This document shows positions 1 through 64,000 of a DNA stretch of 64,000 bases, in pieces (the stretch's first letter is position 1; the number at the start of each line of letters is the position of its first letter). The position numbers and the translations under genes were made by a program. The notes beneath the pieces are model-generated. The model was not told the DNA's origin and ran no database searches. It saw nothing but the letters and a program-made list of their open reading frames with translations. This stretch comes from a virus (Duplodnaviria > Caudoviricetes): the IMG/VR virus record IMGVR_UViG_2617271079_000001, positions 1 through 64,000 of that record; one strand, given 5' to 3'.

Positions 1-639
1 TTAAAATGTCTTCAAAATGCATTGTCTGTTGTAATATGGGGTTGGCTGATATTGATAATAATATGGAGGATAATTGTAATGTGTTTGCCTTACTGGTGAA
101 TGTCTCTCTGGTTCTAGGCAGCCCGGGCCGATATATGTGCCTGGCTTTACTTTCTCTGTTGTATTGATCCATGCATTTTCATTCATGCAATAATTTTGAG
201 CCATGACGCTTGAGGGGGTAAGTTTTAAAATATCGGATCCAAGGACAACTTCTGGAACGGGAGAATTAAATATAGCCAGTAGGTGGGTATTGTCCTTCCT
301 TGCTTCTTCATAATGCCACCATCCTTGAGGTACATTCGCCACTTGTCCCGGCGAAATCCGGTAATTTAATATTTCTTTCGTAAATGGATTAAGTATGGAG
401 ACGATGGCTGCGCCGGAAATACAATAGACCAGTTCCGCAGCATTTTGGTGGTAATGTGGTTCTACAAAGTTATGTTTACTTAAATAGATATCAAGAAGAG
501 AAGTATTATCCAATGTATTTAGCTGATTTACTCCTAAAACATTGATCAGGTTTTGATTATCTTTTTTGAACAGGGGACTTTCATTCACATCAAAAGAGAA
601 TTGAGCTTCTGGTGAAGAATAATCCATATATTTCGTCAT
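1..639 (-). CDS. cupin-domain protein (host gene)
   Basis: Cupin motifs EPHYHQNAAELVYC and PQGWWHY; RBS-like GGTGA upstream; stop at 1-3. Confidence 0.8.
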   Translation of the reverse strand: MTKYMDYSSPEAQFSFDVNESPLFKKDNQNLINVLGVNQLNTLDNTSLLDIYLSKHNFVEPHYHQNAAELVYCISGAAIVSILNPFTKEILNYRISPGQVANVPQGWWHYEEARKDNTHLLAIFNSPVPEVVLGSDILKLTPSSVMAQNYCMNENAWINTTEKVKPGTYIGPGCLEPERHSPVRQTHYNYPPYYYQYQPTPYYNRQCILKTF

Positions 640-744
640 GGGAGGGTCACCACTTTCGAATGGCTGATTTTCTTATTTAATATATGGGTGGGCGATTGAA
701 GTGTGAATCGGAAGAGACTTAAAGTTAAAAAACTTTCAAAAAAA

Positions 745-771
745 GAAGGATTTTGCCAATTAATGTCGTAT
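745..771 (+). promoter_or_regulatory. possible sigmaH-like promoter upstream of comGA
   Basis: GAAGGATTT-N11-GTCGTAT versus consensus RNAGGAWWW-N11/12-RNNGAAT (1 mismatch). Confidence 0.3.
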
Positions 772-1433
772 ATTTACTTTAAGAAAACAGAAAGGTGGTG
801 CCAATCCATATTTCACTCAGTCGAATCGTTATCGGAAGTGATGATCGGAGAAGCGTTCAGCAATGATGCCACAGATGTTCATTTGATTCCCAGAACGAAA
901 GATTACTTGATTCAATTCAGAAAGCTCGGGGTACTGGCTCCATTCCAGACCATAGACCCGGATCAGGCAGATCGCTTGATTGCCCATCTGAAGTTCATGG
1001 CCTCCATGGATATCGGAGAAAAGCGTAAGCCCCAAAGCGGCTCCTTCAGCCTTACCGTAAGAAATACCCCCCTATCTCTCAGAATCTCCACTCTGCCAAC
1101 CACCCACTTGAAAGAAAGTCTCGTCATTCGGATACTCCCACAAAAATACCAGATTCCCATTGAAAAAATGTCACTATACCCGTCATCAGCTAAAAAACTT
1201 CTTGCACTTCTAATGCATTCCCACGGACTCATCCTGTTTACAGGACCAACCGGAAGTGGTAAAACGACGACTTTGTATTCCCTCGTACACCATTGTTCCG
1301 TCGCCCTGAACCGGAATGTGATCACCCTTGAGGATCCAGTAGAGAAGCAGCATGATGAAATGGTGCAGATCCAGGTGAATGAAAAAGCAGGGATTACGTA
1401 TTCAACGGGATTAAAAGCCATTTTGCGGCATGA

Positions 1434-1451
1434 TCCCGACATGATTATGGT
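1434..1451 (+). repeat. attL core
   Basis: TCCCGACATGATTATGGT matches 53888-53905 at 16/18, with an identical 9-bp TCCCGACAT. Confidence 0.9.
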
Positions 1452-1504
1452 ATTGAGCTAAACGCGGTTGACTTAAAGGGATTTGTGTTTCTGTTCTAGC
1501 TCAA

Positions 1505-1523
1505 TTGACCACATTTTGCCCAC
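1505..1523 (+). promoter_or_regulatory. integrase arm-type sites (left)
   Basis: TTGACCACA and TTGCCCAC; same TGACCAC motif occurs three times near attR. Confidence 0.6.
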
Positions 1524-2648
1524 TTAATTTTCATTTGCTTTTTTTGAGAATAATTCGGCCACGTTCCCTTGCATACTAAGAGATACATGGGAGTAGGTAT
1601 CAAGCGTTTCTTTTACGGATGCATGTCCAAGTCTGTCAGCGACCACTTTAGGATTAACACCCAGCTCCAACAAAAGAGTGGCATGAGTATGTCTAAGGTC
1701 GTGAAACCTTATCTTGGGTACTCCAGATCGTTCGATGAATGCTTTCATAGGTCTATTCAAACTAGAGGGTCTGAATACTTTTCCGTCTGGATGGCAAAAA
1801 ATAAGATCATCATCTTCATAAGCGGGACCCAACTTCATCTTCAAAATATTGTTTTTGTTAATTATCTGCTTTATAATGTTCATAGTAAACTCATCCAACG
1901 ATACTACACGACGACTAGAAGGTGTTTTCAAGTCCCCAACTTGGACGCCTTCTTCTTTTGTTTCACTTACGCTGGAAATGACATGTAGTATTTGCTTATC
2001 AAAATCGATTGCTGATTTCTTTAACCCCAACACTTCTCCTTTTCTCATACCGGTATAAGCAGCCACGTAAAAGACTGAATAATACCATTCATCATGCTTC
2101 TTAACAAAGCGGAGAAACTTTTGAAGTTCTTCAAATGACCACGTATTGAATTTACTCTTTTTATTTTTGATTACTTTTACATTTTTGAATGGATTTTTCT
2201 GTACGATTTCCAGATCCACAGCGTAATCCATAATCATTTTAATAATCGCATAGATCTTATGTGCGGTACTTGGGTTGTATTGGTCTAACAACTTCACGGC
2301 AAATGAATGGGCATGAGTAACCTTCACTTCCTGCACCTTCAATTCTCCAAGGAAAGGAACAATATTGTTTTTTAATTTTGTATGATATTGTTCGGCTGTC
2401 GTTGCCCTAAGGTTGTGTTTAATACTTTCAAACCATTCGTATGAAAAGTCTTTCATCAAAATAGAGGACGATTCAATCCATGTGCCTGTATTCATTTCAT
2501 GCTGGAAAGCACTTAAAGCAGCTTGCGCTTCTTTCTTAGTTAAAAATCCACCTTTGGTTTTCTGTTTTCTCTTACCAGTAGACGGATCTCTTCCAATATC
2601 AACGGTAAAACTCCACTTATTCCCTCTCTTGCGGATGTAGCCTTTCAT
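1524..2648 (-). CDS. int: tyrosine integrase
   Basis: N-terminal arm-binding region; TGMRKGE, HDLRHTHAT, LGHAS...TLDTYSH catalytic motifs. Confidence 0.96.
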   Translation of the reverse strand: MKGYIRKRGNKWSFTVDIGRDPSTGKRKQKTKGGFLTKKEAQAALSAFQHEMNTGTWIESSSILMKDFSYEWFESIKHNLRATTAEQYHTKLKNNIVPFLGELKVQEVKVTHAHSFAVKLLDQYNPSTAHKIYAIIKMIMDYAVDLEIVQKNPFKNVKVIKNKKSKFNTWSFEELQKFLRFVKKHDEWYYSVFYVAAYTGMRKGEVLGLKKSAIDFDKQILHVISSVSETKEEGVQVGDLKTPSSRRVVSLDEFTMNIIKQIINKNNILKMKLGPAYEDDDLIFCHPDGKVFRPSSLNRPMKAFIERSGVPKIRFHDLRHTHATLLLELGVNPKVVADRLGHASVKETLDTYSHVSLSMQGNVAELFSKKANEN

Positions 2649-2739
2649 CCTGATCAGCTCCTATTCCTACAAGAAGGTGTGTTTCTGTTTCAAAAATGAT
2701 TCCCTTTGGCAGCTCAGACAATTCGACCCTTACTTTCAT
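2617..2739 (-). CDS. unannotated 40-aa protein upstream of integrase
   Basis: RBS GGGAGGG; MKVRVELSELPKGIIFETETHLLVGIGADQDERLHPQERE*; overlaps int start. Confidence 0.6.
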   Translation of the reverse strand: MKVRVELSELPKGIIFETETHLLVGIGADQDERLHPQERE

Positions 2740-2766
2740 TTTACAAACCCTCCCAAGTATAAAAAG

Positions 2767-2780
2767 CGAACATATGTTTG
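2767..2780. promoter_or_regulatory. LexA (SOS/Cheo) box
   Basis: CGAACATATGTTTG fits the Firmicute CGAACRNRYGTTYG consensus. Confidence 0.8.
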
Positions 2781-2903
2781 TATTGTTGTTCTACTTAACT
2801 ATACCATTTCTCCCAGAGTGGGAAAGTCGCAAATTGTCAAAAAATAATTGTCTTTTTTCGACATTCTTATCGAATGTTGTCGAATAGAGACAATTAGTGA
2901 TAA

Positions 2904-3254
2904 TTATTCATCTTTTTTAGGGTCGAAAGAAGTTGCAATTCTGGCCCACTGCCTAACTTGTTCTGGTGTAATTCCATCTTTTTCAAGTTCTTCGCCAATA
3001 ATTAGCCACTTTAGTCCTTCTTTTTTTGCATCTTCAGGTGGTTCGATTTTATATTTATTAGAAAGCAAATCGCCTACATCTACATTTAAAACTGATGCAA
3101 TCTTATTGAGCATTTCCAATGAAGGATCTACTTTTTCGTTTTCCAATTTGGAGATAAACGATTTACTTACACCACCAACTTTAGTACCTAATTCTTCTTG
3201 GGTTAGATTTCTTAGAAGTCTATTTTGTTTTATCCTCTTCCCAAAACCTTCCAT
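2904..3254 (-). CDS. XRE-family CI-like repressor (no S24 autopeptidase domain)
   Basis: HTH LTQEELGTKVGGVSKSFISKLEN; divergent from cro. Confidence 0.85.
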   Translation of the reverse strand: MEGFGKRIKQNRLLRNLTQEELGTKVGGVSKSFISKLENEKVDPSLEMLNKIASVLNVDVGDLLSNKYKIEPPEDAKKEGLKWLIIGEELEKDGITPEQVRQWARIATSFDPKKDE

Positions 3255-3382
3255 AATTTACCACCTCACAACGACAAACTTTATTATCACTTCTCTATTA
3301 TGCTTTATTTTGCCTATAGTCATCAAGAATAAATAGCGTTAACTAAAGTGAACTAAAATTAATTAAAATTAATTATCATAAA

Positions 3383-3416
3383 CTAGTTGACTTATAATTC
3401 AACTAGCGTGTATAAT
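3383..3416 (+). promoter_or_regulatory. lytic sigmaA promoter overlapped by a 24-bp palindromic operator
   Basis: CTAGTTGACTTATAATTCAACTAG near-palindrome; TTGACT-N18-TATAAT. Confidence 0.75.
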
Positions 3417-3467
3417 CAAATCAAAGTTAACCAATAATGAAACAAAACAAGAAAGGGAGTTGATTAA

Positions 3468-3653
3468 TTGGTTAACAAAATTGCAGAACTAAGAGCGAAA
3501 ACTGGAATGTCACAAAAAGATTTGGCAAAAGAGTTAAAAATCTCACATTGGTACTTAAATAAAATTGAAAGGGGTAAAGTTGATCCGGGCGTTAAACTAG
3601 CGGTTAGAATTGCAAGAGCGCTAGATACAACATTGAACGATTTATTTTTTTAA
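3468..3653 (+). CDS. Cro-like XRE regulator
   Basis: 61-aa HTH, MSQKDLAKELKISHWYLNKIERG. Confidence 0.85.
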   Translation: MVNKIAELRAKTGMSQKDLAKELKISHWYLNKIERGKVDPGVKLAVRIARALDTTLNDLFF

Positions 3654-3656
3654 CAC

Positions 3657-3680
3657 TAAGTTGAATTATAGTTCAACTAG
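3657..3680. promoter_or_regulatory. second copy of the operator palindrome
   Basis: TAAGTTGAATTATAGTTCAACTAG, close match to 3383-3406. Confidence 0.7.
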
Positions 3681-3693
3681 AAAGGGGCTAATT

Positions 3694-3882
3694 ATGAAAC
3701 AAAATGATTATCCTTTACTGCTTACTGTAAAAGAAATTTCCGAAATTCTGGGATGTAGTGAACGAGTTGCTTATGAAGTTATGGAAGAAAAGGGTTTTCC
3801 GTTGATCAGAATTCGTAGATACAAACGTGCAAATCGTGAAGATTTCTTCGAGTGGTTAGACAATCGCAAGGAAGTAATTTAA
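3694..3882 (+). CDS. excisionase-like HTH_17 protein
   Basis: YPLLLTVKEISEILG...GFPLIRI; position after cro. Confidence 0.75.
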   Translation: MKQNDYPLLLTVKEISEILGCSERVAYEVMEEKGFPLIRIRRYKRANREDFFEWLDNRKEVI

Positions 3883-3899
3883 TAAGGGAGGGTTTATGA

Positions 3900-4160
3900 A
3901 TGAACAAGGAAAAGTTCCTGGAGCTTATGTCTAAGGCGTATGACGAAAAGGCTAATATTCGTCTTCACTTCATTTATTTAAAGAACAATATTGATGAAGA
4001 TTTATTAGATGAAATTCAATCTCTTTCCATTGAATCTGGTGGAAACAGCATTGAGGAACAATCAAGCGAGAAATTTAATCGGGTTGTCATTTCAAATGAC
4101 GAATATAAATTTAGCGTAAGTATTTCTTCTGAAATTGAGCAAATAAGTAAGGTTGTTTGA
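3900..4160 (+). CDS. hypothetical phage protein
   Basis: ORF with RBS GGGAGG. Confidence 0.6.
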   Translation: MNKEKFLELMSKAYDEKANIRLHFIYLKNNIDEDLLDEIQSLSIESGGNSIEEQSSEKFNRVVISNDEYKFSVSISSEIEQISKVV

Positions 4161-4262
4161 TCACATATCGATGATTTTGAGCTCTAAGTAGCTCACTTCT
4201 TTTTAAAACTCACGCAGAAATTGATGATTAAAATTAGGAATAATTTTGAAAGGGGATTTCAA

Positions 4263-4358
4263 ATGGATGGCTTACAAGTTTTAGGTCTACTCTCAATGTT
4301 CTCCTTGATGTCACTTGTTATTGGTCTAATGATCGGTGGAAGGGTTTGGGAAGATTAA
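4263..4358 (+). CDS. 31-aa hydrophobic peptide
   Basis: RBS AAGGGG; MDGLQVLGLLSMFSLMSLVIGLMIGGRVWED. Confidence 0.45.
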   Translation: MDGLQVLGLLSMFSLMSLVIGLMIGGRVWED

Positions 4359-4644
4359 AGCCACCTAGAAATTTGAAGGGAGGGATACCAGTGCAATATC
4401 TGCTTTCAGTAAGCAAAATGATGAAGGCTGGGGAAGTTAAGCAAGCTTGTGAAGAAAACAAAAGCAACTTAGCTCATATTGTTTCTCTTGAGTTCCAAAT
4501 CAAGGAAGAGTTAAAAAGCAAATTCATCATTACAAAGTAAAAGCCCTGTGCTGGCACACAGAGCTAACAAATAAGGGTTTTCTTAAAACACCTACTTACA
4601 TTGTATGAGAAAACCCCTCATTTAATCAATAGGAGGGAAATATT

Positions 4645-6633
4645 TTGAAAAAAACGATTACACTTCAAAGTTTAGTTTTAAAAAACTTCAAGGGAGTTAC
4701 CGAATTTGAATTAGCAGCTGATGGTCGCAACATGAAGGTTCTTGGTGAAAATGCGACTGGGAAAACCACATTAAAGGATTCATTTGTTTGGGTGTTATTT
4801 GACAAAGATTCCCAAAATAACTCGAAGTTCCAAATTAAAACTCTTCGACCAGATGGAGAAGTGATCCATGGTAAAGAGCATAGCGTTGAAGCTACGTTCA
4901 AAGAAGATGGCCAGCCATTTACCCTTAAGAAAGTTTACGCTGAAAAGTGGACTAAGAAGCGCGGATCTGCTGAAAGTAAATTCACTGGACACACCACGGA
5001 TTATTATATCGACGAGGTTCCAGTAAAGAAGAAAGAATACGAGGAAAAAGTTAACTCGATTGTTTCTGAAGACCTGTTTAAATTGATTACATCTCCAACA
5101 TTCTTTAATGAACAGATGTCCTGGCAGGACCGTAGAAAGACCCTTCTTGAAATCGTAGGAGATTTATCAGATGAGGAAGTAATTGCTTCAAATAGAGAAT
5201 TACAAACTCTTCCTGAAATATTAAAAGGAAGAACGATTGAGAACCATCGAAAAGTGATTGCCTCCAGAAGGGCGGAAATCAACAAAGAATTAGATCGTAT
5301 TCCAGTGAGAATCGATGAGGCAGAGCGTTCGATGCCAAATTTAGATGGTTTTAGACGGGATCAGTTGGAATTAAAAATTGAAGGTTTAAACAAATCCATT
5401 GACGAGAAGCAAACTCAAATTAGCGATATCAGAAACGGTAAAGCAATTGGCGACAAGAAGATGGAGATCCAGAACATCGAAATGGCCATCATGGATATCA
5501 AGCGCAATCACGATGGATCAGCGAAGGACAAGGTTTATCAGTTGAAGGCAAAGATTCAAGAAGAAGGTTCCAATATCCATATTCTCGAATCGAAGATCGG
5601 TAGCCTAAATACTCATAAAGAATCGAATATCTTCAGAGCAAAAGAACTCAATGAAGATCGAGATCAGCTGCTCGCAGAATATAAAAACATCAACGCTCAG
5701 GAATTTTCTCATACAGATGAATGCACATGTCCTTCTTGTGGCCAGGACCTACCTGAGGAGCAGGTAAATGATGCGAGGGAAAAGGCGGAAGCTGCTTTCA
5801 ATTTAAAAAAGTCAGATCAGCTTGAAAAGAATAAGTCGAAGGGTCTGGCAATCAGAGACAAACTGAATGAGCTTAAAGAATCAAATCAAAAGCATGATGA
5901 AGAAATTGCAAAGTTATCTGATCAAATCAAAGAGAAAAAAGAAGTGCTGGCAAAGCTAAATGATCAATTGATTGAATCTGAATTGGCTGTTGTGGACATT
6001 ACAGATAATCCTGATTACATTGCCAAACTTGAAGAAAAGAAAGTCAAGGAAGAAGAAATCAGAAGCATTCAAGGATCAGTTGAGGACTCAGTGCAAAAGG
6101 TTCAGCTTGAAATTGCTGAATTGAAACAAAATAGAGACCAAGCCCAACAACAACTAAGTCGCTTTGAATCAGCAAAGCAAATCGAAATTCGCATTCAGGA
6201 GCTTTCTGACCAGGAGCGAGAACTAGCGAGAGAGTTTGAAAAGCTTGAACAGGAATTATATCTGACAGAAGAGTTCATCCGGTCTAAAGTAAATCTCTTG
6301 GAAGAAAAAATCAATTCAAAGTTCAAGTTTGCTCGATTCAAATTGTTCGAGCAACAAATAAATGACGGTTTGAAAGAAACATGCCAGACGACGTTCGAAG
6401 GAGTGCCATACAGCGATCTGAACAACGCGGCTAAGATAAACATCGGTCTGGATATTATAAACACCCTGAGCGACCACTACGGCATTTCAGCACCTGTTTG
6501 GATTGATAACGCTGAAGCAGTAACAAAGCTGATGAATATTGATAGCCAGTTAATTTGTCTGGTGGTATCTGAAAGTGACAAAAACCTTAATGTTGTTTAT
6601 GAAAATGAATTAACTCGTGAAGAAGCGATCTAA
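4645..6633 (+). CDS. Rad50/SbcC-like coiled-coil ATPase
   Basis: Walker A GENATGKTT, long coiled coil, zinc hook CPSCGQ, Walker B-like VWIDNAE. Confidence 0.85.
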   Translation: MKKTITLQSLVLKNFKGVTEFELAADGRNMKVLGENATGKTTLKDSFVWVLFDKDSQNNSKFQIKTLRPDGEVIHGKEHSVEATFKEDGQPFTLKKVYAEKWTKKRGSAESKFTGHTTDYYIDEVPVKKKEYEEKVNSIVSEDLFKLITSPTFFNEQMSWQDRRKTLLEIVGDLSDEEVIASNRELQTLPEILKGRTIENHRKVIASRRAEINKELDRIPVRIDEAERSMPNLDGFRRDQLELKIEGLNKSIDEKQTQISDIRNGKAIGDKKMEIQNIEMAIMDIKRNHDGSAKDKVYQLKAKIQEEGSNIHILESKIGSLNTHKESNIFRAKELNEDRDQLLAEYKNINAQEFSHTDECTCPSCGQDLPEEQVNDAREKAEAAFNLKKSDQLEKNKSKGLAIRDKLNELKESNQKHDEEIAKLSDQIKEKKEVLAKLNDQLIESELAVVDITDNPDYIAKLEEKKVKEEEIRSIQGSVEDSVQKVQLEIAELKQNRDQAQQQLSRFESAKQIEIRIQELSDQERELAREFEKLEQELYLTEEFIRSKVNLLEEKINSKFKFARFKLFEQQINDGLKETCQTTFEGVPYSDLNNAAKINIGLDIINTLSDHYGISAPVWIDNAEAVTKLMNIDSQLICLVVSESDKNLNVVYENELTREEAI

Positions 6634-6887
6634 TGATCACCATCACCAAGACAGTCACAACAAAGTATAAAGTCTCAACTGTATCAAGAAACTTTCTCGT
6701 CTTGAATGAAAACAATCGTAAAACCCGCCCAGGGGCATTCGGAGCGTTCAAGTGCTTCATATGTGATCAGTCCCTGGGGACCGGGGATCGCTTAGAAATT
6801 ATCGAAACGGATAAGGGTCAAAAGGTCGTCTGTAAGCAATGTGCTAAGGATATTGAAAAGAAATTAGAGGAGGGAAACGATGAGTAA
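6633..6887 (+). CDS. small Zn-finger protein
   Basis: CFIC...CKQC; translationally coupled. Confidence 0.6.
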   Translation: MITITKTVTTKYKVSTVSRNFLVLNENNRKTRPGAFGAFKCFICDQSLGTGDRLEIIETDKGQKVVCKQCAKDIEKKLEEGNDE

Positions 6888-7809
6888 TAAGAATAATCAA
6901 TTAGCAATGGTCAAGAAAGATACCGTGGATGTAGTCGCTGAAAAGGTAAAACAGTTTCAAGAGAGTGGGGAGCTCCACTTCCCAGCATCTTATTCACCAG
7001 AGAATGCAATGAAATCGGCCTGGTTGATTCTACAGAATGCGAAGGATAAAGATAAACGCCCTGTGTTAGATGTCTGCACGAAAGATTCAATCGCAAATAG
7101 CCTTTTAGAAATGGTAGTACAAGGGTTAAACCCTATGAAAAAGCAAGGGTACTTCATTGCATACGGAAACCAGTTAACCTTCCAGCGATCTTACTTTGGG
7201 ACCATGGCAGTCACTAAATTGGTAACTGGAGCAAAAGATATCGATGCAGCTGTCATTTATGACGGTGATGAGGTCGATTACGAAATGAAGAACGGTCGGA
7301 TCGTCAACCTAACTCACAAACAGAAGTTCCAAAATATTGATAAGGAAAAGATTTTAGGTGCATATGCAACAATCGTTTTCTCGAATGATCGAGTTTACCA
7401 TGAATTGATGACGATTGATGAGATCCGCAAGGCATGGAGCAAAGCTCAGTTCTGGGCAAAGGACAGAAAAGTCGAGAAGGAAGGTAGCACCCACGATGAG
7501 TTCAAGCAGGAAATGGCCAAGAAAACCGTCATCAATCGTGCTTGTAAGAAATTCTTAAATTCAAGTAATGATGCCAGCCTTACTCTTGATTACTTCAATC
7601 GATCAGATGAATCAAACGATGAGGCACAGTTAAAGGCTGAGATTCAACAGAATGCCAATCAGGATGTTATCGATGTGGAATATGAGCTTCAAGAAAATGA
7701 ACAGCAACCAGACGCACCTGATAAGCCTCAGACAGAAGTAATTGATCATCAAGAAGAACCCCCTCAAAGCGATCCGGAATTTAATCATTCAGAAGCTGAT
7801 CCGTACTGA
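6880..7809 (+). CDS. recT: RecT-family recombinase
   Basis: QGLNPMKKQGYFIAYG, EMAKKTVINRACK, acidic tail. Confidence 0.9.
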   Translation: MSNKNNQLAMVKKDTVDVVAEKVKQFQESGELHFPASYSPENAMKSAWLILQNAKDKDKRPVLDVCTKDSIANSLLEMVVQGLNPMKKQGYFIAYGNQLTFQRSYFGTMAVTKLVTGAKDIDAAVIYDGDEVDYEMKNGRIVNLTHKQKFQNIDKEKILGAYATIVFSNDRVYHELMTIDEIRKAWSKAQFWAKDRKVEKEGSTHDEFKQEMAKKTVINRACKKFLNSSNDASLTLDYFNRSDESNDEAQLKAEIQQNANQDVIDVEYELQENEQQPDAPDKPQTEVIDHQEEPPQSDPEFNHSEADPY

Positions 7810-8507
7810 TGGAAATAAAGGCTCTGGCATCTAGCAGTAAGGGGAACTGCTACCTGGTTTGTGATGGCAGCACCTCCCTGATGCTTGAATGTGGCATTCG
7901 CTATTCAGACATACAGAGAGGTCTTAACTTTCGGGTCAGCCAAGTAGAAGGATGCCTAATCACACATGAGCATGGAGATCACGGCAAGGCGGTCAAGGAT
8001 GTGATGAAGGCAGGAATCAACGTTTACACATCTAAAGGGACTGCAGAAGCCCTGGGGGTGTCCGGGCACCGGGTGAAGACCATCGAAGCAAGACAGTCTT
8101 TCACTATCGGGACCTGGACCGTGCTTCCCTTCGAGACAGAGCATGATGCCGCCGAATCACTGGGGTTTCTGTTGGTAAATAAGCAAGGGGAAAAGCTTTT
8201 ATTCGCTACAGACACTTACTACATTAAGCACCGGTTCAATGGACTCACTCACATCATGGTGGAAGCAAACTACTCCATGGACATCTTGAAAGAGAATATA
8301 GAGGCCGGTCGGGTCCCTGCAGTCATGAAAAAGCGTTTGATGAGATCGCATTTCAGCCTGGAGAACGTAAAAGAATTCTTGAAAGCTAATGATCTCAGCA
8401 AAGTTGAGGAAATATGGTTGCTTCACCTTTCGGATTCCAATTCAGATGAGCAACGGTTCAAGCAAGAGATCCAGCAGTTAACAGGAAAAATCGTCATAGT
8501 ACCATAA
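7809..8507 (+). CDS. metallo-beta-lactamase-fold hydrolase (probable exonuclease)
   Basis: SSSKGNCY, THEHGDH, HLSD motifs. Confidence 0.9.
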   Translation: MEIKALASSSKGNCYLVCDGSTSLMLECGIRYSDIQRGLNFRVSQVEGCLITHEHGDHGKAVKDVMKAGINVYTSKGTAEALGVSGHRVKTIEARQSFTIGTWTVLPFETEHDAAESLGFLLVNKQGEKLLFATDTYYIKHRFNGLTHIMVEANYSMDILKENIEAGRVPAVMKKRLMRSHFSLENVKEFLKANDLSKVEEIWLLHLSDSNSDEQRFKQEIQQLTGKIVIVP

Positions 8508-8544
8508 ATACTAAAATTTCTAATATCGAGAGGAGAAACAAATT

Positions 8545-8808
8545 ATGAAAGGCACTGGAATGGTAAGAAAAGTAGATGAACTTGGTCGTGTGGTTATTCC
8601 AATTGAATTACGTCGCAATCTTGGTATCGCTGAGAGGGATCCTGTTGAGATCTTCATCGAAGGGGACCAAATCATCCTTAAGAAGTTTAAATTAAGCCAT
8701 GAAGTTGAATCCGCGGTTAACTATTTGGAGATGCAGCTAAAAGATGCGACAAGTGATGAGGATAAGGAAGCCATCACAAACGCATTGTCTCTAGTCAGAC
8801 ACGGTTAA
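8545..8808 (+). CDS. AbrB-family transition-state regulator
   Basis: MKGTGMVRKVDELGRVVIPIELRR, the AbrB N-terminal signature. Confidence 0.92.
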   Translation: MKGTGMVRKVDELGRVVIPIELRRNLGIAERDPVEIFIEGDQIILKKFKLSHEVESAVNYLEMQLKDATSDEDKEAITNALSLVRHG

Positions 8809-8876
8809 TAGTTTCGTAATGTCATAGGGGGAAGTGAAGGCTTCTCCCTTTTATCACTATCCTGGGAGGGGAGAAA

Positions 8877-9113
8877 GTGAATATGAATTTTGAAAATAAA
8901 CCAGAAGCAGTCGAAGGGAAGCCAAGTAAAGTAAAAACATACCAAGATCAATCGAATGCTTTCTTACTGGCCAAACTCAGTGAAACAAGAGCAACATTGG
9001 ACATGCTTAAAGGTGATTATGTGAAATCTGAAACATCGAGGGTCCTTTGGAAGCTGACAGCTTTCATCGTAACAGCAATCTTAATAGGCAGATGGTTAGG
9101 TGGTACGTTATGA
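8877..9113 (+). CDS. hypothetical protein with C-terminal TM helix
   Basis: RBS GGGAGG; hydrophobic C-terminus. Confidence 0.55.
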   Translation: MNMNFENKPEAVEGKPSKVKTYQDQSNAFLLAKLSETRATLDMLKGDYVKSETSRVLWKLTAFIVTAILIGRWLGGTL

Positions 9114-9334
9114 CAGCTTATGAAAAGAAACCAACTATTTTCCATTGTGATAACTGCGATTCCATTGGCCATGTTGAAAGGCAGCATGGAAAGTACATTC
9201 ATATGATTTGTCCTAACTGCGATAAGAAGTGGAGAACGCACTCGGAGCTTTGTTCTACCTGTAATAAACCAAATGGATTCGCATTCCCGGGGATCTGCGG
9301 ACCGTGCTACAGCGAAAGGCAGGAACTTCTATGA
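9110..9334 (+). CDS. Cys-rich zinc-finger protein
   Basis: Four CxxC pairs; ATGA overlap with upstream gene. Confidence 0.55.
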   Translation: MTAYEKKPTIFHCDNCDSIGHVERQHGKYIHMICPNCDKKWRTHSELCSTCNKPNGFAFPGICGPCYSERQELL

Positions 9335-9607
9335 GTCTATTAGATCGATTGGTTTGCAAAATAAAGGGCAAACACCAGACGGTTTACTTCTGTAGATACT
9401 GTATCAGGTGCGGAGAACCAATTAGAACCAGGAGGGATGACCAGTGAACTTCGATGTTTATAACTGTGAGGAATGCATTCGAGCATTTTGTACTGAAAAA
9501 GATGAAGATCCCCAGGTATGCCCCTATTGTGAAAGTGATTTATGGGAATTCAGTCATTCAATCCAAGCATCGTCATAATGTCCATGTGATGAAGTCATAA
9601 AGAAAGG

Positions 9608-9847
9608 ATGATTAAAATGAGAAACACACTTGGGGACCTGAATAATCATTTGTTTGCACAGCTGGAGCGCCTGAGTGACGAAGAAATCACCGGTAAAAAA
9701 TTGCAAGAGGAAATCGACAGAGCGCGTTCGATTTCCGGAGTGGCTTCCAGAATCATCGATACCGGTAACCTAGTCTTGAGTGCAAAACGATTGCAAAACG
9801 ACCAACTGAATCCGGATGTTAAAATCCCTAAAATGTTGGAGGGGTAA
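9608..9847 (+). CDS. conserved phage protein preceding HNH gene
   Basis: RNTLGDLNNHLFAQLERL pattern; adjacent to HNH gene. Confidence 0.65.
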   Translation: MIKMRNTLGDLNNHLFAQLERLSDEEITGKKLQEEIDRARSISGVASRIIDTGNLVLSAKRLQNDQLNPDVKIPKMLEG

Positions 9848-9849
9848 TC

Positions 9850-10434
9850 ATGCGACATCGATACACTCACGAGCAAGAGCTATATATTAGATCCAATATC
9901 CAAGGGATCCCGTACAAGGAATTAGCTATAAGATTTAACCAGAAATTCGGAACAGAAATAAATACCTGCCAGCTTCAAAACTTCTCTAAAAGAAGAGGAT
10001 TGAGTAATGGCAGGGACACCCGGTTCCCGAAAGGTTATAAATCTCCGTTCGGCTGGAAGAAGGGTGAATGCGGATCAGAATCTACTCAGTTTAAGAATGG
10101 CCATACACCGCATAGTTACAAACCAATTGGAACCGAGAGGGTTAGTGGAGATGGATACGTAGAGATTAAGGTGGCTGCTCCTAACGTTTGGAAAAAAAGA
10201 CACGTTCTGATTTGGGAAAAAGAGAACGGGCCAGTTCCACCTGGGCATGTGATTTTATTTGGAGATGGGAATCGACGGAACTTTGATTTGGATAATCTGA
10301 TCCTAGTAACCAGAAAACAGCTCGGGATGTTAAATCAGAAAGGGTTAATACAGGACCATGCCGACTTAACCAGGACCGGAATTATTATCGCAGATCTATA
10401 CGGGAAGATTGCTGAACGCAGGAAATCTAAGTAA
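9850..10434 (+). CDS. HNH endonuclease-like protein
   Basis: HVLIWEKENGPVPPGHVILFGDGNRRNFDLDNL. Confidence 0.8.
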   Translation: MRHRYTHEQELYIRSNIQGIPYKELAIRFNQKFGTEINTCQLQNFSKRRGLSNGRDTRFPKGYKSPFGWKKGECGSESTQFKNGHTPHSYKPIGTERVSGDGYVEIKVAAPNVWKKRHVLIWEKENGPVPPGHVILFGDGNRRNFDLDNLILVTRKQLGMLNQKGLIQDHADLTRTGIIIADLYGKIAERRKSK

Positions 10435-10473
10435 ACAATCGACCCATACTGTGACACAAGGAAGGGTGAGGAT

Positions 10474-10674
10474 ATGGGGTTTCTGAAAAACCTTTTTAGA
10501 AAAAAACCAAAGCAATCAACATTTTGTTATTGCCCTAAATGTAATAACGAACTCATTAGTAGCAACAGTTTTGTAAGTGATGAGGAACTTGTAACCTATA
10601 AATGCTCTAATTGCTCACAAGTTACAAAATGGTTATTCGATGCACCTGCACCGATTTTAATTGAGGGTGAGTAA
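10474..10674 (+). CDS. Zn-ribbon protein
   Basis: CPKC...CSNC; RBS present. Confidence 0.6.
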   Translation: MGFLKNLFRKKPKQSTFCYCPKCNNELISSNSFVSDEELVTYKCSNCSQVTKWLFDAPAPILIEGE

Positions 10675-10715
10675 TGAACATTTCGAAGATGAAGTGAAGG
10701 AGGAGATAGAAGAGG

Positions 10716-11087
10716 ATGAATTTATGTGAGGTATGCAATAAGAGAAATCACACTAAGCTTTGTGACTTTGCAACGGAATCAGGGATTATTAGCAGTAGCC
10801 GTAATTTCAGTGAACTAACCAGTACATGTGACAAGAAATTATGTGACAAGTGTGCGGTTAATATATGGGCGGAATGTGATGTCTGCCCCGATCACGCTGA
10901 AGAAATAAAAAATAATTTGAGTATTAGTCAGCAAGGGGGAAGGAGAAAAGTGAACTGGTCTGAATACAAGAAATCTATTACTTCTTTGTCAGAAGATGAA
11001 AAAGCGATGATTGAACAGGAAGCTAAAGAACTATCTGGCAATTTAGGGAAGGATGAAAGCAATGAAAAACCTGAACCACTTAAATGA
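10716..11087 (+). CDS. Cys-rich hypothetical protein (possibly two fused ORFs)
   Basis: Cys clusters; internal RBS AAGGAG with in-frame GTG near 10950. Confidence 0.5.
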   Translation: MNLCEVCNKRNHTKLCDFATESGIISSSRNFSELTSTCDKKLCDKCAVNIWAECDVCPDHAEEIKNNLSISQQGGRRKVNWSEYKKSITSLSEDEKAMIEQEAKELSGNLGKDESNEKPEPLK

Positions 11088-11409
11088 ATTCAGGGTGTCT
11101 TTTATGGGGGATTTAGGTGACGACTTTAATGGTGCTTTTATTTTAAAAATTAAAGGTGAAACCTACCAGGTGATCGCTTCCAATGGTGGAGGATGGGAAC
11201 ATGTAAGCATTTCTCATAAGCGCAAGATTCCGTCATGGAAAACAATGTGTGAACTAAAAGACTTATTCTTTGAAGAAGATGAGGCAGTTATGCAGCTACA
11301 TCCTGCCAAAAGTAAACACATTAATAATCATAATAATTGCCTGCATCTATGGCGTCCTGTAATCGAAACGATCCCACTACCACCTACTGAAATGGTGGGA
11401 ATAAAGTAG
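11053..11409 (+). CDS. conserved phage protein
   Basis: GWEHVSIS...PSW...QLHP...CLHLWRP. Confidence 0.7.
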   Translation: MKAMKNLNHLNEFRVSFMGDLGDDFNGAFILKIKGETYQVIASNGGGWEHVSISHKRKIPSWKTMCELKDLFFEEDEAVMQLHPAKSKHINNHNNCLHLWRPVIETIPLPPTEMVGIK

Positions 11410-11916
11410 CGACGTGATGGGAGTGTATGAATTGAATTTCATGCGAATAAAGTTTTATCTGGAAGTCTACATGACAGCATCGATACTGGCCATGCCTTTA
11501 AGAACTATAAGTATTGCTATAGGAGGGGACTCCCCTTCTATACTTAGTCTAATTGTATGGTGTGTACTCATGCCGATTAATTTTTATCACAACCATCATT
11601 TTCGGGAGACATTAGAGAAGATGGGCTGGATCACAAAGGACTAATCCAGTCTACAAAGTGGAGGGAGTGCGAATAGTGGATGTATTTAAAATCATGAACT
11701 GGCTGGATAAACACAAAAGGAAAATCATTTTATGCGCATGGACAATACTGATTGTAGAGTCAATCATGATTATCAAAGAGGTAGCGACAGGTTCGTTTGA
11801 AATGTACGGATTATCATTTTGGATATTCGTATTAGGGTTAATTAACTGGGCTTGGCTACAGATATTTTTCCAAGCAGATAAATAACCAACCAGATTGTAT
11901 TGAAAGGAGAATAACC

Positions 11917-12345
11917 GTGAGAACAATTAAGTTCAATTTCTATAATACCCGGACGAATAAGTACACGAGGTGGGGAGATGCAAATGCTGCTTTACCACTG
12001 ATGGCATTCGAGACTCATGATCATATACATTTCCTTCAATACACAGGTGTCCAAGACAAGAATGGTCATGAAATTGTTGAAGGAGACATTCTTAAGTACT
12101 CAGCATACTTTCAGAGTTCTATTGGAGCCGTCAGGTTTGGAGTATATAAACAGGATGGCAGCGGCGATGAGTATGAACCAACCGATTGTCTCGGGTTTTA
12201 TATTGATTGCTTAGAAAAAGAAAAACAGCATGAATTTGGTGGACTGGTCATCCCAAGTTTCCGACATAACACTTCCTTAGTGGAACATGAAAAACTCGAA
12301 ATCATCGGTAATATTTTTGAAAACCATGACTTGGTGAAATCATGA
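11917..12345 (+). CDS. YopX-family protein
   Basis: LQYTGVQDKNGHEIVEGDI...EIIGNIFEN. Confidence 0.85.
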   Translation: MRTIKFNFYNTRTNKYTRWGDANAALPLMAFETHDHIHFLQYTGVQDKNGHEIVEGDILKYSAYFQSSIGAVRFGVYKQDGSGDEYEPTDCLGFYIDCLEKEKQHEFGGLVIPSFRHNTSLVEHEKLEIIGNIFENHDLVKS

Positions 12346-12887
12346 GCACAATCAATCAGCAATATCTCCAGTTAAGAAACCTCATCAAGAATAATTCGCA
12401 TAGAGAAATCGTTGTAGTGTGCATAGGAACCGATCGCTCTACCGGTGATTCCCTTGGCCCTCTGGTCGGCACAATCCTCCAAGACAAGCGACTTAAACAA
12501 ATTCATGTACTCGGAACGATTGATGATCCCGTACATGCGGTGAATTTACAATCCACCTTGGTTAATATAAGCAATCAATTCCGCAATCCATATGTAATAG
12601 GGGTCGATGCCTCATTAGGGAGATTAAAGGATGTTGGTGAGATTTTAGTGAGCGATTCACCACTTAGGCCAGGAGTTGGCGTGGGTAAGGAGCTCCCGGA
12701 AGTAGGGGAATGCCATATTACCGGAACGGTAAATGTAGGCGGGTATATGGAATTCTTTGTGCTACAAAATACCAGGTTGAGCACAGTGATGAAAATGGCC
12801 AATGAAATAGCTTTTCTAATCAAGATGGTTGATAAATACCTTTCAAGGAAAAACAGGACCATGCTCGAAGTAGCTGCTTCAAAATAG
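12342..12887 (+). CDS. yyaC: YyaC-like spore protease (GPR/HybD fold)
   Basis: VVVCIGTDRSTGDSLGPLVG, PVHAVNL, DASLG, PGVGVGKELP, LQNTRL. Confidence 0.88.
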   Translation: MSTINQQYLQLRNLIKNNSHREIVVVCIGTDRSTGDSLGPLVGTILQDKRLKQIHVLGTIDDPVHAVNLQSTLVNISNQFRNPYVIGVDASLGRLKDVGEILVSDSPLRPGVGVGKELPEVGECHITGTVNVGGYMEFFVLQNTRLSTVMKMANEIAFLIKMVDKYLSRKNRTMLEVAASK

Positions 12888-13089
12888 GGGAGGTTTTGTT
12901 GTGAATGCCCTTCAACAATTAAAAGCGATTACGGAGAATCAGAAATCAATCAGCACGAGCCGGCTGGCCCCACTCCTAAGAGAAATCGAACTTATGTACA
13001 TCGGTCAGGGGAAACGTATTGCCAAGCAAAGAAAAGAACTGAACCTTCTTCAAATTACGAAGAAGCGTACAGAATAAGGGGGAGCTCAC

Positions 13090-13344
13090 TTGGAGTTTGG
13101 GAAGAGGAGACAAGTGAAGACGAGAAAAGTTCATGAGTGTATAGGATGCCTGAAAGAGATCGGCAAGGGTTCAGCTGCAGTTTACCACACTGGGAAGACG
13201 GATGAAGAATTTTATAAATATCACCTGCACATGGAATGCCATCAATTTATGGTGAAGCACAAGGAGTACCTGGACAAAGGGGTTTGGAAGGGGTGCGTGC
13301 ATGACATTAGAACAGAGGAAGAGAAGTTAGTTTCATTTGAATGA
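13090..13344 (+). CDS. Zn-binding hypothetical protein
   Basis: HECIGC...HMEC; RBS GGGGGAG. Confidence 0.55.
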   Translation: MEFGKRRQVKTRKVHECIGCLKEIGKGSAAVYHTGKTDEEFYKYHLHMECHQFMVKHKEYLDKGVWKGCVHDIRTEEEKLVSFE

Positions 13345-13354
13345 TAAGAGGGAG

Positions 13355-13528
13355 TTATTCTCCCTCCCCTTTTTTCTCTTCTTTTCGTAACTGCTCGATG
13401 CCTAACTTGATTATGTCATTTAACGCCTTAGATCGTGAGGGTATCCGTTTACCATACTGATAATCCTCAACTTCTTTTAGAACATCATCGTCCAGAATAA
13501 CGCTAATAACAGGCTTTTTTGTCGCCAT
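13355..13528 (-). CDS. unannotated 57-aa ribbon-helix-helix (CopG-like) regulator
   Basis: RBS AAGGAGG; MATKKPVISVILDDDVLKEVEDYQYGKRIPSRSKALNDIIKLGIE. Confidence 0.75.
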   Translation of the reverse strand: MATKKPVISVILDDDVLKEVEDYQYGKRIPSRSKALNDIIKLGIEQLRKEEKKGEGE

Positions 13529-13555
13529 TGTACAACCCTCCTTAATAATATATGA

Positions 13556-13674
13556 GGTTCATAACTTATTATAACAAATATTTTCAAAAAATATAGGTGG
13601 AAATGGTTGTTAAGTTATGAACCTTTATGCTAACATATGGTTATGAAGTTAATAACTTTGTAACTTCATAACTT
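13556..13674. promoter_or_regulatory. operator repeats between divergent RHH genes
   Basis: Four GTTATGAA/TTCATAAC copies in alternating orientation. Confidence 0.65.
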
Positions 13675-13701
13675 ACAATCTATGAAAGAGGTGATGATTA
13701 T

Positions 13702-13845
13702 ATGACAGATAAAATCACTATCTCGATTCTGCTCGAGCCAGAAGTGTTCCAACAGATCACAGAAATGCAGAAAGAAAAAGGTGTGTTTAGCCGATCGGAG
13801 TTGATTAGGCGCATCATTGATGCCGGGATCAAGAAGGTCAAGTAG
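13702..13845 (+). CDS. unannotated 47-aa ribbon-helix-helix regulator
   Basis: RBS GAGGTGA; MTDKITISILLEPEVFQQITEMQKEKGVFSRSELIRRIIDAGI. Confidence 0.75.
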   Translation: MTDKITISILLEPEVFQQITEMQKEKGVFSRSELIRRIIDAGIKKVK

Positions 13846-13871
13846 CTTCAATTGAAAGGAGGTGAAAAGGA

Positions 13872-14219
13872 TTGAAGCTCGGTCAAAAAGTTTACATCAC
13901 AGAATACTACATAAAAGCAGGATCAGTTGATTTAAAGAAATTACCAGAGCACGAACAAAAGGTGTTGGCAGGAGGCGGACACATCAATAAGCCATCCGTT
14001 GAAATCGTAGGGTGTTTATCTGAAGGGTTCATCGCAGGAAAAAGGTCGATTGTCACATCGAGGGATTTTGTTGAAAAAGAAGATCCCGAAACATGGGAAC
14101 AGGCTGTATACGAACCATTGGAAGTTCATTTCAGCTACTTGGAACCAATTTACCTGGTCGCTACAAACTTATCCACCATTCGCCGGGTACCGGAGCATGC
14201 CATTCAAATTATCGAGTGA
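13872..14219 (+). CDS. hypothetical phage protein
   Basis: RBS AAAGGAGG, TTG start. Confidence 0.6.
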   Translation: MKLGQKVYITEYYIKAGSVDLKKLPEHEQKVLAGGGHINKPSVEIVGCLSEGFIAGKRSIVTSRDFVEKEDPETWEQAVYEPLEVHFSYLEPIYLVATNLSTIRRVPEHAIQIIE

Positions 14220-14220
14220 G

Positions 14221-14625
14221 GTGATGTTGGTGACCGAATATGAGGACCATCTCAAATCGATTCGTGAGGTTTTCGTGAATTATCCAAACAAGATAATCAA
14301 TCTTGAAAGGGATTTGCGAAACGTAGAAATGGAGATTGTAGATCTGCTTCATGTGATTGAATTCAAAAGCTTCAATGCTTACGAAGGATTCAAACTGTGT
14401 CGGGATGTTAAGGATGCCAGGAAGCGGCGCCGGCAGATAAAAGATGAGCTGGAGTTCATGGAACCAATCAAAAAACTCTTAGGCGTGACAACGAAGCCTA
14501 CCAGCCATCATATCGACCAGACAATCGGTAAGGTGAGGAAAGTGGAGATGCACCAAAAGGGAAGATCGTACAGAATGAGGGTGCGAAAGGATCTTCAAAA
14601 GTTAATAAAGGGGGATACCGAATGA
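14221..14625 (+). CDS. coiled-coil hypothetical phage protein
   Basis: DLLHVIEF...RKRRRQIKDE; start approximate. Confidence 0.55.
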   Translation: MMLVTEYEDHLKSIREVFVNYPNKIINLERDLRNVEMEIVDLLHVIEFKSFNAYEGFKLCRDVKDARKRRRQIKDELEFMEPIKKLLGVTTKPTSHHIDQTIGKVRKVEMHQKGRSYRMRVRKDLQKLIKGDTE

Positions 14626-14728
14626 GTAAGAGGCGGATCATCGCAAGCCTGGTAAGACTCCAAGATTCTGAATATTTAGGCGTTAGGCGTATCGCTGGGG
14701 AAGCTTTAAAGAAAGTGGAGGGTTCTAA

Positions 14729-15520
14729 ATGACTGAATTAAAAATAGTTCAGGAGAATGGAAGATTACTTGCAGATAGCCGAGATGTTGCTGAAATGGTT
14801 TCCAAAAATCATGCCGACTTACTTCGGGATATCAAGAAGTATGTAACTATTCTTAGCGAAAGCAATTTTGCTTTGGCGGATTTCTTTATAGAAAGCTTCT
14901 ATAACGATTCTCAAGGTAAACCAAGGCCACACTTTTTCTTAACGAAAAAAGGATGTGACATGGTTGCCAACAAATTAACAGGTTCAAAAGGTGTGCTGTT
15001 TACAGCGGCATACGTTACAAAGTTTGAAGAAATGGAAAAGACTATTCAACATTCTCATATGCATTCTTACATGATAGAGGATCCTATCAGAAGGGCTGAG
15101 CGTTGGATTGAGGAACAAAAGCAGAAAATGGCACTGGAAACAAAGAACCTAATGCTTGAACAACAGGTGGCCGAATCCAAGCCGAAAGTAACCTACTACG
15201 ATGAAATCCTGAAATCCACTGGAGTCGTAACGATCACTCAGATCGCAAAGGACTATGGAATGTCTGGGCAGGCATTGAACGATCTGCTCCATGAAAATGG
15301 CGTGCAGTATAAGCAAAGTGGACAATGGCTCCTTTACCATAAGTATCAGGATCGCGGCTATACAAAATCGGAAACACAGTCATATCGAAGGTCCAATGGC
15401 GAAACTGGAACCAAACTTCACACCAAGTGGACGCAAAAAGGAAGGCTGTTTATCTATAACCTGCTTTCGAAATTAGATATTGAGCCTCTTATGGATCGAG
15501 AACAGAAAAAAGAAGCCTAA
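14729..15520 (+). CDS. Rha/KilAC antirepressor
   Basis: DSRDVAEMVSKNHADLLRDI (Rha); KPKVTYYD...TKWTQKGR (KilAC). Confidence 0.9.
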   Translation: MTELKIVQENGRLLADSRDVAEMVSKNHADLLRDIKKYVTILSESNFALADFFIESFYNDSQGKPRPHFFLTKKGCDMVANKLTGSKGVLFTAAYVTKFEEMEKTIQHSHMHSYMIEDPIRRAERWIEEQKQKMALETKNLMLEQQVAESKPKVTYYDEILKSTGVVTITQIAKDYGMSGQALNDLLHENGVQYKQSGQWLLYHKYQDRGYTKSETQSYRRSNGETGTKLHTKWTQKGRLFIYNLLSKLDIEPLMDREQKKEA

Positions 15521-15609
15521 GACGCTGCAACGTCATTAAGGCTCCAAGTAAACAAATCTATATTACAGTATATCAAATTTCGGACAAGTTATACCAGGAA
15601 GGTGAAACA

Positions 15610-16302
15610 ATGCAAAAAAATTACTACGCAATTATCCCGGCCAACGTCCGTTATGACAATGACCTTACACCGAATGCGAAATTGCTTTATGGAGAGATCA
15701 CTGCCCTTTGTAACGAACGAGGGTACTGTTGGGCCGGAAATTCCTACTTCTCAGATCTATACAAAAAAGATAAGAGCACAATTAAAAGATGGATTAAGCA
15801 GCTTGAAGATAAAGGCTACATCACCCGGGAGGTTAAGTACAAAGAGGGTGGGTTCGAAATTGAGGCTAGGTGGATTCAATTATGCACCGGGGGTGAGGTC
15901 AAAAATACACCTACCCCTAGTGTTAAAAACGAGCCAGATAATAATACATCTTTTAATACTACATCTTTTAATACTACATCTAATATAACTACTACTAATA
16001 CAGCCTTCCAGTTTTACGAACAGAATTTCGGAATGATGTCTCCTCACATCATCGAGGACATGAATGCATGGGTTGAAGATTTTAACGAACAGGAAGAGAT
16101 CATAATCCAGGCTTTAAAAATCGCTATAGACCGGAATAAGCGAAATTGGGGCTATACAAAAGCCATTTTAAAAGATTGGCATTCAAAAGGCGTTAAAACA
16201 TTATCTGATATCGAAGCGTTGGATAATGAGAACAAGGCTAAAGGAAGTGTACGAAATGAAGTCGTTCAAGGAAGCGGTGACCAATATTCAAATCTCTTCT
16301 AG
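15610..16302 (+). CDS. replication initiator (HTH + DnaD domain)
   Basis: YYAIIPANVRYD...GYCWAGN; WGYTKAILKDW. Confidence 0.88.
   Translation: MQKNYYAIIPANVRYDNDLTPNAKLLYGEITALCNERGYCWAGNSYFSDLYKKDKSTIKRWIKQLEDKGYITREVKYKEGGFEIEARWIQLCTGGEVKNTPTPSVKNEPDNNTSFNTTSFNTTSNITTTNTAFQFYEQNFGMMSPHIIEDMNAWVEDFNEQEEIIIQALKIAIDRNKRNWGYTKAILKDWHSKGVKTLSDIEALDNENKAKGSVRNEVVQGSGDQYSNLF
15939..16000. repeat. AT-rich tandem repeats in initiator gene (probable origin)
   Basis: TAATAC(TAC)ATCTTT repeated about three times. Confidence 0.55.
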
Positions 16303-17053
16303 GATGCAGATAGTTGGAGAACGAATCTGTGAACAGTGTGATGCTTCAGTACCGATCATAAAGACACCTAAAGGAAAAGTGAGCGAATGCCTTAACTGCG
16401 AAAACCTTGCCATGCAGGAGAAATACGAGAGACAGATGGATGAGGTCGAGAAGCGCAAGCATGAAATCATTTTCAACAAGTTCAGCATCATCCCGGAAGA
16501 CCTGATGAACGCTTCTTTTAATAATTACGTACCAAAACATCCAACGCAAGCAGATGCTCTAAAAAAGGCAGTCTGGTATTCAAATAACTTTGGAGAAACA
16601 GAATTCAGCTCGCTACTCTTCAAAGGTTCCTTCGGTGTAGGTAAGTCACACCTATCAAAAGCGATTTCGGATGGCGTAAAAGGCAAAGGGAAGACGGTCA
16701 TTTACATCGATATTCCTTCCCTCATCAAGAAAATCAGGAATACATTCGGAACAAATCAAACGGATGAAGAAATATACGCTGCAATCGAGAAAGCGGACCT
16801 CGTTATCTTTGACGACCTGGGAGCGGAACGGGTCAAGAAGGACGAGAGCGGGGACAGCTGGGTGGCGGAAGTATTATTCCAGATGTTCACGTCACGCACA
16901 AATAAGCATAACGTCATTACGACAAACTGCACGTCTGAACAGTTACGTCAAAGGTACGGTCCATTAATGGGCGGCAGGATCGTCTCCAGGATGATGAAGG
17001 GCACGAAAGTCATTCCGGTTGAGGGCGAGGATATGAGATTAAAAGAATTCTAG
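16256..17053 (+). CDS. DnaC/IstB-like helicase loader
   Basis: Zn finger, GSFGVGKS, VIFDDLGAE, RIVSRM. Confidence 0.9.
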   Translation: MKSFKEAVTNIQISSRMQIVGERICEQCDASVPIIKTPKGKVSECLNCENLAMQEKYERQMDEVEKRKHEIIFNKFSIIPEDLMNASFNNYVPKHPTQADALKKAVWYSNNFGETEFSSLLFKGSFGVGKSHLSKAISDGVKGKGKTVIYIDIPSLIKKIRNTFGTNQTDEEIYAAIEKADLVIFDDLGAERVKKDESGDSWVAEVLFQMFTSRTNKHNVITTNCTSEQLRQRYGPLMGGRIVSRMMKGTKVIPVEGEDMRLKEF

Positions 17054-17785
17054 GAGGAATGAAGATGGATATCGGTACGAAAGTGAAAATGATTAACTGC
17101 TATGAAGCGAAGAAGTACCCCGACAAAGTATGGATCACTAGAAGCGAACCATGGGAACTTGGACACGGTCAACAGGTTGTGTTGCTCGAAGGCAAAACAG
17201 GTGGATTTTCAATGGATTGCCTAAAGGAAGTCAAATAGCAATGTGTCCTAAATGTTCCAATCAAGGTCGCTACTACAAACAGGAAGCCGGGATGACTCAA
17301 ATCATCCCCTGTACCTGTAAACAATCTATGACGGTAAGACAAGTAAAAGAACGACAATATAAGAAATTCTGCGAAAGGTTTGAACTGGCATATGAAAAAG
17401 CTTTCGGAGTTAAACCCAGCAAAATCGGCAGCTGACAGAAGAAACTTCCTCACGAGCTATCTGGGGTATTACGGACACTCGAAGGAAGATCTAGTCAAGA
17501 TGTCTCTGGCAGAACTTGAACACTCATACATCAACAGTCGCATCGATCGCACACCTACGACAAACAAAAAAGTTTACGGATTTATCATTCCAGTGAGTTG
17601 AGGTGAAAAAATATGGGTCGATTATTTAACTCAATGCAGCGGGTCTACCACCATCAAAGTAACCACCTCTTAGATGAGCTCGGGCAGGCAGGTATCACAG
17701 AAAACAATGAAGGTGTCTCCATCCACGAGCTTGATTACCACCAGCTCCGGCACCTACTGGCCACGACAAGGATTAAAAAAGGATT

Positions 17786-18001
17786 ATGACAAAGTATAGG
17801 AATCCAGCTCTTCAAAAAGCATACGACCAAGGGAAGTCAGAGGGGTATGCTCTCGGTCTAAAGCACAGTGAAGCCCGAGGCGTGGCTAAAGCAACAAACT
17901 ACATCGCCGGCAGGTTCCAGAGCTTAGATCAGGTCCCGGGTATCGGACCTAAGATGGTCGAGAAAATCAAAAAGCACTTTGGAGAGGAATATTTCTTCTA
18001 A
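17786..18001 (+). CDS. small HhH-motif protein
   Basis: LDQVPGIGPK. Confidence 0.6.
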   Translation: MTKYRNPALQKAYDQGKSEGYALGLKHSEARGVAKATNYIAGRFQSLDQVPGIGPKMVEKIKKHFGEEYFF

Positions 18002-18046
18002 GGAAATTGCAATCACGAAAAAGTAAATTACCAGGGAGGGGCTAAA

Positions 18047-18355
18047 GTGGAATTTCGTGATGGAGATTGGGTGGAAGTGATTGATGGACGTTTCAAAGGG
18101 ATGGTCGGTTATATCGATGCAGTGGGCGTTATGGGTAGTAAAGTGATTTTCACTAAAAACAAAAGAACCGGCCAAAGTGCCATTTACAACGAAAGAGGCG
18201 AATGGATAGCAAGAAACAGCTTGGTTGTTGCCGACTTGGATGATGAAGCTCTCAATGACTGCGTGAATGTGACACTGGATCTTTTAGACGCAGTTTGGTT
18301 CTACGACCTTACTGATCGAATGAAAGGGGTGTCATCATGGAAAACACCCTTATGA
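18047..18355 (+). CDS. KOW/IDEAL-like hypothetical protein
   Basis: GDWVEVIDGRFKGMVG; TLDLLDAVWFYDLT. Confidence 0.5.
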   Translation: MEFRDGDWVEVIDGRFKGMVGYIDAVGVMGSKVIFTKNKRTGQSAIYNERGEWIARNSLVVADLDDEALNDCVNVTLDLLDAVWFYDLTDRMKGVSSWKTPL

Positions 18356-18493
18356 AGGTGAAGGCAGACATTGCAAGTGAAATTAAAAGTCGAAGCCATC
18401 ACATACAAAGCGAATTTGAAAGAGGCGCAAAGTTTGGATTGCTGATCGCCTCTAGAATTTTAGCTGAAGAGGTTATGAAAGAAGGGATGAAAG

Positions 18494-19126
18494 TTGAATC
18501 TGATTGAACTGGACAAGCTTCAGAAGGAGTATGAAAGCCGGTTGTTAGAGGTGAAGGGTTTGAATCGTAAAGACCTCTTTGATAAAAAGCTCCTTGCATT
18601 GAAAACGGAGTTGGGGGAGCTGGCGAACGAACAAAGGACTTGGAAGTTTTGGAGTAAAGACCAGGAGCCAAGGACAACTAAAAGAGTTATATGCGATCAA
18701 TGCGAAGGGACGGGAAATGTTTATTGGGACAGTAATTACGTTGATGAAGAAAAGAAATATTTAAAATGTGAATGCTGCAGAGGGTTTGGCAAAGCATCTA
18801 AAAACCCATTACTTGAAGAATTCATTGATTGCTTAAAGTTTTCATTGTCAATTGCATCCGATCTTGATATAGAGCCACAGGATATTTACCCCTGGCACGG
18901 AGAGATCGACGAGGACCTGCCAAAAACATTCAATCTAGCTTTCTACTACATTGGCGCTCTGTCGGTCACGCCAGGTAAGGTATCTCAAAAAAATTACTTC
19001 CAGAATTTCTTTCTGCACCTGATGTCCTTGGGGTTTAAGCATTTCAACTTTACCGAAGAACAGATCACCGCAGCATTCAAAGAAAAGCATCAGGTGAATT
19101 ATAAACGATTGGAGACAGGGTACTAA
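18494..19126 (+). CDS. dimeric (all-alpha) dUTPase with inserted Zn finger
   Basis: ELGELANE..WKFW, LLEEFIDCLKF, KHQVNYKR. Confidence 0.85.
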   Translation: MNLIELDKLQKEYESRLLEVKGLNRKDLFDKKLLALKTELGELANEQRTWKFWSKDQEPRTTKRVICDQCEGTGNVYWDSNYVDEEKKYLKCECCRGFGKASKNPLLEEFIDCLKFSLSIASDLDIEPQDIYPWHGEIDEDLPKTFNLAFYYIGALSVTPGKVSQKNYFQNFFLHLMSLGFKHFNFTEEQITAAFKEKHQVNYKRLETGY

Positions 19127-19554
19127 TGGTGGAATTTACTGTATACGGAAATCCTGTGGCCCAAGGGAGGCCGAGGGCCGGGAAGACCCGGGGAGGAAAG
19201 ACAGTCCTGTATGATCCGACCAAGTCAAAGAACTTCAAACAATATGTGAAGATGTGCGCCTCTCAGCACCGACCGGACCAGCTACTCGAAGGACCGCTCG
19301 TACTGATAGTAAAAGTGTACAAGCCCACATTGAAAAACTTCTCTAAGAGGAAGACTCAGGAAGCGGAAGAAGGGATTATACGACCCGTTACGAAACCAGA
19401 CCTTGATAATTATCTCAAAGGCATCTCGGACGCTCTCAATCAAGTAATCTGGCACGACGACAGCCAAATTGTAGAAACGGTCGTATCAAAATATTATTCT
19501 CAAACGCCACGGGTTGAAATACAGGTTAAAAACTTAGGAGAGCAGGTGGAATAG
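19126..19554 (+). CDS. rusA: RusA Holliday junction resolvase
   Basis: QGRPR, KPDLDNYLKGISDALN, DDSQIV. Confidence 0.92.
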   Translation: MVEFTVYGNPVAQGRPRAGKTRGGKTVLYDPTKSKNFKQYVKMCASQHRPDQLLEGPLVLIVKVYKPTLKNFSKRKTQEAEEGIIRPVTKPDLDNYLKGISDALNQVIWHDDSQIVETVVSKYYSQTPRVEIQVKNLGEQVE

Positions 19555-20645
19555 TGAAATTACTCAATGAAAATAACGATGTCCGTTTTGCCAAAGGATC
19601 GAATGACGGCTGGAACCCGAACAGAGAAGAGTATCGCCTAGCACCAAACCAGATGAAAGCCTATCTTAATGGCACACCAATGGACGAAGCCCGGAAGATG
19701 ACACCGATTTGGGAAAATGGTGAGCCAGAAACAGCCGCCCCGGCAGTTACTGCAGAACAGCCAACAGAAGAACCTAAGGAGGTTGATAACGTGGTTGAAT
19801 CAGATCAAAGCAAGGTTATGACTCCTGGACTTTATCGTAAACACAAAGATGAAGGTCTAACCGATAAAGAAATCATGGACCGGTACGGAATTAATAACGT
19901 TTATCTCAGCCAGTGGAAGAAAGAGCATTTTACTCCTGAAGAAATCAAGGATATGAGAAAGTCACCACGTAAGGATTTCACCATTAATCCTAAAAAGACC
20001 GCGTTGGCTCGAGATGCAGCAGTAAAGAAAGACGCTTCAGCTAATGAACAGATCCAAGGCGTACTGGCGGAAGTGAAAAGAGATTTTGAAAAAACTCAGG
20101 AAAAGCTGGTCATTAAGAATAACGAAATCCTGAAGCTTTCTGACGAAAACGGTCAGCTGAAACGCCAGCTTTCACAGGCCTTGGAGGAATTGAAGTCAGG
20201 ACCTCCGGCTAGTAGCTATGCTGAAGTGAAAATCAATCAATTAAAAGCAGAGGTGAGCAGCTTGAATAACCAACTAAAAATGTATCAAGATGAAGCAATT
20301 ATCAGCAATGAGATCGAAAAAGTTAATGAAAATCAAGAGCAGGACGTGGAGATTGAGAAACTAAAGAAAGAAGTTATCGATGCTCATAAGTTAGTATCAG
20401 AAATTGAGGATCGATACGAGCGTTTAAAGGTTAATTATGAAACGGCTATGATCAGCAAAGATACGTTGCATCAAGAAAATGTTACTTTGACCAATCGGGC
20501 GGATTCATTGCTTAAGAAAATCAAGCACATGGAAGATACTCATATCCGATTTAATCAGGACTATTCGAAGCTCGAGGAAGAAACTGTAGCCCTTCGCCAA
20601 TATGCAGCAGTGAAAACTCGTTCGGATCTTGAGAGAGTTCAATGA
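19554..20645 (+). CDS. coiled-coil hypothetical protein with HTH-like segment
   Basis: GLTDKEIMDRYGI..LSQWK, long coiled coil. Confidence 0.6.
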   Translation: MKLLNENNDVRFAKGSNDGWNPNREEYRLAPNQMKAYLNGTPMDEARKMTPIWENGEPETAAPAVTAEQPTEEPKEVDNVVESDQSKVMTPGLYRKHKDEGLTDKEIMDRYGINNVYLSQWKKEHFTPEEIKDMRKSPRKDFTINPKKTALARDAAVKKDASANEQIQGVLAEVKRDFEKTQEKLVIKNNEILKLSDENGQLKRQLSQALEELKSGPPASSYAEVKINQLKAEVSSLNNQLKMYQDEAIISNEIEKVNENQEQDVEIEKLKKEVIDAHKLVSEIEDRYERLKVNYETAMISKDTLHQENVTLTNRADSLLKKIKHMEDTHIRFNQDYSKLEEETVALRQYAAVKTRSDLERVQ

Positions 20646-20815
20646 GCCAGGTCCAAGTCATCGATTCTCGGCCGGCTTGGATGAAGAAAGAAGATACTGA
20701 ACACATATGTTTTTCTAGGTGTCCACTGTACCGAAGATGCTCTCGACGAGTAGGTCTTGAGTGCAGGCGGTTAGGCGGGGACATCATACCTAAAATTCGA
20801 GGGTGAGGTTGAACT

Positions 20816-21490
20816 ATGAGTGAACTTAAGGTTTCTCTGTTTGTTGATGGCAAGCGCAATAACCTTCACATTAAAGATGCTTCAGAAGAACTAGTGAAAA
20901 ACATTGCCAACAACTTCTTTAAAAGTGTAGGGGCGGTTGAATTGGAAATGCCACAGTTTGCCACTGGAGGATTGTTTAAAGGTAATAGTTTTACGGGTGA
21001 TGAGTACCGATCGGAAACGGTGGTGGAACCAGTTGATAATGATTTTGAAACAGTCGAGGAGGTTCCGAAAGATCAGGGTTCTGCAAAGGAAGAACCGGAA
21101 GCTGAAAAGGTAAAGCCAGCGTCAAAGAAACTGCCAATGCTTAACCATGATCGTACGCTGAGTCATTCTATGGCAGATTCCTTTAAAAAGATCGGATTGG
21201 CAATTAAGAATACACCTAGCGAGGATTCAGACGATCCAGACTACTTCAAAACAGGCATCAAGGTGAAAGAAGGAGTCAAGCACTACAAAACACGATACTT
21301 CTGCAAAAACAGAAAGTGCGGACACAAAGGGAATCACTACCTACCGGAAGGGACGGAACTCACCTACTGTCACCAGTGTGAAGAGAAGCTCCTGGTCCGG
21401 GAAGCAGCCGAAAACGGATTTCCTAACCGCGATGAATGGGGGAACTTCTATATTGCTGACAGACCAGTTCCAGATGGTGAAGAATCATGA
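20816..21490 (+). CDS. hypothetical protein with C-terminal Zn ribbon
   Basis: YFCKNRKCGH...CHQC. Confidence 0.6.
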   Translation: MSELKVSLFVDGKRNNLHIKDASEELVKNIANNFFKSVGAVELEMPQFATGGLFKGNSFTGDEYRSETVVEPVDNDFETVEEVPKDQGSAKEEPEAEKVKPASKKLPMLNHDRTLSHSMADSFKKIGLAIKNTPSEDSDDPDYFKTGIKVKEGVKHYKTRYFCKNRKCGHKGNHYLPEGTELTYCHQCEEKLLVREAAENGFPNRDEWGNFYIADRPVPDGEES

Positions 21491-21780
21491 GCAAGAAAAA
21501 GCGTAAAGAGAAATTATCTGAGCGTGATCTGAAAGAACTGATGGGAACTAACCAGGCAACGTACCGCCGTCATAAAGGGGCCATTCGCAGGAAATGAGAA
21601 ACACTTTGAGCTTTCATTTCAGAAGATTGAAAAGATACACTTTCATTATTTCATGGCATATGGGTCTGTTTAAATTAGTGAAGTGGATACTAGAAAGATT
21701 ATCAAAAGTGATCAAGTGAAACTGAGGGGGCTGAGGCTCCCCTTTTGACCCATTTTGCGCAACGGATAAGGAGGGAATAG

Positions 21781-21990
21781 ATGGCTAAAATTTTTTTGAA
21801 AGCATATGTAGCTTTTAACATTCTCATAGTAGCAGTTAATGTTATAGCGAATCTTTTCAGCGAAGAGACTTATCAATTTCTATCCAATGAAGATTGGCTA
21901 ATTTTTATAGTTGGATGTGGTGCGTTAGCGATATGCGAGTCCATTGAAAAGAAAGACCCATATAGCGACACAAAGGAGAGGTATAAATGA
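21781..21990 (+). CDS. small membrane protein
   Basis: Two hydrophobic helices; RBS AAGGAGG. Confidence 0.55.
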   Translation: MAKIFLKAYVAFNILIVAVNVIANLFSEETYQFLSNEDWLIFIVGCGALAICESIEKKDPYSDTKERYK

Positions 21991-22229
21991 CTGAATTAGA
22001 TTTATATAAATTCGCCCAGACACAAGAAATTGATTGGCGTGGAGAAAAGCTTTATATATGGATTAGGTTTTGTGACTTGGCTGAATTTACTGGAATGATA
22101 GGATATGACCAGTTTTCTGAAGGCGGAGAGGAAGTAAGTCTGCAACACGATTGCATTTGTGTCGATATAGTCGATATTTGTGAAAGTTACGGCATCGAGC
22201 CTGAAAACATATTTCCAAAAGAAACGTGA
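21987..22229 (+). CDS. hypothetical phage protein
   Basis: RBS AAGGAGAGG. Confidence 0.6.
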   Translation: MTELDLYKFAQTQEIDWRGEKLYIWIRFCDLAEFTGMIGYDQFSEGGEEVSLQHDCICVDIVDICESYGIEPENIFPKET

Positions 22230-22432
22230 TTGATGAACTATCCGATGAAGAAAGGAGAAAAACATGCCAAAAGAGTACCAGTTAACCGAGGAAATGTGGA
22301 ACGCACGATTAAAGAATCCATTCCTACAGAAGAACAATCCCAAGACCCTTTCATGGGATGAGCGGAAAGCCAGGATTGACCTTCTGAAGAAATCCCGATA
22401 TAGAAAATAGAAAATCAATTGGGGGTAGCTGA

Positions 22433-22831
22433 ATGAACAAGCACAAGATTTACAAGATCCTCAAAGATTATCACTGGAAAGTAAAAGAGATCAAGCGCAT
22501 CGATAATTTTCTTGAAGACACCGATTTCAAAGGGGTGGCTCAGTACGGAACTGAAGCTGCTATGCCAACCGGTCAAGGAGTAGTAAGTAAAGCCCTGGAG
22601 AATGAAATCTTAAGAAGGTCAAAAAAGTCAGAGCGATTAATGGAGTACATCAAAGAGGTTAATTACATAAACGAGCGTCTCCACCTAGTCTCTGATGATA
22701 AGCAGAAGGTGATTCTCGATTGCATGTTGGATGGAATGAGTATAACAGGCATTTCTAAACACATGGGATTCAGCAGACCATACGTCCACAAGATCCAGGA
22801 TAGCATCGTTAACACCTTGGCAGGCGATTGA
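22433..22831 (+). CDS. late-gene activator (ArpU/RinA-like, sigma region 4 HTH)
   Basis: C-terminal HTH GMSITGISKHMGFSRPYV; position before packaging genes. Confidence 0.7.
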   Translation: MNKHKIYKILKDYHWKVKEIKRIDNFLEDTDFKGVAQYGTEAAMPTGQGVVSKALENEILRRSKKSERLMEYIKEVNYINERLHLVSDDKQKVILDCMLDGMSITGISKHMGFSRPYVHKIQDSIVNTLAGD

Positions 22832-23526
22832 CACACAAATTGAAGGAGTGGTAATCATGAGCATTAAAACATGTAGTCTTTTTATAGTTTCTGATGAAGA
22901 TAACCTTTACTTTGAACGTGTTGGTAGTCTTGTATCGGAAGCGAGTTTGGGTGTCACGCTAGATTTAGGAAATGACAAAGCTGACTTTGAATGGTCAGAA
23001 GTGACAAGGATTAATTAATACAATGCACTATACGATGATCAGGCGAAAAGCTACATTTGATACACATTTAACACAATTGGAAAAAGATTCCCCTGATATG
23101 ATAAACTGACGATGATAGTTTGATGAAAATACAAGGAAAGGGTTACCCTCCTTTCCTGTCTTCCTTGAAAGAACTCTACTTCCTGCGGTAGGGTTCTTTT
23201 TCCGTTCTTTGTAAACAAGATGATCCAGTTAGCCTGTAAGACCATGGTTACCTACCACTCTTATAGCATGGATATCTTGTTTAGAGAGAATGAGGAGGGG
23301 GCAAATGAGATACTTACCATTAATGTTACTGATGAGTGGAATGAGTTTTCTTTTGACGAGGAAAAAGCCAATTGTTGAGGAATGTGGTTACCACATCATT
23401 AGCGATTACAACGGGAGAGTCACATTTGCTCTGACAGATCCACAAGGGGGCATCATCGATATTATGGTGACGGATGACTTCTGGGAAGTTGCTGAGTAGA
23501 TCGTTACTTGAAGGGAGGTGTTATCA

Positions 23527-23643
23527 ATGGGAAAGAAAGGTGAACACAAAGCCGGACCGGTATCCAAAGAAAACACGTCTAACACGAGTAAGAAAGACAG
23601 CCGTAAAACAGGACGCGTCGGTGCTAATAAGAACAAAAAATAA
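23527..23643 (+). CDS. unannotated 38-aa basic peptide
   Basis: RBS GGGAGGTG; MGKKGEHKAGPVSKENTSNTSKKDSRKTGRVGANKNKK. Confidence 0.5.
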   Translation: MGKKGEHKAGPVSKENTSNTSKKDSRKTGRVGANKNKK

Positions 23644-23719
23644 TATGTTCTCTTTACTAAGCTGCATGAGGTTTTATCCTCGTGTGGTTTGGTAAGAAGA
23701 TCGTAAAGGGGATCAATTT

Positions 23720-24007
23720 ATGTTACCAGTTGAAGTTAAGGTGGCGGGCGTTACATATAAGGTGTCTGAAAAAGAGTACGTTGAAATTAACGATAACAAG
23801 AATTACGCTGGATCATGTTGCTACAATGATTCGGAAATAACCGTTCTCAACACGTTGAGCGATACAAGGAAAGAGCAGGTATTTGTTCACGAACTGGTAC
23901 ACGCCATTTTGATGGAAGCGGGATATGATGATCATGATGAGGACCAGGTAAATAGAATCGGAATTGTTTTGCATCAAGTGCTGAGAGATAACAATTTGAA
24001 GTTTTAA
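23720..24007 (+). CDS. small zincin-like metallopeptidase
   Basis: HELVH motif, later DEDQV. Confidence 0.75.
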   Translation: MLPVEVKVAGVTYKVSEKEYVEINDNKNYAGSCCYNDSEITVLNTLSDTRKEQVFVHELVHAILMEAGYDDHDEDQVNRIGIVLHQVLRDNNLKF

Positions 24008-24014
24008 AATAAAT

Positions 24015-24041
24015 GCAGGAAAATATCTCCTTTTGTCGAAT
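24015..24041 (+). promoter_or_regulatory. sigmaH-type promoter
   Basis: GCAGGAAAA-N11-GTCGAAT matches the consensus exactly. Confidence 0.65.
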
Positions 24042-24066
24042 TTGTAAGTCGAAAGGAGAGTGTGGA

Positions 24067-24291
24067 ATGCAATATATAATTAAGTATCATCTGGGTGACA
24101 ATTTAGCTGTAAGCAGAATAGTTGAAGGGGAAAACAAAGAAATAGCGCTTCTAAACAATTCTAGTACAGAGAATATTACCTATGAGGACACCAAGGGCGT
24201 TATATACAGATTTAACATGAGTGATGTCAAATTAATGACCGTTCACGAATATAAGAATCCAACTGCAAGATCAGTAAAAGGATTTAGGTAA
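24067..24291 (+). CDS. moron protein 1
   Basis: RBS AAAGGAG; downstream of sigmaH motif. Confidence 0.6.
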   Translation: MQYIIKYHLGDNLAVSRIVEGENKEIALLNNSSTENITYEDTKGVIYRFNMSDVKLMTVHEYKNPTARSVKGFR

Positions 24292-24295
24292 CTCG

Positions 24296-24523
24296 ATGAA
24301 AATTAAAGTCGTTATGGACAGTGGTAAAGAGTACGTTACTGAAAAATTTCCTACGATGAAAGCTTTCTTGGAAAAGAACATATCAACTCCAAACACGATC
24401 AACTTAATTACCTTGGATGAAAAGGGAAAGATACTCGTTAATACCTCTCATATATCGTCTATTGAGGTATTGGGTGATGTTAAAGTTGAGTACGATGATA
24501 GCGATCCATTGGTATACGATTAA
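24296..24523 (+). CDS. moron protein 2
   Basis: ORF followed by terminator. Confidence 0.6.
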   Translation: MKIKVVMDSGKEYVTEKFPTMKAFLEKNISTPNTINLITLDEKGKILVNTSHISSIEVLGDVKVEYDDSDPLVYD

Positions 24524-24528
24524 AGGCA

Positions 24529-24551
24529 GGCATCCTTCGGGGTGCTTTTTC
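24529..24551 (+). terminator. intrinsic terminator
   Basis: GCATCC-TTCG-GGGTGC-TTTTT. Confidence 0.7.
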
Positions 24552-24601
24552 TTATGTCCAAAACAAACAATTCACCTTGGAGGTGGCGGCGGTGATATGA
24601 C

Positions 24602-25360
24602 ATGGCTGAGAATTATGTGAAAGCAGAGAACGATTATGTAAAAGGAATGAAATATAAAGACATCGCAGAAAAATACGGTGTCTCTTTAAATACAGTGAAG
24701 TCCTGGAAGAAGCGTTATGGATGGTCTCGAGAAAAGGGTGCACACAAAAAGAAAGGGGTGCACCCAAAAAACGAGACAAGGGGCGCGCCGAAGAAAAACA
24801 AGAATGCTGTTGGTCACGGTGCTCCTAAGAGAAATCAAAATGCAACCTCTCATGGTTTCTTTGCCAAGTATCTTCCCCAGGAATCATTGGACATCATAGA
24901 GAGCCTTCAAGAGAAATCCGGCGCTGATATGATTTGGGATCAGATACAGATACAGTATGCGGCCATTATCCGTGCTCAGAAGATTATGTTCGTTACAGAC
25001 AAAAACGAAATGATTAAAGAGCTCAAGAAAGAAAAGGAAAGCTGGGGAGACGGTTCAGGAAGCGAAGAGAAGGAATGGGACTTCCAATTCGCTTGGGATC
25101 GCCAGGCTACATTTTTAAATGCTCAATCCCGGGCCATGAGTGAACTCAGAAGTCTTATCAAGCAGTTCGATGACATTGCACACATCGAAGACGAGCGAAG
25201 ATTGAAGCTAGAGCAAATGTCAGTATCCATCGATAAGACAAAAGCAGAAATCACTCGTCTTGAAGGTGATCAAGATAAGAACAAAGGTCAAGAGGATTGG
25301 AAAGATGCTCTTCTCGAAGTGGCTGAGCGCCGAAAGAAGGTGAAGGCCGATGAGCAATAA
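24602..25360 (+). CDS. terS: terminase small subunit
   Basis: N-terminal [28 protein letters not shown]; [11 protein letters not shown]. Confidence 0.9.
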
Positions 25361-26765
25361 ACCTTATAACGTGCTGGTAAGCCTCATCGATGTGTACTGG
25401 GATGACCCGGTTGCGTTCGCTGAGGATATTCTAGGTTTCTCTCCTGATGAGTGGCAGCAGAACGTATTGAATGATTTGGCTCATAATCGATTCGTTTCTG
25501 TTCGAAGCGGTCAAGGAGTCGGGAAGACAGGGCTTGAAGCGATAACGGTCATCTGGTACCTGTGCTGCAGACCGAACCCGAAAGTCATTTGCACCGCTCC
25601 TACCAGGCAACAGCTGAATGATGTACTGTGGGCAGAGATAGCCAAGTGGCTTGAATCCTCCATGGTGAAGAACTTTCTGAAGTGGACGAAGACAAAGGTG
25701 TACATGATTGGCAGTGAAGAACGGTGGTTTGCGACTGCCCGAACCGCTACCAAACCTGAAAATATGCAGGGATTTCATGAAGACTACATGCTATTTGTGG
25801 TTGATGAAGCTTCCGGTGTTGCTGATAACATCATGGAAGCGATATTCGGTACTTTATCCGGTGAAGAAAACAAACTGCTCATGTGTGGGAATCCCACTCG
25901 GACGAGCGGTTTTTTTTATGACTCTCACCATAAAGATCGTGCTGATTATAAAACCCATAAGGTCAGCAGCTGGGACTCACCTCGCGCCAGTAAAGAAAAC
26001 ATCGAGCGGCTTATCAGGAAGTACGGTAAGGATTCAGATGTTGTGCGGGTCCGTGTGTACGGTGAATTCCCTAAGTCGGAGCCTGATGTATTCATCCCTC
26101 TTGAAATGGCTGAGATGGCCACAGAGAACGAGGTAGAGCCTAGAGGAAACACCGTCACTCTTGGCGTCGATGTCGCCCGGTACGGGGATGACGAAACGGT
26201 TATCGCTCCTCGAATGGGAGGAAAGGTATTTGACCTCCAAACTTACAACAAACAGGGAACAACCGAAACGACTGGACGGATCATTGAAACGGCTCGTCAT
26301 TTCTATTCTGAATACCGAGTACATACAGTCCGAGTCAACATAGATGACGACGGTGTGGGTGGCGGTGTGACGGATGAGCTGAATGAATTCATCCGGGATA
26401 GCATCCTTCCTTTTGCCATCATCGTGAATCCGATCGGGAACGGACGGAAAGCCCATGATGAAGAGCATTACGAAAACCGCGGTACTGAAATGTGGGCGGC
26501 CATCAGGGATAACCTTAAGGAAAACCTTACAGCATTTGTGAACGGGGAGAAGGCAACCGTCCAGCTCCCGGCAGATGACAGGCTTATTTCGCAGTTGACC
26601 ACACGTAAGTACAAAATGACATCAAAGGGTCGCATTGCCTTAGAGAGAAAAGAAGAGATGAAAAAGCGTGGTCTTGATTCTCCGGATAGAGCGGATGCCG
26701 TTTCCCTTGCCTTTGCGACAGAAAAAGAAATGAATTGGAGCGACGAACGTCCTGCCGGCTGGTAG
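25350..26765 (+). CDS. terL: terminase large subunit
   Basis: [35 protein letters not shown]. Confidence 0.95.
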
Positions 26766-26798
26766 GGCTTTTATTTTGCTTAGAAAGGATGTGAGTCC

Positions 26799-28328
26799 AT
26801 GACGATTGAGTATATCAACAGCAGTTTCCCTCCACCGCCCTTTGACGATGAGTTTAGCCTAATGGCATTTTACCGGGATCTTTACGAAGGGAATCATGAG
26901 AACATCTTCCCGAGAGCACAGGAGCTTGCGAAGGATGGCCAGATCACGAAGAATGACCTCCGGAAGTCCAGGCGTCGTTATTACAAATACAATGCTGAAA
27001 AGTTAGCGCAGCAGCACGCTGTTCATCATTACGTGGTTGTCAACTTCGCATCGGTGATCAGTGAACTGCCGGCGGATTTGATTAACCGGTCACTTGGAAA
27101 TGTCTCAGCGGATACCGAGACCGATAAGTCTTATTTGGATTTCGTTGAGAGCGTGACCAAACACTCTAAAACCAAAAAAAATCTATGGGCCGCCATCGTC
27201 CAACATCAGGTGGATGGATCCGTAGCCTATCGCATCCGAAAAAAGGATGACAAGGTGTGGTTCGAATGGAAGCCATCAGACTTCTATCTGGAACATGATG
27301 ACGGATTAGGGTGTGACATCGCCTGGATTGAAAACAGGGGCGTGAATAACAAAGAGCAATACCTCAGGGTTGAACGGCAGCGGCTGAATGAAAACGGACT
27401 GTTACTGGAGAATCTGGTATATGAAATGAAGCATGATACCGTTAAAGAACAGCTGGACATATCGGAATATGCCGAACGTTTCGATATGGAGATTATACCT
27501 GAGCAAGAACTTGATGGTGTAGACGAGTTAATGGCCGGGATCGTGGCAAATGATGAAACCTTGATGCATCCCCGAGGTCGTTCCGGTCTTCGGAATGTAG
27601 ATGTCATCCAGGAAGAAATCAATTACACCATCACCCGGGACTCAATTGTGTTTGAAAAGCATGGGAAACCAAAGCTTGCGATTCCATCGAGACTATGGAG
27701 TAGTGTATCGGAAAAGAACAAAGGACACTACGGTGCCCCGTTCGTCCGGAACGCTGACCTTGAAGTCGTTTCGTATGATGAGAAGAATGGAGCGGTTCCT
27801 CTTTATATCACTTGGAACGCCCAGACTGAACAAAGCTTCAAACACGTTACCCGTCTAATTGATCACATGATGGCCATATCCAAAACTTCACCGGAAGCGG
27901 CAGGAATTAACTCCGGAGACGGTGGCCGCTCGGCTATTGCTATTCTTTACGAGTGGATCCAATCAGTTGTAAAAGCTGAAGCCATTCAGAGAAAGTTTGA
28001 TGCAGGTCTAAAAGAAATTTATCGCAAGTGTGCAATATTGGAAAACGCGATCAGCAATACCAATCTTCCTGTCGATTCAGACATCGTAATGGAATGGCGA
28101 GAGATGCTGCCTAAAGCGAACGATGAACGAAATGATGAGGAAATCAAGAAATATGAAGCTGGTGCCCAATCACTTGAACAGACGGTAAGGGCTATGCATC
28201 CTGAATGGTCTGAAGAAGCAATTCAAGCTGAAATCCAAAAAATCGAAGACGAGAAAGCAATTGACAGTTTCAGTCCTCAGTTGATTCAGCCTCCTAAAAC
28301 CGCGATAGGTGATGAAGGAGATGAATAA
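26799..28328 (+). CDS. portal protein
   Basis: Position after terL, ~510 aa, HPEWSEEAIQAEIQKI C-terminus. Confidence 0.85.
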   Translation: MTIEYINSSFPPPPFDDEFSLMAFYRDLYEGNHENIFPRAQELAKDGQITKNDLRKSRRRYYKYNAEKLAQQHAVHHYVVVNFASVISELPADLINRSLGNVSADTETDKSYLDFVESVTKHSKTKKNLWAAIVQHQVDGSVAYRIRKKDDKVWFEWKPSDFYLEHDDGLGCDIAWIENRGVNNKEQYLRVERQRLNENGLLLENLVYEMKHDTVKEQLDISEYAERFDMEIIPEQELDGVDELMAGIVANDETLMHPRGRSGLRNVDVIQEEINYTITRDSIVFEKHGKPKLAIPSRLWSSVSEKNKGHYGAPFVRNADLEVVSYDEKNGAVPLYITWNAQTEQSFKHVTRLIDHMMAISKTSPEAAGINSGDGGRSAIAILYEWIQSVVKAEAIQRKFDAGLKEIYRKCAILENAISNTNLPVDSDIVMEWREMLPKANDERNDEEIKKYEAGAQSLEQTVRAMHPEWSEEAIQAEIQKIEDEKAIDSFSPQLIQPPKTAIGDEGDE

Positions 28329-29373
28329 TACTGAGAAATTGATTCAGCTGTATACTGAAGCAAACCTGCAGCTGTTGGCTCTCATTCAAACACTTGAAGA
28401 GGGACCAACAAAGCGGAAGAAAGAGCAACTTCAGAAACAAGTGCAGAGCATGTTGAATCAATTGACCGAAACTGCTGCAGAAGGTGCCAGGCAAATCATT
28501 GAGGACTCTTACGGTGACGGATCAGCCGCGGCGATTAGAGAACTCAAACGACAGGGCATCCTTGCTTCTCAGTTGGAGACCACCATGAAAACTGTCCTTC
28601 ATACCAGGGCAGTACAGGCCATTGTGGATGAAACCTTTTACCGGATCCTTGAAGCAACCGATCATATGGCACAGGATGCGAAAGATCGTATAGAAAACAT
28701 TGTCAGAACGGCGAATCAGCGTTCTCTGGTGGAAGGCGTATCAAGACGCCAAGCAACTAAAGACGCCATTGCTGAAGTGAATCAGGTGGGTATCAGGGGG
28801 ATGGTCGCAAAGAATGGAGCCGTTATTCCGGCAGAAAAGTATATGGCCAATGTCATACAGTATCATCAACGGCAGGCTCACGTTGAAGGGGTCCTGAACC
28901 GAATGATTGATAACAACAATGATCTGGTCTATGTCAATACAGTTGGTATCACCTGTCAGCTCTGCGCTCAGCATCAGGGGCGTGTGTATTCGTTAACGGG
29001 TAAAGATAGCCGGTTTCCTAAGTTGACTGTCAGACCTCCTTATCATGGCCACTGCGTCCATTCGACTAGCCCATGGGTTGAGGAATACCACGATGAACTG
29101 GAAGTCAGAAGAATGCTGAAGGACTCCAATCGTCCTTTTGAAGACAATCGCTCCCAACAGAACATCAAACGGTATGAGGAAAGACAAAAAGAGAAGTCAC
29201 AAAAGAACGAAACCTATAAACAATGGATTCGTTACAAAGCCAGGATGCCGGACTTGCCTGATCTCCGACAATTCGCCAGTCAAAAGGCAAGGGGTACCAA
29301 AACTTTTGAACGATGGCAGGAGGATTATCGAAAAGTAGGTAGTGAAATTAAATTGAGAGGTGAAAAAGCATGA
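28321..29373 (+). CDS. minor capsid / head morphogenesis protein
   Basis: CQLCAQHQGRVYS...PPYHGHCVH. Confidence 0.8.
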   Translation: MNNTEKLIQLYTEANLQLLALIQTLEEGPTKRKKEQLQKQVQSMLNQLTETAAEGARQIIEDSYGDGSAAAIRELKRQGILASQLETTMKTVLHTRAVQAIVDETFYRILEATDHMAQDAKDRIENIVRTANQRSLVEGVSRRQATKDAIAEVNQVGIRGMVAKNGAVIPAEKYMANVIQYHQRQAHVEGVLNRMIDNNNDLVYVNTVGITCQLCAQHQGRVYSLTGKDSRFPKLTVRPPYHGHCVHSTSPWVEEYHDELEVRRMLKDSNRPFEDNRSQQNIKRYEERQKEKSQKNETYKQWIRYKARMPDLPDLRQFASQKARGTKTFERWQEDYRKVGSEIKLRGEKA

Positions 29374-29759
29374 AGTTAACCAATTACCTTGAGGACAAAC
29401 TAGCCAATCATGTATTAAAAGGCACAGCGTATTCTCCGCCGGCTAATGTATTTATTGCTTTGCACACCGCTGATCCAACGGAAGCGGGGAATGTCGGAGA
29501 AGTAACGACAGTTGCATATCCATCTTATGCACGAAAGCAGATTGCCTTTGGTGCTGTTTCGAATGGGATGTGTGGGAATTCAGCCGACTTGACTTGGAAC
29601 ATTGATGGTGGCGGAGTAACCTTTTCCCATGTGACATTGTGGGATGCTGCTACAAACGGAAATCCTTTGTTCCATGGTGCTCTTTCGCAACCGGAAACCA
29701 TGTCGAACGGCAATGTGTTCAGAATCCCGTCATCACAACTTTCTGTAGGGTTTGATTGA
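29370..29759 (+). CDS. virion structural protein (fibre/decoration-like)
   Basis: FIALHTADP, SYARKQIAF, LWDAATNGN pattern. Confidence 0.65.
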   Translation: MKLTNYLEDKLANHVLKGTAYSPPANVFIALHTADPTEAGNVGEVTTVAYPSYARKQIAFGAVSNGMCGNSADLTWNIDGGGVTFSHVTLWDAATNGNPLFHGALSQPETMSNGNVFRIPSSQLSVGFD

Positions 29760-29807
29760 TATGAGCGACATAAAGCTGACGGTTAATTCTACGGAGTTTG
29801 CGGTGTA

Positions 29808-31280
29808 ATGACGAAGTATCTTTCGTTCGAAGGTAGTACGTCTTACTTGAAATTGCCTGTTTTAACACTCGATAAGATTGTTTTAGACGTTTATGTAGAT
29901 GTCGCTAACAACCCAGCTTCTCCCGTTAGGTATCTTTTCGATGCGAGAACGGGGGTCACAAATGCCTTAATATACAATGGCTCATATAGTTCTGGAATTG
30001 GAACTCCATTGAACGTTTTTATTAATGACGATTCAACGGTTGTCAATCAGGTTACTAAATGGATAGATATACCGAAAAGCGTGAGGCAGAAGATGTTCAT
30101 CTCACCTTCATCAAACGGGGTTACATTTACAGACGATATAACCGTATTTTCTCATAACAACGGTTCGAGTTGCGGTATTGGTAAGTTATACGATGTTAAG
30201 TGTTATCTAAATGGTACTGTCATCGCACACTACGACATGTCAACCGGAACAGTCCAAGACCAATCCGGCAACGGCAATCACGCCACGCTAGTCGGAGGAA
30301 CTTGGGTAGACGACGGCACAGGTGGAACACCTACAGAAATGACGGGGTCTTCTACTTTAAAGGGTTCAGGGATACTTGATGTAAATGGTCAATTGATTAA
30401 AAATGCTACTGTTGTCTTAAGTGGCACCGGTGAACTCGAAGCTACTGGAGAAAAAGTTACTGTCATCACTTCCTCAGCAATCCTAACGGCAAAGGGAATC
30501 ATTGAAGCGGCAGGGAATCGTGAAGTAAATGTATCTTCGGCTCTAGTCGGGTCAGGTTTGCTTGAAATATCTGTCGGAGATGTAACTGTCATTACAGCTT
30601 CAGCCAATCTCATTGGAGTAGGGAACCTCATCGCAGAAGGTATTCGGATAGTGAATGCTTCAGCTGATATTATAGGCGATGGTGATTTATATGCACACGG
30701 TGAACGTATTGTTCAATCTGGGGCTGTCTTAAACGGTACAGGCTTATTTGAAGCAACCAGTCAGAGGATAGTAATTGCTGATGCTGAATTAATCGCCAGT
30801 GGGAAGCTGAACATTATACAAGGTGAACCGATCATTGGAAAGATTCCTATTAGGGGAAGACGAGAATTGTATGTATACCTGGTAGGTAAACGAGAGCTTT
30901 TCGCACCTATTAAGGCTAAAAGGGAATTGTACATAAACTTAAGGGGTGATCTTAATGTGACTATTGAAAATGCGTTAATCAAGATGTTTGCCGGTGATAC
31001 AAAGTATTTGCCAATTGAAATCGAGGGTGTATCAGACTTTTCTGGGTCCATTCTTAAATGGGCTTTCATGAAATCCATCTACCAGCCGGATATCTTACTG
31101 ATGAAAACCTTTGATGACGGAGTAACCATTGTAGAAGGGCAGCCTCATGTGAAGCTAAATCCTGAAGATACCATGAACATTTCAGGTAAGCATTACTATG
31201 AAGTGGAATTCACTGATGCAATCGGGAATGTTTCCACCGTCGCTACAGGTCAAATCGATATTATGAAGAGTGGTGTTTGA
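29808..31280 (+). CDS. putative head fibre: lectin-like N-domain, Gly-repeat stalk, BppU-like C-domain
   Basis: DQSGNGNHATL, ~19-aa GxGxL repeats, KRELY-type motif three times, GKHYYEVEFTD. Confidence 0.55.
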   Translation: MTKYLSFEGSTSYLKLPVLTLDKIVLDVYVDVANNPASPVRYLFDARTGVTNALIYNGSYSSGIGTPLNVFINDDSTVVNQVTKWIDIPKSVRQKMFISPSSNGVTFTDDITVFSHNNGSSCGIGKLYDVKCYLNGTVIAHYDMSTGTVQDQSGNGNHATLVGGTWVDDGTGGTPTEMTGSSTLKGSGILDVNGQLIKNATVVLSGTGELEATGEKVTVITSSAILTAKGIIEAAGNREVNVSSALVGSGLLEISVGDVTVITASANLIGVGNLIAEGIRIVNASADIIGDGDLYAHGERIVQSGAVLNGTGLFEATSQRIVIADAELIASGKLNIIQGEPIIGKIPIRGRRELYVYLVGKRELFAPIKAKRELYINLRGDLNVTIENALIKMFAGDTKYLPIEIEGVSDFSGSILKWAFMKSIYQPDILLMKTFDDGVTIVEGQPHVKLNPEDTMNISGKHYYEVEFTDAIGNVSTVATGQIDIMKSGV

Positions 31281-31583
31281 AGATGGACGTAAGCAAAGGA
31301 AGATGCCCAAATAAGCAAAAGGGCTGTGAGTGCAATCGGGTGTGTGCAGCCCTTTACGGGAAACACGCTCGTTCTCTTCGTCAAGATGCGATGGACGAGA
31401 CAGATCCATTGAAGAAAGAAGAAAAGACCCGTACCTGGCAAGGTTTTATCAATAAATACGCAAAGAAAATATAAAATACCAAATAAGCACTCGGATGAGT
31501 GTTTTTTCTTTTGTCTTTTCCTCTGTAGACGCTATAAAGAACAGTGAGAATAGCCCACTAAGGCTTAATTTAGGAGGAAACAC

Positions 31584-32330
31584 ATGAATACAATCAAATC
31601 TCTTATGCTGTCCATTCTCTTATTCGCTCAATCATTCTTCAAGAAGGATAAACGTCCTGTTCTTTCCACATACAAACCAATAAAACTTGATCTTCAGTTC
31701 TTCGCGGATGGCGGAGAAGGAGGAGATGGTGGTGATGGCGGAGGAGACGACGGAGGCGATGGAGGAAGCGGTGGCAGTAACAAACCGTTTGCAACATTCA
31801 ATTCAAAGGATGAGCTCGACAAACGCTTGGGCCGGGCGGAAAGAAAAGGCCAGAAGGAACTAGCCAAAACGCTAGGCTTTGACTCTGTGGAAGCGATGCA
31901 AGAAGCATTAAAGAAACCTGACGACCAAAACAACAAAGATAAGGATAAGAATGGCGACCCCGTTGATGTTGACAAGCTCGTTGAAGAAAAGCTGAAAGTA
32001 GAGCGGGAGAAATCATTTCTTCGTCTTCGTAATGCTGAAGTGAAGATCCAGGCAAAGGATTTGGATTTCACGGATTGGGAAGATGCTCTTGTCTTAGCTG
32101 ATTTTACTGACGTCAAAGAAGACGACAAAGGAAACATTGTCGGAGTGAAAGAAGCTCTCGAAGAACTCGCTAAAAAGAAACCACATCTTTTAAAAGCGAA
32201 GAGTAATTCTTTCGGAGGGAACATCCCCAATAGTCAACAGAGCACTACTAAGTCTCTGGAAGACATCAAGAAGATGGCACAGTCACGCAATGCATCAAAT
32301 AATACTGCCTACAATCCGTGGGCGAAATAA
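31584..32330 (+). CDS. capsid scaffold protein
   Basis: LDLQFFA motif, Gly/Asp linker, coiled coil, KPHLL. Confidence 0.85.
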   Translation: MNTIKSLMLSILLFAQSFFKKDKRPVLSTYKPIKLDLQFFADGGEGGDGGDGGGDDGGDGGSGGSNKPFATFNSKDELDKRLGRAERKGQKELAKTLGFDSVEAMQEALKKPDDQNNKDKDKNGDPVDVDKLVEEKLKVEREKSFLRLRNAEVKIQAKDLDFTDWEDALVLADFTDVKEDDKGNIVGVKEALEELAKKKPHLLKAKSNSFGGNIPNSQQSTTKSLEDIKKMAQSRNASNNTAYNPWAK

Positions 32331-32349
32331 GAAAGAGGAGGAATAGTAC

Positions 32350-32724
32350 ATGCGTTTACAACCATATCAAGCATTTGAAGTTGAAGGCGATTTTGAAATC
32401 CTGGCATCCAGAAAGGTAGTCCGTGAAGTAACGAACGGAATCACGATTGATTCATCTGTCGTAACTGCCGATGGTGATGGAAAGAAAATCTTGAAAAAAG
32501 GTTACCCGGTCGGAAAGCTGGCCAACGGCAAGTATGGTCCTTATGATTCTACCAAATCCAACGGGCAGGAAAGCCCTTCTGTCCTTATCAAGGAAACGAT
32601 TGACGTTACTGCCGGTGATCACATTGTCGGAGGTTATGAAGTGGCCAAGGTTTACGCTGACCGCCTGCCGGTTACCGTTGATGCAACACTTAAAGGCAAA
32701 ATGCCTCAGATCGTCTTTGCTTAA
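32350..32724 (+). CDS. head decoration protein
   Basis: Between scaffold and major capsid; GKYGPYD..NGQE. Confidence 0.7.
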   Translation: MRLQPYQAFEVEGDFEILASRKVVREVTNGITIDSSVVTADGDGKKILKKGYPVGKLANGKYGPYDSTKSNGQESPSVLIKETIDVTAGDHIVGGYEVAKVYADRLPVTVDATLKGKMPQIVFA

Positions 32725-32760
32725 TATAAATAAACTTATTTTCGAGGAGGAATACCACTC

Positions 32761-33894
32761 ATGACTGTAAAGAAACCAAAACTTTTACGTTTAGATATCC
32801 AATATTTCGCCGGTGGCGGAAGCGAAGGGAATCCTGTTTCCCACTCACTTGAGCAGGCATTATCCGGACAGGAGCTGCTTGTTTATTCCCGTAACCTAGC
32901 AACGCCGAACACATACCTACAGGATCTTTTATTCCCGGCCCGTCAGACATCTGAATTGACTGTTGATCTTATCCGTGAAGGTTCCCGCTTACCGGTAATG
33001 GCACAAGTTGCTGAACTCGGTACTGAAATCCAGTTCGGTGCCCGTGAAGGGATGACTGGTGACCGTGTAACGATCCCTAAGATTCAACGTGGTCGTGCGA
33101 TGGAAGAAAAACTGGTTCGCACTATGCTTATGGGAGGTCTTCGTTCTGCCGAAGTGGAAGAAATTCGCCGCACACAGCTCGATGATGCCGCATATGCAGT
33201 AGATGCCATCAAAGCCCGTAAAGAGTGGTTAGCGATGCAAGCCATTTCAAAAGGCGCAGTTCAGTACGCTGAGGATGGTGTCCAGTTTGCTGTAGACTTC
33301 GGTTATACATCTGAACAGAAGCCGGTTCTATCTGGTACTGATCTATGGAGCGATACTACAGCTTCTAATCCACTTACCGACATCCAAGGATGGGTAGAAA
33401 CTCAAGCGGATAAAGGAATCATCCTGAGCCGCGCACTAGCATCTCGCCGTGTCATTTCGTACCTGCTTCAAAACTTAAGTTTGCGTAAGGCATATTTCGG
33501 TGATCCATCCGGTTCAGCTAACCCACCTCAGTTGAACCAAGCCCAGCTTAACAGCCTATTTGATACACTTGGTCTTCCTCAGGTAGTTGCGTATGATACG
33601 CAGGCCCGTGTTGAAAATCGAGCTTTAACAAACGGAAAAGTAGGATTCTCCAACGTCCGGATGATGCCACAGGATCGTTTCGTATTGCTTCCTGCAGGTG
33701 AACTTGGTAACTTCCTATGGGCACAGACAACTGAAGAATTGGTGGCTGGAATTGAAGGAGAAACAAATTCAAACGGTATCTTCGTATTCCGTGACATCGA
33801 GAAGAACCCGATTGTTGTGAAGACAATGGGTGTAAATCTTGCGTTCCCAGCGTTCGGTCTAAATGATGCAGTCGTTGCAGCTACAGTAATCTAA
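32761..33894 (+). CDS. major capsid protein (gpE-like)
   Basis: Size, position, ARKEWLAMQAI, VDFG, terminator downstream. Confidence 0.88.
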   Translation: MTVKKPKLLRLDIQYFAGGGSEGNPVSHSLEQALSGQELLVYSRNLATPNTYLQDLLFPARQTSELTVDLIREGSRLPVMAQVAELGTEIQFGAREGMTGDRVTIPKIQRGRAMEEKLVRTMLMGGLRSAEVEEIRRTQLDDAAYAVDAIKARKEWLAMQAISKGAVQYAEDGVQFAVDFGYTSEQKPVLSGTDLWSDTTASNPLTDIQGWVETQADKGIILSRALASRRVISYLLQNLSLRKAYFGDPSGSANPPQLNQAQLNSLFDTLGLPQVVAYDTQARVENRALTNGKVGFSNVRMMPQDRFVLLPAGELGNFLWAQTTEELVAGIEGETNSNGIFVFRDIEKNPIVVKTMGVNLAFPAFGLNDAVVAATVI

Positions 33895-33898
33895 TCGT

Positions 33899-33928
33899 AA
33901 GGGCGTCTCCGGACGCTCTTTTATTTTT
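33899..33928 (+). terminator. intrinsic terminator after capsid gene
   Basis: AAGGGCGTC-TCCG-GACGCTCTT-TTT. Confidence 0.7.
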
Positions 33929-33946
33929 GTATAAGGAGGAATTGAC

Positions 33947-34219
33947 ATGCACTTAATTTCTAACGGATCAATTAAACATAATGGTAAATGGTATCAAGCC
34001 GGTGACAAGTTCCAGGTGAAGAAGGAAGAAGGCGAGCGTCTAATTTCCCATGACATTGCAAAAGCAGATGAAGAAGCAAACAAACAGCAGGCTGAAGCAG
34101 ATGCGAAGAAAAAGGAAGAGGAAGAGCTAGCGGCTAAAGAAGCAGAAGAAGCAGCTAAAAAAGAGGCTGACGACAGTGGTGAAAGCAAAAAGAAAAGCAA
34201 ATCGAAAGATAAAGGGTAA
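33947..34219 (+). CDS. small head-associated protein
   Basis: HNGKWYQAGD; charged tail. Confidence 0.6.
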   Translation: MHLISNGSIKHNGKWYQAGDKFQVKKEEGERLISHDIAKADEEANKQQAEADAKKKEEEELAAKEAEEAAKKEADDSGESKKKSKSKDKG

Positions 34220-34224
34220 TTCCC

Positions 34225-34608
34225 ATGGCGGTAAATGTATCTGATGTGTTCGCATTCATTGAGCAGAATGTATTGGACAAGTCAGCATGGGAGAAGGCAA
34301 ACAATCAGGAAATCGCCATTAATCAAGCGACTATTCACCTTACTCGTTGGTACCCACTTACGGATCTTACAGCTGATGTGGTCGCTTACCAATCCATCTG
34401 GGAAGTGGAAGGTGCGGATCCTGCCCTGAAATATCAGAAACAGGGTGTGAAGTACGTCAGTGATGGTGGCGAACGAATCGATTATGAAAAACGTGATCGA
34501 GTCGCTCCGGACGTGAGGGAAATCCTTGGACCTCCAGCCTTTGAGGTAATTGAGGAGTTGGAAGAAGAGGAAGAACCGGTTGAGCTTTATGGCGGTGAGC
34601 TTCTATGA
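34225..34608 (+). CDS. head-tail adaptor
   Basis: Synteny. Confidence 0.6.
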   Translation: MAVNVSDVFAFIEQNVLDKSAWEKANNQEIAINQATIHLTRWYPLTDLTADVVAYQSIWEVEGADPALKYQKQGVKYVSDGGERIDYEKRDRVAPDVREILGPPAFEVIEELEEEEEPVELYGGELL

Positions 34609-34922
34609 GCTTATTTGGATACCCAGCAACAGTGATCCACCAACAGGCTATTATCGACGACTGGAATCGGGTAACCGGATACACCTCGAAAACCAAAGCG
34701 GCCAAGGTGGTTGAAGAACAGAAGGTTGTAAAAAATGCCAAAGGTGAGGATGTTCAATCTATTGCTGAGATCCATTTGGAGGGTCCTCAACAAATAAATT
34801 CGAATGATCACTTCGATTATGAGAATGCCTTTGGTGAAACAGTGTCTTATTACATTAAACATATTGAGGTAAAGAAGCAACTCGGGACCGATGAAGTAAA
34901 GAAAGTGATTGTCTATGGCTGA
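34605..34922 (+). CDS. head-tail stopper
   Basis: Synteny. Confidence 0.6.
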   Translation: MSLFGYPATVIHQQAIIDDWNRVTGYTSKTKAAKVVEEQKVVKNAKGEDVQSIAEIHLEGPQQINSNDHFDYENAFGETVSYYIKHIEVKKQLGTDEVKKVIVYG

Positions 34923-35355
34923 TTACTTTTTTGACATTGAAGGAATCGATCTAATGCTCGATTACATGGATCGAATCGATGAAGAAATGGAGAGGCGTAT
35001 CGATCAAACGCTTAAAAAGTTGGCTAAGAAAATCATTTTCGACGCTAAGAAGCTTGCACCGGTTGACTCGGGTGACCTTGAAGCAGCCTTAATTATTGAT
35101 AATGTCGTGACTACCCTTCGTCAAAAGTACATTGATTTCGGAAACAGTCCAGAAGTGGACCATTATGCGGTTGTGCAACATGAAGGATTCCGAAAAACAA
35201 GTGCAGGAACTGTAATTTATATGTCACCAAGGGAAGTTACTGAATCCAAAGGTCCTCACAAAGGGTTCCTCCCTGGTAAGAAGTTCTTGGAGAACGCGAT
35301 CAAAATAAATGAAGAGCTGATTTTAAGAGAACTTGCCCAGGCGCTAGGATTTTAG
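34915..35355 (+). CDS. HK97 gp10-like neck protein
   Basis: AKKLAPVDSGDL, YAVVQHEG, KFLENA. Confidence 0.8.
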   Translation: MADYFFDIEGIDLMLDYMDRIDEEMERRIDQTLKKLAKKIIFDAKKLAPVDSGDLEAALIIDNVVTTLRQKYIDFGNSPEVDHYAVVQHEGFRKTSAGTVIYMSPREVTESKGPHKGFLPGKKFLENAIKINEELILRELAQALGF

Positions 35356-35366
35356 GCGGTGAATGA

Positions 35367-35780
35367 ATGAGAGCGAAAGAATTTATTGAACATCTTGTAT
35401 CACTCGGGTATTCGGTATTTCCAGATGCAAATATTATGCCTGAACTTGAAATGAGTAGAGGTCCCACCCTCTTTGTTATGAGCTCTGCAAGTTCGCCGGC
35501 CGACCGTGATATTCCGATTGAGTTCCCTTCCTTTCAAGTCATTGTAAAGGGTGAGAACTATAAAAATGATGTATCTCAAATGGATAAAACAGAGCAGTTG
35601 GCCAAGCAACTTATTTATGATTTGCGAACAGAAAACAGTCAAGTGATTGGTGAGAACTTGGTGTATTACATCCGGGCGAATCAAAGTAACCCCATCCCGA
35701 TTGGATTAGATGATCAATACAGACCAACATTCTCCACCAATTTCAGTTTGAAGATACAACCTATCTATGAAGGGAGTTAG
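35367..35780 (+). CDS. tail terminator / minor capsid protein
   Basis: PSFQVIVKG, IGLDDQYRPTFSTNF. Confidence 0.7.
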   Translation: MRAKEFIEHLVSLGYSVFPDANIMPELEMSRGPTLFVMSSASSPADRDIPIEFPSFQVIVKGENYKNDVSQMDKTEQLAKQLIYDLRTENSQVIGENLVYYIRANQSNPIPIGLDDQYRPTFSTNFSLKIQPIYEGS

Positions 35781-35785
35781 ATGAA

Positions 35786-36337
35786 ATGGCTGGTAATTTA
35801 AATGTAATTGATGTACCACTGGGGCCTGCAACGGCCGAATACGGGACAACCACTCCAACGATCTACAACGTAACTAAAGGAGGGGTGAACTTTAAGGCTA
35901 ATACAACCAAAAAGGATGTAACGATTGACCAATTTGGTGATACTCCTGTTAAATCCGTCATCAAAGGTCGAACGTGCCAGGCAACGATCCCAATGGCTGA
36001 ATCGGATTTAAAAAAATTATTCGTGGCCATTCCTAATGCCAAGTATGCAGAAGATGCCACTGATCCAGCAGCAATCAAAAAGCGTATTGATGTTTATGCC
36101 AATGCAGGATACAACTTAATGCAAGATGCAGACAAGCTGGTAATTAAGCCTACATCGGATGATACAACAGCAAATGATTATGTAACGATTCCAAACGCGG
36201 TTCCACTAACTGATGTTGATTGGACGTATGATGCAGACAATGAGCGTGTTGCCTTGGTCACGTTTGTAGGATATCCGGATTCAGAAGGATTGCTATATAC
36301 CCTGGGAGACGAATCAGTAACGGTACCAGTATCTTAA
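35786..36337 (+). CDS. major tail (tube) protein
   Basis: TKGGVNF, IDQFGDTPV; terminator downstream. Confidence 0.8.
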   Translation: MAGNLNVIDVPLGPATAEYGTTTPTIYNVTKGGVNFKANTTKKDVTIDQFGDTPVKSVIKGRTCQATIPMAESDLKKLFVAIPNAKYAEDATDPAAIKKRIDVYANAGYNLMQDADKLVIKPTSDDTTANDYVTIPNAVPLTDVDWTYDADNERVALVTFVGYPDSEGLLYTLGDESVTVPVS

Positions 36338-36375
36338 AAGGGGGAGCTATAGGCTCTCCTTTTTTATATGGAGGA

Positions 36376-36762
36376 ATGACGATGCTCAATCAATTCAAGA
36401 AAAGTTTTCTCAACGAAAATGAAATGTATTTAGGTGACAAAAAGGTTCAAATAAGAAAGATCACGCCTAGCAAATGGAAAGAACTCTTTTCGATGCTAGA
36501 CAAGCTCCCCGGCCTCATGCTCCAAGTCTTTACCGCCCCGAAAAGCGATTATTATCAAACTCTAATTGTGGCTCTTGAAGTTGCCATGGATGAGGTGCTT
36601 GATATTGTATCCGCCCTAACAGGTATTGAAAAATCTTACCTTGAAAATGACGAAAACAACGTTGGGATGGATGAAATAATCTCTTATCTATCCAAAATGG
36701 CAAAGCATAACAACTTGCGAGATATGGCAAAAAACGTGAAAAGCCTTCTTCCAGAAAGGTAG
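36376..36762 (+). CDS. tail assembly chaperone
   Basis: Between tail tube and tape measure; slippery heptamer near 3' end. Confidence 0.8.
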   Translation: MTMLNQFKKSFLNENEMYLGDKKVQIRKITPSKWKELFSMLDKLPGLMLQVFTAPKSDYYQTLIVALEVAMDEVLDIVSALTGIEKSYLENDENNVGMDEIISYLSKMAKHNNLRDMAKNVKSLLPER

Positions 36763-37094
36763 AAGGCGAAGATAAGATTACATCCGACGAGTTCCTTTAC
36801 CAAGCATCCTTACAGTTAAATATTGCTCAAAAAACATTGGAAGAAAATTATTACATGGCTGATCTTCCTAGGATTTTAGAAGACATAGCCATTCAAAAGA
36901 ACAAGCAGATTCTTGAAAAGATCATGATCCAACTGACCACCAATAATCGTTCCTTTGATCAAGATGAACATAAGCAAGTTATGAACCAGATCATCAAAGG
37001 GGCTGGTGTTGAAAAGTCAAATGATAAGTTCGACCGACAAGCGTTCGAAAAGCTTCGTTTTCTTACCGATATGGGAGCAAATAAGTCGAAATAG
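36729..37094 (+). CDS. -1 frameshift extension of tail chaperone
   Basis: A AAA AAC at 36729-36735; the -1 frame is open to 37094. Confidence 0.8.
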   Translation, partial: KKREKPSSRKVEGEDKITSDEFLYQASLQLNIAQKTLEENYYMADLPRILEDIAIQKNKQILEKIMIQLTTNNRSFDQDEHKQVMNQIIKGAGVEKSNDKFDRQAFEKLRFLTDMGANKSK

Positions 37095-37109
37095 AAAGGA
37101 GGAACGCAT

Positions 37110-39890
37110 GTGGCAATAAACTTAGGGGAGTTAAGAGCACGACTAACAATGGATGCACAAGAATTCACTCGAAGAATGAGGGAAGCTCGTGGATCTCTTG
37201 AAGAAACAAGAAGTTCTACTTTGCGAGCTCGAGAAAGTTTTAGCAAGATGCAGACAGCCATGTTTGCGGTGGCGGCAGCTGTAGGAACTGGTCTTGGCGC
37301 TTCCATCAATGTTGCCCGTAACTTTGAAGAAGCCATGAGTCGTGTAAAAGCGATCAGCGGGGCCACAGGAGACGAATTTGAAGCTCTAAAGGCAAAAGCT
37401 AAGGAACTGGGTGCAACTACTCAATTCTCGGCTACTGAAGCGGCACAAGGTATGGAATACCTCTCGATGGCTGGTTTTAAAGTTAACGATATTATAGGCG
37501 CAATGCCTTCTGTGTTGAACTTAGCGGCGGCCGCGAAACTCGATCTCGGACGATCGGCTGATATTGTCTCAAACATCATGACTGGTTTTGGTGTTAAAGC
37601 AGAAGATGCCAGTGGAGCGGTTGATGTGCTCGTTAAAACAATGACAACTGCCAATACTGATCTTCCTCAGTTAGGAGATGCGATGAAGTATGTGGCGCCT
37701 GTAGCATCTTCCTTGGGATTATCCATTGAAGAAACAGCTGCAGCGGTGGCTAAAATGTCAGATGCCGGAATACAAGGTAGCCAGGCAGGTACTTCCTTAC
37801 GTGCGGCTCTCCTTTCTCTTTCGAATCCTGTTGGCCAAACAGAAAAGGCAATGAACAGGCTAAACATTGAAGTCTTGAACTCTGAAGGAAATATGAAATC
37901 ATTACCTGAATTAATCGGTCATGTTTCTGAAAAAATGGAAGGCATGACTGACGCCCAAAAAACAGCTACTGCAGCTCAATTAGTTGGCACTGAAGCGGCG
38001 TCTGGTTTCGTAACTTTGCTTGGAGTCGGGGAAGACGCGCTCGCTGATTATACGAAAACCTTAGAAAACTCTGGGGGCACAGCGGAGAGGGTAGCGAAAA
38101 CTCAGATGGAGAATCTCAACGGGGCACTGAAAGAACTTCAATCGGCGGCTGAAGGACTTGGGATTGAAATCGGAGAAGAACTCTTGCCTGTTATTACAGA
38201 TTTTGTGAAATATGGCATTGATATTGTCCGAATGGTCCAGGATATGGACTCAGCGACTTTACAAGCCAATATTGCTTTTGTAGGAACTACTGCAGCCATT
38301 GGTGCAATCATCACGACACTTGTGAAGTTTGGCGTTGCGATAAGAGGGCTTTTTGTTTCTCTTGGTCCAGCAGGTTGGTTGATTGCAGGATTATCATTGC
38401 TCGGCGGAGCCATTGTGAGTGCAAATGTATACCAAAAGGAATTCAATGAAGTGAACTTAGAGAGTGTAAATGCTCTCCAGGAGCAAAAAGACAAACTGAG
38501 TGCCAACATCACTGAATATGAGAAATTAAGTAGCAAATCAAGGCTAACAAACGATGAGTTAGCACGCTTTGTAGATATTAATTCTGAACTAAACAAAACG
38601 GCAAATCCTGAAATAATTGCTCAGTTAAAAGAACAGCAACAATACCTTTACGAGAAATCTGGACTTTCAAATGATGAGTTAGATCGGATGATTACATTGA
38701 ATGGCCAGATTGTAGAGGCGGTCCCTGAATCAAATACAGTTCTAACTGAGCAAGGTAATATCTTACTTGATAATACAGATGCCGCTCGGGAGTTTAATGC
38801 TGAGCAAGTTGAAATGATTCGCCTGGAACTTGAAGCAAAGAGGACCAAACTAGAGGCGAATATGGAAGAAAATCTTCGCAAAGAGGAAGAAGCTCAAAAG
38901 GCCATTAATCGAGCGAAAGAACGCATGATCGAATTGGATCAGATGGAGAAAGACGAGATCGGTTTAATTAGCCAATTAGAGGCGGACTTGGCTGCGGCTA
39001 AAGAAAGAGGAGATACCCTAGAAATTGATAGGCTAAACGAGACCATTGCTCTTCACAAAAATAAATTATCCAGTATCGATAAACAACAAGCGGAACAAGC
39101 CGAGTTAGTTCTAGAAAAGGCAAAAGAAGTTGATAAAATTCAGCAAGAGATTGGAAAACTTGATACCGTTAAGCAACAGATGGTGGAAATCGAGTTGAAG
39201 CAAGCAGGTATCAATGCCAAAAAAGGGGAAGAAATGCGTACCCTTGAAAATGAACTCGGTACGCTTTACCAACAAAAATCTGAGTTGGATAACATCAAGG
39301 ATGCAGCCACTCGAAACACTGCTGAATATCGCCAAGCTAAAGCGGAAATTGAAGCGAAGATTGGAAAGCTTGAAGGTGTTCGTAGCAAGATCCAATCAAT
39401 TATTGGCACTGCAGATGCAATGAACAGTCGTCTGGGTCAGTCAATAACTAAAAGAATCTATATTGAAGAATACGGAGCCAAATCTTATTCTCAGGCTAGA
39501 AGAGCATATGAGGGGGTCGGCGGAAGCCTTTATCATACAGGTGGGGTTGTAGGTATGCCGAGACTTCACACAGGCGGTATGGCTTCTCAGTTCGCTTCAG
39601 CACCTTCTCATAATGAAATCGATGTGAGGCTACTCAGGAACGAGACAGTTCTGACGGAGGCCCAACAGTCTAACCTATTTAAAATGATTGACGCCGGTAT
39701 GTCTCCAGGTGCCGATTCTGCAATGCGTGAAATGGCTATGGAGGTTTTAAATATTCTATCAAGCATTAATCAAAACATTAAGAATAAAAGCGGAAATGTA
39801 TATTTTGACAACAGAGCAGTGGGTAAGGTTCTAGAGCCTATCATTACCGAGTTCCAAAATTACAAAGCCCAGGATAAAAAAGCATTTTAA
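37110..39890 (+). CDS. tail tape measure protein
   Basis: TP901-type core FSATEAAQGMEYLSMAG, GIQGSQAGTSLR. Confidence 0.95.
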   Translation: MAINLGELRARLTMDAQEFTRRMREARGSLEETRSSTLRARESFSKMQTAMFAVAAAVGTGLGASINVARNFEEAMSRVKAISGATGDEFEALKAKAKELGATTQFSATEAAQGMEYLSMAGFKVNDIIGAMPSVLNLAAAAKLDLGRSADIVSNIMTGFGVKAEDASGAVDVLVKTMTTANTDLPQLGDAMKYVAPVASSLGLSIEETAAAVAKMSDAGIQGSQAGTSLRAALLSLSNPVGQTEKAMNRLNIEVLNSEGNMKSLPELIGHVSEKMEGMTDAQKTATAAQLVGTEAASGFVTLLGVGEDALADYTKTLENSGGTAERVAKTQMENLNGALKELQSAAEGLGIEIGEELLPVITDFVKYGIDIVRMVQDMDSATLQANIAFVGTTAAIGAIITTLVKFGVAIRGLFVSLGPAGWLIAGLSLLGGAIVSANVYQKEFNEVNLESVNALQEQKDKLSANITEYEKLSSKSRLTNDELARFVDINSELNKTANPEIIAQLKEQQQYLYEKSGLSNDELDRMITLNGQIVEAVPESNTVLTEQGNILLDNTDAAREFNAEQVEMIRLELEAKRTKLEANMEENLRKEEEAQKAINRAKERMIELDQMEKDEIGLISQLEADLAAAKERGDTLEIDRLNETIALHKNKLSSIDKQQAEQAELVLEKAKEVDKIQQEIGKLDTVKQQMVEIELKQAGINAKKGEEMRTLENELGTLYQQKSELDNIKDAATRNTAEYRQAKAEIEAKIGKLEGVRSKIQSIIGTADAMNSRLGQSITKRIYIEEYGAKSYSQARRAYEGVGGSLYHTGGVVGMPRLHTGGMASQFASAPSHNEIDVRLLRNETVLTEAQQSNLFKMIDAGMSPGADSAMREMAMEVLNILSSINQNIKNKSGNVYFDNRAVGKVLEPIITEFQNYKAQDKKAF

Positions 39891-39902
39891 GGGGGGTTCA
39901 GG

Positions 39903-41315
39903 ATGCGATATAAGGACATACGTAAAGATTTTGTAATGGTCACTTACGTTGAACGCGATTATTGGCCAAATGTCACAAACAGTTTTCTTGAGTTCCCCGG
40001 AGGTGTTGGGGCAAAACTGAAATCAAGTGCACAAGGGGTACGAATGATAAAAGTTGGTTTGGAGGTCCAAGGAGATAGCAGGGAGGACTTACTTCTAAAA
40101 ATGGAAGACCTTGCCGACTGGTTGGTTAGTGAGAAGGAAGAAGAGTTGGTTTTAGATGATGAACCTAGTCGAACTTACTTTGCCAAAGTGGATGGCAGTT
40201 TTAAGCCGACAGACGAGAATTGGACGGAGCTCGAAGGGGAAGTTACATTTCTTTGTCCTGATCCGTATAAATATGGTCAGATTTTCACAAGGACATATGA
40301 AGACGTTTCTAAACCAATTGCTATCCAAAATCTAGGTTCTGCCGAAACGCCTCCAATATTCAAAATTACTTTGAGTGGTCCAACCACATTTCTCGATATC
40401 ATCGGAGAAAATGATTACATGAGAATTGGTCAACCGTATTCTGTTGATCAAACACCATTTAAAAAGTACGAAAGAATATGGTCAGTTGATGGCCTCACCA
40501 TGACAGGATGGGGATCAGCTGGGTACACACCTGATGGAGGAAATAACTCTGGAACAATGAGTGTTGCAAACGGGAATTTTTATGCTTCTAATTACGGTAA
40601 TGGGTCTAGTTGGCATGGCCCGGCAGTAGCCCAATCCATTGGTTCCGTTATTAGCGATTACAAAGTGACTGCTTACTTACATGTTGACGCTAACCCTTCT
40701 CAGCGTGCCAGGTCAGAAGTGTATTTGCTTGATCAATCAAGTAACATTATAGGCAAATTGGCAGCAGTTATGAGGAAGTCTACCGGTGAGGTTGAAATCG
40801 AGATCAATATAAGGAATGGACCTAACTCGAAATATATCCTATCTAAAGATTGGTTGTACCGAGACTTTTTTGGATATATCGACATAATCAAGGAGGGCAC
40901 CAATTTTACTGTTTATATTGCCCAACAAGGAAACAATAATGGAATTTATACAAGACATAAAGAAGACGACTCATTTCCTGATAATAACAATGAATTCCAA
41001 ACGCCGTTGGCTGCTATAGGAATGCATCTCGCCACCCATAGTTCGTACGAGCCTTCACCAACTAACTTTATCAGACGGATTGATGTTGAAAGAATCAACC
41101 AGCAGCCTGAAGGTGTCGAATATATAGGTGATGCTGGTGATATTTTCGAATTTAACCATAAGAGCAAGAAAATTTATAAAAATGGTGATTTGTTTTCCAA
41201 AAAGGACTTTGGCTCTCGCTTTTTTGATTTAAAAAAAGGATCAAATAAGTATGTCGTATATCCACCAAACGTAGTTGATCAATTGCGGATAGAGTGGAGG
41301 GAAAGGTACAAATGA
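39903..41315 (+). CDS. distal tail (Dit) protein with inserted domain
   Basis: LVLDDEPSRTYFAK, FLCPDPYKY, WRERY. Confidence 0.85.
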   Translation: MRYKDIRKDFVMVTYVERDYWPNVTNSFLEFPGGVGAKLKSSAQGVRMIKVGLEVQGDSREDLLLKMEDLADWLVSEKEEELVLDDEPSRTYFAKVDGSFKPTDENWTELEGEVTFLCPDPYKYGQIFTRTYEDVSKPIAIQNLGSAETPPIFKITLSGPTTFLDIIGENDYMRIGQPYSVDQTPFKKYERIWSVDGLTMTGWGSAGYTPDGGNNSGTMSVANGNFYASNYGNGSSWHGPAVAQSIGSVISDYKVTAYLHVDANPSQRARSEVYLLDQSSNIIGKLAAVMRKSTGEVEIEINIRNGPNSKYILSKDWLYRDFFGYIDIIKEGTNFTVYIAQQGNNNGIYTRHKEDDSFPDNNNEFQTPLAAIGMHLATHSSYEPSPTNFIRRIDVERINQQPEGVEYIGDAGDIFEFNHKSKKIYKNGDLFSKKDFGSRFFDLKKGSNKYVVYPPNVVDQLRIEWRERYK

Positions 41316-43153
41316 TCATCAATATCTTGCATCACCAAAGAGACGAGATTATTGGGTGGGTGTCTGAGGTTTATGAAGACAGTCACAAACACTCTATCTT
41401 CAACGAGGAGACTTACTACTTTGAAGCTCCTTCCCAAATAGAGGATATGGACAAAATCTCTAAAAGGAATCGTCTCCTGATTAAAGGGGAAGATGATGAG
41501 TACAGAGAGTTCATTGTTCATCGTACAGTTGATGAAACAACGAAAGGTGTTAAAGAGGTTACTTCGAGAGGGTCTTTTGTAGATCTAAATAAACTCAAAT
41601 GGATAGTGGGTCAGGTACGAGATGGCGAGACCGTGAAGAGTGCTGCAGAATACGTCTTGCTTGGCTTGCCGTGGAAGTTAGGAATTACAGAGTATAGCGG
41701 CATTAGAAAATGGACAATAGATAAACACATCGGTGCTTATGATGCGCTAAAAGAAATCGCGTCCTTGTTCGAATGTGAACTTCGTTTTCGCGTCTCTGTA
41801 AGTGGCTACAAAATAACCGGAAGGTATGTGGACTTCCTAAAGAAACAGGGGGCAGATCGTAATGAGGAAGTTGTTTTCGGAGATGACCTCTTAAATCTTA
41901 AGCGCATTGTGGATACAGATAATCTCATTACTGCTTTGAAGTGCATAGGTCCAGAGCAAGAGGACGGATCTCGCTTAGAGGTTACAGTTACAGATGATGC
42001 AGCTTACCAGAACTGGAACTATAAAGGTTACCATCTGGTCGGTTTGTACGAACCGAAGACTTCAAACCGTGACATTACAGAAGAAGAGCTTGAGGATTTA
42101 GGTAAGACAGAGCTCAAAAAACGAATTAGCGCTGCCGTTGATTATGAAATTGAAGCGTCTGCTCTTGATGGCATCAAACGATTGGGTGACACCCTTAGAA
42201 TAAAAGACGAACATTTCAACCCTCCGATTTACTTAGAATCGAGGGTTATTTATGTTGATCGCTCCATTTTCGATAAAAGCAAGAAAACATTACGTTTAGG
42301 AGAGGTCATTGAATTTACTGAGGAAGAAATATTCAAGGACTGGAAGTACATGCAAACACTATATGGATTCAAGCAAATTAAGTCACCTGTTCCTCCGGCA
42401 GGACGAACGAATTTGGAATGGATCCAAACGGGAACGGCTCAAGGAATTGGGATTTCTCATTATTGGGACTCCCTCGATGAGGTTTGGAGGAAAACAACAC
42501 CTACGGAAGCGCCGGAAGTAAATTCTTATTCCCAAACAGATATTGATTCCAAAGACGTTAATGCTTACGAAGGGGCCACAGTATATACCGACCAACGATT
42601 CACCAATGATGAAGTGTTAAGTAGCGTTGAAGTGACTCCAAGCGGAAATATTCTTCCTAAGAATGGGAAACGGATTACAACACAGCGGTTAGCAGCTGAG
42701 GACGAGCCTGCAGATGGGAATTATCTCAATGTAGAGGGCGGAAAGTTAGTCAGCTATAAGGATGGATCTTCGAGAACCTTAATGAGCATGGGGGACACGA
42801 TACCTAAAATAATTGATGGAAATAAACGTTATGCAGGAGGGCTAGAACCAGAAGCCTATGGCAAAATGTTTTGTTATAGAAAAGAGTTTCTCATCCCCAG
42901 TGCCAGTCACCAATTAGGGGATGTGTACTCATATACAGTCACAATACCCGATTATACGCTCGTGGCCATTAGTGACGTCCTAGACTTTCAACTCACAACT
43001 GAAAGTGTACGATTTAGAGCTAATCTAAAACAAAATTCCTTTGTGACTGATGGAGTAGATTTAATGAGCTTCGATATAGAATTAACTCCTGAAGTAGCAA
43101 TTAGCGGACCATTCACTATCCCTATTTATATAACCATAACTGGTACCAGATAG
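41312..43153 (+). CDS. Tal / tail spike protein
   Basis: Follows Dit; prophage tail endopeptidase-like N-terminus. Confidence 0.8.
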   Translation: MIINILHHQRDEIIGWVSEVYEDSHKHSIFNEETYYFEAPSQIEDMDKISKRNRLLIKGEDDEYREFIVHRTVDETTKGVKEVTSRGSFVDLNKLKWIVGQVRDGETVKSAAEYVLLGLPWKLGITEYSGIRKWTIDKHIGAYDALKEIASLFECELRFRVSVSGYKITGRYVDFLKKQGADRNEEVVFGDDLLNLKRIVDTDNLITALKCIGPEQEDGSRLEVTVTDDAAYQNWNYKGYHLVGLYEPKTSNRDITEEELEDLGKTELKKRISAAVDYEIEASALDGIKRLGDTLRIKDEHFNPPIYLESRVIYVDRSIFDKSKKTLRLGEVIEFTEEEIFKDWKYMQTLYGFKQIKSPVPPAGRTNLEWIQTGTAQGIGISHYWDSLDEVWRKTTPTEAPEVNSYSQTDIDSKDVNAYEGATVYTDQRFTNDEVLSSVEVTPSGNILPKNGKRITTQRLAAEDEPADGNYLNVEGGKLVSYKDGSSRTLMSMGDTIPKIIDGNKRYAGGLEPEAYGKMFCYRKEFLIPSASHQLGDVYSYTVTIPDYTLVAISDVLDFQLTTESVRFRANLKQNSFVTDGVDLMSFDIELTPEVAISGPFTIPIYITITGTR

Positions 43154-43164
43154 GAGGAAAAGAT

Positions 43165-43401
43165 TTGGTTAAATATGAGTGGATTGACAAACAAGAAGTC
43201 ACGAAAAACGATATTGAAAAGTTCATATGTATTAAAGTAAGGTACTACAACGATGAAGGAACAATCAACATTACAGGGATTTGCGAAGTAAGTGGAGATG
43301 CTTCTGATGAAGAAATTGAGACTGCCATCGCAAATAGATATGCAGAAATTCAGCCGGTGGAACCTAGACAATACAAAACAGAAGGTGTTATAGGAGGGTG
43401 A
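43165..43401 (+). CDS. hypothetical tail-region protein
   Basis: RBS AGGAGG. Confidence 0.55.
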   Translation: MVKYEWIDKQEVTKNDIEKFICIKVRYYNDEGTINITGICEVSGDASDEEIETAIANRYAEIQPVEPRQYKTEGVIGG

Positions 43402-43407
43402 TGTGAA

Positions 43408-45483
43408 ATGAGACTGGATAAACTCCATAATTTCTCCGGGATAAAACAGGGTGACACCAAGAGAGTGTTCCGCCTTCAAGCACTAGATGACGACGAATCA
43501 CCCATTAGCCTTACTGGATATAACAGCGTAAAAGTGGTCATAGGTAACGATAAAGGAAAATTATTAGAGTTAACACCAACACTCGAAGCTCAAACGGGTG
43601 TTTTTTCTTTTTCTTTTGACGCTGATGATCTTATTGGCAATGGAGAAATGAAATTAGAACTTCATCTCTCTGATTCCAACGGGAAAGTTAATATCTTGCC
43701 GGAAAGAGGATATTACGAGTTTAAGGTGGAGAAAAGCCTCGATACACTTCAAGGAAGTAATGTTTCGAGTTACACCTTGAATTATTTTATGACTGAATTT
43801 GAAAAGAAAAATACAGTACTGCAAGACGTAGCTGATGAAGCTATTACTACTGCTAATCAAGCCAAAGAAACTTCTGACAGCGTAAGAACAGAACTGGATG
43901 CTGTAGTCGGGAGAGAAACAGATTCCGATGCTATGTCTCGCCAGGCAGCGGTCAATGCTTCAGGTGTTGATAAGGTAAATCTAAAGCAAAGACTTGATGA
44001 TGATTACAACAAAGTTAATGAACTCTTGGCAGAAACGGTGAAAGAGCGTGGAGTCAATATATACAAGCATGAGGACACTATCCCAAATAAAAATGTAGCC
44101 GCAACACCTGCCGAATGGAATTGGACAACAGCGATACAACTTATACTTGACGCTGGTAAAGTCGTGTTGTTGCCTGAAGGGACATTTAGCCATCATTCCC
44201 TGAACTTATTGCCGGAAAGCGCCATTGTTGGTGTCGGTGTCCATAAGACGAAATTGAAATATCTCTCTTCAACAGGGAAAGCAATAAATGCCGTTGATTC
44301 TCCGAAATTTTTGTTAGCTAACTTTACTTTGATTGGTCAAGGTGGTTCGGCGACAGACACTGGAAACGACGGTATTTTTGTTTCGTCTGCTAAAACATCC
44401 GAGGCTGAATACACGAACAGATCGTGGGTTATTCAAGGTATCCGCATCGAGTCATTTGGTGGAACGGCTTTTAACGTAGAAAAATGCATATCTCCGGGCG
44501 GTGCTTGGGGTCGTACCGGGCAATTAATGAACCTCCAAGCCTATAACTGTTATCGCGGATTCAAATTCGGCATTCGTGGAGAGTACACGGAAAGCTTAAA
44601 TCTGATGGCTTGGGCGTGTATATGGGGAATTGAAATCGCAGCCGGCAATACTAAAATCACAAACTCGCAGTTTGACGACAACGCAAATGGAGCTAAGTTA
44701 ACCGGAGGAACGAATAATGGTCACGGGCAATTCATTGGATGCTCGTTTAACCACAATGACGGATATTGTGTGTTATTGGATGGTGTTTCGTACGGTCATG
44801 TTTTCAATGGTTGTGCGTTTTATACCGGCGAACTTACGGTTAAAAGTTCAGCAGGGGTTATATTTGTTGGGGGCTTACTGGGTCCGAATAAAATAACACT
44901 TGATAGTAACACAGGCGCTACATTATTTGACGCTATGCATGTTAGGGAAGATTCTGTTTCTACGATAAATAAAATCGGGACTAATATTTATAAATTCACC
45001 AACTGCATTGAACGAAACACTGGATTATCTAAACTGAACAACTACGACTGTACAGCGTTGATACTGAGAAGAAGCGCGAACGCAACATACACGGCGAGTC
45101 CCATCAAGGTGGCTATGACGGTTCGAGACTTAGAGGTATTCAGAGGTTACGACTACTCTTATCGTTATTCTTCAAACCAATATACTGTCGGCGAGAAAGG
45201 TATTTATGAAATCGCCTTTTCGTTAGACTACTTAATTAGCAGTGGTTCCGGTGTTCAATTAGCACAGATTAATAAAAACGGAGCAGTCATCGCTTCTAGT
45301 CAATTAGCGCCAAAGACAGGGGGAGCAAGCGGAGTTGTAAAGACGACCGTTCTACTTGATGTTGGCGACATCGTATATCCTCAACTATCGGATACTGACA
45401 TTGCGACAGGTACAAGGCAGGTAGTCGCTAGTCCAGAAACGTATTTTACTATGACGCTAGTGCAACGTGTTCCTGCGGTTTAG
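43408..45483 (+). CDS. receptor-binding tailspike: BppU-like N-terminus plus pectate-lyase-like beta-helix
   Basis: IKQGDT N-domain; WTTAIQLILDAGKVVLLPEGTF; N/G-rich beta-helix rungs. Confidence 0.75.
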   Translation: MRLDKLHNFSGIKQGDTKRVFRLQALDDDESPISLTGYNSVKVVIGNDKGKLLELTPTLEAQTGVFSFSFDADDLIGNGEMKLELHLSDSNGKVNILPERGYYEFKVEKSLDTLQGSNVSSYTLNYFMTEFEKKNTVLQDVADEAITTANQAKETSDSVRTELDAVVGRETDSDAMSRQAAVNASGVDKVNLKQRLDDDYNKVNELLAETVKERGVNIYKHEDTIPNKNVAATPAEWNWTTAIQLILDAGKVVLLPEGTFSHHSLNLLPESAIVGVGVHKTKLKYLSSTGKAINAVDSPKFLLANFTLIGQGGSATDTGNDGIFVSSAKTSEAEYTNRSWVIQGIRIESFGGTAFNVEKCISPGGAWGRTGQLMNLQAYNCYRGFKFGIRGEYTESLNLMAWACIWGIEIAAGNTKITNSQFDDNANGAKLTGGTNNGHGQFIGCSFNHNDGYCVLLDGVSYGHVFNGCAFYTGELTVKSSAGVIFVGGLLGPNKITLDSNTGATLFDAMHVREDSVSTINKIGTNIYKFTNCIERNTGLSKLNNYDCTALILRRSANATYTASPIKVAMTVRDLEVFRGYDYSYRYSSNQYTVGEKGIYEIAFSLDYLISSGSGVQLAQINKNGAVIASSQLAPKTGGASGVVKTTVLLDVGDIVYPQLSDTDIATGTRQVVASPETYFTMTLVQRVPAV

Positions 45484-45764
45484 GACTATACTACGCAACA
45501 AACGGAGTGCCTCATCGCTAGCTCTATTTATGCCCACAAAAGGAGGAATGGAGATGAAGAAGTTTGGATTTGTTTGTAGTTTATGTGGAAGTAAGGATAT
45601 CACGATAATGGGCGGAGGGAGAATATATGATATAGAAATATCGTGTGATAATTGTTCAAATACCGCCCATCACTCCGACGAAGATTTTACGGAGAGGACA
45701 CTATAGTTCATAAAAATCCCATCCCATCCCCCTCTATTTTGTTAGAATAAAATCAGAAAGGGGG

Positions 45765-46007
45765 ATGTCCATGATCGAGGTAATTCTAGACCACTCAACT
45801 GAGGAAGACTATTTTGTGATTTCATCTGTTTCAGTAAACATTAAAGATGAACAGGAAAAGGCACGAGTGAAAAAGGTGGTCGCAGATCACAATTTAGAAG
45901 GATCCCTAGTTGATGGTGACAGAGGATTGGCATTGAGAATTGCGGATGTTCTCGGAGTCAATGTTCAGCTTATCGACATTGATACCCAAGAAATCGATTT
46001 AATGTAA
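45765..46007 (+). CDS. hypothetical moron protein
   Basis: RBS; followed by terminators. Confidence 0.55.
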   Translation: MSMIEVILDHSTEEDYFVISSVSVNIKDEQEKARVKKVVADHNLEGSLVDGDRGLALRIADVLGVNVQLIDIDTQEIDLM

Positions 46008-46171
46008 TCAGAACAAAGGAAAAAGAGCATTCAGAATTTACCTGAGTGCTCTTTTTTATAGTTAATATGCTCCTTCAGGGGGCTTTTTTCTTTTTCCTAA
46101 AAGGAGGTGATGACTGACATGAAAATAGAGAGGGGGCGGTTTTATTGGGAACTTCAGGGGAGGAAGCAAAC

Positions 46172-46423
46172 ATGAACAACTATGAAAAAGATATTGTGGA
46201 AATGAAAAGCGATATAAAGCTACTTGAAAAAGAAGTAAGTGACCTTAAAACCACCACTACAAGGCATGACGAGCAAATTACCACATTGAATAACACTTTA
46301 AAAAAGATTGATGACAATACTACTTGGATAAAGAGAACTATAATAGGGGCAATATTTACGGCAATCACTTCTGGTGTAATCGGAGGAGCGATTGCTATTT
46401 TTTATGGATTTGTTCAAAAATGA
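46172..46423 (+). CDS. XhlA-like lysis protein
   Basis: Coiled coil, NTTWIKRTIIGA, C-terminal TM. Confidence 0.85.
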   Translation: MNNYEKDIVEMKSDIKLLEKEVSDLKTTTTRHDEQITTLNNTLKKIDDNTTWIKRTIIGAIFTAITSGVIGGAIAIFYGFVQK

Positions 46424-46438
46424 TGAGGAGGAATCACA

Positions 46439-46711
46439 TTGATCAACTGGAAAATCAGGTTTCTTAATAAAACGTTTTTGCTGCAAGTGTTAGGAGCGCT
46501 ATTCCTTCCCCTTTTGGCTTATCAGGGATTGGCCATGGAGGATCTAACCACGTGGTCATCAGTAGGAGAATTGTTCTTAAATGCGTTTACCAACCCATAC
46601 TTATTAGCAATTACTGCCTGGTCGATTTTCAATGCAGTCACTGATCCAACTGTAAAAGGAATTGGTGATAGTCTTCAAGCCAAAGGTTACAAGGTACCTA
46701 AGGAAAAGTAA
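46439..46711 (+). CDS. holin (phi LC3-like)
   Basis: MINWKIRFLNKTF...DPTVKGIGDS. Confidence 0.9.
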   Translation: MINWKIRFLNKTFLLQVLGALFLPLLAYQGLAMEDLTTWSSVGELFLNAFTNPYLLAITAWSIFNAVTDPTVKGIGDSLQAKGYKVPKEK

Positions 46712-46758
46712 GAGCTGCCTTTTGGGTGGCTCTTTTATTTTGAAAGGAGAAGATTTAT

Positions 46759-47655
46759 ATGCCAACAGTTATTCTAGATCCAGGGCATGGAACTGACACG
46801 TACGAGAATGGTGGAGGTAAAGGGGTTAAGGTAGGAGGGAAAGTTTACGAAGAACATGACTTTAATTCTGATGTTGCCGTTCGAGTCGAGAAGATTCTAA
46901 AAGCACATGGAGTGAAAGTGGTATTTAGCCAAAAGCCTTATTCAAAGGATGTAAGTCTTACTTCCAGAACAAACCTAGCGAAAAGGATAATCCCGAATAT
47001 GTTCGTTTCCCTCCACGCCAATGGGAGTTCTGATCCGGATGTTGAGGGTATTTGCGTATTTGCATGGGAAGGGGCAAAAAACTCTAATCGAATGGCTGAT
47101 TTAGTTGTCAAACATATGAAAGAAGCCGGTATGAAAACACATGGGAGCGGAGAGCATGCGTCCACGTACAATTCTTGGACAAACCTTCACATCACTAGGG
47201 AGCTAGCAAAAGCGAATTTACCAGGAATCTTGATTGAACATGGATTTATGAATAATAAGGTGGACTTCGAGAACATCTTTGGTAAGAATGCCAATTCATA
47301 TAGACAGAAATGTGCAATTGCCGATTCAAAAGCGATCCTTGAATACCTTGGGATCAAATACAAAGGAGAAGCTACAACTCAACAAAAACCAAAGGAGGAA
47401 GAAGAAGTGATAAAAATGGCGGTAGTGGTATATTCAGATGCAGATTTAAGCGTAGGGTATGATTTAGCGAACGAAAAGAAGTGTGGTCTTTACAACCGTA
47501 AGTCCCTAGCGAATGAAGCGCTGAAAATTAACGAGCTCATGGTTGTCGGCGGACCGGCGGAAGGACTTGAGAAGAAGACCAACCGTGTCATTGATCTTTC
47601 TGGTACTGATCGGTGGGATACGCGCAAGAAGGTCATTCACTATCTAGGTAAGTAA
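46759..47655 (+). CDS. endolysin, N-acetylmuramoyl-L-alanine amidase (Amidase_3)
   Basis: LDPGHG, FVSLHANG, ILIEHGF; C-terminal wall-binding-like LSGTDRWDT. Confidence 0.93.
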   Translation: MPTVILDPGHGTDTYENGGGKGVKVGGKVYEEHDFNSDVAVRVEKILKAHGVKVVFSQKPYSKDVSLTSRTNLAKRIIPNMFVSLHANGSSDPDVEGICVFAWEGAKNSNRMADLVVKHMKEAGMKTHGSGEHASTYNSWTNLHITRELAKANLPGILIEHGFMNNKVDFENIFGKNANSYRQKCAIADSKAILEYLGIKYKGEATTQQKPKEEEEVIKMAVVVYSDADLSVGYDLANEKKCGLYNRKSLANEALKINELMVVGGPAEGLEKKTNRVIDLSGTDRWDTRKKVIHYLGK

Positions 47656-47661
47656 AAGTTT

Positions 47662-47697
47662 AGCCCTTCTCAATCGAGAGGGGCCTTTTCTTTTTCT
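47662..47697. terminator. terminator after endolysin
   Basis: GCCCTTCTC-AATC-GAGAGGGGC-CTTTT. Confidence 0.7.
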
Positions 47698-47775
47698 TCT
47701 TCCTTGATCAATTTTGACATTTTATTCACTGTGCAAATGATATCGTAAACTTTCTCCGGATCTAATTCCATCTCT

Positions 47776-48021
47776 TCAAAACGGGAGATGACCTCTACCC
47801 ACGTTTTCTTCATATTCCTTCACCTCATCTTTAATGTCTTCATCCTCATTCACCAGGATCTTTTCCACCAGCATTTCACGGCAACCGTGTTCTCTCCATA
47901 CTTGATACTTCCACTTAGAAGCAAGTTCAGGCAGCTTCTCTCTACTGCATCTAAATTTGTTGAACCTTAAAATGCCTGTGTCTTCAATCCTGATATGTAA
48001 CTTCATGTCAAAATTCTGCAT
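47776..48021 (-). CDS. hypothetical protein
   Basis: RBS GGGGTGA; sigmaA-like TTGCCA-N17-TAACAT upstream. Confidence 0.6.
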   Translation of the reverse strand: MQNFDMKLHIRIEDTGILRFNKFRCSREKLPELASKWKYQVWREHGCREMLVEKILVNEDEDIKDEVKEYEENVGRGHLPF

Positions 48022-48101
48022 ATTTTCACCCCAGAGAAAATGTTATAGGACTTTCCCTAATATGGCAATTCAAATAAATTAAAAATTTCCAAGTCGTACA
48101 T

Positions 48102-48193
48102 GCATAAAAGTGAGCTGCCGCGCATAAGTTGTTAACGTACAACGTGTTAGCAACTTTTTCAGACTCCCCCGGAGAAATCCAGGGGAGTTTTTT
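48102..48193 (+). ncRNA. putative ~60-nt sRNA unit (sigmaE/G-like promoter plus terminator)
   Basis: GCATAAA-N14-CATAAGTT at 48102-48130; strong hairpin with U-tract at 48163-48193; no ORF between. Confidence 0.45.
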
Positions 48194-48218
48194 ATTTGGG
48201 AAAATTTAATTGGGACCT

Positions 48219-48247
48219 GCATTCTTAGGTATGACCGGTCATACCAT
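48219..48247 (+). promoter_or_regulatory. sigmaE/G-like promoter overlapped by a perfect 18-bp palindrome
   Basis: GCATTCT-N14-CATACCAT; GGTATGACCGGTCATACC at 48228-48245. Confidence 0.55.
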
Positions 48248-48280
48248 TAAGTATAGCCAGATAACCAGGGAGGCGATTTG

Positions 48281-48583
48281 ATGAGTAACAAAAATAAAAT
48301 TATCAAATCTGTGTCGTTCAATGTGACTAACGAGGATGATAAAAAGATGCTGAAGCATTTGCTGAAGAGAAACTTCAGTGGTTATGTAAAAAAGTTGATC
48401 ATGAGAGAAATTGAATTAAAAGGTGAGAAAGAAGGAGCGGTTCCTGAATCTAGTGAGACAACGGTCCTGAAAGAAGAAAAGAAATTAACTGCAGCTGAAC
48501 GGCTTGAACAATTAAAAAAGGAGCGGATAGCCGCCCCGGAACGTATTACGTTGAAAGTCGATGGGAAGAATCAAGAATTTTAA
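48281..48583 (+). CDS. RHH-like DNA-binding protein, first gene of accessory operon
   Basis: IKSVSFNV strand then two helices (NFSGYVKKLI); RBS GGGAGG. Confidence 0.6.
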   Translation: MSNKNKIIKSVSFNVTNEDDKKMLKHLLKRNFSGYVKKLIMREIELKGEKEGAVPESSETTVLKEEKKLTAAERLEQLKKERIAAPERITLKVDGKNQEF

Positions 48584-48645
48584 CCAAGGAATGTATTCAC
48601 TGCAAGGCCGATGCCATATCCAACAATTAGCGCAGCAATAAACAT
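48580..48645 (-). CDS. unannotated 21-aa single-TM peptide
   Basis: RBS AAGGAAGTGA; MFIAALIVGYGIGLAVNTFLG*. Confidence 0.65.
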   Translation of the reverse strand: MFIAALIVGYGIGLAVNTFLG

Positions 48646-48674
48646 GTCATCACTTCCTTATGAATGATTGCCTA

Positions 48675-48704
48675 TAGTTTGACCTGTTTATGAATGATTT
48701 ATAC
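48675..48704 (-). promoter_or_regulatory. sigmaF-type promoter for the 21-aa peptide
   Basis: Minus strand GTATA-N15-GGTCAAACTA fits GYATA-N15-GGnnAnAHTR. Confidence 0.65.
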
Positions 48705-48723
48705 ACGAAGGGAGAAGTTGATT

Positions 48724-49068
48724 ATGGCAAGAACAGAAACCATTCCATTCCGTGATTTTATGAAGAATGAGAAGAGATCGGTTCAATTGGACCCTGTAAA
48801 AAAGGTATTGGCTTCCTCGGGATCCATTGCTTTAATGACAATGCCAAGGATGGCGATGGCCGCAGGTGCCGATGCTACCTTTGGTAATGTACATGGAGCG
48901 ATCATGAACGTATTTGATGCTGGGGTTGTATTGGTCATCATCTTCGCGGGCGCTTCCTGGGGCTTGGGGCACCGCACAAAGGCGATTGAAATCTTGATAG
49001 GTGTTTGCTGTGGGTATGTGCTTGCAAGACACGCAGTAGACATTAGGGATTTTCTCAAAGGAATATAA
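48724..49068 (+). CDS. VirB2/TrbC pilin-like membrane protein
   Basis: Long leader ending A-M-A, amphipathic helix, two TM helices around a short basic loop (GHRTK). Confidence 0.55.
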   Translation: MARTETIPFRDFMKNEKRSVQLDPVKKVLASSGSIALMTMPRMAMAAGADATFGNVHGAIMNVFDAGVVLVIIFAGASWGLGHRTKAIEILIGVCCGYVLARHAVDIRDFLKGI

Positions 49069-49078
49069 AATGGCGCAG

Positions 49079-49561
49079 TTATATAACATGCGTCCAACGT
49101 TCCCCGCTTTTTATCTTACTAATAACTGTGTAATGGACTTTGTATATAACCGCAATGTCTTTCAACAACATACCTTTATCAATCAATGTACGTATTTCTC
49201 TTACTTTATCATCGGTCAATTTGGCGTTTGTATGTTCAATTCCTTTAGGTTTATATGGCTTTCTCAATCCTAATTTGTAAGCGTGGATGGTGTTATCTTT
49301 ATATGTGACAATCTCAAGGTTCTCCGGCTTGTTATTAAGTTTACAACCGTCAATATGGTTCACGATCAAGCCGATATTCTTAGCGCCGTATTTAATAAAG
49401 GATATTACTTGATGAACGCCAATTATTTTACCTTTCAACTTTATTTTTTCGTATCCTGGTTTCACTATTTGAGGTTTTCTATTGAGGATTTTTCCATTCT
49501 CATAATCAATATTTAATAAATGTATATAGGTATTTAAGTGTTCATAAGTTTCTTTCTTCAA
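49079..49561 (-). CDS. free-standing HNH homing endonuclease
   Basis: VNHIDGCKLNNKPENLEIVTYKDNTIHA; AKLT...C-terminal HTH. Confidence 0.85.
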   Translation of the reverse strand: MKKETYEHLNTYIHLLNIDYENGKILNRKPQIVKPGYEKIKLKGKIIGVHQVISFIKYGAKNIGLIVNHIDGCKLNNKPENLEIVTYKDNTIHAYKLGLRKPYKPKGIEHTNAKLTDDKVREIRTLIDKGMLLKDIAVIYKVHYTVISKIKSGERWTHVI

Positions 49562-49616
49562 GAAAATACCTCCTTTTGGTTTATTGTACCAAAAGGTATA
49601 TAAAGGAGCAAGTCAT

Positions 49617-58921: not shown

Positions 58922-59080
58922 TAATGCTTCCATAAGTAAAAATTTATGATTCTTTTTAATATTAGGTCAAGAAGAAGACACTTATAAGCATGTTTTGATG
59001 AGTACCATAAGCTACAATAACCATCAAATCTATATTGAACGTAATAGATATTGAAATCTAAAATGAATAGGAGATAAAAT

Positions 59081-60670
59081 ATGATATTAAAATTAGAAGG
59101 TTATGATGGTACATTCAGGGTTGAGGTTAAAGTAGATTATATAAATAATATAATACATGTCCTAGATTTATGGGATCCTAATTCTACATCATTGATTAAT
59201 GGAATTGATCTTAATGAAAACCAACAGAGAATTCTAAACCTCGTTGATATAGATAAGGTGGGGGATCCTGGTTATTGGAGATGGTATATTTATTCTCCGG
59301 GAAAAACAAATGCAGTTTATGATTTTAATAATGGAGAATTTAAAGAAGTTGATAGATACTTGTACGAAGGTTTCTTGGATAAAATAAAAAAGAATGGTTC
59401 ATCAACTTCAAACTATTTCATTGAAGAGATAGAAATAAAAGAATTTAGAAATATTAAAGATTTACATATAAAAATAGATTGTAACGAAAAGAAACACTTA
59501 ATTTTGACTGGGAAAAATGGAAGTGGGAAGACCTCGTTATTATTAGAGTTAAAAAATTATTTTAGGTCTTTTGAAGATGGTAACTTTAAATATCTTAAAA
59601 GTTGGATGGACTCATTACATAATACAAAAAATAGATTATTTGAGATTAGCGCTAATAATATTGAAAATTCAGAAAGTATATTGGTGGAAAAAGAGCAGTT
59701 GCAAAATCACATGAAATCATTAAATAATTCGTTGGATAGATACGGGAAACTTAAACCTGCATTTTCAGAGACATACGAATTATTGGATTCTTATGAAAAC
59801 GGAAATTTTATTATTGCATATTTTGACTCCAAAAGAACTACTAACATGGTTGTTCCTGATTCTATAAGGAAAATTAAATTAAATTTAAAGTATAATGCTG
59901 ATGATCGTCCAAGTAATATATTTATTCAGTATTTAGTAAATATGAAGGCAGAACAAGCATTTGCAAATCAATCTGATAATCAAGATTTAGTGAAAAAAAT
60001 TGATTATTGGTTTGAGAACTTAGAAAGAGCATTTAGCGAGCTTTTTGAAAGTGAAAATTTTAAGCTCGAGTTTGACTTTAAAGAAATGAATTTTTTCATT
60101 AAAGAAAAAAATAAGGCCAAATATTCTTTTGAGCATCTATCAGATGGCTATTCATCTGTAATTAGCATTGTATCTGATATTATGATGAGAATGGAAAACA
60201 AGGTAAATGCAAATGGTATATATAACCTTGAAGGAATAGTATTAATAGATGAATTAGAAACTCATTTACATGTCAGTTTACAGAAGAAAATATTCCCTTT
60301 TTTACTTGCAATATTTCCAAGAATTCAATTTATTGTCACTACTCATTCCCCGTTTGTATTAAGCTCTGCCGAGAATTCGGTAATCTATGATTTAGAGAAT
60401 AATTTACGTATAGAAGATTTAACACCTTATTCTTATGAAGGTATTGTGGAGGGTTACTTTGGAATTGATAAATACTCAAAATCCATAAAAGAAAAGATAG
60501 ACAGATATAAAACACTAATAAATAATTATGAAAACTTAACTGAAGAAGAAGAAGAAGAAGTAATATTAATAAAACGGTATATAAAACAAGTCCCAGATAA
60601 ATTTGCTCAAGAATTAAAACTGAAATTTTATGACCTTGAGCTATTAAGAAGGGAGAAAATGAAAAAATGA
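59081..60670 (+). CDS. Septu PtuA-like ABC/AAA ATPase with extra N-terminal domain
   Basis: TGKNGSGKTS, LSDGY, LIDELETHLH, TTHSPF. Confidence 0.8.
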   Translation: MILKLEGYDGTFRVEVKVDYINNIIHVLDLWDPNSTSLINGIDLNENQQRILNLVDIDKVGDPGYWRWYIYSPGKTNAVYDFNNGEFKEVDRYLYEGFLDKIKKNGSSTSNYFIEEIEIKEFRNIKDLHIKIDCNEKKHLILTGKNGSGKTSLLLELKNYFRSFEDGNFKYLKSWMDSLHNTKNRLFEISANNIENSESILVEKEQLQNHMKSLNNSLDRYGKLKPAFSETYELLDSYENGNFIIAYFDSKRTTNMVVPDSIRKIKLNLKYNADDRPSNIFIQYLVNMKAEQAFANQSDNQDLVKKIDYWFENLERAFSELFESENFKLEFDFKEMNFFIKEKNKAKYSFEHLSDGYSSVISIVSDIMMRMENKVNANGIYNLEGIVLIDELETHLHVSLQKKIFPFLLAIFPRIQFIVTTHSPFVLSSAENSVIYDLENNLRIEDLTPYSYEGIVEGYFGIDKYSKSIKEKIDRYKTLINNYENLTEEEEEEVILIKRYIKQVPDKFAQELKLKFYDLELLRREKMKK

Positions 60671-61371
60671 TATTCTATGAAAAATCTGTACCAGCTCCTG
60701 AGAGTTTAGAGGAAGAAAAGCAAAAAGCAAATGGTACATATTTAATGGAGGATGTTCTTGAACAATTAAAAAAAGATTTTAAAAATAAATGTTATATATG
60801 TGAAAACAATGAACTTACTTCAATAAATGTCGAGCATTTAGTATCCCATCAAGGAGATTTAGAGAAAAAATTCTCTTGGGAAAACTTATTTTGGTCTTGT
60901 TCTCATTGTAATAATATTAAGCTCCAACACTATGATAATATATTGAATTGTACTTTAAGAGAAGATGAAGTAGAGGAAAGCATAAAGATTAAAATAGATC
61001 CTTATCCTAAATCGAAAGTACAAGTAGTTGCAATGAAGAATGACCAAAGAGTGGAAAAAACAGTTGAATTACTAAACAAGGTTTATAATGGTACTACGAT
61101 ATTAAAAACTGAAGAGGCTGAAACAATAAGAAAGAAACTATTAGATGAAATAAGGGATTTTCAATCATTACTTTTTGATTATGATGAATTAGATAAAGAA
61201 GATGAAATGGAACGTAGGGAGATTCATCATTATAAAAATCTTATAAGAAAACACTTAAAAAGTAATTCAGCATACACCGGCTTTAAAAGATGGATAATAA
61301 GAGAAATTCCAGAATTAAGCGATGAATTTGGTCATCTGTTTATGGAATCTAATAATACCCAAGTAAAATAA
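60667..61371 (+). CDS. Septu PtuB-like HNH nuclease
   Basis: CYICE..VEHL..WENLFWSCSHCNNIK; ATGA overlap with the ATPase. Confidence 0.8.
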   Translation: MIFYEKSVPAPESLEEEKQKANGTYLMEDVLEQLKKDFKNKCYICENNELTSINVEHLVSHQGDLEKKFSWENLFWSCSHCNNIKLQHYDNILNCTLREDEVEESIKIKIDPYPKSKVQVVAMKNDQRVEKTVELLNKVYNGTTILKTEEAETIRKKLLDEIRDFQSLLFDYDELDKEDEMERREIHHYKNLIRKHLKSNSAYTGFKRWIIREIPELSDEFGHLFMESNNTQVK

Positions 61372-61585
61372 AAACCCTTCAAGGGTTTTTATTTTAAATA
61401 TCTCTTTGTTTTTTTAAAACCGCATACTCTAAAAACATCTTAAATTTTGGGTTAATCTATTCTAGTTTGAAACTGCAATAAATAATTACCAGTAGTTTTA
61501 CTCCAAAACACAAATAAATATAATTACAAGTAACAGCAGCTTTCAAAATATGAATAATATGAAACTATTATAGGAGCCTCTTAAA

Positions 61586-62539
61586 ATGCAAAAGAAAATG
61601 AACTACTTAATAATCCTTATAGCCACCATCTTAATGGTGGGTTGTGCCGACGTTGAAAATGTATCTACTACTAAGGAAAAAACAGACCAAGAAGTACCCG
61701 CAGCAAATACAAATGAAAATAGTGAGAAAGCAGAACCTAACACTGTTGATGAAGAACCTGTAACAGAAGAGCAAGCACCAGAAGAAACATTAATTGAAAC
61801 AAATGATGAATTGTTCCAGGGATACAAACTTATCGAAGTTGATGGTGGTGATTTGTCGGGAAATCGTGAACCAAACGTCGTAGTCGACATTGGTTTTGAG
61901 GATCGTGAGTATTGGGCGTTTACGAATGAATACGGTCAACTAGTCCGTGTCATTGCTGACGAAATCATTATACAAGATGACAGTAAGGAACCTGTATTAT
62001 CGTCTGGCAGATACTACTCAGATGAGGCAAAAGTTCCTGGTGTCGAAAGTGACACTTTAGATGAAGGACATATCATTGCTGATTCTCTCGGAGGGGTATC
62101 GAATGCTTACAATATCACTCCCCAAGAAAGTACGCTTAACCGACATGGTGATCAAGCTTATATGGAGGACGTAATCCGTAAAGCTGGAGGAGTCACTAAT
62201 TTTGAAGCAATTATCACATATCCAGATACGGACACACAAATCCCTTCAAGTTACCAGTATACCTATACTTTAAAGGGTGAAGAGGTGGTTGATTTCTTTG
62301 ATAACATGAACCCTGATGAAGTAAACGAGTCCCTCGGTTTAACTGAAAGTGAGGCTTCGGATTCACCTTCAACTAGTTCAGACACAAACGGCGATATTTC
62401 AAGTGTTGATACAAACGGTAATGGCCAGGTGACTATTAAAGAAGCAGAAGATGCAGGTTTTAGTATGCCAATAATGAGTGATCATTGGTTATATCCTTAT
62501 ATGCGTGATAATGATGGAGATGGGATGGTAGGGGAGTAA
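61586..62539 (+). CDS. lipoprotein DNA/RNA non-specific endonuclease with Ca-binding C-terminus
   Basis: Lipobox MVG-C; DEGHIIADSLGG..NITPQ..LNR; DTNGNGQ and DNDGDG loops. Confidence 0.82.
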   Translation: MQKKMNYLIILIATILMVGCADVENVSTTKEKTDQEVPAANTNENSEKAEPNTVDEEPVTEEQAPEETLIETNDELFQGYKLIEVDGGDLSGNREPNVVVDIGFEDREYWAFTNEYGQLVRVIADEIIIQDDSKEPVLSSGRYYSDEAKVPGVESDTLDEGHIIADSLGGVSNAYNITPQESTLNRHGDQAYMEDVIRKAGGVTNFEAIITYPDTDTQIPSSYQYTYTLKGEEVVDFFDNMNPDEVNESLGLTESEASDSPSTSSDTNGDISSVDTNGNGQVTIKEAEDAGFSMPIMSDHWLYPYMRDNDGDGMVGE

Positions 62540-62698
62540 CCCTCTAGTACTTTGAGTCAAGAGTAATCGGCCGAAAAACATCAATGATTGTATAACAAGT
62601 TACTACACGACATTTATTTTGCAATTATCGTTTTACTTAGGAAGTGAATGCAATTTATTAGTTATAAATATAAATTATTTTGAAAGCGAGGAATAAAT

Positions 62699-63760
62699 TT
62701 GAGTAATGATTTTCGTTTTGATAGTAACATTCATGGAATTCAGGTTAATAACGTAAAACAAGAAAATGGTACAAATGCAGCCATAGCTTCATTAAGGCTT
62801 GCTTTGAAGAATTATTTTAGTACATATCAATTTAGTGAACGGATTACTATCCAAGATAACATTGAAGCAGCAACAGAGAGACATTTAGCCAGTTTATTGT
62901 CCTATCAAGAAAAATACTTACAAACGATATTTCACTTTCACCATTTTATAGAGTTACTGATTAAAGATGAATTACGCCTAATAAATCCGATATTAGCTGT
63001 TAAATTAGATACTGATAACGGCAGGAATATTATGAATCTCATTAAAAACAAAACAAATAGTGGTAGCATTGGTAATAGAACTGTTGAGTTTATGGTAGCC
63101 CTGAAAAGATTGTATTCATTAGCGGATTCAGAATGCAAAATAGGAGAAATCATAAAAAAACATAAAAGAGGGCTTACTGATTTAAATACCCTACGTAATA
63201 GAGCTTGGCATAGAGGTACTTTCGTTTTACTTTATAGAGAATTAGATAGGTTTATAGGGACTAATATTTTACCATGTATCATTGAATGTATGGAGTATTC
63301 AATATACAAAGGTTCAGAGAGATTCTGGAAATACAAATCCCCTAAAATTGATATAGACCCAATTAAGAAAATCATTGAAGCCACAAAAAAACCCGAAATA
63401 AACTATTCAGAAGTTGCTTTCTATAAAGCCATAGGCTTAGCCTCTTATGATATTCCATTAGAATTTGGAACTATTGGGAAAAGATATATGCAGCCTTCCG
63501 AAAAGAAAGCTAAAGCTCTTTTAGGGAGTGGAAGTGATGCTGACGAGGTTTTAGAATGTTTTGTTTGCGGTAAACAATCGCTTGTCAGTTATAGAGAAGA
63601 CGATTGGGATCATGATGAACAAGGTCAACCTATTAATGGTTGGTGGAGAATTTATGAAGTTGAGTGTCAAGAATGTCATTTAAGGCTGGATAGACACATT
63701 GGTAACCCCAAAAAATACGGTGTTGAAATTCCTGACCTATGGTTAGGAGAAGAGTACTAA
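62699..63760 (+). CDS. putative HEPN-domain protein with C-terminal Zn ribbon
   Basis: ELLIK helix, RNRAWH (RxxxxH), CFVC...CQEC. Confidence 0.6.
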   Translation: MSNDFRFDSNIHGIQVNNVKQENGTNAAIASLRLALKNYFSTYQFSERITIQDNIEAATERHLASLLSYQEKYLQTIFHFHHFIELLIKDELRLINPILAVKLDTDNGRNIMNLIKNKTNSGSIGNRTVEFMVALKRLYSLADSECKIGEIIKKHKRGLTDLNTLRNRAWHRGTFVLLYRELDRFIGTNILPCIIECMEYSIYKGSERFWKYKSPKIDIDPIKKIIEATKKPEINYSEVAFYKAIGLASYDIPLEFGTIGKRYMQPSEKKAKALLGSGSDADEVLECFVCGKQSLVSYREDDWDHDEQGQPINGWWRIYEVECQECHLRLDRHIGNPKKYGVEIPDLWLGEEY

Positions 63761-63864
63761 GGTTACTTCTTTAATTAATCAGAGAGTCAAATTGGTTGTA
63801 CTCTAAGTCTTTTGGTTTGAATTTTGTGTACGTATCTCCTCCACAAATGGGGCTTTAGGGATTC

Positions 63865-63898
63865 AAAAAAGCTCAGAGAAAACTCTCTGAGCTTTTTT
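63865..63898. terminator. bidirectional terminator
   Basis: AAAAAAGCTCAGAGA-AAAC-TCTCTGAGCTTTTTT. Confidence 0.8.
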
Positions 63899-63907
63899 GT
63901 ACAAAAT

Positions 63908-64000
63908 TTAATTATCTTTATTCCTCTGCTTTGCCTGAAACACCACATATTCAAAATGCTTCTTAATTTCCTCTATATCTTCCTGGGAAAGATCCTTCCA
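63908..64000 (-). CDS. C-terminus of probable XRE/ImmR-like repressor (partial)
   Basis: WKDLSQEDIEEIKKHFEYVVFQAKQRNKDN*; same strand as int and immA; only 30 codons visible. Confidence 0.5.
   Translation of the reverse strand, partial: WKDLSQEDIEEIKKHFEYVVFQAKQRNKDN

Follow-up and report, generated by a model that had tools for sequence, protein, structure and literature searches.

What, if anything, is encoded on the minus strand where the SPP1 gene 31 and gene 31.1 homologues meet in a 64,000-nucleotide stretch of a provirus (IMG/VR record IMGVR_UViG_2617271079_000001, positions 1 to 64,000; hereafter the window)? An original prediction, made from the sequence of the window, placed a hidden 21-residue membrane peptide with a GxxxG motif at this site, behind a ribosome-binding site and a consensus sigmaF promoter, and offered three roles for it: a forespore-side partner or inhibitor of the neighboring machine, a compartment-specific antisense silencer, or a type I toxin-like peptide. 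The ORF is present as described. Positions 48580..48645 (-) contain 21 codons encoding MFIAALIVGYGIGLAVNTFLG, a peptide with a G9xxxG13 motif that is predicted to form a single transmembrane (TM) helix with a small-xxx-small face of A5, G9, G13 and N17, and its mean Kyte-Doolittle hydropathy of ~1.9 fits one helix of TM length. The ribosome-binding site is also borne out, as a strong Shine-Dalgarno (SD) sequence, AAGGAAGTGAT, lies at 48649..48659 (-), with its GGAAG core 7 nt 5' of the ATG. Short ORFs are common in this part of the window, with 142 of at least 20 aa in the 9 kb around the micropeptide.

The micropeptide ORF is antisense to, and nested in, the gap between genes 31 and 31.1 of an SPP1-type early operon. 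It is flanked on the plus strand by the gene 31 homologue (48278..48583; phrog_17574), which encodes a probable ribbon-helix-helix (RHH) DNA-binding protein, and by the gene 31.1 homologue (48724..49068; phrog_5422), which encodes a membrane protein. These are followed by a fusion of an M23 peptidase and an SPP1 gp31.2 homologue (49584..50321; membrane domain at residues 156-243) and by a homologue of SPP1 gp32 (50540..53098; 59% identity), a putative VirB4/TrwB/FtsK-like ATPase. This ATPase likeness rests on an HHpred statement in the SPP1 re-annotation (PMC6316719) and is likewise supported by a note in the 0105phi7-2 record; a search of the gp32-like protein against PDB sequences gave no match. 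The same re-annotation describes SPP1 gp31.1, gp31.2 and gp32 as a "potential machine", proposed to be a trans-membrane translocon (section 3.4), and, in section 3.2, reports heavy-strand transcription and classes the gap between 31 and 31.1 as non-coding. A holin or other membrane protein of the lysis cassette was considered and rejected as an identity for the micropeptide, as that cassette occupies 46145-47655 (+) and the micropeptide gene lies 0.9 kb downstream, on the opposite strand and with its own promoter.

The assignment of the gp31-like protein to the RHH fold is suggestive only. Profile searches with its sequence gave no match in PDB or Pfam, and its AF2 model (mean pLDDT 68) had no Foldseek match, while a wide VIA search returned weak matches (Z 3.0-4.1), many of them to RHH antitoxins and repressors; the gene 31 homologue of phage Sam46 is annotated as CopG/Arc/MetJ. 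The 12-bp direct repeat of the original prediction is confirmed, with copies of TTATGAATGATT at 48658-48669 and 48688-48699 that flank the -10 element described below. The window has only one other locus with a close 12-mer direct repeat; Markov shuffles gave 0.43 matches per window. Promoter-region repeats with a shuffle P of at most 0.03 occur in only 3/22 loci and at differing positions; on this comparison the repeat is lineage-specific and not conserved, and we rejected it as an operator for the RHH-like gp31.

We gathered a micropeptide family by way of the flanking genes and with a peptide HMM; its loci are related by descent, so the counts of loci below are counts of non-independent events. 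The ORF occurs at the same junction and on the same strand in 21/24 related viral contigs; the viral loci without a call either lack upstream DNA (L013, L021) or lack the gene (L023). It is also present at the junction in 12/14 bacterial genome loci (not found in L033 and L041) and in 5/8 GenBank phages checked, namely GBK2, 0105phi7-2, SPP1, 279BB001 and Ray17, the last three with a 17-aa form, and it is annotated in none of those five records. It is absent from the other GenBank phages checked, PBC1, Carmen17 and Sam46. Given these absences, together with L023 and the loci in which it was not found (L033, L041), the gene is, as far as its distribution indicates, dispensable for the gp31.1/31.2/gp32 module. 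Conversely, that module houses the micropeptide gene at every locus where we found it.

Searches that began from the peptide led back to the same place. A peptide motif expression hit the junction in the window and in 33 loci, 34 of the 41 sources scanned, and gave one match elsewhere in 259 kb, and a context-blind peptide HMM matched junction loci only, in 2/401 genomes of a class sample and 4/104 of a family sample. The five HMM loci checked (L048, L050, L057-L059) have clear gp31 and gp31.1 homologues on both sides, and one other (L049) has a weak gp31 match (E 0.027). A tblastn search of phages with the 21-aa peptide found GBK2 alone (2 records, E = 3e-3). Family members are 17-29 aa long and belong to temperate and virulent phages, being found in prophages as well as in virulent SPP1-type phages, with Bacillus, Geobacillus, Paenibacillus, Neobacillus, Anaerobacillus and Ureibacillus as hosts. 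Analogous antisense small TM ORFs with sigmaF/G-like elements occur in D6E, TP-84, vB_BceS-M2, 035JT001 and TPDSL_ph2, where they precede a membrane gene located before a distant gp32-like ATPase. The ORF of TPDSL_ph2, a Terrisporobacter phage, is 21 aa long, and a clostridial phage may possibly carry such a gene as well. The gp32-like ATPase itself matched 105 phage records, 104 from endospore-former genera and one from Microcystis. Because the flanking module is confined to phages of spore formers in this collection, host range cannot separate a sporulation function from shared ancestry.

The pattern of substitution indicates that the peptide itself is what has been kept. Over 12 pairs, pN/pS was 0.21 in the micropeptide frame, compared with 0.41-2.06 in the other five frames. 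The window and L008 differ by 15 synonymous and 4 non-synonymous changes, with a pS of 0.91, such that synonymous sites are nearly saturated and the peptide is conserved; of the 8 differences between SPP1 and 279BB001, 6 are synonymous, 1 exchanges one stop codon for another and 1 is non-synonymous. The micropeptide sequence is under frame-specific purifying selection. The stop codons of the micropeptide and the gene 31 homologue overlap by 4 nt in the window, and in most loci the 3' end of gene 31 shares 4-63 nt with the last micropeptide codons. This overlap could bring extra constraint on those codons; the C-terminus is still kept at loci where the overlap is a mere 4 nt. In SPP1, codons 1 to 7 of the ORF are clear of gene 31.

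Non-conservation of the ORF, ribosome-binding site and promoter in homologous loci had been set beforehand as the finding that would refute the gene. We looked for it and found all three conserved, so that this test did not refute the prediction: the ATG, SD, length and stop are conserved across loci, a purine-rich SD precedes the ORF in all loci among those listed, and promoter conservation is described below. From these comparisons, we conclude that 48580..48645 is a real phage gene, unannotated so far, and that the level expected by chance is far exceeded. Pfam and NCBIfam searches with 22 micropeptides gave weak matches to glycine-zipper or TM segments (DUF883_C in 7, YtxH in 6), none near the cut-off; PHROGs had no match for the micropeptide, and we found no description of the ORF in the main texts of the literature.

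Upstream of the ORF, the -35 element GTATA (48700..48704, -) equals the sigmaF -35 and fits the sigmaG -35 (GNATA), and, with the -10 element GGTCAAACTA (GG and CAAACTA; 48675..48684, -), the promoter matches 12/13 specified positions for sigmaF and 11/11 for sigmaG, using published consensus sequences (sigmaF, GTATA / GGNAANAMTR; sigmaG, GNATA / CAWAMTA; table in PMC3416734) and spacings of 14-16 nt for sigmaF and 17-18 nt for sigmaG. The pattern GTATA-N14-16-GGNNANAMTR has a single match on both strands of the 64-kb window, GTATA-N15-GGTCAAACTA, against 0.09 expected, and 8 of 100 shuffles of the window gave at least one match. Across the family, the -10 consensus is GG.CATACTA, with its 3' end mostly 28-35 nt before the ATG, and the element ends 22-40 nt before the ATG in 28/29 loci; in the 29th (L003) the scan picked another site, 64 nt away. 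Scores of at least 11/13 under the sigmaF model were found upstream of 17/27 loci versus 76/3702 background windows, and scores of at least 10/11 under the sigmaG model upstream of 13/27 loci versus 52/3702. When six sigma models were compared at a tail probability of at most 0.05, sigmaF was called at 17/29 loci and sigmaG at 14/29, versus 2/29 each for sigmaA, sigmaB and sigmaE and 5/29 for sigmaK. Conservation is strongest at CA.A.TA and the GG before it, the bases that define sigmaG and sigmaF -10 elements, and the sigmaA, B, E and K consensus sequences do not fit the conserved upstream motif. Loci of the B. cereus group (CACAT) and of the SPP1 group (AGTTG/GGTTG) have a poor -35 element.

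The predicted promoter thus stands as a conserved forespore-type match, but the label sigmaF was too narrow, because the promoter fits sigmaG equally well, with a perfect match to CAWAMTA. We infer that it is read by host sigmaF and/or sigmaG. No sigma region 2 domain (Sigma70_r2) was found in the provirus record; of its region-4-like HTH matches, one falls in an ORF of 252 aa immediately upstream of the large packaging genes and another falls outside the window. Spo0A boxes are not enriched in the window (6 versus 9.0 expected).

Downstream of the ORF lies a feature that the original prediction missed, a terminator-like hairpin and T-run at 48510..48537 (-), within the last part of the coding sequence of the gene 31 homologue. 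It has the form of an intrinsic terminator, with a 7-bp G+C stem, a loop of 4 and a T6 run, and a crude scan found a hairpin and T-run at 19/28 loci. The folding of the predicted RNA is unremarkable (z = -0.65), with a short leader of ~15-30 nt and the strong SD exposed, and Rfam has no family at E <= 1 for 44000-54000. A search for sequencing runs that contain the region found no RNA run, and only five DNA runs, of small share, from two metagenome studies. As read from these elements, the micropeptide unit is autonomous, comprising promoter, SD, 21 codons and terminator in a predicted ~155-195 nt of the minus strand.

Taken together, we propose that this locus encodes a forespore-only glycine-zipper TM micropeptide, specified by a self-contained minus-strand gene that is tied to the putative gp31.1/31.2/gp32 translocon module, and we give this reading a probability of roughly 0.55. 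Host forespore sigmaF and/or sigmaG would read the promoter, leaving the gene silent in vegetative and lytic cells, and its opposite orientation would exclude it from the operon mRNA. It would be on only when a phage genome, as a prophage or an entrapped virulent genome, is inside a developing forespore. The product, a bare glycine-zipper/Asn TM helix, would insert into the inner membrane of the forespore and work through helix-helix association, binding other copies of itself or a partner in the membrane. Its transcription would collide head-on with that of the early operon, and its RNA would be complementary to the operon mRNA across the 31/31.1 junction, so that convergent transcription and antisense RNA would favor mutually exclusive expression of the micropeptide and the gp31.1/31.2/gp32 module. 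Forespore expression and function are what the promoter and peptide sequences suggest, and the linkage to the machine is compatible with the partner or inhibitor role in the original prediction.

The same promoter could also, or instead, be read by a sigmaF/G-like factor of a superinfecting phage, with the membrane peptide then aborting that infection. A precedent exists in NonA of SPbeta, which a passage of PMC8270828 describes as a small transmembrane protein under the control of SP10-encoded sigma factors. Furthermore, part of PMC9429907 reports that sigF/sigG homologues are frequent in phages of spore formers and that one, ELDg169, activates hundreds of sporulation genes. The promoter class would be identical to that of the forespore reading, and the gene is present in prophages. 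We nonetheless consider a sensor-effector of this kind unlikely. The gene is kept under purifying selection in virulent SPP1-type phages, where prophage-style defense makes less sense, and it is strictly bound to one operon junction, whereas defense morons are usually mobile. In addition, PADLOC matched no family for the micropeptide or its seven neighbors, using a 2023 library and a very short peptide.

We also weighed the proposed type I toxin-like role, in which the hydrophobic peptide would harm the membrane and the fully complementary operon mRNA would act as antitoxin, stabilizing the prophage or killing cells in which operon expression ceases. Type I toxin genes of B. subtilis are carried on prophages, according to part of PMC10730256, and a small hydrophobic prophage peptide whose gene is convergent and overlapping with a plus-strand transcript has the right outline; the weak Pfam similarity to glycine-zipper segments would suit a pore-former. 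This role is poorly supported, because we found no conserved promoter for a dedicated antisense RNA: a sigmaA-like plus-strand site is missing in 24/28 loci and, of the weak sites in the remaining four, the single one at the ORF is that of the window (9 of 12), the other three lying elsewhere, which leaves only the operon mRNA as antisense. The toxins of B. subtilis and C. difficile described in that part of PMC10730256 are 29-59 aa long with a charged C-terminal tail, which most micropeptides lack. The short leader and exposed strong SD differ from a long structured 5' UTR, and the promoter is of a developmental, not a constitutive, type. The 22 members matched no described toxin family (Fst, Ibs, TisB, BsrG and others) at E <= 1 in Pfam and NCBIfam, where such short peptides score little, and PHROG gave none either. 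Finally, killing the forespore would hurt the prophage and an entrapped phage alike. A toxin is thus a doubtful explanation for this gene.

If the sigmaF/G match were coincidental, the promoter could be read by sigmaA, sigmaB or an ECF sigma factor and the product could be a vegetative peptide for lysogenic conversion or superinfection exclusion. Prophage small membrane proteins often mediate exclusion, the promoters of sigmaB, sigmaF and sigmaG are mutually similar, and the -35 is weak at several loci. Against this, neither the sigmaA nor the sigmaB model shows enrichment upstream (2/29 each), the best conserved bases are exactly those that define the sigmaG/sigmaF -10, and the gene is retained in virulent phages; we regard vegetative exclusion as improbable.

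A cis-antisense RNA made only in the forespore, where it silences the early operon, with the ORF incidental, would account for the convergent transcription and for the complementarity to the operon mRNA at the 31/31.1 junction. As an RNA-only silencer, the role in the original prediction is contradicted by the frame-specific purifying selection on the peptide, which persists despite near-saturated synonymous sites (pS 0.91, window versus L008), and by the conserved ATG, SD, length and stop. We judge it very unlikely that RNA is the sole product; antisense activity may well coexist with the peptide. That the ORF is a chance one is barely credible: it is very short and many 20-aa ORFs surround it (142 of at least 20 aa in 9 kb), but all of the comparative evidence stands against this, and it is refuted as far as sequence evidence reaches.

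Returning to the forespore micropeptide, a more specific and distinctly speculative extension, which we think unlikely, is that gp31.1/gp31.2/gp32 form an apparatus for sporulating hosts, for example one that moves or retains phage DNA across the septum, with the micropeptide as its forespore-side switch. SigmaF/G would then signal that the genome has arrived in the forespore, the micropeptide and head-on transcription would shut or re-purpose the machine, and the phage would lie dormant in the spore until revived on germination. For siphoviruses, "virospore" formation would thereby gain its first phage-encoded component, one that the model phage SPP1 carries.

No phage gene is known whose expression is specific to the forespore of an infected cell; a forespore-expressed micropeptide, if true, would be such a gene, shared by temperate and virulent phages. 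Endospores can entrap phage genomes, which revive when the spore germinates, and the determinants named in the part of PMC12991052 that covers this are host Spo0A boxes and Par-like elements. The micropeptide suggests a dedicated phage program for SPP1-like phage DNA that sits in the spore. It would open a first way into the function of the enigmatic gp31-gp32 module, would give the SPP1 light strand its first gene, and would account for the unexplained 31-31.1 gap of the SPP1 re-annotation. SPP1 and B. subtilis are fully tractable, making the hypothesis directly testable, and the gene is a clear case of how genes of 17-29 codons escape annotation in well-studied phages.

Several known systems share features with this gene. 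The type I toxins of Bacillota prophages (BsrG, TxpA, BsrE, BsrH, YonT; Fst/Ibs-like) are likewise small and hydrophobic, with genes that overlap a convergent transcript, but the micropeptide is shorter, usually uncharged and behind a developmental promoter and short leader, with no antitoxin RNA promoter or family match found. NonA, as a passage of PMC8270828 presents it, is also a small transmembrane phage protein switched on via an alternative sigma factor and not sigmaA. NonA answers SP10-encoded factors and aborts SP10 infection, whereas the micropeptide has a host sigmaF/G consensus promoter and is fixed at one operon junction, virulent phages included. SpoVM and CmpA are micropeptides that act at the forespore surface in sporulation (part of PMC10730256). 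They differ in belonging to the host and in being expressed under sigmaE in the mother cell; SpoVM is an amphipathic peptide and not a TM helix, and neither has visible sequence similarity to the micropeptide. SspC, in a passage of PMC8270828, is like the micropeptide gene in being phage-borne and wired into the forespore transcription program of the host. It differs as a soluble DNA-binding SASP with host paralogues and with known function and sigma dependence, while the micropeptide is a 17-29-aa membrane helix of no family, also found in virulent phages, whose regulation we infer. Finally, relative to SPP1 gp31.1, gp31.2 and gp32, the micropeptide gene, which was overlooked in the SPP1 re-annotation (PMC6316719), lies inside the same module, yet on the other strand and with a promoter of its own.

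The micropeptide ORF on the minus strand of the window (21 codons, 48645 to 48580) occupies the junction between the homologues of SPP1 genes 31 and 31.1, and what the original prediction stated about its reading frame, Shine-Dalgarno (SD) sequence, promoter and 12-mer was borne out in full when we re-checked the sequence. On the minus strand, the promoter comprises GTATA at 48704-48700 and, after 15 nt, GGTCAAACTA at 48684-48675, and the SD sequence AAGGAAGTGAT lies at 48659-48649. Over both strands of the 64 kb this bipartite pattern has a single match, where 0.09 matches are expected, and at least one match was found in 8 of 100 shuffles. A feature unmentioned in the original prediction, a G+C hairpin with a T6 run (48537-48510, minus strand), follows 43 nt past the micropeptide stop codon and completes the unit as a small gene. 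It falls within coding sequence at the 3' end of the homologue of gene 31 and has no T-run after it on the plus strand, so it should terminate minus-strand transcription only. The two genes are convergent, and their stop codons share 4 nt.

Homologous loci were gathered through the gp31.1 homologue, giving 24 on viral contigs and, with a profile, 14 in bacterial genomes (Bacillus, Anaerobacillus, Paenibacillus, Paenisporosarcina, Neobacillus, Ureibacillus, Fictibacillus and one Bacillota MAG). Conservation at such loci, which the original prediction had proposed as its check, was found: 21 of the 24 viral loci carry a hydrophobic ORF of 17-29 codons immediately upstream of the gp31.1 gene and on the strand opposite to it, as do 12 of the 14 loci from genomes. 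Two of the viral loci that lack it have no upstream DNA, and the third (L023) has neither a gap nor an ORF; the genome loci that lack it are L033 and L041. GBK2 carries a 21-aa form (86% identical), 0105phi7-2 carries a 22-aa form, and a 17-aa form (MHFFISLLIGYIVGVLV in SPP1) is common to SPP1, 279BB001 and Ray17, with its 17-codon ORF at 3203-3256 of the SPP1 locus (L002, minus strand), 3222-3275 of locus L003 and 573-626 of locus L047. The SPP1-type ORF has the -10 element GGGCATACTA and the SD sequence AAAGGAGGG, and extends into the end of gene 31. None of these five carrier records annotates the micropeptide, which is missing in PBC1, Carmen17 and Sam46, three phages whose genes 31 and 31.1 overlap. 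The SPP1 re-annotation describes transcription of the heavy strand only and gives the 31-31.1 gap as non-coding (PMC6316719); the SPP1 ORF is on the strand reported as untranscribed.

A degenerate peptide motif matched the junction in 34 of 41 sources (the window and 33 loci) and had one further match in 259 kb. When a 22-position peptide HMM was run over six frames of whole genomes, it regained the known loci at E ~1e-6 to 1e-7, the next match (E = 0.013) being inside a long frame, and it had matches in 2 of 401 genomes of a class sample and 4 of 104 of a family sample. Clear gp31 and gp31.1 homologues flank the micropeptide at five checked loci (L048, L050, L057-L059), and the gp31 match at a sixth (L049) is weak (E 0.027). 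As these matches are few and at the junction, the gene is rare, prophage-borne and confined to the 31/31.1 junction. The micropeptide fits no family in Pfam, NCBIfam, PHROG or PADLOC.

The alignment of 23 members reads M..IIA...G..IG.LVN.LVG, in which G9 never varies and I12 and G13 hardly do, and from which the peptide is predicted to be a single transmembrane helix with small residues and Asn on one face (positions 5, 9, 13 and 17). Synonymous differences outnumber non-synonymous ones (15/4 for the window versus L008, 10/4 for the window versus L020 and 10/2 for L009 versus L029, all homologous loci), and the 8 differences between SPP1 and 279BB001 comprise 6 synonymous changes, 1 stop-to-stop and 1 Ile to Val. 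Summed over 12 pairs, pN/pS was 0.21 in the ORF frame and 1.13, 2.06, 1.17, 0.41 and 1.62 in the other five, the 0.41 belonging, as expected, to the codon-aligned antisense frame. The last ORF codons share 4-63 nt with the gene 31 tail in most loci; those with just 4 nt of overlap retain the peptide C-terminus and their gp31 tails differ, which argues that the constraint acts on the peptide. Together, these analyses establish that the micropeptide gene is conserved, under selection and equipped with its own signals, and that it lies antisense at a junction within a conserved module; we hold it very probable that this gene is real.

The original prediction described a consensus sigmaF promoter. 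In Bacillus subtilis, the consensus is GTATA with GGNAANAMTR for sigmaF and GNATA with CAWAMTA for sigmaG (PMC3416734, after Wang et al. 2006); the two classes are very alike, a G upstream of the -10 marks sigmaF, and the sigmaF/G consensus is kept even in C. difficile (PMC3789822). The window element does fit sigmaF at 12 of 13 positions, but it is not sigmaF alone, as it fits sigmaG at 11 of 11. Over 29 non-redundant loci the aligned -10 consensus is GG.CATACTA, and its end lies 22-40 nt (mostly 28-35) ahead of the ATG in 28 of them, the scan having picked another site 64 nt away in the 29th (L003). In most loci GTATA, GAATA, GTTTA or GATTA precedes GG by 14-15 nt and the CATACTA core by 17-18 nt; loci of the B. 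cereus group and the SPP1 group have a poor -35. A sigmaF score of at least 11/13 was reached in 17/27 loci versus 76/3702 random 100-nt windows from the same loci, and a sigmaG score of at least 10/11 in 13/27 versus 52/3702. When six sigma models were compared by one procedure, the loci in the 5% tail numbered 17/29 for sigmaF, 14/29 for sigmaG, 5/29 for sigmaK and 2/29 each for sigmaB, sigmaA and sigmaE, counts that reflect pattern matching rather than expression and are not independent, the loci being related by descent. Since the 93.7-kb provirus record encodes no sigma region-2 domain and SPP1 relies on the polymerase of its host for transcription (PMC6316719), the simplest reader of this promoter is a host sigma factor, and on the promoter sequence we lean towards regarding it as forespore-specific. 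The sole other sigmaG-type match in the window (GNATA-N17-18-CAWAMTA; 12743-12771, plus strand), inside the 12342-12887 ORF, is probably due to chance. The 12-mer repeat at the promoter, TTATGAATGATT, is real and occurs twice in the window, but it is not a feature common to the loci: ACAAACAAC occurs twice in the promoter-leader region of locus L008 and TATAACCTC twice in the promoter region of locus L024, both differing from it in sequence and position. The sole other close direct repeat of at least 12 nt in the window is a tandemly repeated 15-bp unit (15945-15981).

The window, which is the first 64 kb of the IMG/VR provirus record, contains a temperate siphovirus, with a tyrosine integrase (1524-2648), an Amidase_3 endolysin (46759-47655) and, judged by ORF lengths only, RecT, more HNH genes and long structural ORFs. 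Inverted Spo0A-box heptamers (TGTCGAA) 21 bp apart, at 2857-2863 (minus) and 2878-2884 (plus), mark the 5' end of the 2848-3336 (plus) ORF, ~200 bp from the integrase gene start; such boxes are not enriched in the whole window (6 observed, 9 expected). The plus-strand operon 3' of the lysis genes matches phage families without known function, and its genes are, by sequence, homologues of SPP1 genes 31, 31.1, 31.2 and 32: a 101-aa protein (phrog_17574, gene 31), a 114-aa membrane protein (phrog_5422, gene 31.1), a 245-aa M23 peptidase (49584-50321) whose C-terminal 88 residues are 51% identical to gp31.2, a 71-aa ORF and an 852-aa protein (50540-53098, phrog_5156) 59% identical to gp32. The N-terminal M23 domain of this fusion, in which HxxxD and HxH look intact, adds a cell-wall hydrolase to the module. 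A minus-strand HNH endonuclease gene (49079-49561), followed by a terminator-like hairpin (49596-49572, minus), splits the operon between the gp31.1 and M23-gp31.2 genes. In SPP1, gp31.1, gp31.2 and gp32 have been called a "potential machine", whose ATPase shows HHpred likeness to TrwB, VirB4 and FtsK (PMC6316719). The gp31-like protein has 50 conserved N-terminal residues and a variable tail; its AF2 model (pLDDT 68; an extended stretch, then two helices) gave weak best structural matches (Z 3.0-4.1), many to ribbon-helix-helix antitoxins or repressors, and the Sam46 homologue is annotated CopG/Arc/MetJ. The gp31-like protein is probably a small DNA-binding regulator. A large serine recombinase (54772-56223, minus), an AAA_21/AbiEii-like ATPase (59081-60670, plus) and a non-specific endonuclease domain protein (61586-62539, plus) lie 3' of the module and could form a second mobile element or a defence island adjoining the prophage.

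The gp32-like ATPase was found in 105 phage records, 104 from endospore-former genera (Bacillus 93, Geobacillus 4, Lysinibacillus 2, phage D6E 2, and Alicyclobacillus, Brevibacillus and Terrisporobacter 1 each) and one from a Microcystis phage, with no Staphylococcus, Listeria, Streptococcus, Lactococcus or Enterococcus phage among these records; it may mark a sporulation-linked phage function, or only a shared gene pool. In distant modules, whose ATPase is 22-25% identical, the membrane-protein gene is again preceded by a small hydrophobic ORF on the other strand: 28 aa in D6E (GTATA-N15-GGTGATAATA), 26 aa in TP-84 (-10 CATACTA), 25 aa in vB_BceS-M2 (GGTTAAATTA), 26 aa in 035JT001 and a less hydrophobic 21 aa in the clostridial phage TPDSL_ph2 (GTATA-N15-GTAAAAGCTA). 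The SPO1 module has no such antisense ORF, BCPST gives an ambiguous picture, and the equivalent gap of SP-10 holds a small hydrophobic transmembrane ORF on the plus strand instead (~2040-2130 of its locus, L068). Sigma-factor genes gp199-gp200 (L068 334-1201) are directly upstream of the SP-10 module. A partition-type gene lies a few genes upstream of the ATPase gene in D6E (ORF22, "partition protein", L065 1031-1867) and SPO1 (gp27.9, L067 471-1490); gp27.9 has been called ParM-like, and Par-like elements have been discussed for spore entrapment (PMC12991052).

We propose, with a probability of about 0.55 for the explanation as a whole, that host sigmaF/G would transcribe the micropeptide gene in the forespore only. 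The opposite orientation would keep the micropeptide off the operon mRNA, so that the peptide would be made in the forespore alone, insert in the membrane of that compartment and act via its small-xxx-small/Asn face, associating either with itself or with a membrane partner. Expression of the peptide and expression of the 31.1-32 genes would exclude one another through head-on transcription and RNA pairing. For the phage, the peptide could quiet an entrapped genome, alter the properties of the spore or of germination, or regulate the gp31.1-gp32 machine. The main rival reading, a NonA-like sensor of sigma-encoding phages, is motivated by the activation of NonA by SP10 sigma factors (PMC8270828) and by the ability of phage sigF/G-like sigma factors to turn on sporulation genes (PMC9429907); we consider it unlikely. 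The forespore hypothesis is specific, would not be expected of a virulent model phage and can be tested immediately, and a literature search, with supplements outside its reach, found no paper on the micropeptide ORF.

The suggestion of a type I toxin-like peptide is poorly supported. A crude scan found a hairpin and T-run downstream of the ORF in 19/28 loci (in B. cereus-group loci the hairpin is present and the T-run interrupted), and the predicted transcript has a short leader and no unusual fold (z = -0.65). A plus-strand sigmaA-type promoter for a dedicated antisense RNA was absent in 24/28 loci and nowhere conserved, with weak sites elsewhere in 3 loci and a weak 9-of-12 site at the ORF in the window alone; the operon mRNA, which in SPP1 crosses the 31-31.1 gap as one transcription unit (PMC6316719), would thus be the sole antisense partner. 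The predicted small RNA is complementary to approximately the last 70 nt of gene 31 and the gap, and stops short of the gp31.1 SD sequence. The micropeptide therefore lacks one defining feature of the class, the dedicated antitoxin RNA, and also the charged tail usual in the 29-59-aa type I toxins described from B. subtilis and C. difficile (PMC10730256). It would work in the manner of a small sporulation membrane protein, or possibly in that of a type I toxin. Precedents for a link to sporulation sigma factors exist among phage genes: sspC of SPbeta is sigmaG-dependent and sprB sigmaE/K-dependent (PMC8270828), and we rate the present case as one that joins two known kinds, phage genes tied to the host sporulation programme and phage micropeptides.
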